Shown in pieces: positions 1-64,000 of a stretch of 64,000 bases of DNA (its first letter is position 1; each line of letters opens with the position of its first letter). The position numbers and the translations under genes are program-made. The stretch lies in the NCBI GenBank assembly GCA_033763455.1, contig JANRKO010000043.1:96001-160000 (forward strand), written 5' to 3'. Origin of the DNA: Polyangiaceae bacterium. GTDB taxonomy: Bacteria > Myxococcota_A > Polyangia > Polyangiales > Polyangiaceae. Under the pieces are notes generated by a model. It worked only from the letters and a program-made list of their open reading frames with translations, ran no database searches and was not told the DNA's origin.

Positions 1-1
1 A

Positions 2-1024
2 CGCGCCGCCGAAATTGTACTCCGTGAATGGGAGCGACGTGCCGCCGATCCGACCTACGCAGCCTCGCACGCGACCTCGATCGAACAAGCCCTCAAACAG
101 TTTTTGACAGATCGCCTTTTTAAGGGGAGAGCAGCGGGCACCCTTTCGAGCTATCGGGTGAAGGCGGGGCATGTGGTGCGGTTGTTCGGCGGCGACACCT
201 CGCTGGCGAAGGTAGACGCGCGGGCAGTGGATCGATTTATCGAGACTCGCTTGGGCGAGGGCGCTTCGAGGAACACGGTGCACAAGGAACTCACAGTGCT
301 GCGTGCGACACTTAAGGTAGCTAAGCGGCGAGGGGAGTTCCCCCGCGACATCGATGCGGTGATGCCTGATGGATTTTCTGCGGCTTACACGCCCCGCACG
401 CGCTTTCTCACCGCGCTCGACGCGCAAAAGCTTTTCGCTGAGCTCAGCCCCGATCGGGCGGCGCTCGTGGCGTTCATCCTCGCCACGGGGGCCAGGTGGG
501 GCGAGGCGGTGGCAGCTCGGTTTGAAGACGTCGATCAGGCGAGGGGGCTCGTATTTCTTAGAGGTACCAAGACGGAAGGCTCTTTGCGTACTGTTCCGAT
601 CGTCGGCGCAGGAGTTCCGCTGTTGGATCACGCGCTCCGCCACGCGGAGGGCCAAGATGGGTTCTTGTTCACCGCCTGGGGCAACGTGCGCCGTGACTTG
701 GCGGTAGCTTGCAAGCACGCGGGCATTGCGAGCGTGACACCTAATGATCTCCGCCGCACCTGTGCGACATGGCTGCGCCAGCGCGATATTGAGCCGCACT
801 TGATCGCCGCGGTGCTCGGCCATCGCGACTCCCGCATGGTGGAGCGCGTGTATGGCCGCCTCCCCACCGCATCCCTCAAGTATTCGCTGGAAACTAGGCT
901 CGGCGAACCCGCGGAACCCTGTAGCGCATTTGTAGCAAACACGAGCAGCCCCGAGCGTTCCCAGAGACACAAGAGACACCCCCAACCCCCGATCCACTGG
1001 CTCTTGTCGCTAGAAGGTGGGTAG
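2..1024 (+). CDS. Tyrosine recombinase/phage-type integrase, 5'-truncated by the window edge; 3' end hit by ISL3
   Basis: Frame open from nt 2 (RAAEIVLREWERR...). Catalytic motifs TGARWGE (R), GTKT (K), PNDLRRT (N replaces H in HxxR), LGH, VYG (Y). Last 8 codons derive from the IS left end. Confidence 0.92.
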   Translation, partial: RAAEIVLREWERRAADPTYAASHATSIEQALKQFLTDRLFKGRAAGTLSSYRVKAGHVVRLFGGDTSLAKVDARAVDRFIETRLGEGASRNTVHKELTVLRATLKVAKRRGEFPRDIDAVMPDGFSAAYTPRTRFLTALDAQKLFAELSPDRAALVAFILATGARWGEAVAARFEDVDQARGLVFLRGTKTEGSLRTVPIVGAGVPLLDHALRHAEGQDGFLFTAWGNVRRDLAVACKHAGIASVTPNDLRRTCATWLRQRDIEPHLIAAVLGHRDSRMVERVYGRLPTASLKYSLETRLGEPAEPCSAFVANTSSPERSQRHKRHPQPPIHWLLSLEGG

Positions 1025-2327
1025 TCGGAAAATTGGGCAGGGCTGGGAGATTTCTGGGACGGGTTGGGTGCGAACCAACAACCCCGAGCCAGAGGTCCAG
1101 CCATGCCCGACGAAAGTTTAATCCAGACTTTGCTTTTGCCCGAACTTTCTCTGATTTCTTTTAGGAGGCTGCGTGACAGCCGAGTCATCGAGGTGGTGGC
1201 GAAAAAGGAGCCCCAGATGGAGTACTGCCCCAAGTGCGCGACGCCGTCAGCGTCGACGTACGATACGCGGCGGGTGAGGCTCAAAGATGAGCCTTTCCGA
1301 ACCTTTAGGGTATTTCTGACGGTGGTGAAGCGCCGGCTGTGGTGCAAGCCATGCGGCAAAGCGTTTACGGAGCCACTCGGTTGGGTCCGAAAGGGACACC
1401 GCCATACGGAGCGCTACGGGCGCGCGGTCATGGGTGCCTGCGAGCGCTACGTCGATTTGAAGCAGGTACGGCAGGACTTCAAGTGCTCAGGCGGGTGGCT
1501 GTACCGCACGTTGTATCGGCACCTCGAACTGCAGCGCCGCAAGCGCCTGTACCCGTGGCCAAGCAGACTTGGCATCGACGAGCACTTCTTCCGCCGCGGA
1601 AAAAATGGCTTCCGCGAATTTGTCACAGTGTTTGTCGACCAGAAAAACCATCGCCTCATGGAGGTGGCCGAAGGGCGCACCGGGCCGGAGCTCGAAGCCG
1701 CGCTTGACTACATTCCAGGGCGAGAAAACGTGCGCGTCGTGGCCATCGACATGAGCGACTCGTACAAGGCCTTTGTGCGACGGTTTTTTCCCCAGGCCAT
1801 CATTGTGGCCGACAAGTTCCATGTGCTGCGTTTGCTTAGCCCGGCCATCAACAAGCAACGTAAGGCCATTACGGGCGACAAGCGCTCGCTGCCAGTGCGT
1901 CGCTTGCTGCTGCGTAACGGCCACAGTTTGGAGCCCCAAACGCGCCGAACGCTCAGTGCCTGGCTCACTCAGCACCCAGCGCTCCGCGAGCTATACGAAG
2001 CCAAGGAAGCTCTGGTGCGCTTCTACCGCATTCGGAGCTTCAAGCAGGCTTCTCGTTTCCTCACAGGCATCACCGACCGTCTCGCCGACTCAGCGCTCCC
2101 CGAGCTTCAAACCCTGCGCAACACCCTCATGCGCTGGCGACATCAGGTCCTCGCATACTTCCGAACCCGCCTCACCAACGGCATGACCGAAGGCTTCAAC
2201 TGCAAGGCCAAGCTCGTCAAACGCCGTGCCTACGGCTATAGGAGCTTCACCAACTACCGCCTCAGACTTCTAAACGCTTGTGCTTAATCAGCTTTCCGGT
2301 CCCACCCACCATCGAGCGAGAAGACCC
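999..2327 (+). mobile_element. ISL3-family insertion sequence
   Basis: IRL GGCTCTTGTCGCTAGAAGGTGGGT (from 999) vs reverse complement of IRR GGGTCTTCTCGCTCGATGGTGGGT (to 2327), 20/24 match. Encloses a single transposase. No 8-bp target duplication seen. Confidence 0.92.
1103..2287 (+). CDS. ISL3-family transposase
   Basis: Zn finger CPKC...CKPC, GIDE, AIDMS, ADKFHV, TNGMTEGFNCKAKLVKRRAYGYRSF. ATG 1103 preceded by GAGGT. Confidence 0.95.
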   Translation: MPDESLIQTLLLPELSLISFRRLRDSRVIEVVAKKEPQMEYCPKCATPSASTYDTRRVRLKDEPFRTFRVFLTVVKRRLWCKPCGKAFTEPLGWVRKGHRHTERYGRAVMGACERYVDLKQVRQDFKCSGGWLYRTLYRHLELQRRKRLYPWPSRLGIDEHFFRRGKNGFREFVTVFVDQKNHRLMEVAEGRTGPELEAALDYIPGRENVRVVAIDMSDSYKAFVRRFFPQAIIVADKFHVLRLLSPAINKQRKAITGDKRSLPVRRLLLRNGHSLEPQTRRTLSAWLTQHPALRELYEAKEALVRFYRIRSFKQASRFLTGITDRLADSALPELQTLRNTLMRWRHQVLAYFRTRLTNGMTEGFNCKAKLVKRRAYGYRSFTNYRLRLLNACA

Positions 2328-2348
2328 CTAAGAAGAACCCGGATTTCT

Positions 2349-2423
2349 TGGAGGTGAGGACCGGATTCGAACCGGCGTATAACGGTTTTGCAAACCGTTG
2401 CCTAACCGCTTGGCTACCTCACC
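2349..2423 (-). tRNA. tRNA-Cys(GCA)
   Basis: Minus strand GGTGAGGTAGCCAAGCGGTTAGGCAACGGTTTGCAAAACCGTTATACGCCGGTTCGAATCCGGTCCTCACCTCCA: acceptor stem, anticodon loop TTGCAAA, GGTTCGAATCC T-arm, encoded CCA. Confidence 0.97.
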
Positions 2424-2539
2424 GTAGACCCGCCACAAGGGCAGGCCCGCTTATGTCCCACTCGTTCCTTTGGCTGTCAAGCGCCCGCACCGTGCCGGCG
2501 CGCCCCGGCGAGTGGGAGTGCGGCCAAAACAAAAAAGCT

Positions 2540-3187
2540 TCATGGATCTTCGGCGAGGTCCTCGGCGAGGTAGCCCAGGATCACTTCGTCGAGTGATCGC
2601 TCGCTCATCGGATCGTCACCGAAAATCGAGCGACTGCTCGCTCCTGGCATCCCACCGAAAGTGGCAGCTGGGCGCCTGCCTGGCTGCTTCGGCGCCGGCT
2701 CCCTGGGGGGTTGCGGGCCGCGAGAGGCGGGCGTGGGCGGATGCGTGGGCACAGGCGGACGCACAGGTGCGGGTGCGCGGGAAGGTGCGGCCATGGGTGT
2801 CGGGTCAGCCGTGGGGCTCGCGTCAGCCACGTACCTTTTGGAGTTGGGAACCGTTTCTGATTCGGGTTCAGGGTAGGGACCACAAACCGAAATCACCGCT
2901 TCATCAAATTCTCCCGCGCGAAGAGCGATGAACATGGAGCGGTGCTGCTCTTTCATCAACCCGCGAACGGTTGGCACAAACTCTCGCGTCCCGATATGTT
3001 CGCTGTAGTCGATACGAGCGCTTTTGATGACGCGCCCACCGTCCGCGAACAAGTGGCTCATGATACGTGCGTGGCGAACACCCGAGTCTTCAGTCTGGAT
3101 GTGAAAAAGCCGGCCTTTGTGGCGGATATTGTTGTTGAAGCCTAGGAGCGGCGGAGGATCCACCTTGGCAATAGACTCGTTCTTCAC
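2540..3187 (-). CDS. Myxobacterial conserved protein, FrgA-like
   Basis: N-terminal GFNNNIRHKGRLFHIQTEDSG, Pro-rich linker and C-terminal FGDDPMSERSLDEVILGYL resemble proteins annotated FrgA in myxobacteria (from recall). Confidence 0.6.
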   Translation of the reverse strand: MKNESIAKVDPPPLLGFNNNIRHKGRLFHIQTEDSGVRHARIMSHLFADGGRVIKSARIDYSEHIGTREFVPTVRGLMKEQHRSMFIALRAGEFDEAVISVCGPYPEPESETVPNSKRYVADASPTADPTPMAAPSRAPAPVRPPVPTHPPTPASRGPQPPREPAPKQPGRRPAATFGGMPGASSRSIFGDDPMSERSLDEVILGYLAEDLAEDP

Positions 3188-3294
3188 CAGACCCCTAGAG
3201 TATCACGGTCGAGCAATTGCCACAGCCCTGTGTTTCGGCAGTGAACAGGCGTCCACGATGTCGGATAGTTAAGGAGGTTCAGCGACCACCGGGC

Positions 3295-5244
3295 CTAACG
3301 CGCACCTTCGTCGAGACGGCGCATCCCTTCGAGGAGCAGCGCTTCGGGGCTTTCCTTGATCACTTGCTGGGGTGCGCGGAAGCTCGGTTCCAGCGAAAAT
3401 TCGCCTTCATTCAGTGAAATCATCGCGTAAAATGCATCGGCGCCCCGCACCTTAGCCCACATGGCGTTATAGATGGCGCCATCCACGAAATGGATTTCTC
3501 CGCGCTCGCCGGTCGCCTGGATCTTGAGGGACCCCGTTTTCCGGCCGTGCCACAAAACTTGAACGATGTCTGGCAGGCTCATTTCTTGGAGTGAACCACT
3601 CACGCCCCGGGAGCCCGCAGCTCCTGCGGCTGATTGTTCAATCAACTGTTTCATCTTCGCCACCAGAAGTTCAGCACTCACGGGCTTGGCGACCACGTCG
3701 CTCGCGCCCAATTCAAACGCGCGCTGTGCGTCAGCGGACACCGCTCGCCCCGACATGATGATCCACGGCAACTTCTGGCCCCAGCGTTGCTTGCGGCCGT
3801 GCTCGAGGAGCTGCAAGCCGTCTTGAGGCTTGATATCAAGCTCGCTACATACGATCTCAACGCCTCCCGCTTCCAGGATCTTGAGCGCCTGCTCTGAGGT
3901 AGAGGCAAGCTTTACCTCGAAGCCGCGTTCCACCAAACGCAGCTCCAACACTGTTGTCTCTTCCGGATCGGGATCGATGATCAAGGCGAGGCGTCTGTCG
4001 GCGAGGAGGCGCGCTTTTAGATCTTCGCCAGTAACGGTTAGCTTGAACAGATCCACGAGGTTCGGATCGAAGATTTTGCCTTTGTTGGTGGCTAAGACTT
4101 CGCAAGCTTGTGCGGGGCGTAGCGTCTTTCTGTACGGATTCTTTGGGTTTTGGGTGAGATCCGCGTAGGTATCCGCGATGGCTAAAATGCGCGCGCCGAG
4201 CGGGATCTCTTTGCCGCCGATGCCGCGCGGTAAGCCTTGAGCGTCATACCGCTCGTACATGTTTTCCACGGCCATCAACACTTCGTTGGGTAGCTGAATG
4301 GATTCCACCAAACGCGAGGGTGCTTTGTATTGCTTACTGGCAGAAGCCCGGTGGCCCTCGTAGTCGGCGACGTTAAGAGCCGTGAGGTGGTAGGCGCCCA
4401 TCTTCCCCAGGTCGTGAACATACGCAGCAATCATCGCGCTGGTGCGTTCGGCATCGCTCAAGCGGAGGCGTTCGCAGAGCTTCTTTACCAGGCGTGCTAC
4501 CTGCGCTGAATGTCCGCGCAAATCAGGGCGTGAGTTCTCAACCAAGCTGATAAGAACGTTGAGTGTTTCGAGGTACGCTGTTCCTTCCACCCCACCTGCG
4601 CTGCCGGTGACGGCGCGGCCTTGCGCGGAACGATTCATATCTTCGGCAGAAAATGTGCGTTCCCTCGACGTGCCCTCATGGGCGAGCGAGGTCACGATGC
4701 TCTCCTCTGAGAGCAACCTGCGCTCAAAAACGTCCATCATGGTGCTGAACTGCTGGCGTGCGGCTCGATCCAACTTCGCAAACGCGTGGATATCGCCACC
4801 GTAGGTTTTGGCGATGGCAGCGGCGATGGCTTTGGGGCGCCCCACGAAGGCCTGAACTTGCTTCACGCCGGACACCGCTCGCACGTTGTCCAGCACGGCT
4901 ATGTCGTCCGGATCCGGAGTCACCACACTCAAGGTTCCTGTGGCTTCCGCGTAGAGCACCGGAAACACCAAGCTTCTTTCGGCCACTTTGCGAGGGAGCT
5001 TATCGAGCACGCTGCGGTCGATTTCCGCCTTTGCAAGCTTCTCCGTGGAGACAAAGCGCGTTTTATGCTGGGCCGCCAAGTAGCGGAGGAGGTCCGCCTC
5101 CTCGATGGCTTCGGTTTCAAGCAGCGCTTCTTCCACCCGGTCCCCCGTGCGCGCCATCCAGTTGAGCGAGGCCTCGCGCTGCTCCGGGCGAATGATTTCC
5201 TCAGAGACGAGCTTGTCGAGTAGGGGCGAGGCTCCGGCGCTCAT
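3295..5244 (-). CDS. GSPII_N/MshEN-like + HD-GYP-like + receiver + DUF4388 multidomain signalling protein
   Basis: GHSAQVA, HDLGK, IPLGARILAIADTY, FDPNLV; REC ending KPVS; GSLQEMSLPDIVQVLWHGRKTG (DUF4388). Likely start ATG 5244. Confidence 0.85.
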   Translation of the reverse strand: MSAGASPLLDKLVSEEIIRPEQREASLNWMARTGDRVEEALLETEAIEEADLLRYLAAQHKTRFVSTEKLAKAEIDRSVLDKLPRKVAERSLVFPVLYAEATGTLSVVTPDPDDIAVLDNVRAVSGVKQVQAFVGRPKAIAAAIAKTYGGDIHAFAKLDRAARQQFSTMMDVFERRLLSEESIVTSLAHEGTSRERTFSAEDMNRSAQGRAVTGSAGGVEGTAYLETLNVLISLVENSRPDLRGHSAQVARLVKKLCERLRLSDAERTSAMIAAYVHDLGKMGAYHLTALNVADYEGHRASASKQYKAPSRLVESIQLPNEVLMAVENMYERYDAQGLPRGIGGKEIPLGARILAIADTYADLTQNPKNPYRKTLRPAQACEVLATNKGKIFDPNLVDLFKLTVTGEDLKARLLADRRLALIIDPDPEETTVLELRLVERGFEVKLASTSEQALKILEAGGVEIVCSELDIKPQDGLQLLEHGRKQRWGQKLPWIIMSGRAVSADAQRAFELGASDVVAKPVSAELLVAKMKQLIEQSAAGAAGSRGVSGSLQEMSLPDIVQVLWHGRKTGSLKIQATGERGEIHFVDGAIYNAMWAKVRGADAFYAMISLNEGEFSLEPSFRAPQQVIKESPEALLLEGMRRLDEGAR

Positions 5245-5453
5245 GGTGGGTCGAGCTAGTATACTGGGCGGAAGGCGTGGGCAGAGGGCCTGCCTGTCCA
5301 CCGGGCCCTCACCTTAACAAGCCCCGGCATTTCAGGCGATCGGCCGGGCTCCAGCCGAGCTATTTGAATGGACTGGCGCCGGGCAGGCGATTGGGTTATG
5401 CCCCGCCTCCCTCGGGCCGACCCCCGCCGCTGGGGAAGCCTTCTCCTAAGGTC

Positions 5454-5482
5454 TTGACCACGGGGCGGTAGCCCGGTAGGGA
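5454..5482 (+). promoter_or_regulatory. Possible sigma70 promoter for rplM-rpsI
   Basis: TTGACC-N17-TAGGGA; the -10 is weak. Confidence 0.35.
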
Positions 5483-5519
5483 GCTCCTCCCTTTTTTTCA
5501 GCATTGATAGGCCCCTGAA

Positions 5520-5963
5520 ATGACGACGTACGTTGCTAATGCCGCCGAAGCCCTCGCCGCCCGCAAATGGTGGGTGGTAGATGCCACTGGTTTGCCGCTT
5601 GGGCGCCTTGCTAGCCGGGTGGCCACCATTTTGCGTGGCAAGAACAAGGCGATCTTCAGCCCCTTCATGGACACGGGGGATTTCGTGATCGTCGTGAACG
5701 CCAACAAGGTGAAGCTCACGGGCCGCAAGGCGGAGCAGAAGATTTACTACCGCCACTCGCGGTATCCCGGGTCGCTGAAGCAGGAGCCCTTCGAGTCGCT
5801 CGTGCAGCACGCCCCCGAAGTACCGATCCAGCAAGCCGTGAAGCGCATGCTGCCCAAGAACGTGCTCGGGCGTACTCTTCTCGGCAAGCTCAAGATTTAC
5901 CCAACTGCGGATCATCCGCATTCTGCCCAACAGCCACAGCAGCTCCAACTCAAGACCGCCTAA
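5520..5963 (+). CDS. rplM: 50S ribosomal protein L13
   Basis: [41 protein letters not shown]. Confidence 0.99.
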
Positions 5964-5973
5964 GGCAACGACG

Positions 5974-6369
5974 ATGACCACCGCTCAGACATTTTACGCT
6001 ACCGGAAAGCGCAAGACAGCCGTTGCTCGCGTTTGGATCTCCAAGGGCGAAGGCAAAATCAGTGTAAACAGCCGCACGATTGAAGACTTCTTTCAGCGTG
6101 AGTCTTCGTGCATGGTGGTGCGCCAGTCCCTTGAGTTGCTAGAAATTGGCGACAAGTACGATGTGCGAGCCACGGTTGCCGGTGGCGGTAACAGCGCTCA
6201 GGCCGAAGCGATGCGCCACGGAATTTCTCGCGCACTTCTTCTGGAAGATGCCGAACGTCGTCGCGCCCTCAAGCGCGCCGGCTACCTGACGCGCGACAGC
6301 CGTCAAAAGGAACGCAAGAAGTACGGTCGCCCCGCGGCTCGTAAGCGTTTCCAGTTTTCCAAGCGCTAA
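5974..6369 (+). CDS. rpsI: 30S ribosomal protein S9
   Basis: [24 protein letters not shown]...QFSKR. Confidence 0.99.
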
Positions 6370-6426
6370 GCCCACGTGCTGCTTGGATGGGCAGCTCTTT
6401 TGCCCTAGTGTTTGGCGTTTTTCGCC

Positions 6427-8607
6427 ATGCACCGTCCATTCAAGATCCGCAGCGATTTTAGGCCTAAGGGAGATCAACCTCGGGCGATTGCTGCCTTGTG
6501 CGCAGGGCTGGATAGGGGCGAGCCCTTTCAGACGCTCCTCGGTATCACGGGGAGCGGCAAGACGTTCACCGTGGCGAACGTCATCCAGCACGTCCAGCGC
6601 CCGACGCTGATTATTGCGCCCAACAAGACGTTGGCCGCTCAGCTCTACGGGGAAATGCGCGATCTTTTCCCGGACAATGCGGTCGCCTTTTTTGTTTCTT
6701 ATTACGACTATTACCAGCCCGAAGCGTACCTGCCGACGACAGACACGTTCATCGATAAGGACGCGATCATCAACGATCAGATCGATCGGATGCGCCACGC
6801 CGCCACGCACGCGCTCCTTTCCCGCAGTGATTGCATCATTGTTGCGAGCGTTAGTTGCATTTATGGCATCGGATCTTCGGAGAGCTATCAGGGCCTTGCG
6901 ATTGAAATCGTAAAGGGTGAAGCCTGCCGCCGCGATGAGCTACTCAGACGATTGGTAGATATTCAATATTCGAGAAACGACGTGGATTTTCACCGCGGCA
7001 CCTTCCGTGTGCGCGGAGACGTGGTGGAGATTTTTCCGGCCTACGAAGAGTCGATGGCGATTCGCATCGAGTTCTTTGGGGACGAAGTGGAGGCGATTAA
7101 AGAGGTCGATCCCATTCGCGGCAAAGTGTTGGGAGAGTTGCCGCGGTACTCCGTTTATCCAGGGTCCCACTACGTTACACCGCGCCAACAGCTGAACCGC
7201 GCGATTGAGGCTATTCGCGTCGAACTGCAAGAGCGTCTCGAGTTTTTTGACAAAGCTGGGCGCTTCTTGGAGAAGCAACGCCTTCTGCAACGGACCTCAT
7301 ACGACCTTGAGATGCTCGAACAGATGGGCTTTGTGCAGGGAATAGAGAACTATTCGCGGCACCTTTCCAACCGAAAGGCGGGCGAGCCTGGCCCCACGCT
7401 CATTGATTACTTTCCCGATGATTTTTTGCTGATCATCGACGAATCGCACCAAACGGTGCCCCAAATTGGGTCCATGTATAAGGGAGATCGGTCGCGTAAG
7501 GAGACGCTCGTAGAGTACGGCTTCCGCCTCCCAAGTGCGCTCGACAATCGTCCGTTGCAGTTCGATGAGTTCGAAAAGTACATGAAGCGGACCATCTTTG
7601 TGTCCGCAACGCCAGGAACGTGGGAGCTGGAGCACTCCAAAGATCAAATTGTGGAGCAATTGATCCGCCCAACCGGGTTGATTGATCCTGAGATTATCCT
7701 CAAGCCCATTGAGGGCCAGGTGGATAATCTCCTGATTGAGATCCGAAAGCGTGTGGCGGCTTCCGAGCGCGTGCTGGTGACCACCTTAACCAAGCGCATG
7801 GCCGAAGATCTCACTGAATATTACACCGAGCTTGGCGTGCGCGTGCGCTACCTGCACTCAGACATCGAGACCTTGGAGCGCATTGAGATCTTGAAGAGCC
7901 TACGAGCGGGGGAGTTCGACGTACTCGTTGGTATTAACTTACTGCGCGAAGGGTTGGATTTGCCTGAGGTGAGCCTGGTGGCGATTCTGGACGCGGATAA
8001 AGAGGGCTTCTTGCGCAGCCCACGTTCGCTCATCCAAACTATCGGGCGCGCCGCTCGCAACCTTCACGGCCAGGTCATCATGTTTGCGGATCGCGTTACC
8101 GATGCCATGGCCTATGCCATCAGCGAGACGGAGCGTCGGCGCGGCATACAAACCGCGTACAACTTGGAGCACAACATTACGCCTGCGTCGGTGAGGCGAG
8201 CGATCCTTGATGTGAGCCCAGCGAGCGGGCAAACTGACTATTATGCGGTGCCACGAGGTGCGGCTTCTGAGGGTGGCGGGCCAGCCAAGGCCCCACCCAA
8301 GCGCAAGGCCGGCGCTGCTGGCGCTGTACCCGCGAGCGAACCCAGTGCCGATGAGCTAGCCGTCATCAAGGAACGGCTCGAAGTGCTCCGCCAGGAGATG
8401 TTTCTCGCGGCTGAGAACCTGCAATTTGAGACGGCCGCGCGCTTGCGCGATGACATTCGCAAGCTTCAAACGTCTGCAGGAGAGGGCACGCCAGGAGTTA
8501 TTCCGCCGCCACCCACTCCTTCGACACCGGCCAAGCGCGGCTCGGCCAAAGGCTCTTCATCGAAGCCCGGCGGTCGGGCTTCTGGCGGGTGGGGGCGGCG
8601 CCGCTAA
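6427..8607 (+). CDS. uvrB: Excinuclease ABC subunit B
   Basis: [53 protein letters not shown]-terminal UVR domain. Confidence 0.99.
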
Positions 8608-9173
8608 AGAGCCAGTGCGAGCTCTGCGGCGAGCTCTTGTTCGGTCATAACGCGGGTGCCGAAGAATTTCACGACCCCTTCGCGGTTGATGATTACCAGC
8701 GTGGGCAAAGTGGCAACGCCGTAGCTATTGGCAACCATGCCTCCCTCGTCCTCAATGGACATGTAGCGCAAGTTGAGTGTTTGGAGCAACCCGACCGCCT
8801 TTTCCCGCTCGTCGCCGGTGTTGATCCCCACCACCACCAGCTCTTTGCTATACTTCTGCGCAATCAAGTTAACTGCAGGCATCTGTTCTCGGCAAGGCCC
8901 ACACCAGCTCGCCCAGAAATCCAAGAGCACGGCCCGGCCACGCAGGTCAGAGAGCTTCAGCTTGGATTTTTCGCCGCCACCGTAGATGACTGGGAGCATG
9001 AAATCTGGTGCTAGCTTCTGCTTTAGGCTTCGGGCACGGTCGAGCTGGGGTAGCGCGACAAAGCCAAAAAAGGCGCTCACTGTGACAACAAGGAGCACGA
9101 GCGATCCGAAGGAAGCACGCTTCTTAGGGATGCCCGTGGGCGGAGTAGAAAGGTTGCGGGGATGGGACATCAA
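8604..9173 (-). CDS. Membrane-anchored TlpA/ResA-type thiol-disulfide oxidoreductase
   Basis: One TM segment, [13 protein letters not shown] cis-Pro loop. Confidence 0.92.
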
Positions 9174-10942
9174 CTGAAGCCTGCCGTTTTATCGAAGGGG
9201 GTGTCGGTTACCTGGGGATGGGAAGGGGCTGAGGGGGATTTTCTGCTGGAGAGAAACGAAAGTTGTGCATGGGTACCTTCAGCTGGCAACCAAACCAAAA
9301 CCTTAGCCCCGCCGAGTGAACTTGTGCCTGCGGCAATTCTCCCGCCGTGGTCAATCACGATCTTCTTCACGATAGCCAGCCCGAGCCCCACACCGTAGGA
9401 TTTGGTGGTGACGTAAGGATCGAACAAGCTCACTCGAAGTGCTTCGGGGATGCCGGGCCCGTTGTCTTCCACGGAAAGCAGCCAGAAATCAGCATCCCTT
9501 TGTAGGCGCACCTTCAACTTGCGAGGTGCGGCGCTTTGGCGAAGCGCATGCGTTGCATTCTCGATCAAGTTCAAGAAGGCTCGGCGAAACATTTGTCGAT
9601 CGAGCCACAGAGGAGCCGGATCGTTGGGGAGCTCGAAGCTCATATCGACGTCCGTGGGAGGCAAGGAGCCCGCAATTTCGCCCCCAGAAGCCCGCTCCAG
9701 GGTGAGCTTTTGCTCTTGTTCCTGCAAAAAGCCGCGTAGATCAGCGGGTTCGAGCTCGGCCTGAGGGAGGCGGGCAAAGTTTGAAAATTCGCTGACCAAA
9801 CGGCGTAAGGTACCCACCTCGTCTTCGACGATTTCCAGTGTCGTGTCGAGCAACTGCTTGTAGCCGGCATCGCCACCATCGTAGCGGCGGTGGATCTCCT
9901 GGGCGGCAAGCTGAATAGGGGTGAGTGGATTTTTGATTTCGTGGGCCAGGCGCCGTGCCATCTCTTGCCAGGCTTCCATGCGTTGGAGGTATTCAATTCG
10001 CGCGCGGCTGGTTTCGATTTCCGCCAGCATGCGATTGAAAGCTTTGGCAAGGTCCGTAATTTCATCCTGGCCTGTCTCGCGAACGCGAACGCTCAAATCT
10101 CCCCCCGCTGCTGCTGAAGTTGCCGCTGCGAGGGCCGAGACTCTGCCGGTAACCCCTCGCGCCAATAAGACACCCACGCCGACCGCCGCTACAATCGTGA
10201 GCCCCAATAGGGTTGCAAATGCATACACGTAACTCTGGTCATCCAACCCGCGGCGGCGCTCGATCTTGTGGTAGGTTTCCACGAAGCGCCCCATGTTCTG
10301 AAAGGCGTCGAATTGCGCCTTATCGGCTGAAAATACGGCGACAAGCCGCAGGCCTTCGTTGCGCGATTCAGTGACCGCGTCGTCGCCGCTCGGCTCTTCC
10401 TCGGTGAGTGCGTCGTCGTCTGGAGAGGCGGCCGTGGGCGAGCCGTTTCCGGGCGTTGCGACTGGCGGGTTATCGCCCGCAATTCCACTGGTCCGCGCGA
10501 GCGAGCGTACCACAGTGAGGGCGTTTTCGCGGAGCGGATCGAGCGGCGTGGGGCGTGCAACGTGCCCGAGAACGTGGGATTCCGCGTCTAGGATCGAGAG
10601 CTCAACCAGGCGCGGGAACGCGCCAAACTCAGCTTTGAGTACGTTGCGAACGAGGGGCGCGTCTTTCTTCTGTGCTGCTTCACGCAGCTCATGGTTAGCG
10701 GCAATAGCCGTCGCGGCGTTCTGCATGCTTTCCTTGATCGACCGCGCGAGTTCTTGGTACACGCTGAGCGATTGATCGAGGTGTTCTCCCACCTCTGGCA
10801 CGAAGAAGCGTGCCGAGGTTTGGCGGACAGTTGTTTCCACTAAACCAATTGCCACCAGTACTGGCAAAAGGGCCGCCAGCACGAGCGCTAGCGCGAGCCG
10901 ATAGCGGATGCGAGCGATGTGGCCGACGAACTTAAGTTTCAC
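9170..10942 (-). CDS. Sensor histidine kinase (NtrY-like: TM-periplasmic-TM-HAMP-HisKA-HATPase)
   Basis: AWQEMARRLAHEIKNPLTPIQL, NLIENA, EDNGPG, FDPYVTTK, GVGLGL. Confidence 0.95.
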   Translation of the reverse strand: MKLKFVGHIARIRYRLALALVLAALLPVLVAIGLVETTVRQTSARFFVPEVGEHLDQSLSVYQELARSIKESMQNAATAIAANHELREAAQKKDAPLVRNVLKAEFGAFPRLVELSILDAESHVLGHVARPTPLDPLRENALTVVRSLARTSGIAGDNPPVATPGNGSPTAASPDDDALTEEEPSGDDAVTESRNEGLRLVAVFSADKAQFDAFQNMGRFVETYHKIERRRGLDDQSYVYAFATLLGLTIVAAVGVGVLLARGVTGRVSALAAATSAAAGGDLSVRVRETGQDEITDLAKAFNRMLAEIETSRARIEYLQRMEAWQEMARRLAHEIKNPLTPIQLAAQEIHRRYDGGDAGYKQLLDTTLEIVEDEVGTLRRLVSEFSNFARLPQAELEPADLRGFLQEQEQKLTLERASGGEIAGSLPPTDVDMSFELPNDPAPLWLDRQMFRRAFLNLIENATHALRQSAAPRKLKVRLQRDADFWLLSVEDNGPGIPEALRVSLFDPYVTTKSYGVGLGLAIVKKIVIDHGGRIAAGTSSLGGAKVLVWLPAEGTHAQLSFLSSRKSPSAPSHPQVTDTPFDKTAGFS

Positions 10943-11993
10943 GAGACGTTTCGGCCGCCGTGCTGGTGCCGTCCGTAGGAGAATGGGGCGAGTGCGGATT
11001 GATAAGGGCCCTCAGAAAAGCGATAGGATCGAAGCCGAATAGGGAGCTTAACCCGAGTTGCGAGGACGCAAAATCGCTCACGCTGTGGAGCGTTGGGGTC
11101 AATTGGGAATGCATGCCAAACCAGTCTCGTTTTTCGAGTTGGCTCGCCAGAACACGCACGAATGAAATGGCCGCGCGGCCCACATCCAGGCCAAGGGGGA
11201 GCGCAATGGCTGGAGCCAGCGGTGAGACGATAATATCGCGTGCGGCGACCGCCGTTGCCCATGCGCCCGGAGCCGGGTGATGGATCAATGCTCTTAGAGT
11301 TCGTGCTTCGCCAAAGCAGCCCACGCCGAGTGGGCCCAGCTTGTTCTCGATGGCTCCTACAAGGTGCAGATAATCGCGGCGGAAGTCACCGGAAAGCAGC
11401 CCCATTTGTTGGCGCAGTTCGTCGGGCCCTACCACCCAGTCGAAGCCAGCTGTTCCACGACGCAAAGCGATGCACGTCTGAAGCTCGCCGTCGTCAAACA
11501 CGCCAACGGCTACCACTTTGCCGGGGCTTGCGAGGGCATTCATGCCCTTCTGCACTACGGACGCTGTGGGGACGGGCCATTCTGCAACGCGCTTGGGCCA
11601 CAGCTCAAGAGCGCCTTCAGCTTCCAACTCCTTGAGGACAGAAACCAAGAGCAGCACTTGATCCAGGAGGTAGTGTTCCCGCTTGAGTGCGTTCGCCCAG
11701 CGATCGGTGAGCTCCGAGAGCACGCCGCCGTGGAGAGCCAGCACCCACTTCGCGTGGTGGAGCGTGGCGAGGCCTTCGAGATCCCCGCGCCAAACGGAGC
11801 CTACCAGAGGAAGGCGCCCGCGCTCGGTGTGCAAGAGCTTGATGACTCGGCTCCCCTGAGTCACGGCGACGACGCCCCCGCTCACGCGCTTTTGGCCGTC
11901 CGAATTGCTGCCTGCGCTGGCCTGAAATAGCGCGCCCAACTGCAACCAGTCTTTGGCCGTGAAGCCCTCGAAGCGAACGTTGGGTGCAAACAT
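10932..11993 (-). CDS. Hypothetical protein
   Basis: Long globular-looking ORF overlapping the kinase start. ATG 11993 avoids overlap with the divergent peptidase gene. Confidence 0.7.
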   Translation of the reverse strand: MFAPNVRFEGFTAKDWLQLGALFQASAGSNSDGQKRVSGGVVAVTQGSRVIKLLHTERGRLPLVGSVWRGDLEGLATLHHAKWVLALHGGVLSELTDRWANALKREHYLLDQVLLLVSVLKELEAEGALELWPKRVAEWPVPTASVVQKGMNALASPGKVVAVGVFDDGELQTCIALRRGTAGFDWVVGPDELRQQMGLLSGDFRRDYLHLVGAIENKLGPLGVGCFGEARTLRALIHHPAPGAWATAVAARDIIVSPLAPAIALPLGLDVGRAAISFVRVLASQLEKRDWFGMHSQLTPTLHSVSDFASSQLGLSSLFGFDPIAFLRALINPHSPHSPTDGTSTAAETSRET

Positions 11994-12024
11994 CCTTGAG
12001 CTTCGGAGTATAGTGCCAGGCCAT

Positions 12025-13362
12025 ATGCCGCAAGCCATAGACGCCAAAGTCGCGGACCTGCTCGCCTTCATCAACGCCGCTCCTTCTCCCTACCACGTGG
12101 TTCGCCAGGTGGAGGCTCGCCTGCTACAGGCGGGTTTTTCGGAGTTCGACTTGCGTCAGCCTTGGAAAGTGACCCCTTCGGCGCGTGGTTTCACAGTGTG
12201 CGCGGGGGGAACGATCCTCGCGTTTCAAGCGGGCACCCGTCCTCCAGCCGAAGGTGGCTTTCTGATTGTGGGCGCACACACGGATTCGCCGAACCTTCGC
12301 ATCAAGCCGAAGGCGGATCTTGTGAGCTTGGGCATGGGGCAGTTCAACGTGGAAGTGTACGGCGGGGTGCTGTTGCACACCTGGTTCGATCGGGACCTAT
12401 CTGTGGCCGGGCGGGTGAGCTTGCGCGGCGGGCGGAATGTATTGGTTGATTTTGCACGGCCGCTTTGCCGTATTCCCAACCTTGCGATCCACCTGGATCG
12501 CGAAGTGAACACGCGCGGGTTCATTCCTAATGCTCAAACCCACTTACCTCCGCTCTGCTTTTTGGAGCCCCTCGGAAAGAACGAGCAGAAGCTTGGCCTT
12601 TCACAAATACTGATCAACGAATGTTCTTCGGAGCTACAAACCGAAGACCCGAGCCACATCTTAAGCTGGGATCTGTGTTTGTACGATACCCAGCCTGCAA
12701 CACTCGGTGGAGCCAATAACGACTTCATTTGGGCTTCGCGCTTGGATAATTTGGCCTCGTGCCATGCGGCACTTTCGGCATTTGTTGCCGATAGTTCGCC
12801 GAGTGAGGCTACCAAAGTGATGGTGTTGTACGATCATGAAGAAGTTGGCAGCCAAAGTGCTGCAGGGGCTCGGTCCTTCTTCCTCCCGGGTGTGCTCGAA
12901 CGTCTGGCGGAGGAGTACGAGGGGCAGAGGCCCGGTGGGGTGCGCCGAGCGCTGGCTCAATCTTTATTGATTTCGGCGGACATGGCGCACGCCGTTCACC
13001 CCAATTACGCCGAGCGCCATGATAAGCAGCACCAGCCACGTTTGGGTCAAGGCCCTGTGCTGAAGAGCAACGTGAATCAATCTTACGCCACCGATTCGGT
13101 GGGCGCGGCCACATTCATCGAAGCGTGCCAGAGCGTTGGCGCCAACGTACAGCATTTTACAAGCCGCAATGATATGCCCTGTGGCAGCACCGTGGGCCCC
13201 ATCTCTGCTGCACGCACGGGCATTCGATCGCTGGATGTGGGCAGCCCAATGTTAAGCATGCACTCCTGTCGCGAGCTTGCGGCGGCAGCGGATGTAGTTC
13301 CTATGATTTCGGCGCTCACGACGCTATTTCAGAACCCGCCGCGGGTGGATCCTGGGAGTTGA
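12025..13362 (+). CDS. apeB: M18 family (aspartyl) aminopeptidase
   Basis: AHTDSP, WFDRDL, RLDNL, DHEEVGS, SADMAHAVHPNY, CGSTVGP, SMHS. Confidence 0.93.
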   Translation: MPQAIDAKVADLLAFINAAPSPYHVVRQVEARLLQAGFSEFDLRQPWKVTPSARGFTVCAGGTILAFQAGTRPPAEGGFLIVGAHTDSPNLRIKPKADLVSLGMGQFNVEVYGGVLLHTWFDRDLSVAGRVSLRGGRNVLVDFARPLCRIPNLAIHLDREVNTRGFIPNAQTHLPPLCFLEPLGKNEQKLGLSQILINECSSELQTEDPSHILSWDLCLYDTQPATLGGANNDFIWASRLDNLASCHAALSAFVADSSPSEATKVMVLYDHEEVGSQSAAGARSFFLPGVLERLAEEYEGQRPGGVRRALAQSLLISADMAHAVHPNYAERHDKQHQPRLGQGPVLKSNVNQSYATDSVGAATFIEACQSVGANVQHFTSRNDMPCGSTVGPISAARTGIRSLDVGSPMLSMHSCRELAAAADVVPMISALTTLFQNPPRVDPGS

Positions 13363-13410
13363 CTCGAGTTGGCAACCGTGCGCCTTCGCGCGGTCTAAGG
13401 GTCGGTTAGC

Positions 13411-14760
13411 CTAACGTTCGACCCAAGCGAAGGCCGCCAATAATGCGAACCCTAGGGCAGCAAGAATGACGCCCACCGCGGCCCACCAAGCTGGTTTTCT
13501 GAACGCTTGGGCGTGGTCCTCCGAGGGTACCTCCCCAAGGCTCTCCAAGCCTCGATCAAGTGCTGACGATCTGGATTGCCTGTAGACATGGATGAGCAGC
13601 ACCGTGGAAGCACTGAGCCCGAGCAGGGCCACCAACACCGCCACCAGGCGTGCATGTTGATTACGTTTTTTTTCCAGCGCCAGGGCGACGGCGAGCCCAT
13701 CGGCGAGTGGCAGATCGGGAATGTCGCGTGTGGTGCGATCGTTGGTTGTTGGCCAGAGCGGCCAGCCCACGGTGGCGTAGCTCCTGAGATCGAAGTCTTC
13801 AGAAGCTACGAGCCAATGCGGCGCAGCATGGAGGACGGGCAACTCTATCCTACCCACCGCAGTTCCATCGGGGAGAACCTTCAGTGGAACGCTCCCTCCG
13901 AACAAGCGCAGATTCTCATTTACCACACTAAAGTAGGCTCGCTCCCGGGGTACAGGCGAACGGAGCTCGATTTCCTGCGTCGTTCCGTGAGTCTTCGCGA
14001 GAGCCTGAATTGCGCCGGGTACGACGGGTAAACTGGCGTGGAAGTGTGCCGATAGGCCCGGTGCTTGAGTTGCTTCCACCGAGAGATCCGCTTGATGAAA
14101 CGTTGGACGCACAGCGACGCTCGTGCGTCCTTGAGAATTTGTGATGAACGTCTGCCCGCGGGGAAAGATGAGCCCTTCGCCTGTCACTACTAGTTTCACT
14201 CCGGAGATTGCTGAAGTGCCTTTCTGCACTAGCAGCTCAAGCTCGTCATCGAACGGCACCGCTAAGACCCCATGCGACGGTGTTACTGTGATGCGGAAGT
14301 CACCATTCTCTTGTGAGGTGGAACCCCCGCGCCGTCGCTGATAGCGGCTCCAGATTTCCGGAGTGAGGTGAATGGGAGCGTGCAGCAGCGTGCGCGGGCC
14401 ATCCACGCTTTCCCACGTGACCTTGAGGGTGAGCTTTTCTTCTGGTTCGAGTTGGCCCACGTTGAGTGCGACGTCCGCGAGGCCATCGGCGGCCGTCTTG
14501 CCGCTCCAGCCCACTACGCGACCCGCCTCAAGCTCTACCTCTACACGCAATTGCGCATCGGCGAGTACCCGCTCAACTCCAGTCAATCGCTCGAACGCGA
14601 GCACCCGCCAACTCAGCGTCTCCGTGTTCTGGGTGGGGCCCCCAAAAACTCGGGCCGCGCACACAGGAGCCTCCTGCCCGAGCAATAGGAGCGCCAATGC
14701 GACACAGCTCACGGTGACCGTAGGGAGTGCAATCAACAGGCTTTTTGGAGAAAGGGCCAC
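13411..14760 (-). CDS. Hypothetical membrane protein with beta-rich (macroglobulin/Ig-like) extracytoplasmic region
   Basis: N-terminal hydrophobic segment, two C-terminal TM helices, KTAADGLA and TNSQGRT strand motifs. Confidence 0.65.
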   Translation of the reverse strand: MALSPKSLLIALPTVTVSCVALALLLLGQEAPVCAARVFGGPTQNTETLSWRVLAFERLTGVERVLADAQLRVEVELEAGRVVGWSGKTAADGLADVALNVGQLEPEEKLTLKVTWESVDGPRTLLHAPIHLTPEIWSRYQRRRGGSTSQENGDFRITVTPSHGVLAVPFDDELELLVQKGTSAISGVKLVVTGEGLIFPRGQTFITNSQGRTSVAVRPTFHQADLSVEATQAPGLSAHFHASLPVVPGAIQALAKTHGTTQEIELRSPVPRERAYFSVVNENLRLFGGSVPLKVLPDGTAVGRIELPVLHAAPHWLVASEDFDLRSYATVGWPLWPTTNDRTTRDIPDLPLADGLAVALALEKKRNQHARLVAVLVALLGLSASTVLLIHVYRQSRSSALDRGLESLGEVPSEDHAQAFRKPAWWAAVGVILAALGFALLAAFAWVER

Positions 14761-14819
14761 GTGGGGGAAAGCATAACCCGTAGCTCGGACCCCCGAAGGC
14801 CTGCTAGCGTTCCGGCCCC

Positions 14820-15530
14820 ATGTCGGATGCCAAAAAGAAGTCCAAAAAGAAGGGCGCGAGCAAGAGTGGGCGGACCGAACTTAGGTTCGTCCCGGGCCAA
14901 ATGCACATGTCGATGTTGGCCTGGTTGGTGGGCATGCCGGGCGGCATCGCCTTGGGAACAGGCGTTTATGGCATGTGGGTGAGCAAGAGCCCTCCGGCCT
15001 ACGCCCCTTACCTCCTCGCGGTTGGCCTGATGTTGCTGGTAGGCGCTTTGGCCTTTGGAGACGCGGATGCGGCTCCGGTGCGTGTGGGTGATGCAGGGGT
15101 GGGCGTTGAAAAGGGCAGTGAATTTTTGCGCGTGGCGTGGTGCGACATCAAGCGTCTGTTCGCCGAAAAGGATGAGTTGGTCGTCCAAGGCATTGAGCAA
15201 ACGCTGCGTATCCCAATCCCGGTGCACCTTGAGGCGTGCTCGTGGATTTTGGTGGAAGCCACACGGCGAGTTCCGGATGCGGTCGACGTAAAGCGCGAAG
15301 TTTCTGACCGCTTGCCGAAGCCCGAGGAGGGGCAGGGCGAGAAGGTTGCTCTTCAACCTGTGCAGCTAGCGGGTCGCCGTTGCGCCAAGAGCGACAAAGC
15401 CATTGCATTCGAGCGGGACGCCCGGGTGTGCCCTAATTGCGGCCAGGTTTATCACCGAGAACATGTTCCGGCTGAATGCGTTACCTGCAAGGAGAAGCTC
15501 GGCGAGCGAGCGTTCGCCATTTCCGCCTAG
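14820..15530 (+). CDS. Two-TM membrane protein with C-terminal RING-like Zn finger
   Basis: Two TM helices; C-x2-S-x12-C-x2-C-x4-H-x2-H-x4-C-x2-C. Confidence 0.7.
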   Translation: MSDAKKKSKKKGASKSGRTELRFVPGQMHMSMLAWLVGMPGGIALGTGVYGMWVSKSPPAYAPYLLAVGLMLLVGALAFGDADAAPVRVGDAGVGVEKGSEFLRVAWCDIKRLFAEKDELVVQGIEQTLRIPIPVHLEACSWILVEATRRVPDAVDVKREVSDRLPKPEEGQGEKVALQPVQLAGRRCAKSDKAIAFERDARVCPNCGQVYHREHVPAECVTCKEKLGERAFAISA

Positions 15531-15608
15531 GCTAGGCGCCAGCCGCAGCGTGCGATAATTACCTGTTAGTTCACTTCTGTTAAAGGTCACTTAGAAAGGA
15601 AATCATCA

Positions 15609-16208
15609 ATGCCACAGTTTCCCGCTATTTCGGTCGAAGGGCAGGGCCAGCTGTACGCCCGCCTGCACACCACTCAAGGTGCGATCGTTATTCGCCTCGA
15701 AGAGCAGCGTGCTCCGCAAACCGTCGCCAATTTCGTTGGTCTCGCCACTGGCAACATCGACTGGAAGGATCCCCTCACGGGCAAAGGCATGAAGGGCACG
15801 CCTATGTACGACGGCGTCCGCTTTCACCGTGTGATCCCTGGCTTCATGGTGCAGGTGGGCGATCCACTCAGCCGCAGCACAGAGCCGAGCGCCAAGAGCC
15901 GTTGGGGCACCGGAGGCCCGGGCTACAATTTCGCAGACGAGATCCACCCGGAGTTGAAGCACGATCGCCCCGGCATCCTCTCGATGGCGAATGCTGGCCC
16001 TGGAACGAACGGCTCGCAGTTTTTCATCACGGAGGGTCCCACTCCGCACTTGAACGGTCGGCATGCGGTGTTTGGTTCGGTGGTCGCGGGGCTCGGTGTG
16101 GTGGGCAAGCTCGCCAACGTACCGCGTGGCCCACGTGACGATCCGAAGGAAGATCAGTTGATCGAGCGTGTAGAGCTGTTCCGCAGCGAAGCACAGCCCA
16201 CGGCCTGA
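15609..16208 (+). CDS. Cyclophilin-type peptidyl-prolyl cis-trans isomerase
   Basis: FHRVIPGFMVQVGDP, LSMANAGPGTNGSQFFIT, HAVFG; SD AAAGGA. Confidence 0.97.
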   Translation: MPQFPAISVEGQGQLYARLHTTQGAIVIRLEEQRAPQTVANFVGLATGNIDWKDPLTGKGMKGTPMYDGVRFHRVIPGFMVQVGDPLSRSTEPSAKSRWGTGGPGYNFADEIHPELKHDRPGILSMANAGPGTNGSQFFITEGPTPHLNGRHAVFGSVVAGLGVVGKLANVPRGPRDDPKEDQLIERVELFRSEAQPTA

Positions 16209-16221
16209 AAAGGTTTATCAG

Positions 16222-16253
16222 GTTGGGGATGGCAAAAAGGGCCCATCCCCAAC
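16222..16253. terminator. Stem-loop between convergent cyclophilin and rnj genes
   Basis: Perfect 11-bp IR GTTGGGGATGG/CCATCCCCAAC with a 10-nt loop; no clear adjacent U-tract. Confidence 0.5.
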
Positions 16254-16261
16254 GAAAACGT

Positions 16262-17923
16262 TCAGTCACGAAGGGAGAGCACGTGAACTTGAACTTCGGG
16301 GCGGTAGCCGCTGATTTGTGTGAGCGAGTTGCGGGCTGCTTTTCGCACTACTTCTTCCAATTCTGACGGGGCTTTGTAAGACGGCTTCAGCTTCTGAGCG
16401 ATGTCGCGAGCTACTGAGCGCAGAGACGCGGCGTCGTTGTCAACGAGGGGAATGCCAAGACTGGTGACGTGTGGGGGGGACACAACTCTTCCGTTCGCAT
16501 CCAGGGCGATAGCCACAGAGGCCACGCCCGCGCGCCCCAACTCTTCGCGGCGCTCAAGCACTTCCGGCAGGAGCACATCCCCCCGGTGCGAGACAGCGAC
16601 CTTCCCAAACGAGACCTGGGGTTCGCGCCGAAAGCCATCTTTTTGAAGTAAAACTGGGCTGCCGTTTTCAACAACAACCACACTGGGTACGCCGAGATCC
16701 TGCGCCAATTCTGCATGGCGGTTCATGTGGCGCAAGGTGCCGTGGAGCGGCAGAAAGTGCTCAGGCTCGATGAGCTCAATCATGTGTGCCTGCTCAGAGC
16801 GGCTGGCGTGCCCACTTGTGTGCACGTCTGGATGGGTAATGGGCGTCTTTAGCGTGGCACCGAGCCGCGTGAGGTCATTCATTAGAACGCTGACAGCGCG
16901 TTCATTGCCCGGTATCACTCGACTTGAAAAGACGATTGTGTCGCCTTCTGCGACCTTGATGGTTGGATGCAGCCCCTTGGAAAGGCGTTGCAGTGCGGAA
17001 TGCCGTTCTGCCTGGGTGCCGCCGGCCAACACCAACAGCTTTTCGCGGGGCCAGTTGGCGGCATCTTCCGGAGATAAAACCAGATCGCTCGGCCAGGCTA
17101 ACACTCCGAGCTTACGGGCAAGCTCGGCCTGGGTGCTGAGGCTTCGCCCCATGAGAAACAGGCGCCGGCCTGTTTTCAGGGCGATGTCGCCCAACATCAG
17201 TAAGCGGTGAATGTTGCTCGCAAAAAGCGCCACGAACACGCGCCCTGGGGCCTTTTCGATGATTTGAGCGAGGGCTTCTCCGACCATCTTCTCGGAACCG
17301 CGCCGCTCTTCCACGTCCACGTTCGTGCTGTCGCTGAGGAGCAGGCTCACTCCGTCGCGACCAATTGCTCGCATGCGATCCGCATTCGAAGGTGGGCCCG
17401 CAGGTGGTGCTTCATCAAAGCTGAAATCACCCGTGTGAAAGATAGTGCCCTGCGAAGAATGGATGGCGAGCGCACACGCGTCCACAATGGAATGTGCTAC
17501 GTCCACCGGCTCAATCGAAAACGGACCGACGTCGTACAGCTTGCCCGTGTGGGCTTCGATGAGGTCAACATCCCCTTCAGAAAAATCAAACTCCTGGAGC
17601 CTCTTTCGAACCAGCCCGAGTGTGTGAGGCAAGCCCCAAACTGGCACATCGAGTTCATCTAAGAGGTACGGTAGCGCGCCAATATGATCTTCGTGGCCGT
17701 GGGTGAGAAAGACGCCCGAGATGCGATCAGCCCGTTCCAGCAGCCAACGAAAATCGGGCCGAAACAAATCGATCCCGTGATCGTCAGCCGGGAAGGTGCA
17801 GCCACAATCCACCACGAGGATGCCCCGCTCGTGCTCAACCGCGAGGCAATTCATGCCAATTTCGCCCAAGCCCCCAAGGGGCACAATCCGTATGGATCCC
17901 GAGTCAAGCAATGAACGAGGCAT
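16262..17923 (-). CDS. rnj: Ribonuclease J
   Basis: PLGGLGEIGMN, THGHEDHIGALP, HTGDF, SDSTN, IPGNE, HTSGHA. Confidence 0.96.
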   Translation of the reverse strand: MPRSLLDSGSIRIVPLGGLGEIGMNCLAVEHERGILVVDCGCTFPADDHGIDLFRPDFRWLLERADRISGVFLTHGHEDHIGALPYLLDELDVPVWGLPHTLGLVRKRLQEFDFSEGDVDLIEAHTGKLYDVGPFSIEPVDVAHSIVDACALAIHSSQGTIFHTGDFSFDEAPPAGPPSNADRMRAIGRDGVSLLLSDSTNVDVEERRGSEKMVGEALAQIIEKAPGRVFVALFASNIHRLLMLGDIALKTGRRLFLMGRSLSTQAELARKLGVLAWPSDLVLSPEDAANWPREKLLVLAGGTQAERHSALQRLSKGLHPTIKVAEGDTIVFSSRVIPGNERAVSVLMNDLTRLGATLKTPITHPDVHTSGHASRSEQAHMIELIEPEHFLPLHGTLRHMNRHAELAQDLGVPSVVVVENGSPVLLQKDGFRREPQVSFGKVAVSHRGDVLLPEVLERREELGRAGVASVAIALDANGRVVSPPHVTSLGIPLVDNDAASLRSVARDIAQKLKPSYKAPSELEEVVRKAARNSLTQISGYRPEVQVHVLSLRD

Positions 17924-18076
17924 CTACTGGGTCAACTCTTAGCGGCTCGACCGAACGAGGGGCGCAAAATAATGGGGCCAAGGTAAGGGAGACAAGCGGC
18001 GTAGCCTTAGCAGAGTTCGCCCCCCACGAGTATACTTGCCGTGCCTTTACCGTAATGCACCGCAAGGAGCCATTCA

Positions 18077-18478
18077 TTGAGCGTATCGCTTTCGCCCCAA
18101 GCTGCAGCTGAGCTCATGGCACAAGGCCATAAGTATCTTGACGTGCGTTCTCGGGCAGAATTCGTGCTCGGTCACGTGCCGGGGTCACTCCACGTCCCGC
18201 TGCTCTTGCCGGAGCACGAGGGCGGGGGGGTAGATCCATCGTTTGTCGACGCGGTTTTGCGCCTGGCTGAAAAAGATAGGGCGATGATTGTTGGATGTGA
18301 ATCGGGGCAGCGCTCGAAGGTTGCGCTCGCCTTGTTGGTCAGCGCAGGTTTTGAAAAGCTACACGAGTTGGGTCCAGGCTTCGGCGGCACGCGGGATGCG
18401 TTCGGTCGCCGTATTCCGGGGTGGGCCCAGTGTGGCTTGCCGGTGGAATTGGGTTCGGCGGATGCCTCCGTAGACTAA
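18077..18478 (+). CDS. Rhodanese-domain protein
   Basis: LDVRS..EF..GHVPGS, active-site loop CESGQRS. Confidence 0.9.
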   Translation: MSVSLSPQAAAELMAQGHKYLDVRSRAEFVLGHVPGSLHVPLLLPEHEGGGVDPSFVDAVLRLAEKDRAMIVGCESGQRSKVALALLVSAGFEKLHELGPGFGGTRDAFGRRIPGWAQCGLPVELGSADASVD

Positions 18479-18500
18479 CTGCTGATGCCCCGAGAGGCGC

Positions 18501-19097
18501 TTAGGGCTTCTTTGTTGCCGAAACCCGTGCATAATCTTCTGCCGCACGTTCGAGCATGATGGAATCGCGGGCGGCGCGTTCAGCTTCGGCCACAAGCTTT
18601 GCGGTGAAGAGGGTGAGCCCCCAGATGCCGTTTTCAGGGCGCACACGAAACGGGTAGCGGGTACCCCTGGCTGTTTCAACACTTGCGCGGTCAGCAGTTT
18701 GCTCAACGCGCGCTACTCCGGAAAGATCTCGCCGGAGGCGGTTCAACCAACCTTCCTGCCTAGCGTAGATCGCAAAAACGTCAGCCCCGTCTGGAGCGTT
18801 CGCGATGGATGCGTATTCGGCAGCGAGCCGGCTGCGCTCAGGTTCGGGAAAAGTAGCGAGAATGCGCGCGAGCGAGCGTTTTCTGTAGTCACGAATGCTA
18901 TAGCACGCGTGCTGCGCTGGGGTTTCGAGGTACGCAAAGAAGTCCTCTGGCCGTCCGGTGTTGACGGCCTTCACGATGCGCAAATACGCGCCAGTTGGCG
19001 TCTTGTCGCTCGGGTAAGTGAGAACTTCGACGAGTGCAACTGCGCCCACGGAGAGCACCAAAATCCCCGCCACGAGCCAGCCGATCTTGCGATTCAC
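18501..19097 (-). CDS. Hypothetical membrane-anchored/exported protein (possible NTF2-like fold)
   Basis: N-terminal TM; DKTPTGAY, ASVETARG, ENGIWGL. Confidence 0.7.
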   Translation of the reverse strand: MNRKIGWLVAGILVLSVGAVALVEVLTYPSDKTPTGAYLRIVKAVNTGRPEDFFAYLETPAQHACYSIRDYRKRSLARILATFPEPERSRLAAEYASIANAPDGADVFAIYARQEGWLNRLRRDLSGVARVEQTADRASVETARGTRYPFRVRPENGIWGLTLFTAKLVAEAERAARDSIMLERAAEDYARVSATKKP

Positions 19098-19246
19098 CGC
19101 GCAAAGCTACCACTCGCAGTGCCGGGCCACAACGCGCTGATGCGCGCCTTTTGGCGTTCGAAAGCTTCGCTTTGGGTACGCCGCGTGGGCGAGGTCAGCC
19201 TTTGCTTGCGCTTCTGCCGCGCCGGGGAGTATCAGTGGCGCCAACG

Positions 19247-20035
19247 ATGCGAAACGCCGCCAAAATCGCCGTGATTGTGCCGGCTTTCAACGAGGAGCGC
19301 CTCATCCGGCGGACGCTTTCTGGGATGCCTCCGTGGGTGGACGCGATTATTGTCGTAGACGATGCGAGTCAGGATCAGACGCGGCATCAGGTAGCCAAAG
19401 TCACTGACCGACGCGTGCAATTGGTAGTGCACGAACGCAACTTGGGCGTGGGGGCAGCAATCGCCACAGGGTACCGGCGAGCACTGCGGGAGAGCATGGA
19501 TGTGATGGTTGTCATGGCGGGCGACAACCAAATGGATCCGGATGACCTGGGGCTCGTAGTGGGGCCCATTTTGGATAAGCAAGCCGATTACGTGAAAGGT
19601 AATCGCTTCGTTCACCCCGAGGTTCGCCGTATGCCTTGGTTAAGGCGTCTGGGCGGGCGGTATTTGTCTGCGCTCACACGCCTCACCACTGGCCTTCCAG
19701 TTCATGATGCGCAGTGTGGCTACACGGCGCTTGGGCGGAGCATGTTGGAGCGTTTGCCGCTTGAAAGCCTATGGCCCAGCTTCGGGTACCCGAATGATCT
19801 TCTCGCGCTCTTGGCGGGGGCTGGGGCCAAGGTGGCGGAAGTGCCCGTGCGCCCGGTCTACGCTGAAGAACGGAGTGGGATCCGCGCTTGGCATGTTTTG
19901 ACAATCACGCGTGTGATTTTGAGCCGTTGGTTTGCAGCCCGTCGCCGCTCTTCACTTCACCGAAACGTGAACGTGCGTGCTCTCGTAATAAACCCAGTCG
20001 AAACCTGCGGTGACAGCGAGCCCCGCCAGGCGTGA
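19247..20035 (+). CDS. Glycosyltransferase family 2 (DPM-synthase-like)
   Basis: VIVPAFNEE, VVDDASQD, NLGVGAA, AGDNQMDP, GNRF, DAQCGY. Confidence 0.93.
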   Translation: MRNAAKIAVIVPAFNEERLIRRTLSGMPPWVDAIIVVDDASQDQTRHQVAKVTDRRVQLVVHERNLGVGAAIATGYRRALRESMDVMVVMAGDNQMDPDDLGLVVGPILDKQADYVKGNRFVHPEVRRMPWLRRLGGRYLSALTRLTTGLPVHDAQCGYTALGRSMLERLPLESLWPSFGYPNDLLALLAGAGAKVAEVPVRPVYAEERSGIRAWHVLTITRVILSRWFAARRRSSLHRNVNVRALVINPVETCGDSEPRQA

Positions 20036-20584
20036 AAGTTTGCTGTTGGAGACGTCGGAAGTGGTCACATCGGCGGCGCGTCCTGCATAGTGCAGGCTCC
20101 CCGTGCCGTGTTCCAATTGCTCGTCCCATGCCTCGGTGATACGCAGTTTGGTACCGGGCCACTCCTCGGCGACCTTCTCAGAAAGAAGGGCCAACTTCTC
20201 GCGCAAGCGCGGAGACATCACCAGATCGGCCCCCGTTCTTTCCTCGTCCTTGAAAACCCATGCCTCTCGATCGCCTCGCACCAAGCGCTTGAAGGATTCG
20301 GAACCGCGCTCGACTCGCTCCAGCAACGGCCCTGAGGCTTCTCTCTCGGACGTGGCTGGGAAAAATTGCCCAGGGAGCAAGCGGCGCTGCTGATCGCGAC
20401 GGGCCGAGAGGCTCGGACCATCACCCGAATCACAGCCGGCAGCACTCAGCCCAAAACTGGCCACAGACAGCGCAAGCAATCCCCATCCGCACAAAAGTTT
20501 CGGGCGTGGAATTGCTGGAAATACTCGCCAAAGAACGGGCATGGGTGCCAGACATCCTAGGCAGAGTGGGCCCAAGAGCGCCAA
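19952..20584 (-). CDS. Hedgehog N-terminal signalling-domain (Hh/Zn-peptidase fold) lipoprotein, no Hint domain
   Basis: FKDEERTGAD, WPGTKLRITEAWDE, SLHYAGRAADVTTSD, LAVTAGFDWVYYESTHVHVSVK are Hedgehog signature motifs. Hydrophobic signal ends in AAG-C. Alternative start ATG 20542. Confidence 0.95.
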   Translation of the reverse strand: MALLGPLCLGCLAPMPVLWRVFPAIPRPKLLCGWGLLALSVASFGLSAAGCDSGDGPSLSARRDQQRRLLPGQFFPATSEREASGPLLERVERGSESFKRLVRGDREAWVFKDEERTGADLVMSPRLREKLALLSEKVAEEWPGTKLRITEAWDEQLEHGTGSLHYAGRAADVTTSDVSNSKLSRLAGLAVTAGFDWVYYESTHVHVSVK

Positions 20585-20612
20585 GTTTTTGGGCCAAATT
20601 CTCAGCCGTTAC

Positions 20613-21755
20613 TTATCTGTTGGTTTGGGTCGCGGCCCCACCTTGACTCGGCGCCTCGGGTTCGCTGCCGATGTCAACGGGGCCGAGAGATTCAGGTGCC
20701 GCGGACTCTTGCCCTTCCTTGGCTCGGTTGGCCGAAGGGGCCTCTTGCACGTCGCGAGAATCCTCAGCGCGCAGTTGGTCCCAGCCATCGGCCGTCTGTG
20801 AGTCACATGCCACCTGTGCGTGGGGATTGTACTTTAGCAAATCAAAGACAATGGGACCAAAGCGACTCTCAGCTGAGATGCGCACAGGCACGTGGCGTGG
20901 ATCGTCCGAGAACCAAATCTGAAACTTGCGACGCTCCCGTGAGGGATCGGCACCCTGACCGACACGCACAGCATCCCCGTCCACACGTACCGCGGGGCGA
21001 GGGGCCCCATCTATCACCACCACATCCATGCCTCGAAAGACCATGTTTGCGCGCAGCAAGAATCTCCCAGAAACGACGTAAAAATAGCCCTGCTCACCCA
21101 CCTTCGGACGCCAGGAACGTAAGAGCAGTATAGCGCTCTGCAAGTCGTGCGCGGCGGCGCCGTCCGGAACGTCGATTGTGTCCTCACGGACTTCTGAGGT
21201 GTGCTTCTTGTTAACGTAGTGGAAAGCGCCTGGAGAAAAATCGAGATTATAAGATACCTCGGAGCCGCTGTCAGTCACGGCGAGCAAGCTCTTCTTGGGG
21301 GTCGCACTCTCCGCATCAACCGTGGTGCTGGCTTCGGCTTTGATGCTCTTTACCAATCGCAACAAGCCGCTCGTGCGCATACTAGTGGTGAGCTTCAAGC
21401 TGCCTTCACCGCTTGGGCAGTTGCCGACGTTGAACGCCTCAAGTTGCCCGACCGTCATGCCGAGCAAATCGAACCTCGCCAAGAGACGCTCCGAGCGCGT
21501 CAGCCGCAGGGTGTTTTGGTCGAACTGGATGAGCGTACTTTTGGGGTTTTGGACTGGCGCCGTGCTCTCCCAAGTCTGGCCAGCGCACCCGCACACTAGC
21601 GCCGCAAGGCCCAACACGTTGGCAAAAAGTCCCCGACGCACGATGGCCGAAGGGTGAGGCTTTTCGGGTGATTTGGCAATCTCGGGGTCGAGCCACGGCA
21701 GCCGGTCTGGAATCACGCTCGGTCCGCCCACGTCGGAATCGCCTTGTGGGCGCAT
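20613..21755 (-). CDS. DUF3108-like lipoprotein
   Basis: Lipobox-like LVCGC; HDLQSAILLLRSW; IWFSDDPRHVPVRISAESRFG. Start uncertain (track ORF extends to 21887). Confidence 0.75.
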   Translation of the reverse strand: MRPQGDSDVGGPSVIPDRLPWLDPEIAKSPEKPHPSAIVRRGLFANVLGLAALVCGCAGQTWESTAPVQNPKSTLIQFDQNTLRLTRSERLLARFDLLGMTVGQLEAFNVGNCPSGEGSLKLTTSMRTSGLLRLVKSIKAEASTTVDAESATPKKSLLAVTDSGSEVSYNLDFSPGAFHYVNKKHTSEVREDTIDVPDGAAAHDLQSAILLLRSWRPKVGEQGYFYVVSGRFLLRANMVFRGMDVVVIDGAPRPAVRVDGDAVRVGQGADPSRERRKFQIWFSDDPRHVPVRISAESRFGPIVFDLLKYNPHAQVACDSQTADGWDQLRAEDSRDVQEAPSANRAKEGQESAAPESLGPVDIGSEPEAPSQGGAATQTNR

Positions 21756-21774
21756 AAGAGCTACACTGCAATTT

Positions 21775-21948
21775 GTGCTCGCTAAGCTGTTGGCCGGGGC
21801 TTTCGGCCTCATTTTCGTTGGCAAGATGTTTTTCAAGCCACAGCTGAAAGCCGTGGGGCGCTGGTTAGAGGCTGCTGTAAACGCCATGTTGATCGCGATC
21901 GCCCTCGTTTGGACGGTTCAACTGTTGCTCTACTTTTTGCGCAGCTAA
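21775..21948 (+). CDS. Small (57 aa) two-helix membrane protein
   Basis: Two hydrophobic segments; GTG 21775 lies 7 nt after a TACACT -10-like box; fills an otherwise intergenic gap. Confidence 0.55.
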   Translation: MLAKLLAGAFGLIFVGKMFFKPQLKAVGRWLEAAVNAMLIAIALVWTVQLLLYFLRS

Positions 21949-22043
21949 ATTCCCCCCTAGGGCTCGCTCGGCGCCCGTTCACGGGGTTTTCTCGCCTTGG
22001 GTAATGCGGCGTGCTGGCCGTCCGTAAGGATCTTGAGAGATCC

Positions 22044-25000
22044 ATGGACGACCGCGGGAAATCCAAGAGCACGGGTCAGCCCGGCGAAGTCCCCAAGCTG
22101 AGTCGTGTGGAACCGCCAGCGCCCAAGACCAATCTTGGTCTGGGTCTGCCCCCCAAACTCGCCGCCGCATCCCTTTCGGGAGCCAAGGCGACGCCGACTT
22201 CGGCAGCTGGTGCCCCCCCGAAGCTGAGTGACTTGCTCAAGGGAAGTCCAAAGCCAGGTTCACCGCAGATGCAGAAGGCGAGTCGGGTCACCAGGCCTGT
22301 CGCTGAGCCGAAGCCAGTCGCGGAGGCGCCTAAGGTTACGGTCGGGCAAGCGAAGGTAATCGCGGAGGCGCCTAAGGTTGTGGTTGAAGCGCCTAAGAGA
22401 CATACTCAGGCTAACGCCTCACGCCCAGCCGCTTCCGTGTTTGGCAAACCGATCCCACCGCGTGCGCACTCCGTGCCCCCTAGGCCACAGACAGAGCCAG
22501 CCGTCCTCGCAGTGGGAAGCGATGACGCCATCTTGGTGGCGTTAAAAGCAGCTCTGGCACGTCACGGCGTGTTTGTCGAATCGGCCGAAGCGGGATCGGT
22601 GGTGGAAACGGTGATTGCTGCCGCACCTGACCTCATCCTGTTGCTTGGGGATGCCGCCAAAGACTGCGGGCGTGCAACGCTAGAGAAGCTCAGTGCTTCC
22701 CCGCAGAGTTCGGTCGTACCAGTGGCGATCATGGACGACAACATGGCGCTGGACGCCAGGCTGCAGGCGTTCCGTTACGGGGTTACGGCGGTAATACCCA
22801 GATCTGCAAGCATTGACGCGATCGCCGAGAAAGTTGCGCGCTTAGCCAAGGAGATCCCTTACCGCGGGACGGATAGCCCCGAGATGGTTGGTGAATCCAC
22901 GCTTGAAGAGTTCGTTGCTGCCCTGAGCTCGGAGCTCCGGACAGGGATCTTGAGCGTCGGCGGAGCGGAGACGCCCCCCGACCAGGCGATCCGTTTGGTA
23001 CTTGGCGGCGGTAAGCTTCTTGCGGAGTTTGTGGACGATTTTGTGAAGCGCGTTCGCACGCATGTGGTCTCGGCCGAGCCGCTTACGTACGAGTTCGACG
23101 AACGCGCTGGGGGAACGCTCGGACTGCTTGGGAGCGATTCGAAGGCTAAGCTGCCCGTGAGTGTCAAAGGCCTACGTCTGGCTTTGGCCGATAACGATGC
23201 GGCCCGCGCAGACACGGTGGCGCAGGAGTTGCGAAGCCACGGTGCGCAAGTTTTCGTTATCGATCTTTCTCCCAGCGAAGCGAGGCTTTCCAAGCTCAGG
23301 CAGCTAGATCCAGCGGTGCTTCTGATCGGAGAAAACCATCTAACGGGTGAAGGCCATGAGCTTGTCCGACGTATGCGCCGGGACGCGAGGTTGCGCTGGG
23401 CGTCATTGTTGGTGCTGCGTTGGGACGAGCTATTTGCCGATCCCCATGAAATGCCCATCGTAGAGAGGCTTTCGAGTTCCCTCGCGACGCTGGTGGAGCC
23501 GGAGCGGTCCTTGCTTGAACGTGCCAACAGCGGGTTGGGTTTTGATACGCGGTTGGAGACCACTGGCCCCGCTCGCTTGTTGCGTGGGCTGAAGGGTTGC
23601 TCGCAACTCCTGCGGCTAAATATTAACAATCCCCGTATCAACGTGGCGTTGGATGTTGCCGAGGGGCTCATCGTTGGAGCAAGCGCCGTCGTCATGAGTC
23701 CGGTTCCAGCTCAGCTTTCGGGGCCATTAGCCCTGGCCGCGTACTTAGTGCTGGGCTCGGGTCGGGTGCACGTAGAGCGAGCTGCTGCCGCCGCCGACGC
23801 AAACATCATGGCCACCATTGATGTGGCGTTGGACTTGGCGGAGGCGGAAACTCCGCCAATCTCGCCTTCGATTCCGGCGCCCGCGCGAGCCGTCGAACCG
23901 GTTGCAACCCCTTCGGTGCCCCCTCTGGGGAAGCTGCCGGTATTCGACGTCCCCGATCCGCCGCCCATGCCGGTATCTATGGCCGCGCCCGTGCGCGAAC
24001 GTCCACCACCGCCGAGTGCGCAGGCACAGGTTCCTTCCGTCATCGTGGCGAGCGCGGTCAACGTCGATCCTTCCCTCGACCAGGAATTTCGGCGCGAGAG
24101 TCCTGGTCGCAATCAGCGGAAACCGGAGGCGCGCATTGGCTGGCAAATGGGGGTTCTCTGGTCAGTTTTGGGGGTGGTGCAGTTAGCCTTGGCCGCGGGG
24201 GTCGTATTGGCAGTGGTGCGAGTAATGCGCGGTTCATCGCCTGCCGCCGCCGCGAGCGTCGCTGTCGTCGAAAAGGCCACCGTAGGTGCTGCTGTGCAAC
24301 CCCCGAAGGGTCCCGAGCCCACCGAAGTACAACCACAGCCCTCCGTCGCGTCGGCTGCGCTTGGGCAACCCCCGTCAAAGCAAGATCCCGAACCTCCTCC
24401 GCCCGCGCAAGTGGCGGAAGCGAAGTCGGAGCTCATGTTCCCAAGGGCCGTACAGGCTCCCACCTGCGAGTTTTTGCTTGAGCACGCCGAGGCGCCACGA
24501 GGCGGCTTTTCTAAGGATTCCAGTGTCGCGTTGGGTGAGGGGCACAAGGCGCTCGTGAAGGGCAATGTCGACGCGGCGCAGACGGCGTTCTGCCGGGCAG
24601 CCATGTTGGACGCCGCCAACCCCAGAGTGCAGCTTGCTCTTGCACAGCTGCTGATTCTGCGCGGCGACGGAACGCAAGGTGAGGCAGTAGCGAGTCGAGC
24701 GTTGGCGCTGCACGGCGAAACGGCCCGCGCCAAGGGGCTCCTCGGAGACGCTCTTATAATCCGCGGAGATCTTGATGGCGCACGCGCTGCCTGGTTGGAT
24801 GCTGCCGGCCTGACAGCAAGTGACGCGGCGGCCATTCAGAAGCTTACGGAGCGAGCGCTGTGGGAAGGGGAGGCATCCGTGCGCAACAAGGACTACGCTC
24901 GCTCGGAGCGCTTTTTCTGGCGTATGTTGGCCTTTTTTCGCGACGATCCAGATGCCAATCTTGGCATGGCCCGAACCTACCTCTACCGCGGCGACCTAGA

Positions 25001-25196
25001 GCGAGCCCTCAGCTGGGCACGGCGCAGCGTGCGGCTGAGCCCCGATGCCCCACGCGCCCGAGTTGTGCTCGGTGACGTACTTTTGCGTTCGGGCGACGCA
25101 AAAGCTGCAATCTTGGAGTGGCAAGCGGCACAAAGGATAGACCCCAAGAGCCTCGAAGCGAAGGCTCGCTTGGAGTCCGCAAACAAACTGAAGTAA
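22044..25196 (+). CDS. Large bitopic protein: Pro/Lys-rich N-terminus, two degenerate receiver domains, DUF4388-like region, TM, periplasmic TPRs
   Basis: REC-like VLAVGSDD..PDLILL and LALADND..PAVLLI; TM WSVLGVVQLALAAGVVLAVV; C-terminal TPR-like helices. Confidence 0.75.
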   Translation: MDDRGKSKSTGQPGEVPKLSRVEPPAPKTNLGLGLPPKLAAASLSGAKATPTSAAGAPPKLSDLLKGSPKPGSPQMQKASRVTRPVAEPKPVAEAPKVTVGQAKVIAEAPKVVVEAPKRHTQANASRPAASVFGKPIPPRAHSVPPRPQTEPAVLAVGSDDAILVALKAALARHGVFVESAEAGSVVETVIAAAPDLILLLGDAAKDCGRATLEKLSASPQSSVVPVAIMDDNMALDARLQAFRYGVTAVIPRSASIDAIAEKVARLAKEIPYRGTDSPEMVGESTLEEFVAALSSELRTGILSVGGAETPPDQAIRLVLGGGKLLAEFVDDFVKRVRTHVVSAEPLTYEFDERAGGTLGLLGSDSKAKLPVSVKGLRLALADNDAARADTVAQELRSHGAQVFVIDLSPSEARLSKLRQLDPAVLLIGENHLTGEGHELVRRMRRDARLRWASLLVLRWDELFADPHEMPIVERLSSSLATLVEPERSLLERANSGLGFDTRLETTGPARLLRGLKGCSQLLRLNINNPRINVALDVAEGLIVGASAVVMSPVPAQLSGPLALAAYLVLGSGRVHVERAAAAADANIMATIDVALDLAEAETPPISPSIPAPARAVEPVATPSVPPLGKLPVFDVPDPPPMPVSMAAPVRERPPPPSAQAQVPSVIVASAVNVDPSLDQEFRRESPGRNQRKPEARIGWQMGVLWSVLGVVQLALAAGVVLAVVRVMRGSSPAAAASVAVVEKATVGAAVQPPKGPEPTEVQPQPSVASAALGQPPSKQDPEPPPPAQVAEAKSELMFPRAVQAPTCEFLLEHAEAPRGGFSKDSSVALGEGHKALVKGNVDAAQTAFCRAAMLDAANPRVQLALAQLLILRGDGTQGEAVASRALALHGETARAKGLLGDALIIRGDLDGARAAWLDAAGLTASDAAAIQKLTERALWEGEASVRNKDYARSERFFWRMLAFFRDDPDANLGMARTYLYRGDLERALSWARRSVRLSPDAPRARVVLGDVLLRSGDAKAAILEWQAAQRIDPKSLEAKARLESANKLK

Positions 25197-25206
25197 GACC
25201 CGTGGC

Positions 25207-27729
25207 ATGAGCCACGAAAGTGTTGAGCGCATTACCTCCAAGGAGCGTTCTGGCGCAGGTGTTGAGGCAAAGATCTCCGAGCTTATCTCCAAGCTAACGC
25301 TGGAAGAGAAGCTCGGCTTAGTCCACGCCAACTCCAAGTTTACGATCGCCCCGATCCCGAGGTTCGGTATCCCAGAATTCACAATGTCCGACGGGCCTCA
25401 CGGGGTGCGCCGCGAGGTCGCCAGAGATAGCTGGGCTTTTGTGGAGGGGTGGGACGACCTTTGCACCTATCTGCCCACCGGCACTGCGCAAGCTGCTACC
25501 TGGAACCGGGAATGTTCGAAGAAGGCCGGAAGGGTGCTGGGTGCCGAGTCGCGTGCACGCGGCAAGGATGTCATCTTGGGGCCGGGATTCAACATGATCC
25601 GCTATCCTCTGTGTGGCCGAAATTTCGAGTATTACACTGAGGACCCGTATTTGGCAGCCGAGCTTGCGGTGCCAGCTGTGCAAGCTATTCAAGCGGAAGA
25701 TACAGCCGCTTGTGTTAAGCACTACGCCTGCAATAGCCAGGAGCTGAATCGCATGAAGGTGAACGCTCGCTTGGACGAGCGTGCGCTGCGAGAACTCTAT
25801 TTGCCAGCTTTTGAAGCTGCTACGAGCGTTGGTGGCAGCCTCACGGTGATGGGCGCCTACAATCAAGTACGCGGTCAGCAGGCGTGCCATCATAAGTACT
25901 TGGTGTGCGATGTGCTCAAGCGCGAATGGGGCTTTTCAGGCGCCTACATCTCCGATTGGGCGGGTGCTACCAATACCCATGAATCGGTGCACTGTGGGCT
26001 TGATATCGAAATGGGCACCTGGGCGGATTTCGAGGACTACTACCTAGCGAAGCCGTACCGGGACGGCATTGTTCGGGGCATCTATGGAACCTTGGAGCTT
26101 GACGACAAAGTGGCACGCGTGCTGCGCGTCATGTTTGCGGTGGGGCTGTTCGATCCTGCTCGCAAACCCGGCTCCAGAAATACGGAAGAGCATCAGCGCG
26201 TTGCGTACGAGATTGCGGCCGAAGCGGTAGTTCTGCTGAAGAACGAAGGAGAGCTTCTGCCATTTCCCAAGTCAATTCGAACGCTCGCAGTGATTGGCGA
26301 CAATGCTGACCGCCTGCACGCCGAAGGAGGTAATAGCTCCGGGGTCCGACCCGTTTATGAGGTGACGCCACTTGAAGGCCTAAGAAATCGCCTCGGGGAA
26401 TCGGTTGAGATCGTTCACTTGCGTGGCTATCCGGATGCGGGGTTTGCGTTTGAAAGTATTCCTTCGACGGCTCTTGTCTCGGCACATGCCGGCTCGGGTG
26501 TGAAGGGCTGGGAAAAGCTCGGCTATGCGAATGCGTCCCTCGAAGGCGCCCCCGTCTTGCAGGGCTTCGTGGATGACGTGCATGCCGTCTTCAGGGATGA
26601 AGAGCTACCGCAAGGTATGTTGGCGAGCCACATGAGCATGGCCTACACGGCTGAGATCCAAGTGTCGGAAGCCGGGGCTTATACGTTCGCTGCGTTAACC
26701 GACGGAGCTGTTCGTTTCTATGTGAACGATGCCTTGCTGTTCGAAACCGAGCAGGAAGAAAAGGAGCGTTCGCTTTCGGCACCCATCGAGCTTTTGGCCC
26801 AGGTTCCCTATAAGCTAAGGCTCGAATATCGTGCATTTGAGGCGGCCAGGAAGGTCCAGCTCGGGTGGCAGCCACCGGGGCAGAGCGCACGCCCGGTCGA
26901 CGGCGGGCTGGAAGCAGCAGTTGCTCTCGCCAAACGAGCTGATGCCGTCGTTATTTTTGGTGGCCTGAATCACTTTCATGACACGGAGGGCAAAGATCGC
27001 AGCGACTACGGCTTGCCCGGTGGGCAAGATCAGCTCATCTCGAAGGTTCTCGCGAGCAATCCCAACACTGCGGTCGTCTTGATCGCGGGCTCACCCGTGG
27101 CCATGCCGTGGCTGGCCGAGGCTCGGAGTGTGTTGTGGGGCTGGTACGGAGGGATGGAGATAGGTAACGTGCTAGCCGACATATTGTTCGGGGATGTGAA
27201 CCCCTCCGGCAAGCTTCCTTTCTCGATTCCGAAACGGCTGGCTGATAATCCGGTCACGGCACTCAATGATTACCGCGAAGACGCGTGCGACTATCCGGAA
27301 GGCGTGCTCATGGGTTACCGTTGGTACGACGCGCAAGGCATAGAACCCCTCTTCGCGTTCGGTCATGGCGAGAGCTTCACGACATTCGCTCTGAGTGATC
27401 TCAAGGTCTCCAAGCGTGGCGCGCACCAGGCCAAAGTAAGCGTATCGGTGACCAATTCGGGCAAGCGTGCGGGCGCTGAGGTGGTACAGCTCTACGTGGA
27501 AGACGTGGTGTCGACCGTGCGCAGGCCACCCCGAGAGCTGAAGGGCTTTCAGAAAGTTTGGCTGCAGCCGGGGGAAGTTAAAACGGTCGAATTTGAGCTC
27601 AATCATCGAGCTTTCGCGTTCTGGGACGATGCCGTGCCTGGCTGGAAGGTCGAGCCGGGCGAGTTTCGGGTCCACGTGGGCCAGAGCAGTCGAAAGCTGC
27701 CGCTCGTGGGCAGCCTAGTGTTGGACTAA
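25207..27729 (+). CDS. GH3 beta-glucosidase with PA14 insertion and Fn3-like C-terminus
   Basis: LTLEEK, SDGPHGVR, GRNFEYYTEDP, KHYACN, ISDW nucleophile, NPSGKLP, GAEVVQLY; no signal peptide. Confidence 0.95.
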   Translation: MSHESVERITSKERSGAGVEAKISELISKLTLEEKLGLVHANSKFTIAPIPRFGIPEFTMSDGPHGVRREVARDSWAFVEGWDDLCTYLPTGTAQAATWNRECSKKAGRVLGAESRARGKDVILGPGFNMIRYPLCGRNFEYYTEDPYLAAELAVPAVQAIQAEDTAACVKHYACNSQELNRMKVNARLDERALRELYLPAFEAATSVGGSLTVMGAYNQVRGQQACHHKYLVCDVLKREWGFSGAYISDWAGATNTHESVHCGLDIEMGTWADFEDYYLAKPYRDGIVRGIYGTLELDDKVARVLRVMFAVGLFDPARKPGSRNTEEHQRVAYEIAAEAVVLLKNEGELLPFPKSIRTLAVIGDNADRLHAEGGNSSGVRPVYEVTPLEGLRNRLGESVEIVHLRGYPDAGFAFESIPSTALVSAHAGSGVKGWEKLGYANASLEGAPVLQGFVDDVHAVFRDEELPQGMLASHMSMAYTAEIQVSEAGAYTFAALTDGAVRFYVNDALLFETEQEEKERSLSAPIELLAQVPYKLRLEYRAFEAARKVQLGWQPPGQSARPVDGGLEAAVALAKRADAVVIFGGLNHFHDTEGKDRSDYGLPGGQDQLISKVLASNPNTAVVLIAGSPVAMPWLAEARSVLWGWYGGMEIGNVLADILFGDVNPSGKLPFSIPKRLADNPVTALNDYREDACDYPEGVLMGYRWYDAQGIEPLFAFGHGESFTTFALSDLKVSKRGAHQAKVSVSVTNSGKRAGAEVVQLYVEDVVSTVRRPPRELKGFQKVWLQPGEVKTVEFELNHRAFAFWDDAVPGWKVEPGEFRVHVGQSSRKLPLVGSLVLD

Positions 27730-27798
27730 CCGTCGCCTGGGGGGGCCTTGCCAAGCTCTGGGTCTGGGCAGGTCGTGGGAAAGTGTTACCTTCTCCCG

Positions 27799-28236
27799 GT
27801 GTCCGCCGCCGAACCCCCTAGTGAGCCTTCACTCTTTGAGCAGCTAGGGGGAGAGCCCGAGCTGCGGCGGATCGTTACGCGCTTTGTGGATCGCGTGATG
27901 GGCGATGTGATGATTGGGTTTTTCTTTGCGCGGGTCGATCGCTCACGCCTTATCCAAAGGGAGCTTGAATTTTCAGCGCGTCACTTGGGAGCGGATATTC
28001 CCTACACTGGCCGTACCATGCCGGCCGCCCACGCGCCGCATCACATCATGGGGGCGCACTTCATGCGTCGACTACAGATCCTCAAGGAAACGCTGAAAGA
28101 GTTACAGGTTTCACCGCACATCGCTCAGCACTGGATCGATCACACCATGAAGCTTCTTCCTCAGATCACTACCCATCCTGCGTCCGAGTGCGCGGCACCG
28201 CTTCCGGCGGGTGAAGTTTCGGAGAAGGTGTTGTGA
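27799..28236 (+). CDS. Group I truncated hemoglobin
   Basis: SLFEQLGG, IGFFF, YTGRTMPAAH (proximal His). Confidence 0.88.
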   Translation: MSAAEPPSEPSLFEQLGGEPELRRIVTRFVDRVMGDVMIGFFFARVDRSRLIQRELEFSARHLGADIPYTGRTMPAAHAPHHIMGAHFMRRLQILKETLKELQVSPHIAQHWIDHTMKLLPQITTHPASECAAPLPAGEVSEKVL

Positions 28237-29141
28237 AATTAGTTGAATTTGCACCTATTTCTGCAAGCGTTGGGGCGTGCCTACTCTGGCTTTCCGCCTG
28301 TCACACCGGGGGCTCGTCCTGGACTCAGGAGCCGCTCACTTCTGCGGCCTATTCTGACGAGAGTGCTGGCCTGCCGAGTGCGTCCGATGCGCCACTCAGC
28401 CTTACGGACCAGCACCGTCGGTATGTCGGAGAGCAATATCGAGTCCGCACCATCGGCGGTGAGCTCGAAAACGAGGGGGGCGTGGTTGAACGAAGGGGGC
28501 TCTCGGAGGCTAAAGCCCGTCGTCTGGAGGGGCGCGTCCTCGGAACATTTCGCAACACGTATTACGACTTCCCCAGTGAACGGGACTTCGACGTGCCTGC
28601 CTCGCGCCGCGTCGCGCTTAAAGATACAGAATGTAAGACCATCAGCGACGTGCCCCAGGGCTTTCATGATGCGCTGTGTGTACAAGGCAGCGGTCGTCTG
28701 AGCTCCGGCCTCACCGTGAGCTTCGCCAAGCGGGATTGCGCATGTGCTGGGGTTTGCCCGAGGACCAACCAGCGGATTTGCTATGAAGCGTTGCGGCCAG
28801 AGGCTTTCCCTTGGGGCCGAGGAGCCACCGGTCGCCCCATCACACCCCTGCTCACCGTTGCCGTGGATTCAAGCGTTATCCCGCTAGGAACACCCATTTA
28901 TATCCCTGAATTTGAGGGAGCCCCCCGGGCGTTGGAGGGCAACGCGAAACACGACGGATGCTTCATCGCACAAGACCGTGGTGTGCGAGTGATTGGCAAT
29001 CACGTCGATGTGTTCACCGGGGAACCCGCGCTCACGAAGCTCTACAACGCACTCGTTCCAAGTAATCAAGGCGTTACCATGGTGCTAGATAGTCCTCGTT
29101 GTGGGCGGGTCGAGAACCTTTCCGTGTCACCTGCGCCGTAG
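28233..29141 (+). CDS. 3D-domain (MltA-like) lipoprotein
   Basis: Lipobox LSAC; VAVDSSVIPLGT, AQDRG, HVDVFTG (three Asp). Confidence 0.88.
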   Translation: MKLVEFAPISASVGACLLWLSACHTGGSSWTQEPLTSAAYSDESAGLPSASDAPLSLTDQHRRYVGEQYRVRTIGGELENEGGVVERRGLSEAKARRLEGRVLGTFRNTYYDFPSERDFDVPASRRVALKDTECKTISDVPQGFHDALCVQGSGRLSSGLTVSFAKRDCACAGVCPRTNQRICYEALRPEAFPWGRGATGRPITPLLTVAVDSSVIPLGTPIYIPEFEGAPRALEGNAKHDGCFIAQDRGVRVIGNHVDVFTGEPALTKLYNALVPSNQGVTMVLDSPRCGRVENLSVSPAP

Positions 29142-29242
29142 TCTTTCGTACGGAAGCAAGGTTTGCTGCGCTAGGTTCGAGAACTTGAGCTCGCAAGGCT
29201 TGGGTTTGCGAATCGGGCGTGAGGGGGCGCCGTGCTAACCTT

Positions 29243-30277
29243 CTAAAGAATGCGCGCACCTCTAAGAAAATCTTCCATCGCGCTAAATCCCTCGGCACGG
29301 CCGACCTGCAGCAGGTGTCCGCCGGGAACGCTGTGGAGCGGGGCCTGGAAATGCCGCGCCAAGCGTTGGGCATGCGTGATAGGCGTGATGCGATCCGCGC
29401 GGGCCCCCACAACCAGTGTTTTGCCTTTGGCAATGCAAGGAGTGCGCTCCAGCGGGGAAACTTTGGCATACACGCGTTCGAGCGTTTGGTGTGCTCGCGC
29501 CCTTGCCTCTAGATCTTCGCCGAGCTGGTGTTGCTCCAGCGCAAAGTCCGCGAAAGAAGCCAGCGGCACCCAGGTCACCAGAAAGTCCAATTCAGCCGTG
29601 GTGGTTGCCAAAAGAGAGCTCACGTAAGAGCCCAGGCTCATGCCCGCGACGCCCACTTTCGAGCACCCAGCCTGGCGTAGCCATCTTACAAGATTTCCCA
29701 GGTCAAACACCGCCTGACGGAGCCCTTCAATATTTTCGCGTGGGTGCTTGGTGGGAAAGCCGCGTCGTTCGCCCTTGCCCAAGCGAACCCCGTGAAACGG
29801 GAGAGTGAAAAGCACCACATTGAGCCCGAGCTCGTTCAGTCTTTCGATCGGCCAAATGCGTTGCTCAAGAGCGTATTGGCCGGCAAGATACCCGTGCACG
29901 ATCACAACGGTGGGGCGTGCCGGGGTCAACGTGACTACGCGAGCGGACGCGGTTTGGTTCGCGCTCGAACTCGCCCACATCGCGCTGTGTTGCGGGAAGA
30001 ATGCCGTGTAGTCGCTGTTCCAGCGTAGATCTTTCTGGCCACCACGCACTTCGGTCAAAAGTGGGGAGAGAGCCACGGGTTGAGCGAAGTCAAAATTGTC
30101 CTTTAGCTCCGCCCATTCGTCAGCGAAATCAAAGATCGCCCGCAGGCGTTCGCCGGTGGAATGCCGGGCCCGAAATTTGAGCGTATCCCGGCTTACTGCG
30201 ATGGTAGCGGCGTCGTCTACGGCTCGTGCCGCAGCTCCCAGCAAACGCTGAGTAACGCCCTTCAGTAGCCCCCTCAT
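29243..30277 (-). CDS. Alpha/beta hydrolase
   Basis: VHGY, GMSLG nucleophile elbow, DRIT, GGH; ATGA-coupled to the upstream CPBP gene. Confidence 0.88.
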   Translation of the reverse strand: MRGLLKGVTQRLLGAAARAVDDAATIAVSRDTLKFRARHSTGERLRAIFDFADEWAELKDNFDFAQPVALSPLLTEVRGGQKDLRWNSDYTAFFPQHSAMWASSSANQTASARVVTLTPARPTVVIVHGYLAGQYALEQRIWPIERLNELGLNVVLFTLPFHGVRLGKGERRGFPTKHPRENIEGLRQAVFDLGNLVRWLRQAGCSKVGVAGMSLGSYVSSLLATTTAELDFLVTWVPLASFADFALEQHQLGEDLEARARAHQTLERVYAKVSPLERTPCIAKGKTLVVGARADRITPITHAQRLARHFQAPLHSVPGGHLLQVGRAEGFSAMEDFLRGARIL

Positions 30278-31128
30278 GACACCACCGAATCTGGCGTATT
30301 TTGCCGCAGCAAGCCCACACCACTCGCGACGAAGAGGGCTCCCACCACCAGGATTGGCCACTCAATCGTTCCGTCTTCGGTTGGCGCTTGGTCGCCAAAA
30401 AATGCAAGGGTCAGCACCAGGGCATTGTTCAGGATATGCGCAGCCATGCAGGGGAAGATGGATCCCGTGCTGAGGCGGGCGAAGCCAAAAGCCAAGCCCA
30501 AAATCGCGGTGCCCGCCGCTTGCGCCGGTTCGATGTGCGCCATACCGAACAGCACGCTTGGCAAGATGAGAGCTTCAAGTTTCGAGTAGGTCTGAAGCTT
30601 GTTGGTAATGACACCGCGAAACAGGATCTCTTCGGCGATTCCAGGCAGCACTGCGATACAGAGGAGGAGGCCGAAAAGCTCCGATGGTGAGCTTTGGTGG
30701 GCTACCTTGGCGATAAAGAGCCCATTGGTTATGCTCTGTCCGAGTGCCCGGCGCACCAACTCCTCGAGTGCTCCCCCGATCGGGAGTGCTCCGAGCGACA
30801 ACAGAAAAGTTCCCGCCCACTGTTTGGGAGAGACACGCCGAAGCGGCAAGGATTCCCGAAGGCCGAAACGCCACAGCCAGAGCCCCGCACAGGCTAGCAA
30901 CGTTAACTGAACGGCGGCGGCATTCAGAATCAGCCATTTAGGCTCCAGCGCGAGCGGCGAGCGCGAGAGGTCCTTAAAGGCTTCCGCTGTGACCCCCCTT
31001 TTTGCCAAGAACTGCTGCTCCCAAGCAACCACCAGCCCCGATACACGCACGTTAACGAAGATGGCTGTGAACCAAACCACGATGGCCCACGCACGGGGTG
31101 AGAGCGAGCGGTCGAGCGGTAGGGTCAT
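30274..31128 (-). CDS. CPBP (CAAX/Abi) intramembrane metalloprotease
   Basis: EEILFRG, FGMAH, HILNN; multiple TM helices. Confidence 0.92.
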   Translation of the reverse strand: MTLPLDRSLSPRAWAIVVWFTAIFVNVRVSGLVVAWEQQFLAKRGVTAEAFKDLSRSPLALEPKWLILNAAAVQLTLLACAGLWLWRFGLRESLPLRRVSPKQWAGTFLLSLGALPIGGALEELVRRALGQSITNGLFIAKVAHQSSPSELFGLLLCIAVLPGIAEEILFRGVITNKLQTYSKLEALILPSVLFGMAHIEPAQAAGTAILGLAFGFARLSTGSIFPCMAAHILNNALVLTLAFFGDQAPTEDGTIEWPILVVGALFVASGVGLLRQNTPDSVVS

Positions 31129-31299
31129 GGGTCTTGTTGGAAGGCAGCTGGGCCGCTCCTAGCCAAGAATGTACCCGAGTGCGAGCGGCATTCAGCTGAG
31201 ATTGGAGAAAACACGCTCAATCGCAAAGTTCTGGGTGTTTGCTCGGTCGCGCAAAGCCGTATTGGTTGATCTCTGTCCCGATCACGGCATGATGCGTAC

Positions 31300-32049
31300 G
31301 TGAGGCGGATAAGCTGGCTGTTGGTTGTAAGTGCGGGCTGGTTGCTGGGGTGCGACGAGAAAGCTGCCCCCAAGCCCGAGGCGAATTTGGCAAAAGCTCC
31401 CGTGGCGGAGGAAGTGCCGCAACCTGTGGCCAAGCCCAAAGAGGCACCGGAACTTGCGCTCGACGACATTAGCCCGCGGGTTGGGTATTCGCGTGTGGTG
31501 ATCAAAGAGGATCGCGACCGAGCCAATCTTCGCGCCGAGCTCGAACCCTACCGCGAGTTTTTGGCCGGCAAAGAAGTGCCCCTCACGGTAGATCGAAAGT
31601 CGAGCATCAAGCTCGTAGGGCTCTACCTGGACGAGCTTGGCGAATTGGGAGTTACGGCGGTGCGTTTGCGCACAGAAACGCGCAAAGAGTACCCTGCGGA
31701 TTTGCGGTTTGTTCCACGCAAGCGTGCGCAGGCTCCGACCGCGTGCGCTACGGTTGCTGTCATTTTGGAAGATCGCGGCACGGCGGTTTGGAAAGTTTCC
31801 GGAGGCACAGCCACCAAACACGCGCATGGCCTCGGTGGGCCCGACCTCAGTACCACCAGTGCCTCGCTGGAACGCTTCCTCAAAGGCTGCAAACAAGATC
31901 GGCGCTTGTATGTAGCGGCGCCTGAGGTGATAGGGTGGGGGCTGCTGTTTGATTTGGCGGCTTCGGCCCAGGTAATTCCAGATGCTCGGCCCGAAGCAAC
32001 CACTCTGCTTTTGCAGGTGCCGGTGGCGGGTCGCAAGGTGGAATTGTAA
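31300..32049 (+). CDS. Lipoprotein with possible tandem ExbD/TolR-periplasmic-like domains
   Basis: Lipobox LLGC; VPLTVDRKS...LDELGELGVTAVRL and LYVAAPEVIGWGLLFDLA. Confidence 0.6.
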   Translation: MRRISWLLVVSAGWLLGCDEKAAPKPEANLAKAPVAEEVPQPVAKPKEAPELALDDISPRVGYSRVVIKEDRDRANLRAELEPYREFLAGKEVPLTVDRKSSIKLVGLYLDELGELGVTAVRLRTETRKEYPADLRFVPRKRAQAPTACATVAVILEDRGTAVWKVSGGTATKHAHGLGGPDLSTTSASLERFLKGCKQDRRLYVAAPEVIGWGLLFDLAASAQVIPDARPEATTLLLQVPVAGRKVEL

Positions 32050-32089
32050 TAAGGGTGCGTTCCATACCACTTGGGATTGAGCGATTTAG

Positions 32090-32332
32090 GGGTGCCCCCA
32101 CTCGCCTCGCGAGCGCTGAGCGCTCCGCTCGTGCGTTCTCCCCCGTACCTCCGCTGGCGCTTCGGTGGGGGAGAGGGAGTGGCAGAGTCGCGCCCCGGGT
32201 ACGGTGCCCGATGGGCCACTGATCCGGTGGCATAGATGTTGAAGTGGATTCCAAGGGGCCGCTGGATGTTGATCCAGCTCCGCGCCGGCGCAAGGGCAAG
32301 AAACATTGAGGGGTTGAGGCCGGCGCGGAGCT
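32090..32332. repeat. Cluster of short GC-rich palindromes (REP-like)
   Basis: GAGCGCtgaGCGCTC 32111-32125; TCTCCCCC/GGGGGAGA 32137-32174; GCTGGATgttgATCCAGC 32261-32278; 14-bp perfect IR 32276-32289/32319-32332. Confidence 0.6.
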
Positions 32333-32413
32333 CGATTTTCTGAGGCGAGGCGCGTGCGAGGGCGCAGCTGTTAAAGGATAGGCAAAGCTTCGCCTCGCCA
32401 CAGAAAATCGAGC
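32330..32413. repeat. Inverted repeat A (23-bp arms, 1 mismatch, 38-nt spacer)
   Basis: GCTCGATTTTCTGAGGCGAGGCG (32330-32352) / CGCCTCGCCACAGAAAATCGAGC (32391-32413). Confidence 0.9.
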
Positions 32414-32475
32414 CCGTTTGAAGAGCGCAAGCGCTGATAGTAAAACCAATCGTGCCCTGTGGGCCTTCGGCACGC

Positions 32476-32876
32476 TCAACTTTCGCCAACCACCAAGTCT
32501 TGTTCCGCCCAGTAGATGCAAACGGGCTGATACCCGCGGCCTCCCTTGTAGTGCGCACGCGTTTCCCGCTTGTGACTTTCTTGAATCGTTGCGTCGTGGT
32601 CCAAAGGTGGCCCGAATGCCACGGCCCTGTGCCGCCACGGCATGTACCAACGTCTGATTGACGCGCGCCAGCACCAAGGCCTCTATCCTCGCTACGTCAC
32701 CGAAGCCCGCATTTGTCTGTCCTACGGTGATGTGCTTCCGAATAGCCTCAGGCAACCCGAGTGAGTGCATGGCCTCGATGACCAGAGGCAGCCCCGCTTG
32801 CGCTGTGGTGTTCCCGAACTGTCGGTAACTTCCACCTGAAACGGGAGAATTCTTGTGGTCGTAGTCTGTCAGTCAC
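32476..32876 (-). pseudogene. IS1380-family transposase remnant (frameshifted, internally deleted, truncated)
   Basis: Pieces in different frames: ILPFQVEVTD / TTAQAGLPLVIEAMHSLGLPEAIRKH...IEALVL / LDHDATIQESHKRETRAHYKGGRGYQPVCIYWAEQDLVV. Confidence 0.8.
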
Positions 32877-32930
32877 CCTCGTAGATTAACTACTTGCAGG
32901 TGTCCACCATTCCCGTAAATCTCCAATCGG

Positions 32931-33013
32931 GCTCGTTTTTGGGATTGGGCATCTACAGGTAGTCGCCGCGCTGTTTCACCCCCCGTTGTTTCGCCCCAAT
33001 CCCAAAAACGAGC
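32931..33013. repeat. Inverted repeat B (19-bp perfect arms, 45-nt spacer)
   Basis: GCTCGTTTTTGGGATTGGG (32931-32949) / CCCAATCCCAAAAACGAGC (32995-33013). Confidence 0.92.
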
Positions 33014-33248
33014 TGCCGCGCTGCCCGAGACCTTTCAGGTTGCACCCGTTCCCGTTGCAGCGCGGAGCTGCCAGGCACACGCCCCGCCCGCGGCTCCCGC
33101 GCCGGGAGACGCTTGGCGAGGGGCAAGCTGCCGCGACGCGGCAGCGGGGGAGGGCACTCAACCACTTCGGTGACGTACCTCACTCAACAACAACGGAGCA
33201 ATTGCGATCACTTACGCATGCCGGTCACGGCTTACCGCTGGATCACGC

Positions 33249-34745
33249 TTAGCGGCGCTGGCGCAGTTCCAGGAACTGTACGATGAGCGCCTCGATGTCC
33301 TGCACCTGAAACGGCTTTTCCAGGGTGAGCCCCGGAAAATCTTCCAGGAACTTGACCGTCGTCGGCGTGAAAGCCCCGCCCGTCATCAACACAAACCGTG
33401 ATAGAAGTTCCGGTGCAAGTCGCTTGAGGCCTGTGAACACGGCCTGCCCCGTTTCTTCGGGCATCATGAGATCGCACAGGATTAGATCGAAATCCCGGTC
33501 GCGTTCGAGCAACGCAAGCGCTGCTTTAGCACTCGTGACGGCCTGCACGTCGTGATCCCCGCGAAATGCTAACTGCAGCGTTTCCGCAAGTAGCGCTTCG
33601 TCATCAATGAACAGTACTCGAGCCGAGCGGCTTCGTACGGCCGATGTGGAACTTGCTCGGCCCGCTTCGTTCGATGGAGCCAGCGGGAGATCCAACTCGA
33701 AGCAACGTTCAGTACCCTCCGCGCGCTGAAGAATTCGGAAGTGCCCGCCCGTGGAAACAATAGCTTCCCGCGCAAATTGGAGCCGACTTTCGTCCACACT
33801 TCCCCAAGCGTGCGCACTTGTGCTCCCTCCTTCGTTCACGATCTCCACGCTTGCCGTAGTAGCGTGGCGTTTCACCGAAAGCGCCAGCGTGGTAGCCCCC
33901 GCCTGCCGATAGTCCGCAGCGGCAACGGCCAATAGCTCTGCCAGGGCGCGGGTGAGCACGTGTTGATCGCCTACCACTTCCGGTGAGGCCCCATAACGCT
34001 TAATCACGTGCACTGCGTGCCTTACTTCATTCCAAGCTAACAGCAGTGCGTGATCCAGGACTTGGGTGAGCTCGGCAGCTCGGGGCCAAGGGTTTTCCCT
34101 AGCCGTGTCGGTCGACATTTTTCTTGCAATGCTTCGCATGCGGGACGCCCCTTCGTGAGCGTTCTTAACATATCCGGCAAGATCTGAAAGAGGCTCTTCC
34201 AGATCTTCCGGTGGGAGCTCCTCCAGTTTCTTCAACGCCACGTCGAGGTTCACCAACGTAAAGGTTAGGGGGTTGGAGAGCTCGTGCAGGAGACTAGCGA
34301 CTACGTTATCCACAGGGTGCCGAGGGTTCTCGGCAGAAGTCGTGACACTAGGGCCTAGGAGTACGTAGCGGTCGCCCGCCAGGTCGACAACTCGAAATGG
34401 TAGCCTGATGCCGGATTCCGAACTGAGGAAAATCGGTTGGCCGGACACTGCCCCCTGTCGCAGATTCGTGATTTGAAGCTCCGCATGCGGATCCGCAGAG
34501 AGTGCGCTTAGCAACTCAGCTCCCACCAACTCAAGCGCCGCTTTGCCAAGCATGGCCTCCGCGGTTCGGTTGGCGTAACGAATGCGCCCCTGCGCGTCCG
34601 TCGTCAATGCCGCTGTGTTCAACATTTCGAGTAGTACTCGTTCCCGCTCGTCGTCCACGCTGGTGGTTGCCCTCTCACGCCCGTGGGCCCGGCAAAGTTC
34701 ACCGGCGGGCGCCCCACCTTTTCCACCGGGGCCGACTAAAGGCAA
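33249..34745 (-). CDS. Hybrid PAS-HisKA-(degenerate HATPase)-receiver protein
   Basis: PAS TDAQGRIRYAN, H-box LHELSNPL, intact REC IDDE/CDLMMP/MTG/KPF; N, G1 and G2 boxes absent. Start uncertain. Confidence 0.85.
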   Translation of the reverse strand: MPLVGPGGKGGAPAGELCRAHGRERATTSVDDERERVLLEMLNTAALTTDAQGRIRYANRTAEAMLGKAALELVGAELLSALSADPHAELQITNLRQGAVSGQPIFLSSESGIRLPFRVVDLAGDRYVLLGPSVTTSAENPRHPVDNVVASLLHELSNPLTFTLVNLDVALKKLEELPPEDLEEPLSDLAGYVKNAHEGASRMRSIARKMSTDTARENPWPRAAELTQVLDHALLLAWNEVRHAVHVIKRYGASPEVVGDQHVLTRALAELLAVAAADYRQAGATTLALSVKRHATTASVEIVNEGGSTSAHAWGSVDESRLQFAREAIVSTGGHFRILQRAEGTERCFELDLPLAPSNEAGRASSTSAVRSRSARVLFIDDEALLAETLQLAFRGDHDVQAVTSAKAALALLERDRDFDLILCDLMMPEETGQAVFTGLKRLAPELLSRFVLMTGGAFTPTTVKFLEDFPGLTLEKPFQVQDIEALIVQFLELRQRR

Positions 34746-34829
34746 GGGCAGAAAACAGGCCTTTGGCCGCCCCGCGCGCTGGCCGGTTCAGTATTTTCTC
34801 AGTAATTCAGGTAACGTAGGCTGTTGACT

Positions 34830-36950
34830 ATGGCGCTTGCAGCAGCCACCCCCTCACGTTTATTGGGCAGTTACCAGCTCATTGTGGAGCTTGGAAAATC
34901 CCACCTTGGAGCCCTCTGGGCTGCACGGGGCCCTGGGGAAGCGCTGTTCAATCTCCGCAGGCTTCCCACGGCCGGGCTTGAGCCTGCGGTGCTCAAGCGA
35001 GTGCTCGAAGCCGCACGCCGTGGCTCGCAATTTACCCATCCGAACGTCGCCAAAGTGCACGAGGCGCTTGAAGTTGGGGCGGAGCTTTTGGTTTCGACCC
35101 AGCTTGCTCATGGCGAGTTGCTGAGATCGATGCTGCGGCTTTCAAACTTCCTAAGGAAGCCGTTCCCGGAGGCGGTTGCGTTGAGCATCGCCCAAGATCT
35201 GTTGAGCGCACTAGCCTACGGCGAAGCGCACGGCATGCGCGCCCCGTTTGGCCTGAACCCGGACACCGTCATGGTGGAGCAGAGCGGGCTCACGCTGTTT
35301 TTGGATCCGTGCTTAGCGGGCCAACTGCAGCTCGAAGGGATTGGGAGTGACTCGGCGGATGCGGCAGCTTACCAGTCCGTGGAATCGGCGCGTGGGCAAT
35401 TGGGTCCTGCGGGGGACGTTTTTAGCGTGGGCGTCCTTCTGTGGGAGATGTTGATGGGGGGGCGGCGTCTGTTTGCTGGGGCGAATCGGCAAGCGGTGGT
35501 GGCTCGCATGGAGTCGCTCGATATTGCCGAGTTGAGCGGTTTCAAGCTACCCGGGGGCAAACAGGTATCTGCACAGGTTTCGGCGTTGGTGTTGCGGGCC
35601 CTTTCGCGAGATGCGGAAAAACGCTTCCCGTCCTATCAGGAAATGAGCGCCGCCATCGCCGCGACTCAGATCCCGCAGGGGCCTGCCGACGTGCGCGATT
35701 TTCTGAAGGAGCTTGCGGGTACGGCGCTTGCTGCAAGAGAAAAGCTGATCGGTCGCGGTGGGGTCGATGGTAAAAGCCATTCGCCGGCTCCACCGAGCGT
35801 TCTACCCCAAGTGGTTACGCAGCCTAAAGTCGCATTGCTGAGTACTGCTCCCGCCACACCGCCGCCCGGACCTGCATCACCGGCAGTCTCCGCATCCGCA
35901 CCAATATCGCGTGCGCCGGGCCTTGGCCCACCGCCGATAAATGCCGCCAAACGCAGAACGATCCTTGGCATGGCGCCGCCTAAGCCTGCCGACGTGTTGC
36001 GGGCATCTCAGATGGTTTCACACGCGGAAATCGAGGCCGTCGAACCATCCATTGCTGCTGGGCCTCCCGTGGCGGTTGAACCGACGCCAGCTTCAGAAGG
36101 GGAGATAGCCAGTGAGTTGCTCGATGCACTCGCGAGGGAGCCGTCGTCGTCGGTGGCGTCATCTGAACCGTTTGCCACCCCTCCGCTTGCCGACCTGCCC
36201 CACCGTCGGGAAGAAGAAATAACCAAGACCACGCCGCTTAGCCCAGAGAGGCTCGCGGAGCTCGTAAGCGCCGTTACGCTTCAAGCAGGCGTTGATGCCA
36301 GGGAAAATGAGATCACTTTACCGGGGCCTTTGCCGGGGCCTTTGCCGTCCGAGCACGAGATGCTGGGCTCTTTGGTCCGCGAAGTTCTGAACACCGCGCC
36401 GAACGAAGAGGGGCACACCGAGCAGACGAAGCTGAGTGTTGGGGTGGTGCCCGCTTCTCACGGCGGCGTCGCGCGAAAGTCCCGCCTGTGGCACGCGCTG
36501 GCTGCCGTGTTGGCTTGTTTACTCCTTTTCCTCGGCTGGCGATGGGTTGCTGGCGCCAAGCCTCCGGAGCCACCTCAAGAACCTGTGGTTCAGGCAGCGC
36601 CCGTTGAGCCGAAAGCTATCGAACCGAAAGCTATCGAGCCGAAAGCTATCGAGCCGAAGACACAGCCACAGGTCTCCAACGTTCCTGCGGAGGTTCCTCC
36701 CGCACCCGTCGCGAAGGAGCCCGAACTCCCGCCCGAGCCCGCACCGCCTCTCGCGAAGCCTGTAGCTGCCCATCCGGAATCCCCTTCCGCGAAAGCTCGC
36801 ACCGCGCAGCCTCCCCCTGTGCCCAAGCCGCGAGCAGTTGCTCCTGCTCCACCACCTCGCGCCGCGAAGGCGCCTCCGCCTGTGCGCCGGCCTCCTGCGC
36901 CCGCCGCCAAGCCCGCCAAAAAGACTGGCTTTACTCCTACCGACATTTGA
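34830..36950 (+). CDS. Hanks-type Ser/Thr pseudokinase with TM and Pro-rich tail
   Basis: Kinase scaffold (YQLIVELG, HPNVAKV, DVFSVGVLLWEML, RF) but no catalytic Lys, HRD or DFG; TM LAAVLACLLLFLGW. Confidence 0.85.
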   Translation: MALAAATPSRLLGSYQLIVELGKSHLGALWAARGPGEALFNLRRLPTAGLEPAVLKRVLEAARRGSQFTHPNVAKVHEALEVGAELLVSTQLAHGELLRSMLRLSNFLRKPFPEAVALSIAQDLLSALAYGEAHGMRAPFGLNPDTVMVEQSGLTLFLDPCLAGQLQLEGIGSDSADAAAYQSVESARGQLGPAGDVFSVGVLLWEMLMGGRRLFAGANRQAVVARMESLDIAELSGFKLPGGKQVSAQVSALVLRALSRDAEKRFPSYQEMSAAIAATQIPQGPADVRDFLKELAGTALAAREKLIGRGGVDGKSHSPAPPSVLPQVVTQPKVALLSTAPATPPPGPASPAVSASAPISRAPGLGPPPINAAKRRTILGMAPPKPADVLRASQMVSHAEIEAVEPSIAAGPPVAVEPTPASEGEIASELLDALAREPSSSVASSEPFATPPLADLPHRREEEITKTTPLSPERLAELVSAVTLQAGVDARENEITLPGPLPGPLPSEHEMLGSLVREVLNTAPNEEGHTEQTKLSVGVVPASHGGVARKSRLWHALAAVLACLLLFLGWRWVAGAKPPEPPQEPVVQAAPVEPKAIEPKAIEPKAIEPKTQPQVSNVPAEVPPAPVAKEPELPPEPAPPLAKPVAAHPESPSAKARTAQPPPVPKPRAVAPAPPPRAAKAPPPVRRPPAPAAKPAKKTGFTPTDI
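36606..36658 (+). repeat. 15-bp coding tandem repeat x3.5 (EPKAI)
   Basis: GA(G/A)CCGAAAGCTATC repeated. Confidence 0.9.
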
Positions 36951-36989
36951 TAGTCGCATCGCGAACGAGCTCTTCACGCCCTGTTAAGG

Positions 36990-38012
36990 ATGATGCCAAA
37001 AATGACCACCCCCCGCTCCTTGTTCCTTTTCCCCATTCTCATCTCCATGTTTTTGAACGGCAGGCCAGCCCTGGCCGAAGGCGCATCCATTGCCAATGCA
37101 TCGCAGCAGCAGAAGAAGGAGGCCACGGAGAGCTACACGAACGGCATGGCCAAGTTCCAGAAGAAGAATTTCGGCCCCGCTATGGCCGACTTCGAACAAT
37201 CTTACGGCGCGGTGAAAAGCCCCAATACGTTGCTCATGGTGGCTCGCTCTTTGATTGAGCTTGGGCAGCTTTCCGAAGGATACCGGCGCTTGCTTCAGAC
37301 CGAACAGGAAGCCGCTCTTGCCAAGAAGACGGCCCCCAAATATGAGGCCACTGAGATCGCCGCGCGCGAAGAACGCGTGGAACTCGGCAAAAAGCTTGGT
37401 TTTTTGACCATTTCGGTGCCTTCGGCCAAACCAGGCGATAAGGTGTTGTTGGAGGGGAGAGAGCTGCTAGCTGCTGATTGGAAAGAACCTGTGCCGGTTA
37501 TGCCCGGTTCGGTTGAGGTAACGCTTGCTTCCGGGAGCGATCGCTTCACCCAGCACGTTGAAGTGAAGGCAGGTGGCACTGCAGCACTATCGTTAGAAGC
37601 ACCGGCGCCTGAGGAGCCAAAAGCAGTAGCAGCAGCCCCTGTGGTTCAGGTTGAGGTCCAGGCAAGCCCGTCGTCTTCGAAACTCCCGTTGTACATCAGC
37701 GGTGGAGTCGGAATTGCCGGGCTGGCAACCTTTGCAATTTTCGGCGCGAGCAGCCGTTCGAAGTACAGCGACCTCGATTCGGCATGCCCCAGCAAGATGA
37801 ACTGCCCTGCCTCCCTCGAAAGCAAGCGTGACGACGGCACGCGAGCTCAAGCTATAGCCAACGTGGGGTTGATGGTCGGGATCTTTGGGGCAAGTTCGGC
37901 AGCTTTCTTCTACCTAACGGGGACGGAAGAGAAACCTGAAGAAGTGCACACGGCTCGCGTACCCAGAGTGGATGTGGGTCTGGGCTCGGTCAGCGTAAGT
38001 GGGAGTTTCTAA
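36990..38012 (+). CDS. Exported TPR + PEGA-like protein
   Basis: Signal peptide ending ALA; TPR-like helices (FEQSY...SPNTLL); beta domain LTISVP...VMPGS; C-terminal hydrophobic hairpin ending SGSF. Confidence 0.75.
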   Translation: MMPKMTTPRSLFLFPILISMFLNGRPALAEGASIANASQQQKKEATESYTNGMAKFQKKNFGPAMADFEQSYGAVKSPNTLLMVARSLIELGQLSEGYRRLLQTEQEAALAKKTAPKYEATEIAAREERVELGKKLGFLTISVPSAKPGDKVLLEGRELLAADWKEPVPVMPGSVEVTLASGSDRFTQHVEVKAGGTAALSLEAPAPEEPKAVAAAPVVQVEVQASPSSSKLPLYISGGVGIAGLATFAIFGASSRSKYSDLDSACPSKMNCPASLESKRDDGTRAQAIANVGLMVGIFGASSAAFFYLTGTEEKPEEVHTARVPRVDVGLGSVSVSGSF

Positions 38013-38218
38013 TGAAGACGTTTGGGATCGCGTGTGTTGCTCTGCTTTTTGGCAGTGTGTTGACGTCAGCCTGCACTCAAGATTTTGAGGCTTTTCAGTT
38101 TGCGGAGGGTGGCGCAGCCGGAATGGCCACGTCGGCAGGTACAGGCGGAAAATCAAGCACAGGGGGCAACAAGGGTAGTGGCGGTCAGAGCAAAACGGGC
38201 GGTGCCGCGGGGTTGTGA
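38012..38218 (+). CDS. Short Gly/Ser-rich lipoprotein, possibly truncated
   Basis: TAATG coupling to the upstream gene, lipobox TSAC, then only a Gly-rich linker. Confidence 0.6.
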   Translation: MKTFGIACVALLFGSVLTSACTQDFEAFQFAEGGAAGMATSAGTGGKSSTGGNKGSGGQSKTGGAAGL

Positions 38219-38297
38219 TCCGGCTTTGGCCCTTTCAGGTGTCGAGGCAAGCGACGTTCTTCTCGTCGTCGGGGTACACGCGTGGTAACCTGAGTCT

Positions 38298-38507
38298 GTG
38301 CCTGCTGATACCGAGCTTGAATCTGACTCCTTTCCAATGCCAGAGATGGACGCAAACGGCGTTGATCTGTCGCAAATCCGTAGAATGCTGGCACTCACGC
38401 CAGCAGAGCGGCTAGCGGTGCTCGAATCGGCCACGGCATCCATGCTAAGCGTGCGAGGTGGTGTCGTCCGGTCCCAAGTACCAAGAGATCCTGATCCGGC
38501 TCGCTGA
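38298..38507 (+). CDS. Small partner protein of nucleotidyltransferase (putative antitoxin-like)
   Basis: GVDLSQIRRMLALTPAERL motif; overlaps the NTase gene. Confidence 0.65.
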   Translation: MPADTELESDSFPMPEMDANGVDLSQIRRMLALTPAERLAVLESATASMLSVRGGVVRSQVPRDPDPAR

Positions 38508-38952
38508 CGCCGAGGTCGAATCGATTGTCGTGGGCATGGCTGCGGCCGTAATTCAGGGCGTCCCGACGATGACATGGGATCTCGATATTGTGCATCGTCG
38601 GACGCAGGATAATGTCGACAGGCTCCTTGGGGTTCTCGCCGATATCGACGCCTTTGCTAGGAACGATAAGCGACGACTGCGGCCCAACGCGACCCATTTG
38701 ATGGGGCCGGGCCATATATTGCTGGAGACCCGATTCGGGGATTTCGACTGTTTGGGGTCGATAGACGGAGCGAGAACCTACGAGGATTTGCTGAGTGCGA
38801 CGCTCGTTGTTGAGGTGGACCGGCGCAAGGTCCGTGTCCTCGCTTTGCGTGAACTGCTCGGAGTCAAGACGAGAGCGGGTCGCCCCAAAGATATTGCGGC
38901 TATTCCTTACCTCCAATCCACCCTCGCAGAAATCGAGGGCAAGCGCGAGTGA
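38458..38952 (+). CDS. Pol-beta-superfamily nucleotidyltransferase (AbiEii/DUF6036-like)
   Basis: VVGMAAA, TWDLDIV, KTRAGRPKD. Confidence 0.8.
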   Translation: MVSSGPKYQEILIRLADAEVESIVVGMAAAVIQGVPTMTWDLDIVHRRTQDNVDRLLGVLADIDAFARNDKRRLRPNATHLMGPGHILLETRFGDFDCLGSIDGARTYEDLLSATLVVEVDRRKVRVLALRELLGVKTRAGRPKDIAAIPYLQSTLAEIEGKRE

Positions 38953-38973
38953 TGCCTAAGTGGCGCTTGACGC

Positions 38974-40056
38974 GTGGGGCCGAAGACGCAAGGCTTCGGT
39001 GCCCAGCTGCGGAAGAGCTTACGCGTGACCTCTGAAAGCCCAAAGAAGCACCGCAATTCACGCGAAGAAGAGTCCGACTCAGAGGAGCAGAGCGGGCAAA
39101 ATGAGGTCGAGGAACTCGACGACGTAGCGATTGAGGCGGAAGCGGTGTTTTCGGACGATGTGCCCGAACCGGCGAACCTCAGCACCGAGAACCGCGGCGC
39201 GCTCGCCAAGACCGACGCGCTGGCCGTTTACATGCGTGAGGTGCAGCGTCACCGTCTACTGAGTGCCGACGAGCAGCATGAGCTCGCCGTTCGTTACGCG
39301 AAAACGGGGGATGTGGAGGCGGCCGCGCAGCTCGTTACGGCCAACCTGCGCTTGGTTGTAAAGATCGCCTACGAATACCGACGCGCGTACCGCAACATGA
39401 TGGATTTAGTGCAAGAGGGCAACATTGGCCTCATGCAGGCGGTCAAGAAGTACGATCCATACCGTGGCGTAAAGCTCTCCAGCTATTCGGCCTGGTGGAT
39501 TCGCGCCTACATGCTCCGGTTCATCCTAAACAACTGGCGCATGGTGAAGATCGGCACCACGCAAGCCCAACGCAAGCTGTTTTTCAATCTCAACAAAGAG
39601 AAAGAGAAGTTGCTTGCTATGGGCATTTCGCCCACCCACGGTGAAATCGCCAAACGTTTGAATGTAGAGGAGCAAGAAGTTGTCGAGATGGATCGCCGCT
39701 TGGCGCGCGGAGATGCATCGCTGGATGCAACTGTGGGTGATGCGGATGGCAAGCAGACCACGCGCATGGATCTACTCCCGGGCGTGGGCACCCCTCCCGA
39801 TGAAGCTGCGGCCGGAGCTGAGCTTCAGGAGCTCGTGCGGACGCACTTGGATGATTTTCGCCTAACGCTCAAGGGCAAAGATGTTGAAATCTTTGATCAG
39901 CGCCTTGTTGCCGACGAACCCCTCACACTGCAAGAATTGGGGGATAAATTTGGCGTTTCTCGCGAGCGCGTGCGCCAGCTAGAGGCGCGCCTCACGGGGA
40001 AATTGCGGGTCTTCCTGGAAGAAAAGCTGGGCGATGCCGTTCGCGTGAGGGATTAG
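38974..40056 (+). CDS. RNA polymerase sigma factor, RpoH/sigma-32 family
   Basis: [26 protein letters not shown], RpoH box [19 protein letters not shown]. Confidence 0.95.
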
Positions 40057-40064
40057 CTCGTTTC

Positions 40065-40940
40065 ATGGAACAGCGCCCACGGCCCGCGGCCGCCCTCTAC
40101 GTGGTCGCAACGCCCATCGGGAATCTTGGGGATATCACGCTGCGTGCCGTGGAAACGTTGCGCCAGGTGGAGTGGGTCTTGGCGGAAGATACACGCCGCA
40201 CACGTTCGCTCCTCTCACATTTGGGAATTTCTAAGCCGGTAACTCGTGTGGATGCACACTCAAGCCCTGCCACCCTACAGGGCATCGTCGCCAAGATCGC
40301 CTTGGGGCAGCCCGCTGCATTGGTAACGGATGCTGGCGTTCCAGCGGTGAGTGATCCGGGAGCTTTGTTGGTTGCAGCCGCGACTCAGGGCGGGGTAACG
40401 GTGGTGCCGGTGCCGGGAGCGAGTGCGGTGACGGCAGCGGTTTCTGTGTCTGGCTTTTCGGGGGGAACGTTTTTCTTTTTTGGGTTTCTCCCGAGAAAGG
40501 GCAAAGAGCGCAAGGATGCGCTCGATCGTCTTTGCGCAATGACGGATTCGGTGGTGCTCTTGGAGTCACCCCATCGCTGCCAAGCGACACTCGCGGATTT
40601 GGCTGAACGCACACCGGAGCGTCAGATCTTGGTGGCCCGGGAGCTCACGAAGCTGAACGAGGAGTTGGCGCGAGGTACGGCCGCGGAGCTCGCGGTGCGA
40701 TCGGACTGGCGTGGCGAGATAACGCTGGTGTTGGGCCCCAAGGATGCCCTGGCGTCGGCACCGCTTGACGAGCTTGGCCTCAATGATGCGATTGCCGAAC
40801 GTCTTCTGCAGGGCCAAACGGCCCGGGTGATATCCGCTGAGCTCGCCGTACGCTTCAGCCAGCCTCGTCGCGAGGTTTATGAGCGCGTGCTTGCGCTGAG
40901 AAGCAAGCACCTTGAGGGCGAGCCTTCGGACGACGAATAG
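40065..40940 (+). CDS. rsmI: 16S rRNA C1402 2'-O-methyltransferase
   Basis: LYVVATPIGNLGDIT, AEDTR, DAGVPAVSDPG, ESPHR, RELTK. Confidence 0.96.
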   Translation: MEQRPRPAAALYVVATPIGNLGDITLRAVETLRQVEWVLAEDTRRTRSLLSHLGISKPVTRVDAHSSPATLQGIVAKIALGQPAALVTDAGVPAVSDPGALLVAAATQGGVTVVPVPGASAVTAAVSVSGFSGGTFFFFGFLPRKGKERKDALDRLCAMTDSVVLLESPHRCQATLADLAERTPERQILVARELTKLNEELARGTAAELAVRSDWRGEITLVLGPKDALASAPLDELGLNDAIAERLLQGQTARVISAELAVRFSQPRREVYERVLALRSKHLEGEPSDDE

Positions 40941-40999
40941 CCGCATTTTTTGGCTCCAAGTAGCTCGCCTCGGCTGGGGTGTGGTAAGGGGGGCCACTC

Positions 41000-42634
41000 A
41001 TGTTCGAAGCTCTCAGTAAAGGTTTTCGCGAGGCACAAAATCGTCTGGCCGGGCTCACGGAGCTCGACGAAAAGAACATCAAGCCCGCGCTCAAAGAGGT
41101 GCGCGAGTCTCTGCTGGCAGCCGACGTCGAGCTTGGCGTCGTCAAACGCTTCCTCGCGAATGTGGAGGAAAAGTCGATAGGGCAAACGCTGCGCACACGC
41201 GTAAAGCACGCCGGGGAAACCCGAAGCGTTTCGGCGGCCGAAGCCTTCGTAAAGATCTGCCACGACGAGCTCGTTGAGCTGATGAGCCCGGGCGCTCAGT
41301 CACTGGTTTTTGCCAGCACGGGACGCACGAAGCTGATGATGGTGGGCCTACAAGGCTCCGGCAAAACAACATCTTCGGCCAAGCTGGCCGCTTACCTTAC
41401 TCGGGAAAAGAAAAAGCCGCTGCTCGTGGCCGCCGATATGCAGCGCCCCGCAGCTGTGGAGCAGCTCAAGGTTCTTGGCGAGAAAATTAACGTTCCGGTG
41501 TTCAATATCCCCGGCGAAACGCCGGTGAACATTTGCCGAGCGGCGGATGCGGAGGCCAAGCGCCTGGGTTGCGACGTCATCATTTTCGACACCGCCGGTC
41601 GCCTGGCTATCGACGAAGCTCTGATGCAGGAGCTGGCTGAAATTCAAAGCTCGGTGCGCCCTGAGAACGTGCTCTTGGTGATCGACGCCATGATAGGCCA
41701 AGACGCCGTACAGACCGCTCGCGGATTTCACGACCGCTTGGGCCTAACGGGCGTTGTGCTCACCAAGTTGGATGGAGACGCGCGTGGTGGCGCCGCCCTG
41801 AGCGTGAAAGAAGTCACCGGCGCCCCGGTGCTGTTCGTCGGCATGGGCGAAACCACGGACAAGCTGGAGCCATTTCGTGCCGAAGGCATGGCGAGTCGCG
41901 TGCTCGGCATGGGCGATGTGGTCGGCTTGATGCAGGACTTTGAAGAAGTCATCGACAAGAAGCAAGCGGAGGAAGACGCGCTCCGGATGTTGAGCGGACA
42001 GTTCTCTCTCGAGGATTTTCTGAGCCAGGTGAAGATGATCCAGAAAATGGGGTCACTTAAAGATCTCGTCGATAAGATCCCCGGCATGGGGGGCATGCTT
42101 CCAACTGGCATCAACCTTGACGACAAAGAGCTCACTCGGATCGAAGCCATGATTCAGTCGATGACGCGCGAGGAACGAAGAGATCCTCAAGCGCTCATCC
42201 GTGAGCCATCCCGTGTCAAACGCATCTCCCGCGGCTCCGGTCAGCCCGAGCAGGGCGTGGGTGAGCTGGTTCAGAAGTTCATGTTCATGAAGCAGATGAT
42301 GTCGGGCATGGGTGGGAATCTAGGAATGATGGGCAACATCCCGGGCCTTAGGCAGTTGGCGCAGGCGCGCAACATGAAGAAGGCGATGAAGGGCGGTATG
42401 CCCGGTGGCATCCCCGGCTTTCCGGGAATGGGTGGCTTTCCAGGTATGCCAGGAATGGGTATGCCAGGCTTCCCGGACATGGGTGCAATGGCCGGCATGT
42501 TCGGCGGCATGCCGGGCATGGGCACGGCGGAGCCAGCGGCTCCGCGCATGAAGACGCTCTCGCGTGCCGAGCGCAATGCGAAGAAGAATCAGCGAAAGTC
42601 GCAGCGCGATGCTCGCAAGAAGAACAAGAAGTAG
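41000..42634 (+). CDS. ffh: Signal recognition particle protein
   Basis: GLQGSGKTT, DTAGR, TKLDGDARGGAALS, LGMGDV, Met-rich M domain with long GMPG tail. Confidence 0.98.
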   Translation: MFEALSKGFREAQNRLAGLTELDEKNIKPALKEVRESLLAADVELGVVKRFLANVEEKSIGQTLRTRVKHAGETRSVSAAEAFVKICHDELVELMSPGAQSLVFASTGRTKLMMVGLQGSGKTTSSAKLAAYLTREKKKPLLVAADMQRPAAVEQLKVLGEKINVPVFNIPGETPVNICRAADAEAKRLGCDVIIFDTAGRLAIDEALMQELAEIQSSVRPENVLLVIDAMIGQDAVQTARGFHDRLGLTGVVLTKLDGDARGGAALSVKEVTGAPVLFVGMGETTDKLEPFRAEGMASRVLGMGDVVGLMQDFEEVIDKKQAEEDALRMLSGQFSLEDFLSQVKMIQKMGSLKDLVDKIPGMGGMLPTGINLDDKELTRIEAMIQSMTREERRDPQALIREPSRVKRISRGSGQPEQGVGELVQKFMFMKQMMSGMGGNLGMMGNIPGLRQLAQARNMKKAMKGGMPGGIPGFPGMGGFPGMPGMGMPGFPDMGAMAGMFGGMPGMGTAEPAAPRMKTLSRAERNAKKNQRKSQRDARKKNKK

Positions 42635-42652
42635 CGCTATGGGTCGCATACC

Positions 42653-44149
42653 GTGATCACGCTTCGGAGGGAGCTTGTGGGCCGTGTGCCTGGCGGTAAA
42701 AGCCAAATCAGAGGCTTATGTGGCGCGCTGCTCGCGTTTCTGCTTCTTGCGGGTTGCGGAGGCGAACGGGCACGAGTAGAGCGCGAAAAAGCGCGACTTC
42801 AGGCGTATATCTTGGACGTATCGCCAAGCATTGCGAACCGCCTGGATATTGATTTTGACGGTAAGGTAATGCTGCTCGGTTACGCAGTTCTGCCCCAGAA
42901 GGTCCGCCCTGGCCAACCTGTGCACCTCACACTCTATTGGCAAAGCAAGGCGGATATTGCCGAAGGCTGGACGCTATTCACTCGCCTCTTGGATAGTTCT
43001 GGCGAACAGATCGACAATCTTGACGGCCAGGGGCCTCTGCGTGCGTGGGTGCGCAAGGGCGAAAAGCAAACTCTTGGCCCTGATGCTTGGGAGCGCGGCA
43101 AAATATACGTGGATGAATTGGTATTTACGTTGCCGCTAGACACGAACACAGAAAATGTCCAGATCGTCGCGGGTGTAAAGAACGGTGATGCGCGGTTAGT
43201 ACCCCGCTCGGGCACTCACGATGCGCACAGCAACAGCGCCGTCGTTACGCTTGACGTCGAGTTGGTTCGAAAAGAACCGCCTGTACAGACACCGCCACCG
43301 GTTCCTTTCCTCCGAGTGCTGAAGCTGCCAGCGGGCGCAGCCATTAAGCTCGATGGGCAACTCACCGAGCCACAATGGCAGTCGGCCGCCGCCACGCCAA
43401 GCTTCGTTGATCCGGCAAGTGGCCTACCGAATCCACGCTTGCCTGTTTCAGCCACTGCCAAGGTGTTGTGGGACGATGCGGGCTTCTACCTTGGGTGCAA
43501 CGTGGCAACGGGCAACATAGTAGGTGGCTTCAAGCCGGGTCTTGCCGATCAGCACCTGTGGACCGAAGACGCCGTGGAGGTGTTGATCGATCCGGACGGT
43601 GATGGGGACAATCGGGACTACTACGAGATCCAGGTGAACCCCCAAAACCTGGTCTTTGATTCTCAATTCGACGCCTACAACGTTCCCCGTGATGAAAAGG
43701 CTGGGACCTTTGGTCATCAGGGTTGGTCATCGCATCTGAAAAGCGCGGTGCGAGTCGATGGCACTCTTCACATCGCAACCGATCAAGACCGTGGCTACAC
43801 CGTGGAAATGTTCGTGCCTTGGAAGTCTTTCGCGCTCGCGAAAGTGCGGCCTCCGCATTCAGGAGACGTGTGGCGCATGAATATATACGCGGTGAAGCAA
43901 AATGCCGGTGTCGCGTGGTCGGCCATCATGGGCCAAGGTAATTTTCACACCGCGGGTCGTTTTGGTCGCATTCTGTGGATCGATCCCAGCCTCGAAGAAG
44001 CCTCGCGATCGGGCTCGAATCAAGGTGGGGCCCCGGGAGTGCAAGCGATCCAGCGCAATGCTGCGGCCAACCTCGCACGGCTACGCTCATCTTTATCCCA
44101 AGGCTCACGCGCGGAACGTGTGTTGGAGCTACAGCGCACTTTGAAGTGA
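42653..44149 (+). CDS. Lipoprotein with Ig-like domain and CBM9/DOMON-like domain
   Basis: Lipobox LAGC; LDGQLTEPQW, LWDDAGFY, DAVEVLIDPDGD, YYEIQVNP, YTVEMFVPW. Confidence 0.8.
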   Translation: MITLRRELVGRVPGGKSQIRGLCGALLAFLLLAGCGGERARVEREKARLQAYILDVSPSIANRLDIDFDGKVMLLGYAVLPQKVRPGQPVHLTLYWQSKADIAEGWTLFTRLLDSSGEQIDNLDGQGPLRAWVRKGEKQTLGPDAWERGKIYVDELVFTLPLDTNTENVQIVAGVKNGDARLVPRSGTHDAHSNSAVVTLDVELVRKEPPVQTPPPVPFLRVLKLPAGAAIKLDGQLTEPQWQSAAATPSFVDPASGLPNPRLPVSATAKVLWDDAGFYLGCNVATGNIVGGFKPGLADQHLWTEDAVEVLIDPDGDGDNRDYYEIQVNPQNLVFDSQFDAYNVPRDEKAGTFGHQGWSSHLKSAVRVDGTLHIATDQDRGYTVEMFVPWKSFALAKVRPPHSGDVWRMNIYAVKQNAGVAWSAIMGQGNFHTAGRFGRILWIDPSLEEASRSGSNQGGAPGVQAIQRNAAANLARLRSSLSQGSRAERVLELQRTLK

Positions 44150-44182
44150 TTGAAGCCCTTTCCCTCGGGCAAAAAGAAGCTT

Positions 44183-44662
44183 TCAGAGGTGGTACTGGAG
44201 GCGGAGCTTGCCCTGGGCTTCTTCGCACTGGGTAAGGTGCGTGTGGCTTTCGCGCAATGTGGCTTCGGCCTTTAACAGTCGTTGGAGCAGCACTTCGGCA
44301 CTTGCCGGTGGAGCGTTTGCGCTGGAGGCTCCACTTGCATCACCGGCGTCCGCAGGGTTGAGGGCCCGGCGCACGGTTCGGGTTTCCCCGAGGCTTTGCC
44401 CAAACATCTCATAGGCGTTTACACAAACTTGCTTGAGCGAACAGCCGAGCTCCGGGCCGCACGGCGCCTGGCGCAAAGCTTGAAGGTGAGGATGTTTTTC
44501 AAGGTTGGGCGCGGCTCTGAGTCGATCAATGGCTTGCGAAAGGCGCCCGAGCTGTGCCCTTTCATCACTGGATGGTTCCGCGTTCTTGGCGCAGCTCACC
44601 GCGGCGCTCAACCAGCACACTATTGCTCCAATGTGCAAAAGCCAGCTTGGTAGCCCGCGCAT
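44183..44662 (-). CDS. Hypothetical helical lipoprotein
   Basis: Signal with AVSC lipobox; four further Cys. Confidence 0.65.
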   Translation of the reverse strand: MRGLPSWLLHIGAIVCWLSAAVSCAKNAEPSSDERAQLGRLSQAIDRLRAAPNLEKHPHLQALRQAPCGPELGCSLKQVCVNAYEMFGQSLGETRTVRRALNPADAGDASGASSANAPPASAEVLLQRLLKAEATLRESHTHLTQCEEAQGKLRLQYHL

Positions 44663-44711
44663 TCGAACCCCGCGCAACGGAGCGTTGACGGCCGTGCGAG
44701 CGGAAGGCGCC

Positions 44712-45248
44712 CTACTCACTCTTCTGTGGTGTCGGCCCCATCTGCAGGCGTTCGCCAAGGTAGGCGCCGATGAGTGTGAACATCACGCCCAAAAAGCCGA
44801 GCAGAATGTACATGAAGCCAGGCATCGTCTTTACGGTTTGCCCGGCGTGCAGCAGGAAGGAAGTGGGCATAGCCACCAAAAATACGGCGGCCACGGGCTC
44901 CACGAAGGTTTTGCCTGGGCTCACCAGCCCAATCAGGAGGCCACCCAAAAACCACGTCGGGATGGAGATCACCATTCCCACGTAACCTTCGAAATCTAAG
45001 AACGGAAGCATCATCGGCAGTCCCATGAGTAGCGCCACGGTGACCACCGCTATGATGGCCAGCGATACGCCGAACCATTTCATGCTGAACCCTTCCTGCT
45101 GATAACGCCGCTCCAGCTCTTCTTGCCGGGACATAGCGCGCTTCAGATCTTCAATCTTCGCCCCACACGAGACGCAGCGATCATTGGCGAGGGGGGATTG
45201 ATTCTTAAAACCGCAAAAGGGGCAGATGATTTGCTTCGCCTGTGCCAT
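44712..45248 (-). CDS. Zinc-ribbon membrane protein
   Basis: CPFC...CVSC followed by four TM helices; SD GAGG. Confidence 0.8.
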   Translation of the reverse strand: MAQAKQIICPFCGFKNQSPLANDRCVSCGAKIEDLKRAMSRQEELERRYQQEGFSMKWFGVSLAIIAVVTVALLMGLPMMLPFLDFEGYVGMVISIPTWFLGGLLIGLVSPGKTFVEPVAAVFLVAMPTSFLLHAGQTVKTMPGFMYILLGFLGVMFTLIGAYLGERLQMGPTPQKSE

Positions 45249-45342
45249 GAAACCTCAAGCTTTAAAGAATACCAGCCGAGGGTGCCCCGTACAGGGGTGA
45301 GCTCAGAGCCGACCTAGAATCATCCCGCTGGCTCAACGGCCG

Positions 45343-46026
45343 ATGGAACCCGATGCGCCTTTCGGTGTCTGTGGAAGTGTTTCGTTGCCTCCTTCTTCCA
45401 TACCCGAGCCCCCGAGAGATTTAGCGAGCTTACCTCGGCCCGCGGGCGTTTTGCGTTGGCTCACGGCTGCCGTGCTCCTCTTGGTGCTGGCCGGGAGCTC
45501 GGCCATGGCGGTGGGCCTGCGTCGGGACGCGGCATTTGCGCTCCGGACAGGCAAACCCGACGACATCGGCCAATTGGAGCACCTTCGTCCCGGGCCTGAA
45601 TTGGCGAATCAATGGGTGCGCGCGGAGGCCAAGCTAAGCCCCGGATCGGTAGATTACCGCAGGCCGTTTGAGGCTGCGGTGTTCCGGCTCTTCCCTGTCG
45701 CTTCGGGCGCACCGGTATTCGTTCAAGTGCAGGTGCCGGAAGGGGGCGAGTTTGTGATGCCGTCATCTTTCGTGGGGCGTCTCGTGCCGCTTGAGCAGTT
45801 GGGCATCTACCACCAGGGTCTGAAAGCTGCCCTGGCTTCACGCTTTGGTTCCGCGGAAAACGCGTGGGTCTTGCTGGATGGGGACGCGCCAAGCTCCCAG
45901 CGTTGGGCTCTTGGCCTTGCCCTATTGTGCCTTTCTTTTTCGGCGTTCTCCTTGCTTTCATTCATCGCGCTTTTCTGGCCTAGTGTGCCGACGTCGCATG
46001 AACAACGCGAAACCCAAGAAGCCTAA
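45343..46026 (+). CDS. Hypothetical two-TM membrane protein
   Basis: Two hydrophobic helices flanking a soluble domain; overlaps the thiO start. Confidence 0.7.
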   Translation: MEPDAPFGVCGSVSLPPSSIPEPPRDLASLPRPAGVLRWLTAAVLLLVLAGSSAMAVGLRRDAAFALRTGKPDDIGQLEHLRPGPELANQWVRAEAKLSPGSVDYRRPFEAAVFRLFPVASGAPVFVQVQVPEGGEFVMPSSFVGRLVPLEQLGIYHQGLKAALASRFGSAENAWVLLDGDAPSSQRWALGLALLCLSFSAFSLLSFIALFWPSVPTSHEQRETQEA

Positions 46027-47125
46027 CGTAGTTATCATTGGCGGTGGCGTCGTAGGGTGCGCGGCAGCTTGGCGCCTTGCAAAAAAAGGCGCGCAGGTTA
46101 CCGTGTTAGAACGCAGTATACCTGGAGCCGAAGCAAGCAGCGCGGCGGCGGGTATCCTTGGAGCGCAGGTGGAGAGCCACCACCCTGGGCCTATGGCAGA
46201 GCTTTCGCTCAAGAGTCGGAGTTACTTCTCGAATTGGGCTCGGGATCTCCTGCGGGAGACAGGGGTCGATATTGGTTACAGAGAAGGCGGGGTGATTCGG
46301 GCGGCCTTCTCCGACAAAGAAGGCAAAAAATCACAAAAAGAAGCCGTCTGGCAGCGCAAGCTCGGCCTGAAAGTGGCAATTCTTCGAAAGCGGGACCTGC
46401 TCCAGTTGGAGCCTGAGCTATCGCCAACGTTGGTGGCTGGCCTGCACTACGAGGGCGATGCGCGAATTGACCCAGTGCTATTTTCAAGGGCGCTCCATCT
46501 GGCCGCGCAGCGCGCGGGGGTGCGCTTCGTTTCCGGAGCACCCGTACGCACCATCTGCGAAGCGGAGGGCAAGGTCACTGGGGTTTCACTTGAAGACGGC
46601 CAAGCGGTGTCAGCTAACGTGGTCGTTGTCGCCGCGGGGAGTTGGACGAGCCAAATTGGCGGCCTTGGAATTGCGAGCGACAGCGTTCGCCCTGCTCGTG
46701 GTCAGATCGTGGAGCTCTTGCACCCCGAGCGTCTCTTACAGCGAATTGTGTTTGGTCCCAACTGTTACGTGGTGCCGCGCGACGATGGGCGCTTGCTCGT
46801 TGGCTCCACGTTGGAGTTCGCAGGCTACCACAAGGCAGTTACGGCTGGCGCGGTAGCGCAGCTCTTAACCGCTGCTATCGCCCTTGTGCCACGCGTGAAA
46901 GACGCAACCCTTTCGCAAACATGGTCCAACTTTCGGCCCTTCACGGAAGATGAGCTGCCGCTGCTTGGAAAAGGTGCCATTCAAGGGCTCGTATTCGCCT
47001 CAGGGCACTACCGCAACGGAATTCTACTCGCCCCGGTGAGTGCAGAAGCCGTAGTTTCTCTCGTGTTCGGCGGCAAAGCGCCTTTGGATTTGGCTCCGTT
47101 TAACCCATTTCGCTCACACGGGTGA
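45998..47125 (+). CDS. thiO: Glycine oxidase ThiO
   Basis: IIGGGVVG, ASSAAAGIL, AAGSW, ARGQ, GHYRNGILLAP. Confidence 0.9.
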   Translation: MNNAKPKKPNVVIIGGGVVGCAAAWRLAKKGAQVTVLERSIPGAEASSAAAGILGAQVESHHPGPMAELSLKSRSYFSNWARDLLRETGVDIGYREGGVIRAAFSDKEGKKSQKEAVWQRKLGLKVAILRKRDLLQLEPELSPTLVAGLHYEGDARIDPVLFSRALHLAAQRAGVRFVSGAPVRTICEAEGKVTGVSLEDGQAVSANVVVVAAGSWTSQIGGLGIASDSVRPARGQIVELLHPERLLQRIVFGPNCYVVPRDDGRLLVGSTLEFAGYHKAVTAGAVAQLLTAAIALVPRVKDATLSQTWSNFRPFTEDELPLLGKGAIQGLVFASGHYRNGILLAPVSAEAVVSLVFGGKAPLDLAPFNPFRSHG

Positions 47126-47280
47126 GCGAAATGGTGCGGGCGCATAGCAATGTCAGTGTCGGAGAAGCAGAGAACCAAGGGTTGACGAAGCTGGTTCACC
47201 TGCCTTACGTAATAGGCGCGGGGAGCTACAACACGTGCCAGCTCTGCGCGGAGTCAAAATTTTTGCGCGGAGTCGAAAAG

Positions 47281-47940
47281 ATGAACAAGAGAAGAGCTGT
47301 TATTCAATCAGTAGGGACTGTTTTATCCGGGATTTTCATGGGGAGCGTCGCATCCGCACAAGCGCATGTCCCGGGGAGTCCTGGACTGTCGCAATGCGCA
47401 CAAGCCGTGCAGTTCATGCCAGTGACGTATACGTTCCCGTCCACCACCAACACGCTTCTGACAGCGACGGTCCCCGGTAAGACATCCACGGGCAGTTGCA
47501 AAGACTACACGTGGTTGGACGTTCCAAACTGGGCAACACGTATTATCTTCCTGGCTGAATGGGCAGGTCCCAATATCAATACGCGCGACCCTGTAAGTAA
47601 CGGCTGGGATTGCAAGCACAGTGCAATGACGTACGGGATTTATCGCAAGTCGAACACCACTAACACCTACGCATTGGTGGCGCAGTCTCAAGCCTATGGC
47701 GTGTTTGATGAAGCAAAAAAGCAATGCAACCACCCATTTTCAGTGCCCCAGTCAGAGGTGCCGAAGCCAGTCGGAACGCAGCTTATCGATTACAACACCT
47801 CGCCCACGAAGTACCGCTATCGCATTGCAGTCCAGGCCTGGCAGCACAACGACCCGGACTTGGCCCACCTCACTCAGGCGTGCGGGACGGCGCTGAACTG
47901 CTATTGGCCCACCAAGGTGTCGATGGCGAGCATCCCGTAG
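47281..47940 (+). CDS. Exported hypothetical protein with six Cys
   Basis: Signal MNKRRAV...ASAQA; Thr/Tyr/Trp-rich composition; visibly more AT-rich than its neighbours. Confidence 0.7.
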   Translation: MNKRRAVIQSVGTVLSGIFMGSVASAQAHVPGSPGLSQCAQAVQFMPVTYTFPSTTNTLLTATVPGKTSTGSCKDYTWLDVPNWATRIIFLAEWAGPNINTRDPVSNGWDCKHSAMTYGIYRKSNTTNTYALVAQSQAYGVFDEAKKQCNHPFSVPQSEVPKPVGTQLIDYNTSPTKYRYRIAVQAWQHNDPDLAHLTQACGTALNCYWPTKVSMASIP

Positions 47941-48352
47941 CGTTTGGAAGAGTGCGAAGGGGCCGCTGCTGGCGTGCAACGGCCTTTCGAGTGCCGCGAA
48001 TATGACGTTTGGGCGCCCGAACGATCGAGCACCGAGTACTAGCCCGCATCGGTCGCAGGCGTCTCGAGAAAGCGATCCAAAATCACAGGGCCCACCATGT
48101 CGGAGGTCACCGGCGTTGAGCCCCAAAAGAGCTCCTGCCACAAGCGCGCCCACCACCCAAACGCTCGACGACCAAGAACGCGGCATTCGAGCCGGACCAT
48201 GAGCGGGCTCCCGTTTTTGGTTAAGAAGCGCCACCAATTCCCACCTTGGCTCAGCTGTTGCTTAAGGTGCCAGCTGCCGGTCGTTTGCCGATCAGGGGGG
48301 CGTGGGCGCAGGGGGAAACTGGCAGACGAAGCTAAGTGGGCTGTCCACGAGC

Positions 48353-50107
48353 TCAGCGTGCCCTAGCGCAACGAAAACCGACCTTGGGAAGGCGAGTCAT
48401 TGAAAAATACTGGAAAGTAGTTCGCGCCGCAGTGTTGGCGAGGGAGGAGGCGTAGTCCTTGAAGTTTCCGCCAAGCGCTTCGCGCGCTGCATCCTGCACC
48501 GTTGGATCAGCTAAGTCTGCCCAGTCAATCTTGAGCATACCGGGTAGTGTTGGCGTGTCGCGGTACCTATCTTGCACCCACTCGGCGATGTTGCCGGCAA
48601 GGTCCAAGTGGCCCCAAGGCCCAGCCCCAGCCTGCGCGGAGCCTACCGGCGCAATGTTGTCCGCCGAGTAGCTTGAGGAGCAACTCCCTCCCAGCGACCC
48701 ATAGTAGCAATTGTGGACAGCCAGCACTGCGCTTGCCCCTGGATCGGTCTCGCCCCACGGGTACGCCCTGGCCGTTCCTCCTGTCGAGGCGTACGCCCAC
48801 TCGGCTTCGGTGGGCAGCCTTCCTCCGTCCCAAATGCAGAAAGCCTGTGCCTCGTACCACGTCACCAAGTTGATGGGTTTGTTGCTGTAGGCCGCAGTAT
48901 CGGTCCAGGTTTGCCTGCCCGGATTGACGGTGTTCATTGTGGTCTTGATTTCCGCTGCTGACGCAAAGAGGCGGGCGTTCCACGAGGCATCCCAACCCGG
49001 ATCCAGCGTGTTGTTAGGGTTCTTCCCAGAGCCTGGGAGAACCTTTGTCGGATCATAAGCATCAAGGAAGCTGCGGAAGCGAAGGACTGTGACCTCGTAG
49101 TCGTCCAGCCTGAAGGCACTCACCGTTCGGGGGTTGTTGGGCGCAAGATCAAAGGTACCCCCGGGCACCACGGTGCTGCTGCAGCAATTACGGCCCCCCG
49201 GGCAGCTTGGCTGCCCGGGCGAACAGCTCGGAGGGAGTCCGCACACTCCAGCGCCCTGGCACACGGGGACTCCCGCCGCGCATGCTACGGCGATGCCGTA
49301 TTGGCCGCTGCCGTCGCAGGTTTCCACACTGTTGCCTGAACAACGTTTGGTTCCTGGCGTACACACGCCCACGCATGCGTTCCCGCTACACGCTTGGTTT
49401 ACGCAGGGCACGGCAGCTTCGAATAGCCCGGTGGCGCCGCAGGTCTTAAGGCCATTCTCTGTGCATTGCTTTACGCCCGGTGCGCATTCCCCCACGCACG
49501 CACCGTTCACACAAGCTTGATTGGTACAGGTTGAAACAGCCCTAGTTGTTACCAGGTCAGGGCCACACGACGTCACACTCTGTCCGTCACCACACACCAA
49601 GCTTCCGGCCATCTTGTTTTCGCAGGCTGGCACCACTGGCGCACACGCGCCGCGGTTGCTGGTTGACGTGTCGCAATTGAAACCTGCGGTGCAGAGCCCC
49701 GCCAAGCTCCAGCGACCACTTGCACACACCAACTGGCCCTTGGCAGCGAGCCCAGCGCAGGCGAGTACTCCGTTGGGTGAGCAAGGCTCCCCGATAGTCC
49801 CCGTTCCCTCGGGGGCGCTCGAGATGCATCCACCTGCGCCCGCGCAAGCTTCAGCACCACCTACCAGCATGCCTGTGGTTCCACCGACTCCAGGCGGCAT
49901 GCCTCTCGAAGCGCCAGCTGCTCCCGATACGCCTCCGGTAGTCGGGGGTGGCGGGCAAGTAAGCGTAGTGACACAGCTGTCAAAGCCGTCGTCACAACCT
50001 TGCGTCGTGTACAGCGTCCCAGCGACGACAGACCCGACAAGCCAGATTCGAAAATTTCGCGCAACTAACTGGAGAATGCCCATGGTCATACCGTCCCCCT
50101 CGGCCAT
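48353..50107 (-). CDS. Cys-rich repeat lipoprotein with C-terminal FGE-sulfatase (SUMF1-like) domain
   Basis: QGC lipobox-like; C-x4-C-x3-C-xPG repeats; YEVT, RLPTEAEW, DLAGNIAEW, GFRCAR. Confidence 0.88.
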   Translation of the reverse strand: MAEGDGMTMGILQLVARNFRIWLVGSVVAGTLYTTQGCDDGFDSCVTTLTCPPPPTTGGVSGAAGASRGMPPGVGGTTGMLVGGAEACAGAGGCISSAPEGTGTIGEPCSPNGVLACAGLAAKGQLVCASGRWSLAGLCTAGFNCDTSTSNRGACAPVVPACENKMAGSLVCGDGQSVTSCGPDLVTTRAVSTCTNQACVNGACVGECAPGVKQCTENGLKTCGATGLFEAAVPCVNQACSGNACVGVCTPGTKRCSGNSVETCDGSGQYGIAVACAAGVPVCQGAGVCGLPPSCSPGQPSCPGGRNCCSSTVVPGGTFDLAPNNPRTVSAFRLDDYEVTVLRFRSFLDAYDPTKVLPGSGKNPNNTLDPGWDASWNARLFASAAEIKTTMNTVNPGRQTWTDTAAYSNKPINLVTWYEAQAFCIWDGGRLPTEAEWAYASTGGTARAYPWGETDPGASAVLAVHNCYYGSLGGSCSSSYSADNIAPVGSAQAGAGPWGHLDLAGNIAEWVQDRYRDTPTLPGMLKIDWADLADPTVQDAAREALGGNFKDYASSLANTAARTTFQYFSMTRLPKVGFRCARAR

Positions 50108-50312
50108 CGGAGGCTTCCAGTTGTCAGCTGCCTGAAAAATCCGCGAGCGTCAATGCTTCGATGGCCTCGAAACTCTCAAAGGGTACGGCTCTCCAAGGCT
50201 TTCCAGGTGCCAGCGCTGGCTTTGGTCTTGGCTGCACCCACTTCCAGTGTCTCCCCTGCCAAGGTGTAGGTCGCTCCTCGGTGTAGGAGACGGCTAAGTC
50301 AGAAGACAGGAC

Positions 50313-51746
50313 TCAGCCGAAGACTTCAGGGAGCGGACCCTTCGACTTCACCGGGGTTTCTTGCGGGTAGTACCAGTTCGGACCCATGCCATCCGAATGC
50401 TTGCCAAATTCGCCCTGCGGGATGCCAAGACTCTGGAGGAGCGCGAGGTACATGTCAAATAGCAGCGGCTGACCCTGCATCCGTACGAAACGTCCGTTGA
50501 ACTTCGCCATGCTGCCCGCGTCACCCACTAGAACTGCAGGCCAACGACCGTGACCCGAGTGGTGGGTTTCACCGTTATCGCTCTGAATAAGCGCGAACGC
50601 ACTTTGCACTCCCGCTGTGGCTTTCAGGGTGTTCAGCGTGGTTTGCGCCATCCCCGAGAGCCACTTATAGGTGGCGTCGATGACCGGCTTCTGAATGGGC
50701 ATCTCCTTGTGCCCCACATCGCCAAGGCTCGACCCCTCTGGAATTGGAGTGTTTGTTCGCGTGAGCAGCGTGTCCACGTTCGGTCCCCAATCGTGCGAAT
50801 CTCCATTACCGACGTCTACGCACATTACGTTCGTCATCCCGCAGAGCAGAGCAATGGCGCCCATGGTCTGGAGGGATTCGAGCACAGGTACAGCATCCCC
50901 CGCTTGCGTTTGGGTTGTCGCTGCAGGCGTCGAGCAGGTGAGGCTGCTCGCGGCGGCCAGGCTCTTCTCGTAGGACTCGATGGTGGCCAGGTACTGACTG
51001 AGCTTGTTCTTTTCAGGGCCCGCAAGTTGGCTCTCAAGCCTCGGAATATCGTAGCGCAGGCCGTCGAATAGCAAGCGGTTGCGGTTGTTGGGCTTTCCCA
51101 TGCCACCGGCGCTAGCCATTGCACTTCCAAAAAGGTCTTTGAACAGTAAAGACGGATTCTGGAAGGCCGAGATGGGCTTGTCCGGACCAAGAGCAAAAGA
51201 CATATCCTTCATGTCCTGATCTTGGTGGCTCGAGATCCCGACAAGAATCGACTTTCGAGGGGCGTCAGCACTGAGCGTGTTGGCGACGTGCTGATCGAAA
51301 CTAATGCCGCCAGGCTTCAAATGGTCGATATCTGTTCCGGGTACGCAGGTAAGGGCCATATAGCCCATACTGTGGCCGCCATCCTCACCCTTACGAGGAT
51401 GGTTTTGGAAGCCGTCGAGCATGAGCACTTGGCTCTTATCTAGGGGGCTAAATGCTTCCGGCAATGTAAAGTCGGTGGTGTTGGCAGAGCTAGACGGACT
51501 TGGAATGCCCTCGTTCAAAGTATTATTGTCTTGCAGGGCACCGCCGGGCGAGAAGATGTAGCCGGGGTTAATCCCATTCGGCGCCGAGAAGTAAAGGAAG
51601 ATTCGGCGGCCATTTGCTTGGCCCTGGGCCTCTCGGATCAGGTTTTTAGCGAGTGGACCGAGGAGGGAGGCACCCATGCCTAAGCCCATTTTCTGGACGA
51701 AGGACCTACGGCTGAATGAAACAGATGTGCGGCTGAAGTTGGCCAT
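50313..51746 (-). CDS. DUF1552-family Tat-exported protein
   Basis: SRRSFV Tat motif, PNG, ISFDQHVA, NPSLLFKDLFG, HH..GRWP; SD AAGGAG. Confidence 0.85.
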   Translation of the reverse strand: MANFSRTSVSFSRRSFVQKMGLGMGASLLGPLAKNLIREAQGQANGRRIFLYFSAPNGINPGYIFSPGGALQDNNTLNEGIPSPSSSANTTDFTLPEAFSPLDKSQVLMLDGFQNHPRKGEDGGHSMGYMALTCVPGTDIDHLKPGGISFDQHVANTLSADAPRKSILVGISSHQDQDMKDMSFALGPDKPISAFQNPSLLFKDLFGSAMASAGGMGKPNNRNRLLFDGLRYDIPRLESQLAGPEKNKLSQYLATIESYEKSLAAASSLTCSTPAATTQTQAGDAVPVLESLQTMGAIALLCGMTNVMCVDVGNGDSHDWGPNVDTLLTRTNTPIPEGSSLGDVGHKEMPIQKPVIDATYKWLSGMAQTTLNTLKATAGVQSAFALIQSDNGETHHSGHGRWPAVLVGDAGSMAKFNGRFVRMQGQPLLFDMYLALLQSLGIPQGEFGKHSDGMGPNWYYPQETPVKSKGPLPEVFG

Positions 51747-51755
51747 GGGGACTCC

Positions 51756-53606
51756 TTAGAAACTCCGCTTCAAGAACGAGGGAGAGGTTGCGAGAGAGGA
51801 CACGAACTCGACGTAGCTGCCGGCGGTTCCGTAGGCATCTTTGGCGGCCTTGAGGCTGCATTGGTCAGCTTCTGTTTCGTTGCGTCCGAGGAAGTAACGG
51901 AAGCCATTGCGCATCACACATTCCTGGATGCGAGTGGTTCCGCCCAGCTTGGTGGAGAGGTCCACGCCATCCGTGAACGCGACGCTAGCGTCGTCCACGC
52001 CAACTAGCGTGCCGCTGGCGTCGACCGTCTTGCCGACATGCGTCGTCCTGAAGGTACCGAGCGTATCGTACTTCTCGAACGCCAACCCAGGTTCGTCAAG
52101 GAGTGAGTGACATGGCATGCAGGATGCGTTGAAGCTCGCGTGCACTGCCAGCTTCTCACGCATGGTGAGATCGGTGGTGTCTCCGAGCGGAGGTACGCCG
52201 TCGATCGGCACCGCCGGAATCTCACGGCAGAGGACATCTTCATTCATGAACAGGCCACGCCGAACAGGCTTCGTGTCGTCCCGGGTCGCCATCTGCCCGA
52301 GCCATGCCGGGCTGGTGAGAAAACCTGCTCGTTGACCGGCTGGAGCCGCCATCTTCGCAAGAGGCGCAGATGTCTGCGGAGCCCCGGTGAGCCCCAGAAT
52401 ACTTTCTGAGGTGCAATCTACGAAGGTGTCGGCCGTGGTAAACAACGCTTGAATAAACCCGCCGTTCGCCTTGTTCGTGTAGACGTCGTCCACGAGCGCT
52501 TCCGCCTGCATCACCAAACGGCCCTTGTCGTACTTACAGGGCGAAGCTTCACCCATGTCGGCGGCTTTGGCGACGCCGGTAATCCCACGCAACTTGAAGT
52601 ATTCCGTCACGAAGTTGCGCGCGCCATAGGCGCCCGGGCTGGCCATAATTCGGACTACTTGAGCCTTGATGGCTTCGGGTGTCGTGAGCATTCCCTGCTC
52701 CGCCGCTGCCCACAGTTCAGCATCGGGGGGAGCCTCAGTGAGGGTGTAAGCTAGCATCTGGCTAACTTCATGGGACGTTAGCTGATATTCACCCGCTGTA
52801 CCCGTAGCGGCTCCTAGCTCGGGCTTGAATACGAACTGGGGAGCGAGAAGGAGAGATTGAAAAGCGATCTCCAGGGCCTCTTCCACTGGAACTCCAGGAA
52901 CACTTTGGGCGGGATCCCCAGCAAGAGCATCCGTGAAGATCTTCACGTAGTGAGCCTGCTCATCGGCAGCCAACGGGCGCCTGAAGAGGATTGAGCCCTT
53001 CTCCTGGAGGAGCGTTCCGGCGCAGGCCGCATCTTTGGTGGCCCCCCAACAGGTGCCTCCAACAGCCCCAACCATTTGTTTGGCAATTTCAGCAGTGCTC
53101 GTCCAAGACGCACGAAACTCAGCGTCGGAAACGGTGGTGAGGCCTGACTCGGTGGAGTAGCGGGTGTCCGCTTGGGTAAGCGGATTGGCGAAGTTCGCAG
53201 CGACTGCCGGCAATGGCTGAGCGCTCGAGCGCCGGCCAACCAGGGCCGCTGTGACGGTGTTTGCGTATTCCGTAGGATTCAAGCGCCAAGCACGGCGAGG
53301 GCCAAGGGCCTTTGATTCAGTGCCGTCACATACGAACCCTTTAAAACCCGGGGCCATAGGGCCAACCGGGCCTGGGTCCACGGTCCCTGGCGTTGCTCCA
53401 GTACCTGATCCGTTCCCGCCTGTCGTGGAAGGCGCGCCACCGGCGCCGGGCGTCCCGGGCCCGCTACCAGCGCCGCCAGTGCTACCGGCGACGGGCGTGG
53501 TCGGCGTGGTTCCCGTTGGGTTCGTTCGCCTGTCGGGGCCCGAAACAGATGATGTGCAGGCACTTGCAGCGAAGGCAAGGCACGTTGTCATGAGGAGGAA
53601 ACGCAT
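51756..53606 (-). CDS. DUF1587/1595/1592/1588/1585 lipoprotein with one c-type heme motif
   Basis: Lipobox ASAC, RLNPTEYANTV, FRRPL, PPDAEL, RAGFLT, PVRRG, CMPCH, FRYFLGR. Confidence 0.88.
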   Translation of the reverse strand: MRFLLMTTCLAFAASACTSSVSGPDRRTNPTGTTPTTPVAGSTGGAGSGPGTPGAGGAPSTTGGNGSGTGATPGTVDPGPVGPMAPGFKGFVCDGTESKALGPRRAWRLNPTEYANTVTAALVGRRSSAQPLPAVAANFANPLTQADTRYSTESGLTTVSDAEFRASWTSTAEIAKQMVGAVGGTCWGATKDAACAGTLLQEKGSILFRRPLAADEQAHYVKIFTDALAGDPAQSVPGVPVEEALEIAFQSLLLAPQFVFKPELGAATGTAGEYQLTSHEVSQMLAYTLTEAPPDAELWAAAEQGMLTTPEAIKAQVVRIMASPGAYGARNFVTEYFKLRGITGVAKAADMGEASPCKYDKGRLVMQAEALVDDVYTNKANGGFIQALFTTADTFVDCTSESILGLTGAPQTSAPLAKMAAPAGQRAGFLTSPAWLGQMATRDDTKPVRRGLFMNEDVLCREIPAVPIDGVPPLGDTTDLTMREKLAVHASFNASCMPCHSLLDEPGLAFEKYDTLGTFRTTHVGKTVDASGTLVGVDDASVAFTDGVDLSTKLGGTTRIQECVMRNGFRYFLGRNETEADQCSLKAAKDAYGTAGSYVEFVSSLATSPSFLKRSF

Positions 53607-53673
53607 CGTCACGATCTCCATCCGCGGGTCTTGAGCAAATCCCCAAGCGCACACGGGCTAGGTAGTTAAGAGT

Positions 53674-53702
53674 AGGTTACGTCTTGCCCCTCATACCGTC
53701 AA
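53674..53702 (-). promoter_or_regulatory. sigma70-type promoter for the DUF1592-DUF1552 operon
   Basis: Minus strand TTGACG-N17-TAACCT. Confidence 0.6.
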
Positions 53703-53950
53703 GCTGGATATGCTTTCCTAAATGTCCATACCGGGAATACCGCCTGAAACTTACTCGGCCGAACCGCGTCCCCCACGGCGCTCGAGGGCGCTCGAGTTTT
53801 TCGTTCAAAAAGGGCCATGCCCTGGTACAAATTGGTGTGGCGAATTTGTGCTATGTAATAGGCTAAATTTAGAGAATTTTCCATTCTGAGCGGGTAGTCA
53901 GCGCTGAGCCCACGGGTGCGTTGGAGCGCTGCTTGATATAAGCCCCGGCC

Positions 53951-54988
53951 ATGGCTGTGACCTATCGAGATGCCGGTGTCGATATCGACCGTGGAGATGA
54001 ATTGGTGGAGCGAATTAAGCCGCTCGCGCAGAAGACGCGAACAGCCCACGTGCTGGAAGGCATAGGGGGATTTGCTGGGCTTTGCGACATTCCGAAGGAT
54101 ATTGCGGATCCCGTACTGGTGAGTGGCACCGATGGTGTAGGCACCAAACTCAAGGTGGCATTCGCAACGGGTAAGCACGACACCATCGGGCAGGATTTGG
54201 TCGCGATGTGCGTGAACGATGTGGTGACAACGGGGGCGCGGCCGCTGTTCTTTCTCGACTACTTCGGTTGTGGTCGACTCGATCTCGGAGTGGCGGAGGC
54301 TGTGGTGGGTTCCATTGCCCACGGGTGTGAACTTGCGGAGTGCGCTCTTTTGGGCGGTGAAACCGCGGAGCTTCCCGGAATGTACACGGATGGGGAGTAT
54401 GACTTAGCTGGCTTCTCTGTGGGTGTGGTGGCGCGCGCCAGCATCCTTGGCCCAAAACGTGTCATGCCGGATGACGTCTTGATCGGAGTAGCGGCTTCCG
54501 GGCTGCATTCGAATGGCTATTCGCTGGCCCGCACCGTGGCTGAACGGGCCGGCATCGCGTTTTCCGACCATGTTCCGGAGCTCGGCGGGACACTCGGTGA
54601 CGTTTACCTGACGCCAACACGGATCTACGTGAAGGCTGTGCGTGAGTTGCTGGCTCGGGTTGGGTCCGATGTGCACGCGCTTTGCCACGTTACTGGCGGC
54701 GGTATTGTTGGGAATTTGCCACGTGTTCTGCCCAAAGGGCTCGTAGCGGACGTTCGGTTGCCCAAAGAGCGGCCGCCTGTATTCGATTGGTTGGCACGCA
54801 CAGGCCCGGTTGAGCCGGATGAGATGGCAAAGACCTTCAACCTGGGCGTCGGGCTTATTGCCGTCGTGAGTCGGAGTGCGCTCGGTGCGGCGCTTGCTGC
54901 GCTGACGTCCGCGGGGGAGCGCGCTTTTGAGTTGGGAGCGCTGCGCGCAGGCAACGCGAACGCTGCAAGCTGGGTTGAGCTTTCCTGA
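53951..54988 (+). CDS. purM: Phosphoribosylformylglycinamidine cyclo-ligase
   Basis: YRDAGVDI, TDGVGTK, GGETAELPG, GLHSNGYSL, HVTGGG. Confidence 0.98.
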   Translation: MAVTYRDAGVDIDRGDELVERIKPLAQKTRTAHVLEGIGGFAGLCDIPKDIADPVLVSGTDGVGTKLKVAFATGKHDTIGQDLVAMCVNDVVTTGARPLFFLDYFGCGRLDLGVAEAVVGSIAHGCELAECALLGGETAELPGMYTDGEYDLAGFSVGVVARASILGPKRVMPDDVLIGVAASGLHSNGYSLARTVAERAGIAFSDHVPELGGTLGDVYLTPTRIYVKAVRELLARVGSDVHALCHVTGGGIVGNLPRVLPKGLVADVRLPKERPPVFDWLARTGPVEPDEMAKTFNLGVGLIAVVSRSALGAALAALTSAGERAFELGALRAGNANAASWVELS

Positions 54989-55002
54989 GAGATAGCCAAG
55001 CC

Positions 55003-55632
55003 ATGGAGCCGCTCAAACTAGGTGTTCTGGTCTCAGGCAATGGGACCAACTTGCAAGCAATCCTGGACGCTATCGAAAACGACGGACTGAGTGCCCAGGT
55101 GTGCGTGGTTATTTCCAACAAGGCCCAAGCGTTCGGCCTTGAGCGAGCTCGTAGAGCAGGGGTGCCAGCTGTCGCTATTTCGCATCTGGAGTATGGTTCG
55201 CGCGAGGAGTTTGATGGTGCACTCGTGCGCGAGCTCAAGCGCCACGGAGTAGAGTGGGTGGTTCTCGCAGGCTTCATGCGCATCGTTACAGAGGTGCTGT
55301 TGAATGCGTATCCCGATCGAGTGGTGAATATTCATCCGGCGCTGCTACCCTCTTTTCCTGGGGTGTCGGCTCAAGGTCAGGCCATTGCTTACGGGGTGAA
55401 GCTTACGGGCTGCACGGTGCATTTTGTCGAATCTGGGGTCGATTCTGGCCCCATTATCGCTCAGCGCGCGCTTGAGGTTCTGCCAGAAGACGACGAACGC
55501 TCGCTTACCGAGCGGCTGCTCAAGGTGGAGCACGGGTTGCTAGTGGACGTGCTTCAACGCCTAGCGCTCAACAAAGTTCAGCTCGAAGATCGGTTGGCTG
55601 AGCGGCGCCGAGTACGGGTGGATTGGGCGTGA
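55003..55632 (+). CDS. purN: Phosphoribosylglycinamide formyltransferase
   Basis: SGNGTNLQA, LAGFMRI, NIHPALLP, DSGPII. Confidence 0.98.
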   Translation: MEPLKLGVLVSGNGTNLQAILDAIENDGLSAQVCVVISNKAQAFGLERARRAGVPAVAISHLEYGSREEFDGALVRELKRHGVEWVVLAGFMRIVTEVLLNAYPDRVVNIHPALLPSFPGVSAQGQAIAYGVKLTGCTVHFVESGVDSGPIIAQRALEVLPEDDERSLTERLLKVEHGLLVDVLQRLALNKVQLEDRLAERRRVRVDWA

Positions 55633-55660
55633 AGCAACTGGCAAGAGTGCAAGGAATCGC

Positions 55661-57223
55661 GTGACGCGCCACTTCGACGTAGTGGTTCTTGGGCGGAGCC
55701 TCGGCTCGTTGTCTGCGGCTGCACTCTTAGCGCGCCGTGATTTTCGCGTGCTCCTTTTGGGGCAAGGCCAACGGCCTCAAGCGTACTCGTTCGAGCAACG
55801 TGTATTTTGTAGGCGAGCATTTTCGATGTTGTTTGCCTCTTCGCCAGTGTTCAAGCGGCTACTTCAAGAGCTGGCACAGACGCAGCGCTTTCGTCAGAGA
55901 GTGCGCGATCTAGACCCGATGTTTTGCTTTCTAGGCACCGGAAGGCGAGTGCAGGTTCCGCCCGACATGCAGCTATTCGCGCGCGAGGTTGAGCGCGAAT
56001 TCCCCGAGGTGCGGCAACTGGTGGAAGAGCTGTATTCGTCATTTGCCTCGGTGAATGCCGCAGCAGACGCCGTTTTCGAACGTGACGCCGCCTGGCCGCC
56101 AGGGACCTTCTGGGAACGCTTTGAAACCAATAGGCTAGCAGCTGCGCTTCCGCTTACTTCTAAGGTCCAATCGCGAGATTTGCTCGGTAGGTTTCCGCCC
56201 GGGCACCCCTTCAGCAAGCTTGTAGGGCTGCCCGCTGTTGCCGCCTGCGATCTTGCGGTTTCGTATGAGGAGCTGCCTCCCTTTGCTTTGGCTCGTTTAC
56301 ATGGATCTTGGACGCGTGGGGTTCAAGAGCTGCCCGGTGGTGAGGAAGAGCTCGTGCGTTTTCTCGTCGACCGAATAAAAGCCCACGGCGGCGAATGTTG
56401 GCTTGAGGCGCGCGCGCGCGAGGTGGTGGTTCGCCGAGGGCGCGCCGTTGGGGTGCGGTTGGATGGCGATGAGGAGCCGACGGGAGCCGGCGCGATTGTG
56501 TGCGATTTACCTGGCGAAGGCTTGGCGGAGTTGGCAGGTGGCGCTGGCATCACCAAGGACGCTCAAAAATCTTGGCCGCGGGTTGCTGCGAGGGTTGGGC
56601 GCTTTGTGGTGAGTGTGGTCGTGAAAGAGAAGCTATTGCCGGAGCCGCTAGGGCACCACGCGTTCCTACTTCCAGATTCCAGCACAGCGGGGTCACAGCG
56701 GCGCCCTCCGGTACAATTGCAGGTGTTCGATGCCAAGATGCTCCTCCCCGCAGCGGGCGTGGAAGGCGAAAAGCTTCTGGTGGCGGAGATGTTGCTTCCT
56801 CGGAGCGGCCCGCTCACCGTGTTGGAAGCCAGGGAGGCGGTGCTCGACACGCTGCGCGAGCATTTCCCTTTCCTTAACGAACACTTGGTAATGGTGGATT
56901 CCCCGCACGATGGGCTTCCTCTCTACCTGTATGAGGGCGGGCGTAAGCGTGAGATGGATCGCGTGCACGTTCGCGGAAGCTCTCCGGAAGCCGAAGCTAT
57001 GCAGTGGCAATGGGCGGTTGAGCCTTCCGGCTACCTGGGCCTCGGCGGAGAACCGGTGCGTGGCCCAATTCCTGGAACTTACCTCGTTGGCACCACTGTG
57101 CTGCCGGGCTTGGGGCAGGAGGGGCAGCTGCTCGCGGCACAGAGCGCCGTTCGGATCATCACGCACAAGGATCGCGCTCGGCAGAAGTTGCGGCGCCAAA
57201 TGTGGACCAAGGTTGAAACCTGA
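55661..57223 (+). CDS. FAD-dependent oxidoreductase, phytoene-desaturase-like fold
   Basis: N-terminal Rossmann FDVVVLGRSLG (degenerate GxGxxG), IKAHGG, C-terminal YLVG...PGLG. Confidence 0.7.
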   Translation: MTRHFDVVVLGRSLGSLSAAALLARRDFRVLLLGQGQRPQAYSFEQRVFCRRAFSMLFASSPVFKRLLQELAQTQRFRQRVRDLDPMFCFLGTGRRVQVPPDMQLFAREVEREFPEVRQLVEELYSSFASVNAAADAVFERDAAWPPGTFWERFETNRLAAALPLTSKVQSRDLLGRFPPGHPFSKLVGLPAVAACDLAVSYEELPPFALARLHGSWTRGVQELPGGEEELVRFLVDRIKAHGGECWLEARAREVVVRRGRAVGVRLDGDEEPTGAGAIVCDLPGEGLAELAGGAGITKDAQKSWPRVAARVGRFVVSVVVKEKLLPEPLGHHAFLLPDSSTAGSQRRPPVQLQVFDAKMLLPAAGVEGEKLLVAEMLLPRSGPLTVLEAREAVLDTLREHFPFLNEHLVMVDSPHDGLPLYLYEGGRKREMDRVHVRGSSPEAEAMQWQWAVEPSGYLGLGGEPVRGPIPGTYLVGTTVLPGLGQEGQLLAAQSAVRIITHKDRARQKLRRQMWTKVET

Positions 57224-57225
57224 GC

Positions 57226-57837
57226 GTGCGGGTGATCGGCGGAAAATTTGGTGGTCGACGGTTGGTAGCGCCCAACAATACACGCACGCGCCCCACCTCC
57301 GATCGAGTGCGCCAGGCCCTGTTTGATGTGCTCACCCCCAACCTTAACGGTGCCGTGACCCTTGACCTCTACGCAGGTTCGGGCGCGCTGGGAATTGAAG
57401 CGTTATCCCGTGGAGCCGCGCGAGCTATCTTTGTTGAAGCAGATGCTCAGGCGATAGCTGCCATCCGCAGCAACGTTGTGGCCCTGGGCGTCGAAGCACT
57501 TACCACTGTCATGGCCCTTTCAGTGGAGCGCTCCGCCAAGCGGCTGAGCACGTATGGTCCCTTCGATCTCGTGCTGTGTGATCCTCCCTGGGCGATTGCA
57601 GATGACGTTGCGGCACGGGTGCTTGGGGGGCTTTTGAGGTCTGCTCCGGCAAGCTTGGTCGGGCCAACGCTCCTCGCCCCGGGGGCGCGCCTAGTCATCG
57701 AGCATTCAGCCCGCAAGCCGATAGAAGAGATAGGGGGCCTCCCGCTACAGGCAATTGATCGACGGATTTGGGGGGATACGGGGGTCACGATCTTTGCGGC
57801 CGGGGCTTATTCAGTTTTCGAGGTTGCCCGCCCTTGA
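57226..57837 (+). CDS. rsmD: 16S rRNA m2G966 methyltransferase
   Basis: RVIGG..GGRRL, TRPTSDRVR, LDLYAGSGALGIEALSRGA, DPPW. Confidence 0.95.
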   Translation: MRVIGGKFGGRRLVAPNNTRTRPTSDRVRQALFDVLTPNLNGAVTLDLYAGSGALGIEALSRGAARAIFVEADAQAIAAIRSNVVALGVEALTTVMALSVERSAKRLSTYGPFDLVLCDPPWAIADDVAARVLGGLLRSAPASLVGPTLLAPGARLVIEHSARKPIEEIGGLPLQAIDRRIWGDTGVTIFAAGAYSVFEVARP

Positions 57838-57930
57838 GCGGTCGCCAGAGGTTCCGTAAGAACGTTGGCCACGTACGATGGCCAAGGGCAACATGTCTCA
57901 CGTTTCTTCAACTATTAATGGAGTGGCCTA

Positions 57931-58521
57931 ATGGTTAGTACCAGCCCGCCTCCCGTAAAAGGGAGTGGCAGTGGCGCCTTCATGGCGGCTGCTGCAGTGA
58001 TGATTCTTCTCATTTTGGGATTGCTGTACTGGAAGCTTTCTTCCGGAAAAGCGGAAGCTCCGGCCACCGAGGCGCCCAAGACCCCGGTGCAGACTGGGCT
58101 GCCCAAGATGGCCGAACCGCCACCGCCACCTCCGCCCCCGCCGCCCGAGGAAACGCCAGATGCTGGCCCGGAGCCTGGAACGGCTAAGAAGGCTCAGCAC
58201 ACCGGACCCAGTGGGTGTTCCGGCCCGTGCGGTGGGGACAGCTCCGAGGTGCAGGTGGCACTCGCGGGCCGCGCCCGCCAGGCTCAGGGCTGTTATGAAC
58301 GCGCGCTGCGGCAAAACGCTATGCTCGAAGGGCAAGTGCGGGTTTCGGTCCGGATTGCCCCGAGCGGAGCAGTGTGCAGCGCTAACGTAGTGGCCGATCA
58401 GTTGGGTGATTCTTCGGTGAGCAGTTGCGTTGTGCAGCGTTTTAGAGCTTCGTCTTTTCCACCACCCAAGGGCGGCTGTATGGACGCGCAAGTGCCCATT
58501 AACTTCAAAGCAAAGCGATGA
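57931..58521 (+). CDS. TM-Pro-rich protein with AgmX/PglI (TonB-C-like) C-terminal domain
   Basis: CYERALRQN..LEGQV...IAPSG, SSCVV..F...FPPPKGG. Confidence 0.85.
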   Translation: MVSTSPPPVKGSGSGAFMAAAAVMILLILGLLYWKLSSGKAEAPATEAPKTPVQTGLPKMAEPPPPPPPPPPEETPDAGPEPGTAKKAQHTGPSGCSGPCGGDSSEVQVALAGRARQAQGCYERALRQNAMLEGQVRVSVRIAPSGAVCSANVVADQLGDSSVSSCVVQRFRASSFPPPKGGCMDAQVPINFKAKR

Positions 58522-58793
58522 TCTCACCGCTGATTCGACTGCGACATTTCAGAGCCCTCATCATGGGGCTCATCGGCTCCCTTGGTCTTTTGGGGGGCGG
58601 CTGTAGTGAAGACGGCATTACCCCGAGCTGCCCCGACGCGCCCCTTTACGACGTGCGGGACGGCGCCGCCCGTGAGAGTGCGCAAGTGGTTGAACAACGG
58701 ACCCAGGCGATTGCCGACGGGTGCGCGACGCCAATTGGCACCACTGCCAAGAGTTCGCCCTCTCAAAACGAAGCCGGCGCGCCGGGCAACTAA
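58518..58793 (+). CDS. Small lipoprotein
   Basis: ATGA overlap with the upstream gene; signal ending GGGC. Confidence 0.65.
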   Translation: MISPLIRLRHFRALIMGLIGSLGLLGGGCSEDGITPSCPDAPLYDVRDGAARESAQVVEQRTQAIADGCATPIGTTAKSSPSQNEAGAPGN

Positions 58794-58794
58794 G

Positions 58795-59634
58795 ATGTTA
58801 GCGGACACCCCAGCGGCAGCCGGGGAGGAGGTGCCGACCCACGATCGCTTGGGCGTTCGCCTGAAGGTCGCTTACGACGGCGCCATTTTCTCTGGCTTTG
58901 CCCGGCAACAAAATGCACGGACCATCGCCGGAGAACTCGACGGTGCCATCCGCGAAATGGACCCGAGTGCTTCGCCGGTGCGAGGGGTCAGTCGAACGGA
59001 CCGAGGTGTGCACGCTTATTCGCAGGTGGTCGCCTTCGATACAAAACTTAATATTGCCTCACGAGGTTGGGTATTGGGCCTCGCGCAGCATCTGCCTGAA
59101 CAGATCAGTGTGGTTCAAGCGGCACACGTGCCGTCGGGATACTTGCCTCACCGCGATGCGGTCAGAAAGACGTACGCTTACCGATTGCTGCAGAGCAGAG
59201 TGAAAGACCCTTTTCTGGAAGGGCGCACGTGGAGGCTCCCCAACAGGTTAAACCAGATGCTGATGACCGAAGCGCTCAGCGTCATCGTCGGTGAACATGA
59301 CTTTCGCGCATTCCGTGCAGCGGATGACTCACGGCGTGACACGATACGGCAGATTTACCGCGTCAGTGTAGAGCAGGATCCAGCTGATTTACGCTGTATT
59401 CGTGTGATCGTGGAGGGGAACCGTTTCATGTACCGGATGGTGCGAATTATTGTCGGCAGTCTTGTGGACATAGCGCGTGGACGATTGAACAAGGACGCAC
59501 TCGCGCTCGCATTGAAAAGCGGGAACCGTTCGGATTTGGGGATTACGGCTCCGCCCGATGGGCTCTATCTGATGGATGTTGAATTGGGTCTGCCCGGTGT
59601 GGACCTCTGGCCGCACGACTCATCCATTGATTGA
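58795..59634 (+). CDS. truA: tRNA pseudouridine(38-40) synthase
   Basis: AYDGAIFSG, SRTDRGVHA, GEHDFRAF, FMYRMVR, TAPPDGLYL. Confidence 0.96.
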   Translation: MLADTPAAAGEEVPTHDRLGVRLKVAYDGAIFSGFARQQNARTIAGELDGAIREMDPSASPVRGVSRTDRGVHAYSQVVAFDTKLNIASRGWVLGLAQHLPEQISVVQAAHVPSGYLPHRDAVRKTYAYRLLQSRVKDPFLEGRTWRLPNRLNQMLMTEALSVIVGEHDFRAFRAADDSRRDTIRQIYRVSVEQDPADLRCIRVIVEGNRFMYRMVRIIVGSLVDIARGRLNKDALALALKSGNRSDLGITAPPDGLYLMDVELGLPGVDLWPHDSSID

Positions 59635-59659
59635 CTCACTCACCCTCGTCGCGTAGCGT
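59631..59659 (+). promoter_or_regulatory. sigma70-type promoter for the sphingolipid operon
   Basis: TTGACT-N17-TAGCGT. Confidence 0.55.
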
Positions 59660-59749
59660 CCGCCCGCGCTCGCCGGTCCAAATGTACTTTGGGCACGGAG
59701 CATGCAAAGCCTTGCACGCCACACTTGGCTTAACGGAAGACCAACTTCA

Positions 59750-61375
59750 ATGAGTCTCAGAGACAGAATAATAGATCAGGGGAAGAAGGCTATTTTGAGG
59801 CCGTCCGTCATGCGGATTGCCTCTGACGATCGAGTCATGAAGGCAGCTCAGGGCGTGCTGGACGCCCGCATGCGTGTAAAGGCAGCGTGGAATATCCTTT
59901 TGAGCGGCCACGAGTTGCCCTCCATCGATCCGGCTCTGGATGATCGAATCGGCGAATCGGACAGCTTTGCGCCACCCCCGAGGGTGGCGAAGGCAGGCAC
60001 CAATGGAAGCACTAACGGGGCGCACAAGAACGGCGCGGCCGCTTATACGGAGGCCTCCTACTCCGAGGGGGCCAACGGCTCGGTTGCTCCGGTCTCCACG
60101 AGTCTGCCGACTTCGTCCGACATGGATGAGTCGCTCAAGGAACGCGCAGGCCTCGCGAACATCTCTGGCAAAGATGTGTTTGAGAAGTGCTTCAAGTTCA
60201 TGGCCGCGGACAACGCGCGCAAGATGGGGATCTACCCGTTCTTCCGTCCGTTAGATCTCAACGATGGGCCGGAAGCTGTGATTGATGGGCGCCGCGTCAC
60301 CATGTTTGGGTCGAACAACTACCTCGGCCTTACTACCCACCCGAAGGTGCGTCAGGCGGCCAAAGACGCCATTGATCGCTTTGGAACGAGCATGACGGGG
60401 TCTCGCCTCGTGAACGGTTCGATCAAGCTCCATGAAGAGTTCGAGACGAAGCTTGCCGCCTGGTTTGGCAAGGAATCTGCACTCGTTTTTACCACGGGTT
60501 ACCAGGTAAATATTGCGAGCCTGTGTGCGCTGCTTTCCAACAAGCGTACGGTTGCTGTGATCGATCGCAACGTTCACGCTTCCTTGTATGACGGCGTGCG
60601 GTTGGGCCAAGCCTCAGGCGCACGCATGGTCCGGTACCACCATTCGGATCCTGAATCGCTTGAGAAAATCCTGGCAAAGCTAGAATCAGACGAAGGGGCG
60701 TTGGTGGTAACCGACGGCGTGTTCAGTGCCGAGGGTGAGATTGCCAAGCTCGATCAAATCGTGCCGATCGTCAAAAAGTACAATGCTCGCCTCTTTGTGG
60801 ATGATGCACACGCACTCGGTGTGATCGGGCCCGGTGGTCGTGGAACGGCGTACCACTTTGGCTTGGCCGACCAGGTGGATCTCATCGGCGGAACCTTTTC
60901 GAAGTCGTTTGCAAGTATCGGTGGGTACCTAACGGGTGATCGCAAGGTGCTGGATTACATCCGTCATTTCGCGCCATCATTCATGTTCGCGGCAAGCGCG
61001 GCACCACCCCAGGTGGCGGCTGCCATGGCGGCTTTCGAAGTGAGTCAAGAAGAGCCGTGGCGCCTGGAAAAGCTACGTGAAAATTACACGTACATGCGCA
61101 CTGAGTTGCGGCGCTTGGGTTTTGATGTTGGCCACACGGAAACGGCCGTTATCCCCATCTATGTCCGCCAGGACCTCCGAACCATCATGATGTGGCGCGA
61201 TTTGCTTGAAGATCACGGCATTTACACCAACCCTTTCATTACGCCTGGGGTGGCGCCGAAAAATCAGATGCTTCGGACGAGCTACATGGCAACGCACGAA
61301 CGCCACCATCTGGACAAGGCCCTCGAAGCCTTTGAAAAGGTCGGTAAGCGCTATGGCGTGCTCAAGGGTGGCTGA
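59750..61375 (+). CDS. spt: Serine palmitoyltransferase (alpha-oxoamine synthase) with N-terminal extension
   Basis: GIYPFF, FGSNNYLGL, GSRLVNG, HASLYDG, DDAH, GTFSKS (PLP Lys); gene context with bCerS-like and reductase genes. Confidence 0.82.
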   Translation: MSLRDRIIDQGKKAILRPSVMRIASDDRVMKAAQGVLDARMRVKAAWNILLSGHELPSIDPALDDRIGESDSFAPPPRVAKAGTNGSTNGAHKNGAAAYTEASYSEGANGSVAPVSTSLPTSSDMDESLKERAGLANISGKDVFEKCFKFMAADNARKMGIYPFFRPLDLNDGPEAVIDGRRVTMFGSNNYLGLTTHPKVRQAAKDAIDRFGTSMTGSRLVNGSIKLHEEFETKLAAWFGKESALVFTTGYQVNIASLCALLSNKRTVAVIDRNVHASLYDGVRLGQASGARMVRYHHSDPESLEKILAKLESDEGALVVTDGVFSAEGEIAKLDQIVPIVKKYNARLFVDDAHALGVIGPGGRGTAYHFGLADQVDLIGGTFSKSFASIGGYLTGDRKVLDYIRHFAPSFMFAASAAPPQVAAAMAAFEVSQEEPWRLEKLRENYTYMRTELRRLGFDVGHTETAVIPIYVRQDLRTIMMWRDLLEDHGIYTNPFITPGVAPKNQMLRTSYMATHERHHLDKALEAFEKVGKRYGVLKGG

Positions 61376-61477
61376 CCCTAGCCGCTGCTCAATACCCCCT
61401 GGCAAACGCTGGGCAATCGGGCACTCTTCGAGTTCTGGTTGACGTCCATTGGCGCGAGCCGTACGTGTCCGCCTGTC

Positions 61478-62605
61478 ATGAGTGTTGAAATCAAAAGAAC
61501 TGGGGTTGGCGGTAAGCTCGACGACTTCTTGAGTGTTGTTGACTACATCTATCGCGATGATCCGAATTTTGTTCGGCCGCTCGATATGGATCTCTCCCAA
61601 CGCTTAGGGAAGAAGAATCCATTCTTTGAGCACGCCGACGCGGTCTTTTTCACGGCTTGCCGAAATGGGCGTCCTGTTGGCCGAGCTTCAGCGCAGATCG
61701 ATCGTTTGCATCTTGAACGTTATCAAGACAGCGTGGGGTTCTTCGGATTTTTGGATACCGTCAACGACCAAGAGGTGGCCAACGAGTTGTTGGCTGCCGC
61801 GGAGGGGTGGCTGAGGGCGCGAGGTATTAAGCGCATGCGTGGGCCGATGTCCCTCAGCATCAACGAGGAAATCGGCTGTTTGATAGATGGCTTCGACACG
61901 CCGCCTATGATCTTGATGCCTCACCACCTGCCGTACCAAGGTGGATTGATCGAAAAGGCTGGCTTTACCAAGCTAAAAGATCTGTATGCATGGCGTTACA
62001 GCGTGGGGGATGTGCCCACGCGGGCAAAAAAGGCGCATGCCGAGATTGCGGCGTTACCTGAAGTTACTTCGCGCCACGTGGATAAAGAGCACATTGAGCG
62101 CGACGTGGGGATCGTGATGGACGTGTTCAACGACGCCTGGAGCGACAACTGGGGGTTCATTCCCTATACCCGCAATGAACTCAGGAAGATGGCTGAGGAT
62201 TTTAAGTTGCTCTTGGTGCCCGAGCTCACGAATATTTGTTATGTCGATGGTGAGCCTGCAGCCGTGGCGGTGGCCTTGCCCAACCTGAACGAGATTATCG
62301 CTGATTTTCGAGGTAAGCTCTTTCCGTTCGGCTTGCCCAAGCTATTGTGGCGGTTAAAGGTGGAGCGGCCGAAGACAGCGCGGCTCGCCATCCTGGGAAT
62401 TCGGAAGAAGTATCGCAACGTGCGAAAGTACGCGGGCCTAAGCACCTATATGTACACCGAGCTCAACAACGCCGGGGCGGGTGCAGGCGTCAAGTGGGGC
62501 GAGCTTTCCTGGACGTTAGAAGACAACGGCCCTGTGAACGTCGCGATCAAACTGATGGGCGGCAAAATCTACAAAACGTACCGCATCTACGAAAAGGAAC
62601 TTTAA
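61478..62605 (+). CDS. Bacterial ceramide synthase-like (bCerS) double-GNAT acyltransferase
   Basis: IYRDDPNFVRPL, NPFFEH, GFFGF, MRGPMS, GCLIDGF, WSDNWGF, ELSWTLEDN, KTYRIYEK. Confidence 0.78.
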   Translation: MSVEIKRTGVGGKLDDFLSVVDYIYRDDPNFVRPLDMDLSQRLGKKNPFFEHADAVFFTACRNGRPVGRASAQIDRLHLERYQDSVGFFGFLDTVNDQEVANELLAAAEGWLRARGIKRMRGPMSLSINEEIGCLIDGFDTPPMILMPHHLPYQGGLIEKAGFTKLKDLYAWRYSVGDVPTRAKKAHAEIAALPEVTSRHVDKEHIERDVGIVMDVFNDAWSDNWGFIPYTRNELRKMAEDFKLLLVPELTNICYVDGEPAAVAVALPNLNEIIADFRGKLFPFGLPKLLWRLKVERPKTARLAILGIRKKYRNVRKYAGLSTYMYTELNNAGAGAGVKWGELSWTLEDNGPVNVAIKLMGGKIYKTYRIYEKEL

Positions 62606-62608
62606 AAC

Positions 62609-63595
62609 GTGACCGTTCTTGTAACCGGCGCAACCGGATTTTTGGGCTCGCACATCGCGGAGATTCTGGCAAATTCTGGCAAACAAGTGAGAGCCTTGGT
62701 TCGCCGTTCGAGCGACACGAGCTTTTTAGAGAAGCTGCCCAACGTGGAGCTGTGTTTTGGTGCTGTAGAAGATCGCGAGAGCCTGCAACGAGCGGCGGCT
62801 GGTGTGGAATATTTGATTCACTCAGCGGGGGTCGTGAAGGCGAGCAGTAAGCGTGAATTCTTTCGTATCAATGAAGGCGGCACCGAAAACGCCGTGGCGG
62901 CGGCCCTGCATGCGGGGCCCCAGTTTAAGCGATTCGTGTTGGTTTCTAGTTTGGCAGCGCTAGGCCCAAGTGATGCTCAGGGCAATGCCGTTCCGAGTGA
63001 GCGCAGCCCGATGCCCTGTACTACCTACGGCGAAAGCAAGCTCGCGGCCGAGCGCGCTGTGTTGAAATACCAGGACCGCCTCTCAAGCGTGATGGTGCGC
63101 CCACCAACCATCTACGGTCCTCGCGATCGAGAAGTGCTGATCTTCTTCAAGACCGTGAAAAACGGGGTGTTACCGCTCACGAGCCCGCTTGATGCAAAAT
63201 TCAGCATGATTTACGGGCCCGACGCTGCGGATGCGTGCGTACGAGGGATGAGTGCGGCCGTGCGGAGTGGCAGCGGCTACTTTGTAGATGACGGCAAAGT
63301 CTACTCTTTCCGCGACATGATTGAGCTCACCGAAGCTGCTGTGGGTAAGAAGGCATGGCTGCGCTTGCCCATTCCAAAGCGCGTTGTGCGCACGTTGGCT
63401 TTGGGGAGCGAGCTTTATGGCAAAGCCACCAAACAGGCTGTGATGTTCACTCGCGAGAAGTGCAATGATCTATTCTCTCAGTGGGTGTGTGATAGCACCG
63501 AAACGCGCAAAGATTTAGGCTGGGAACCAAAGGTGCCGTTTGCCGAAGGTATCATGCTAACTGCAGATTGGTATCGGAAGGCTGGCTGGCTGTAG
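62609..63595 (+). CDS. Extended SDR/NAD-dependent reductase (CerR/3-keto-reductase candidate)
   Basis: TGATGFLG, VSSLAA, YGESK, RPPTIYGPRD; 3 nt after the bCerS stop. Confidence 0.8.
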   Translation: MTVLVTGATGFLGSHIAEILANSGKQVRALVRRSSDTSFLEKLPNVELCFGAVEDRESLQRAAAGVEYLIHSAGVVKASSKREFFRINEGGTENAVAAALHAGPQFKRFVLVSSLAALGPSDAQGNAVPSERSPMPCTTYGESKLAAERAVLKYQDRLSSVMVRPPTIYGPRDREVLIFFKTVKNGVLPLTSPLDAKFSMIYGPDAADACVRGMSAAVRSGSGYFVDDGKVYSFRDMIELTEAAVGKKAWLRLPIPKRVVRTLALGSELYGKATKQAVMFTREKCNDLFSQWVCDSTETRKDLGWEPKVPFAEGIMLTADWYRKAGWL

Positions 63596-63643
63596 ACACC
63601 GCATTTCAGATGCTTGCCGGAGGTAAGCGCCAAGTGCGATCGC

Positions 63644-64000
63644 TCATTTGAAGCGACGCGAAGAGACCGGAGGGTGATCTGGATCGGGCACTTCGAGCGG
63701 AGGCTCATGCGCTTTGGCGCGCAAGAGATTGATGAGGGCAAGCACCCGCGGGCGCAAGAGAAGTGCGCGCTGAAAACGCCGTTTCCCCGGGAAATCGAGG
63801 ATAAAGAGAGCCACCAGGATAGCGAGCACTCCCTGCCCGGGCAAGACGAGCATCGCCAACCCCATGGCGAGGAGCACAAGGCCCAGCAGGTTCTTTAGCA
63901 CCCGGAGCAGCGTACGCGACCACGGGCGGTGTTCCACAATTCCAAGTTCTCTCCGTTCTCGCCGTGTGAGAAAATCTGCTGGTACTTTAGCGAAGAACCA
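63644..64000 (-). CDS. PGPGW-family membrane protein, 5'-truncated by the window edge
   Basis: KNLLGLVLLAMGLAMLVLPGQGVLAI, DFPGKR; frame open to nt 64000. Confidence 0.8.
   Translation of the reverse strand, partial: WFFAKVPADFLTRRERRELGIVEHRPWSRTLLRVLKNLLGLVLLAMGLAMLVLPGQGVLAILVALFILDFPGKRRFQRALLLRPRVLALINLLRAKAHEPPLEVPDPDHPPVSSRRFK

Follow-up and report, generated by a model that had tools for sequence, protein, structure and literature searches.

The window analysed here, a 64,000-nucleotide stretch of a myxobacterial genome, carries on its minus strand a gene for a 196-amino-acid precursor that we read as a putative lipoprotein-type bacterial Hedgehog-N protein (BacHh). By the ORF list and the sequence, its ATG lies at 20542 and its stop codon at 19952-19954, and the same 196-aa protein is found in the protein database (P0001). 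A longer, TTG-started ORF extends to 20584. The features of the locus, each with its basis, are the following:

19952..20542, minus strand: whole coding sequence, 196-aa precursor, predicted lipoprotein-type bacterial Hedgehog-N (ORF list, sequence, Pfam)
20435..20542, minus strand: predicted signal peptide, residues 1-36 (translation; AlphaFold)
20432..20443, minus strand: lipobox A34-A35-G36-C37 (direct reading of the sequence)
20393..20431, minus strand: tether, residues 38-50, DSGDGPSLSARRD (hhalign, pLDDT, homolog spacing)
19955..20392, minus strand: Hedgehog-N / M15A-like (LAS) zinc-peptidase domain, residues 51-196, 146 aa (hhalign, Foldseek, pLDDT)
19967..20245, minus strand: metal and catalytic residues within the domain (hhalign mapping onto mouse Shh residues)
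20613..21887, minus strand: DUF3108 protein, 424 aa, upstream neighbour (Pfam DUF3108, E 2.1e-17)

The translation begins with an n-region containing R6, R13 and K15, followed by 21 uncharged residues from L16 to G36, such that the positively charged n-region and the uncharged hydrophobic h-region of Sec/SPII lipoproteins are both present. In the AlphaFold model, residues 21-35 of the signal peptide form a helix with a pLDDT of about 65-67. The initial annotation of this DNA had described a hydrophobic signal ending in GLSAAG and followed by a Cys, and the translation bears this out (A34-A35-G36, then C37). The codon of Cys37 occupies 20432-20434, and this Cys is the predicted lipidated residue 1 of a mature protein whose N-terminus would be CDSGDGPSLSARRDQQRRLLPGQFFP. 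The tether that follows contains the family motif P-x-L-S and then basic residues, and its residue L45 is shared by at least 90% of the sequences in an alignment of 69 (A1). Model confidence is lower for the tether (pLDDT 65-69) than for the domain (89-98), the last strand of which, HVHVSVK, is also where the protein ends, at residue 196.

The identity of the domain was assessed by profile, sequence and structure comparison. Pfam HH_signal (PF01085) matches with 157.5 bits against a cut-off of 22.1 (E 3e-46) and is covered from profile position 5 to 161 of 161, and a search of PDB sequences returned 25 distinct Hedgehog sequences with E from 1e-42 to 2e-34, the solved SHH, DHH and IHH being 49-53% identical to the window protein. 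Using hhalign, residues 51-196 align with residues 41-193 of the SHH-type sequence P0158 with a probability of 100 and 50% identity over 151 columns, and the probability is likewise 100 against 23 animal Hedgehogs. Foldseek placed the AlphaFold model on at least 30 solved ShhN, DhhN and IhhN chains with an rmsd of 0.9-1.1 Å over 146 columns and a TM score (target) of 0.85-0.94. The window protein is thus a genuine Hedgehog-N homolog. The next Foldseek matches after Hedgehog were the LAS peptidases LdcB, MepA, Ply500 and LysECD7. The LAS/M15 peptidases (VanY-like LdcB, MepA, the Ply500 endolysin) have the zinc site H-x(6)-D ... H and a central sheet in common with the window protein, at Foldseek E values of 0.01-0.25, 12-16% identity and TM scores of 0.3-0.5, and Peptidase_M15_3 matches weakly (E 4.4e-4, below its cut-off); the LAS/M15 peptidases lack the Hh/BacHh calcium site, according to the available part of PMC8052667.

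The active site appears to be intact when mapped onto mouse Shh, the residue names of which are taken from the accessible portions of PMC6027127 and PMC8052667. The zinc ligands H151, D158 and H192 align with H141, D148 and H183 of mouse Shh, the catalytic E187 with E177, and the stacking histidines H145 and H190 with H135 and H181. Five of the six mouse calcium ligands used for the mapping (E90, E91, D96, E127, D130 and D132) are kept, as E100, E101, D106, E137 and D140, and the sixth (D132) is Q142. Ten of these residues are invariant in A1 (E100, E101, D106, D140, H145, H151, D158, E187, H190 and H192), whereas the calcium ligand E137 is not invariant there and is conserved at 90% or more. 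Pfam gave no match to a Hint autoprocessing domain in the window protein, which stops at residue 196 (SVK); in this it differs from animal Hedgehog, and cholesterol addition would therefore not be possible.

In bacterial lipoproteins, the Cys of the lipobox is acylated by Lgt, Lsp and Lnt. We called the lipobox from the sequence alone, by strict and permissive residue rules. Compared with the pattern [LVI][ASTVI][GAS]C, the box A-A-G-C of the window protein fits at -1 and -2 and has Ala at -3, which agrees with the permissive rule; it also fits the PROSITE-type lipoprotein pattern, with the Cys at residue 37 lying slightly past its 15-35 range. The initial annotation had named conservation of the Cys across homologs as a check, and the Cys is indeed conserved: among the 120 best homologs, which are short proteins and, where an organism is named, come from Polyangiaceae MAGs, 113 carry a Cys with G, A or S at -1 behind an uncharged hydrophobic stretch. 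The other seven are four N-terminally short gene calls and three atypical proteins. The strict rule holds for 102 of the 113 Cys-bearing homologs, and the remaining 11 are off-rule at -2 or -3. These 11, together with the Ala at -3 and the position of the Cys at precursor residue 37, could speak for a protein that is not a lipoprotein but is cleaved by SPI or retains its signal as an anchor, the Cys serving another purpose. We consider this highly improbable, since all 113 Cys-bearing homologs have G, A or S at -1, since before P62 the Cys is the only residue kept throughout while its flanking residues vary (its invariance within A1 being a result of row selection), and since a profile search of the genome returned two matches over the cut-off for Lgt and one strong match over the cut-off for LspA.

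The third enzyme, Lnt, was not confirmed in the genome. Its best match (TIGR00546) reaches 113.8 bits, below the cut-off of 132.9, and extends over the C-terminal half only, and the LNT_N domain was not found in this assembly, which is 93.7% complete. The candidate locus, C6, has only a 322-aa CN_hydrolase ORF, and the ORF upstream of it showed no Pfam match and no hydrophobic 19-mer; among relatives, Lnt is over the cut-off in 18 of 21. The homology to Hedgehog-N, the Cys kept in 113 of 120 homologs and the presence of Lgt and LspA in the genome together make a lipid-anchored, membrane- or vesicle-borne bacterial Hh-N the likely product, as the initial annotation had proposed. Gram-negative lipoproteins, whose N-terminal linkers were reportedly found to be disordered in one study, have the same arrangement of lipobox signal peptide, flexible tether and globular domain.

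Bacterial Hedgehog-like peptidases have already been published, from Rhizobium, Bradyrhizobium and Mesorhizobium (Roelink 2018, PMC6027127; Jaegers & Roelink 2021, PMC8052667). In the parts of these papers available to us, they resemble the window protein in having a Zn/Ca-binding Hh-N peptidase domain with about 50% identity to Shh and the same catalytic residues, the same C-terminal boundary, a patchy accessory distribution and a predicted role as peptidoglycan peptidases. [quoted passage not shown] The words ‘lipoprotein’ and ‘lipobox’ are absent from both papers, and ‘myxo’ is absent from PMC8052667. Our literature search, which covered papers available without subscription, returned none on a bacterial Hedgehog with lipoprotein anchoring; among the matches listed, the available parts of the most relevant papers do not link Hedgehog to a lipobox, and none of the papers listed on Hedgehog, PF01085 or Hh-N mentions myxobacteria. 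The lipoprotein-anchored form was thus in none of the papers found.

Animal ShhN, DhhN and IhhN (PDB 3ho5, 3n1g, 1vhh and 7e2i) share with the window protein the fold, the zinc site, five of six calcium ligands, and a signal peptide followed by a Cys that lies about 25 residues from a conserved Pro. It was this last similarity that the initial annotation had emphasised, proposing an exact register between the lipobox Cys and the N-terminal Cys of mature SHH. The SHH N-terminus that it gave matches P0158, and the same residues are present in chain 7e2i_G; the ungapped identities to P0158 are exactly the seven listed there, at positions 1, 4, 6, 19, 23, 24 and 26 (7/26), and the Cys-to-Pro spacing is 25 in both proteins. 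The register itself is not kept. Among the 113 homologs the spacing ranges from 22 to 36, with 25 in 27, 26 in 19, 27 in 23 and 28 in 21, and it is 27 in the five closest relatives (P0002-P0006); a variable distance from the Cys to the QF pair is what the annotation had named as the sign of a coincidence. In animal Hedgehogs the spacing is 25 in 17 of 23, with a range of 22-28. The bacterial and animal spacings centre on nearly the same value, which a reading purely by chance does not predict.

The identities themselves fall into two parts. Positions 19-26 lie inside the domain that hhalign finds to be truly homologous. This profile-profile homology begins at mature residue 15 and leaves residues 1-14 unaligned, and in the non-alignable positions 2-14 there are 2 identities to SHH in 13, a number reached or exceeded in 36% of 100000 shuffles (p 0.36). 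A likeness of the tether to the N-terminal peptide of Hedgehog was rejected accordingly. In HMMER pairwise and Pfam alignments the bacterial Cys does not coincide with Cys24 of SHH, or with profile position 1, which comes two residues later; in one homolog (P0124) hmmscan sets the lipobox Cys19 on HH_signal position 1. Because the distance from the Cys to the domain varies among homologs (22-36, with 25 in only 27 of 113), we reject the exact register as a conserved feature; most likely it is a coincidence, a single value among those that a tether of variable length can take. The common layout of signal peptide, Cys, tether and Hh-N is best read as parallel solutions to membrane anchoring rather than as a conserved register. 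A resemblance between the PSLSRR of Nematostella Hedgehog and the bacterial tether motif was likewise treated as chance; when P[SGTA]L[SAT] was used as a loose pattern, it matched 1 of the 120 animal sequences examined (that of Nematostella), 6 of the 69 bacterial rows of the non-lipoprotein type and, among the short bacterial forms, 59 of 120.

Cys1 of SHH is N-palmitoylated by HHAT, and the substrate peptide of HHAT requires basic residues near the Cys. The window protein has an acidic N-terminus, CDSGDG, as opposed to the CGPGRG of animal Hedgehog, which is of the HHAT substrate type, and its lipid would be the thioether diacylglycerol of Lgt/LspA(/Lnt) as opposed to the N-palmitate attached by HHAT in animals. 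The initial annotation had raised the idea of an ancestral link, or of mimicry, between the Hedgehog anchor and bacterial lipoprotein processing. Common descent would mean that animal Hedgehog descends from a transferred stand-alone lipoprotein BacHh as founder gene, and that its N-terminal Cys and cleavage site are an exapted lipobox Cys, later used by HHAT. Several observations are in line with such a descent: the layout is the same, with a tether of similar length and an Hh-N of the same extent; the spacings overlap, animals ranging over 22-28 (mode 25) and bacteria over 22-36 (modes 25-28); and the Cys of P0124 aligns with HH_signal position 1. Furthermore, in outgroup-rooted trees the lipoprotein forms make up a basal grade, so that the clade with Hedgehog in it could have started from lipoprotein anchoring, and a clade of Hedgehog with the lipoprotein forms is not rejected against the best tree (delta lnL 10.0, p-AU 0.175). 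In the best of the outgroup-rooted trees, however, animal Hedgehog groups with bacterial forms that are not lipoproteins (SH-aLRT/UFBoot 91.9/75), the animal rows are on average as close to lipoprotein rows (50.5% identity) as to other bacterial rows (50.7%), and for 39 of 43 animal rows the best match is a non-lipoprotein form, though this group is about twice as large. The first branches of the Hedgehog clade, with weak support (82-83), are the eukaryote-like, Hint-bearing P0187 and P0253 and the LDLa-bearing P0175 and P0179, all without the N-terminal Cys peptide, and the first 14 mature residues cannot be aligned and match at the level of chance. Both signal peptidases also need small residues at -1 and -3, such that a Cys at +1 can arise independently. 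Inheritance of the Hedgehog Cys from a lipobox is conceivable but unsupported, and we regard the descent as a whole as very unlikely; of the ancestral claim there remains that the grouping of Hedgehog with the lipoprotein forms is not rejected. If the descent were true, cleavage by eukaryotic signal peptidase would have occurred just ahead of that Cys and left it exposed at the start of a tether of about 25 residues, HHAT would have captured it at a later stage, and the lipid anchoring of Hh-N would be older than animals.

Some of the phylogenetic analyses were set aside. An AU test without outgroup, with Hedgehog and lipoprotein forms held together, gave p 0.798 and was given no weight, since it can tell no more than whether the remaining bacterial rows fall together on one side of a branch; its constrained tree exceeded the quick free tree by 48 lnL. 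A quick PMSF tree of 166 rows has an open backbone (87 of 160 inner branches). In a thorough search with 120 taxa the free tree reached lnL -19344.7 and the best constrained tree, which was unconverged, -19359.7; the latter was set aside, and fast constrained searches, which gave much worse trees, were not used.

We believe, with a probability of about 70%, that the gene encodes a lipoprotein-anchored BacHh metallopeptidase and that its equal spacing to SHH is coincidental. The precursor would be exported by Sec, Lgt would add diacylglycerol to Cys37, and LspA would cleave between G36 and C37, with the new alpha-amine acylated too where Lnt is present. Through its lipidated Cys and a flexible tether, about 13 residues long, the protein would then stay attached to a membrane, and the 146-aa Zn2+/Ca2+ LAS-type peptidase domain would act in the periplasm, at the cell surface or on vesicles, most likely on the peptide bonds of peptidoglycan. 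Lipidation, compartment and substrate are all three inferred. A role on peptidoglycan is proposed because the same domain is fused in other bacteria to Phage_lysozyme, Amidase_2, Amidase_3, YkuD_2, VanY, PG_binding_1 and Pesticin, and because the available part of PMC8052667 predicts BacHh to be peptidoglycan peptidases; the BacHh literature found, in its available parts, reports no enzymatic activity for any BacHh.

The fusions also bear on another reading of the same lipoprotein, namely that it is a weapon, an effector that cleaves peptidoglycan and travels on outer-membrane vesicles or from cell to cell in predation or competition. The domain does occur at the end of toxin-like proteins, with a WXG100 N-terminus in P0147 and a Pesticin fusion in P0133, and at the extreme C-terminus of proteins of more than 1000 aa (P0139, P0142, P0143 and P0221). 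It occurs patchily, in 15 of the 301 genomes sampled from the phylum and, within the same family, in 2 of 23 other genomes, and a PLD-like hydrolase gene adjoins in 3 of 9 Polyangia loci. On the other hand, neither these nine loci nor the window contain a conserved small neighbour gene as a candidate for immunity. The sorting signals point in both directions: in M. xanthus a Lys at +2 keeps lipoproteins in the inner membrane (available part of PMC3222651), and only 1 of 101 homologs has it, which fits sorting to the outer membrane, whereas the +2 Asp of the window protein would mean inner-membrane retention under the E. coli rule, and the +7 Ala of the M. xanthus ECM signal is present in only 13 of 113 homologs, the window protein having Pro. 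The M. xanthus rule (+2 Lys, +7 Ala), as given in that part of PMC3222651, is possibly not that of Polyangia. We take the weapon to be an unlikely reading, though one worth keeping in mind, and retain the anchored metallopeptidase.

The window protein belongs to a large clade of short stand-alone Hh-N proteins, 461 of which were retrieved at E <= 1e-5 in a length-limited search; the family as found in this analysis has 708 members. The short proteins have the whole Hh-N fold with about 50% identity to Shh, and their N-terminal Cys, predicted to bear a lipid anchor, lies about as far from the domain as the lipidated Cys of Hedgehog. For the Hedgehog field, such proteins could serve as a tractable model in bacteria, in which Hh-N is lipid-tethered and its catalytic site intact, and this could help to decide if Hh-N works as a peptidase and what its target is. 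Furthermore, the origin of the N-terminal lipid site of Hedgehog becomes a question that can be tested.

With regard to the surroundings of the gene, NCBIfam holds no family for the Hh-N protein or for its DUF3108 neighbour. A conserved gene neighbourhood was rejected, as DUF3108, GT2 and other neighbours are common to the three closest loci only. Of nine Polyangia loci, only the three closest (L002, L003 and L010) have DUF3108 beside the Hh-N gene, and its product is not a conserved partner. In the window the two genes are on the same strand with a gap of 70 nt and may be co-transcribed.

The protein encoded by the Hh-N gene of the window is exactly the 196-aa database protein P0001, and in translation its N-terminus carries basic residues (R6, R13 and K15), then 21 uncharged residues (L16-G36) and a lipobox read from the sequence:

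19952-20542, minus strand: Hh-N lipoprotein ORF (ATG at 20542, stop at 19952-19954, 196 aa)
20432-20434, minus strand: Cys codon of the lipobox A34-A35-G36-C37

The predicted mature N-terminus is CDSGDGPSLSARRDQQRRLLPGQFFP. Beyond this signal and tether, P0001 consists of the Hh-N domain: the Pfam profile HH_signal matches it with 157.5 bits (E 3e-46, profile positions 5-161 of 161), and a PDB search returned 25 distinct Sonic, Desert, Indian and fly Hedgehog sequences at E 1.2e-42 to 1.8e-34. A model predicted by AlphaFold from 69 homologs, with pLDDT values of 89-98 from residue 51 on and 65-69 before it, superposes on solved ShhN, DhhN and IhhN chains with an rmsd of 0.9-1.1 Å over 146 columns at 49-53% identity. 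After the Hedgehog chains, its structural matches are the LAS peptidases LdcB, MepA and Ply500, at E 0.01-0.15 only.

Sequence and conservation give good support to reading P0001 as a lipoprotein. A homolog search limited to 115-368 aa and E <= 1e-5 gave 461 proteins, and among the best 120 of these (144-251 aa long, those with a stated source being Polyangiaceae MAGs) 113 have a Cys with G, A or S at -1 behind an uncharged hydrophobic stretch. A strict lipobox rule is satisfied by 102 of the 113, the other 11 having unusual residues at -2 or -3; the seven homologs without such a Cys comprise four gene calls starting 9-24 residues from the domain and three atypical proteins. Under an initial, stricter lipobox rule, 101 of the 120 passed. 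Two Lgt matches and one strong LspA match exceed the curated cut-offs in the window's genome, whereas the best match to the Lnt model TIGR00546 reaches 113.8 bits (cut-off 132.9) over the C-terminal half only and LNT_N was not found there (assembly 93.7% complete). Predicted S-diacylglyceryl modification and SPase II cleavage are thus well grounded, while N-acylation, chemically the step nearest to the N-palmitate of Hedgehog, is only likely. Of 21 relatives, 18 have an Lnt match above the cut-off; the exceptions are the window's genome and two genomes of its genus. Full-length Lnt went undetected in the window's genome (G000:C6:530788-531309) and in two of three same-genus genomes (G302 and G303), which indicates either a gap in the assembly or, in this genus, an N-acyltransferase that is divergent or absent.

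The initial annotation had placed the lipobox Cys in exact register with the palmitoylated N-terminal Cys of SHH. The observation itself, a lipobox Cys ahead of an Hh-N domain with the spacing of SHH, was confirmed for P0001, and the ungapped identities with P0158, an SHH-type representative, fall at mature positions 1, 4, 6, 19, 23, 24 and 26 as listed there. In an hhalign-type profile-profile comparison (69 bacterial homologs against 23 animal Hedgehogs), residues 51-196 of P0001 pair with 41-193 of P0158 at probability 100 and 50% identity. This alignment begins at mature residue 15 in both proteins, so that the register equals that of SHH for P0001 alone, and L19, Q23, F24 and P26 represent ordinary domain homology. 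The first 14 mature residues of P0001 remain unaligned to animal Hedgehog in this comparison, and positions 2-14 hold 2/13 identities with SHH, a number reached in 36% of shuffles. The pairwise and Pfam alignments made by HMMER are offset by two residues at the N-terminus: there, SHH Cys24 falls on the Ser that follows the bacterial Cys at a distance of two residues.

As a family feature, the exact register does not hold, since the spacing between the Cys and the invariant Pro (P0001 P62), whose variability had been named beforehand as speaking against it, ranges from 22 to 36 in the 113 homologs: 22 (3 homologs), 23 (10), 24 (3), 25 (27), 26 (19), 27 (23), 28 (21), 29 (4), 31 (1), 32 (1) and 36 (1). 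The five closest relatives (P0002-P0006, 64-72% identical to P0001) all have 27, in the related representative P0128 the lipobox precedes the domain by about 57 residues, and animal Hedgehogs have 25 in 17 of 23 cases (range 22-28). The exact match between P0001 and SHH is most likely coincidental, one value of a tether whose length varies; the likeness that is left is a looser one, the cleavage-site Cys of both groups lying about 22-28 residues ahead of the same Pro. Separately, the mature N-terminus of the Nematostella vectensis Hedgehog P0192 (A7RY14), CSSRPSLSRRGRRP, is similar to the tether motif of the bacterial lipoproteins (PSLS followed by basic residues), a likeness probably due to chance, as P0192 alone among the 120 animal sequences examined has a loose PSLS-type pattern.

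A common origin of the lipid site, by inheritance of the Cys, is unproven; the data lean against it and the best trees disfavour it. We compared three groups of rows: animal or eukaryote-like ones, recognised by a Hint or LDLa domain or by an HH_signal score of more than 205 bits; short lipobox-bearing bacterial forms; and the remaining bacterial forms ('main'). P0174, which resembles a SUMO fusion, was excluded, as were 19 proteins whose domain is incomplete. The backbone of a 166-row tree was unresolved, and the animal rows were on average 50.5% identical to the lipoprotein rows and 50.7% identical to the remaining bacterial ones. In an LG+G4 tree of 120 taxa (without redundant vertebrate rows and with a random draw of 34 of the 57 'main' rows), rooted with ten distant homologs from Kiritimatiellia, Lentisphaerae and Verrucomicrobiota (30-37% identical, picked from 35 distant loci for long matches), the lipoprotein forms are a basal grade and animal Hedgehog nests with the non-lipoprotein forms. 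A random 56-taxon subset agreed with this overall, with weakly supported basal branches (SH-aLRT/UFBoot 91.9/75 for the Hedgehog+main split, 98.8/100 for Hedgehog alone). On these 56 taxa, the AU test rejects none of three trees: the free tree (lnL -9915.6, p-AU 0.705), Hedgehog held with the lipoproteins (delta lnL 10.0, p-AU 0.175) and lipoproteins held with main (delta lnL 5.95, p-AU 0.402). The first branches within the Hedgehog clade (support 82-83) are the eukaryote-like proteins P0175, P0179, P0187 and P0253, which have no Cys peptide at the N-terminus, the domain coming directly behind the signal peptide; LDLa repeats occur in the first three and Hint modules in P0187 and P0253. The more distant Hh-N-like family of Kiritimatiellia, Lentisphaerae and Verrucomicrobiota MAGs (L011-L045, 28-46% identical) keeps the GFDWVYYE and H-x-H C-terminal motifs, with WWE replacing FKDEE at the calcium site.

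Alignment to Shh, using the catalytic features named for Shh and bacterial Hedgehog (BacHh) proteins in the accessible text of PMC6027127 and PMC8052667, maps the zinc ligands of P0001 to H151, D158 and H192, the catalytic residue to E187 and the stacking histidines to H145 and H190; five of six calcium ligands are kept, the sixth being replaced by Q142. A Pfam scan covered 138 family representatives, with 10 proteins above 900 aa excluded because of their size. In the bacterial ones the domain adjoins Phage_lysozyme, Amidase_2/3, YkuD_2, VanY, PG_binding_1, Pesticin, WXG100 or a three-TM YLATT module (in P0125, P0133, P0135, P0137, P0147, P0149, P0165, P0181 and P0240), company that points to a putative role in peptidoglycan cleavage. 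Given these catalytic features and this company in other bacteria, we read P0001 as a predicted lipoprotein-tethered Zn/Ca peptidoglycan peptidase, either the cell's own wall enzyme or a weapon. Fusion partners elsewhere in bacteria include L,D-transpeptidase, and several proteins of >1000 aa carry Hh-N at the extreme C-terminus, polymorphic-toxin-like. The +2 residue of P0001 is Asp, which in E. coli leads to inner-membrane retention. For M. xanthus, the accessible text of PMC3222651 gives +2 Lys as retention signal and +7 Ala as matrix signal; these occur in 1/101 homologs of the stricter-rule set and 13/113 homologs, respectively. The gene is patchily distributed: in a sample of the phylum, 15 of 301 genomes have it (the window's own included), as do 2 of 23 other genomes of the family.

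BacHh proteins have already been published (PMC6027127, PMC8052667); a word search of the accessible text of both found neither 'lipoprotein' nor 'lipobox'. As the literature searched (lipoprotein, lipobox and myxobacteria together with hedgehog), so far as its text was accessible, held no description of lipoprotein forms, we file P0001 as a putative stand-alone, lipoprotein-anchored, Polyangia form, new relative to the BacHh known so far. Judged by its sequence it is not a Hedgehog protein proper, since, unlike these, it lacks both the Hint domain and the CGPGRG peptide.

The neighbours of the gene in the window (DUF3108 upstream, the glycosyltransferase and others) are common only to the three closest of nine Polyangia loci, and no conserved candidate immunity gene was seen in the Polyangia loci compared:

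20613-21887, minus strand: DUF3108 protein, 424 aa, 70 nt upstream of the Hh-N gene on the same strand
19034-20035, plus strand: family-2 glycosyltransferase ORF, converging on the Hh-N gene
22011-25196, plus strand: 1061-aa protein, Ala/Pro-rich in its N-terminal half and repeat-like in its C-terminal part
L005:4205-4927, L007:2336-3031 and L009:674-1360, minus in locus orientation: PLD-like (PLDc_2) gene, about 230 aa

Outside the window, the DUF3108 gene adjoins the Hh-N gene only at the three closest loci (L002, L003 and L010); its product has a Cys-containing hydrophobic stretch of its own, LAALVCGCAGQ, perhaps a second lipoprotein signal. As listed, the glycosyltransferase ORF covers the last 84 nt of the Hh-N gene (19952-20035), and its true start is probably further downstream, since its 5' third (residues 1-70) has no match in related loci. 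A divergent PLD-like gene lies beside the Hh-N lipoprotein gene in three of the six more distant Polyangia loci, and the three closest encode a conserved counterpart of the 1061-aa protein at the syntenic position (about 56% identity).
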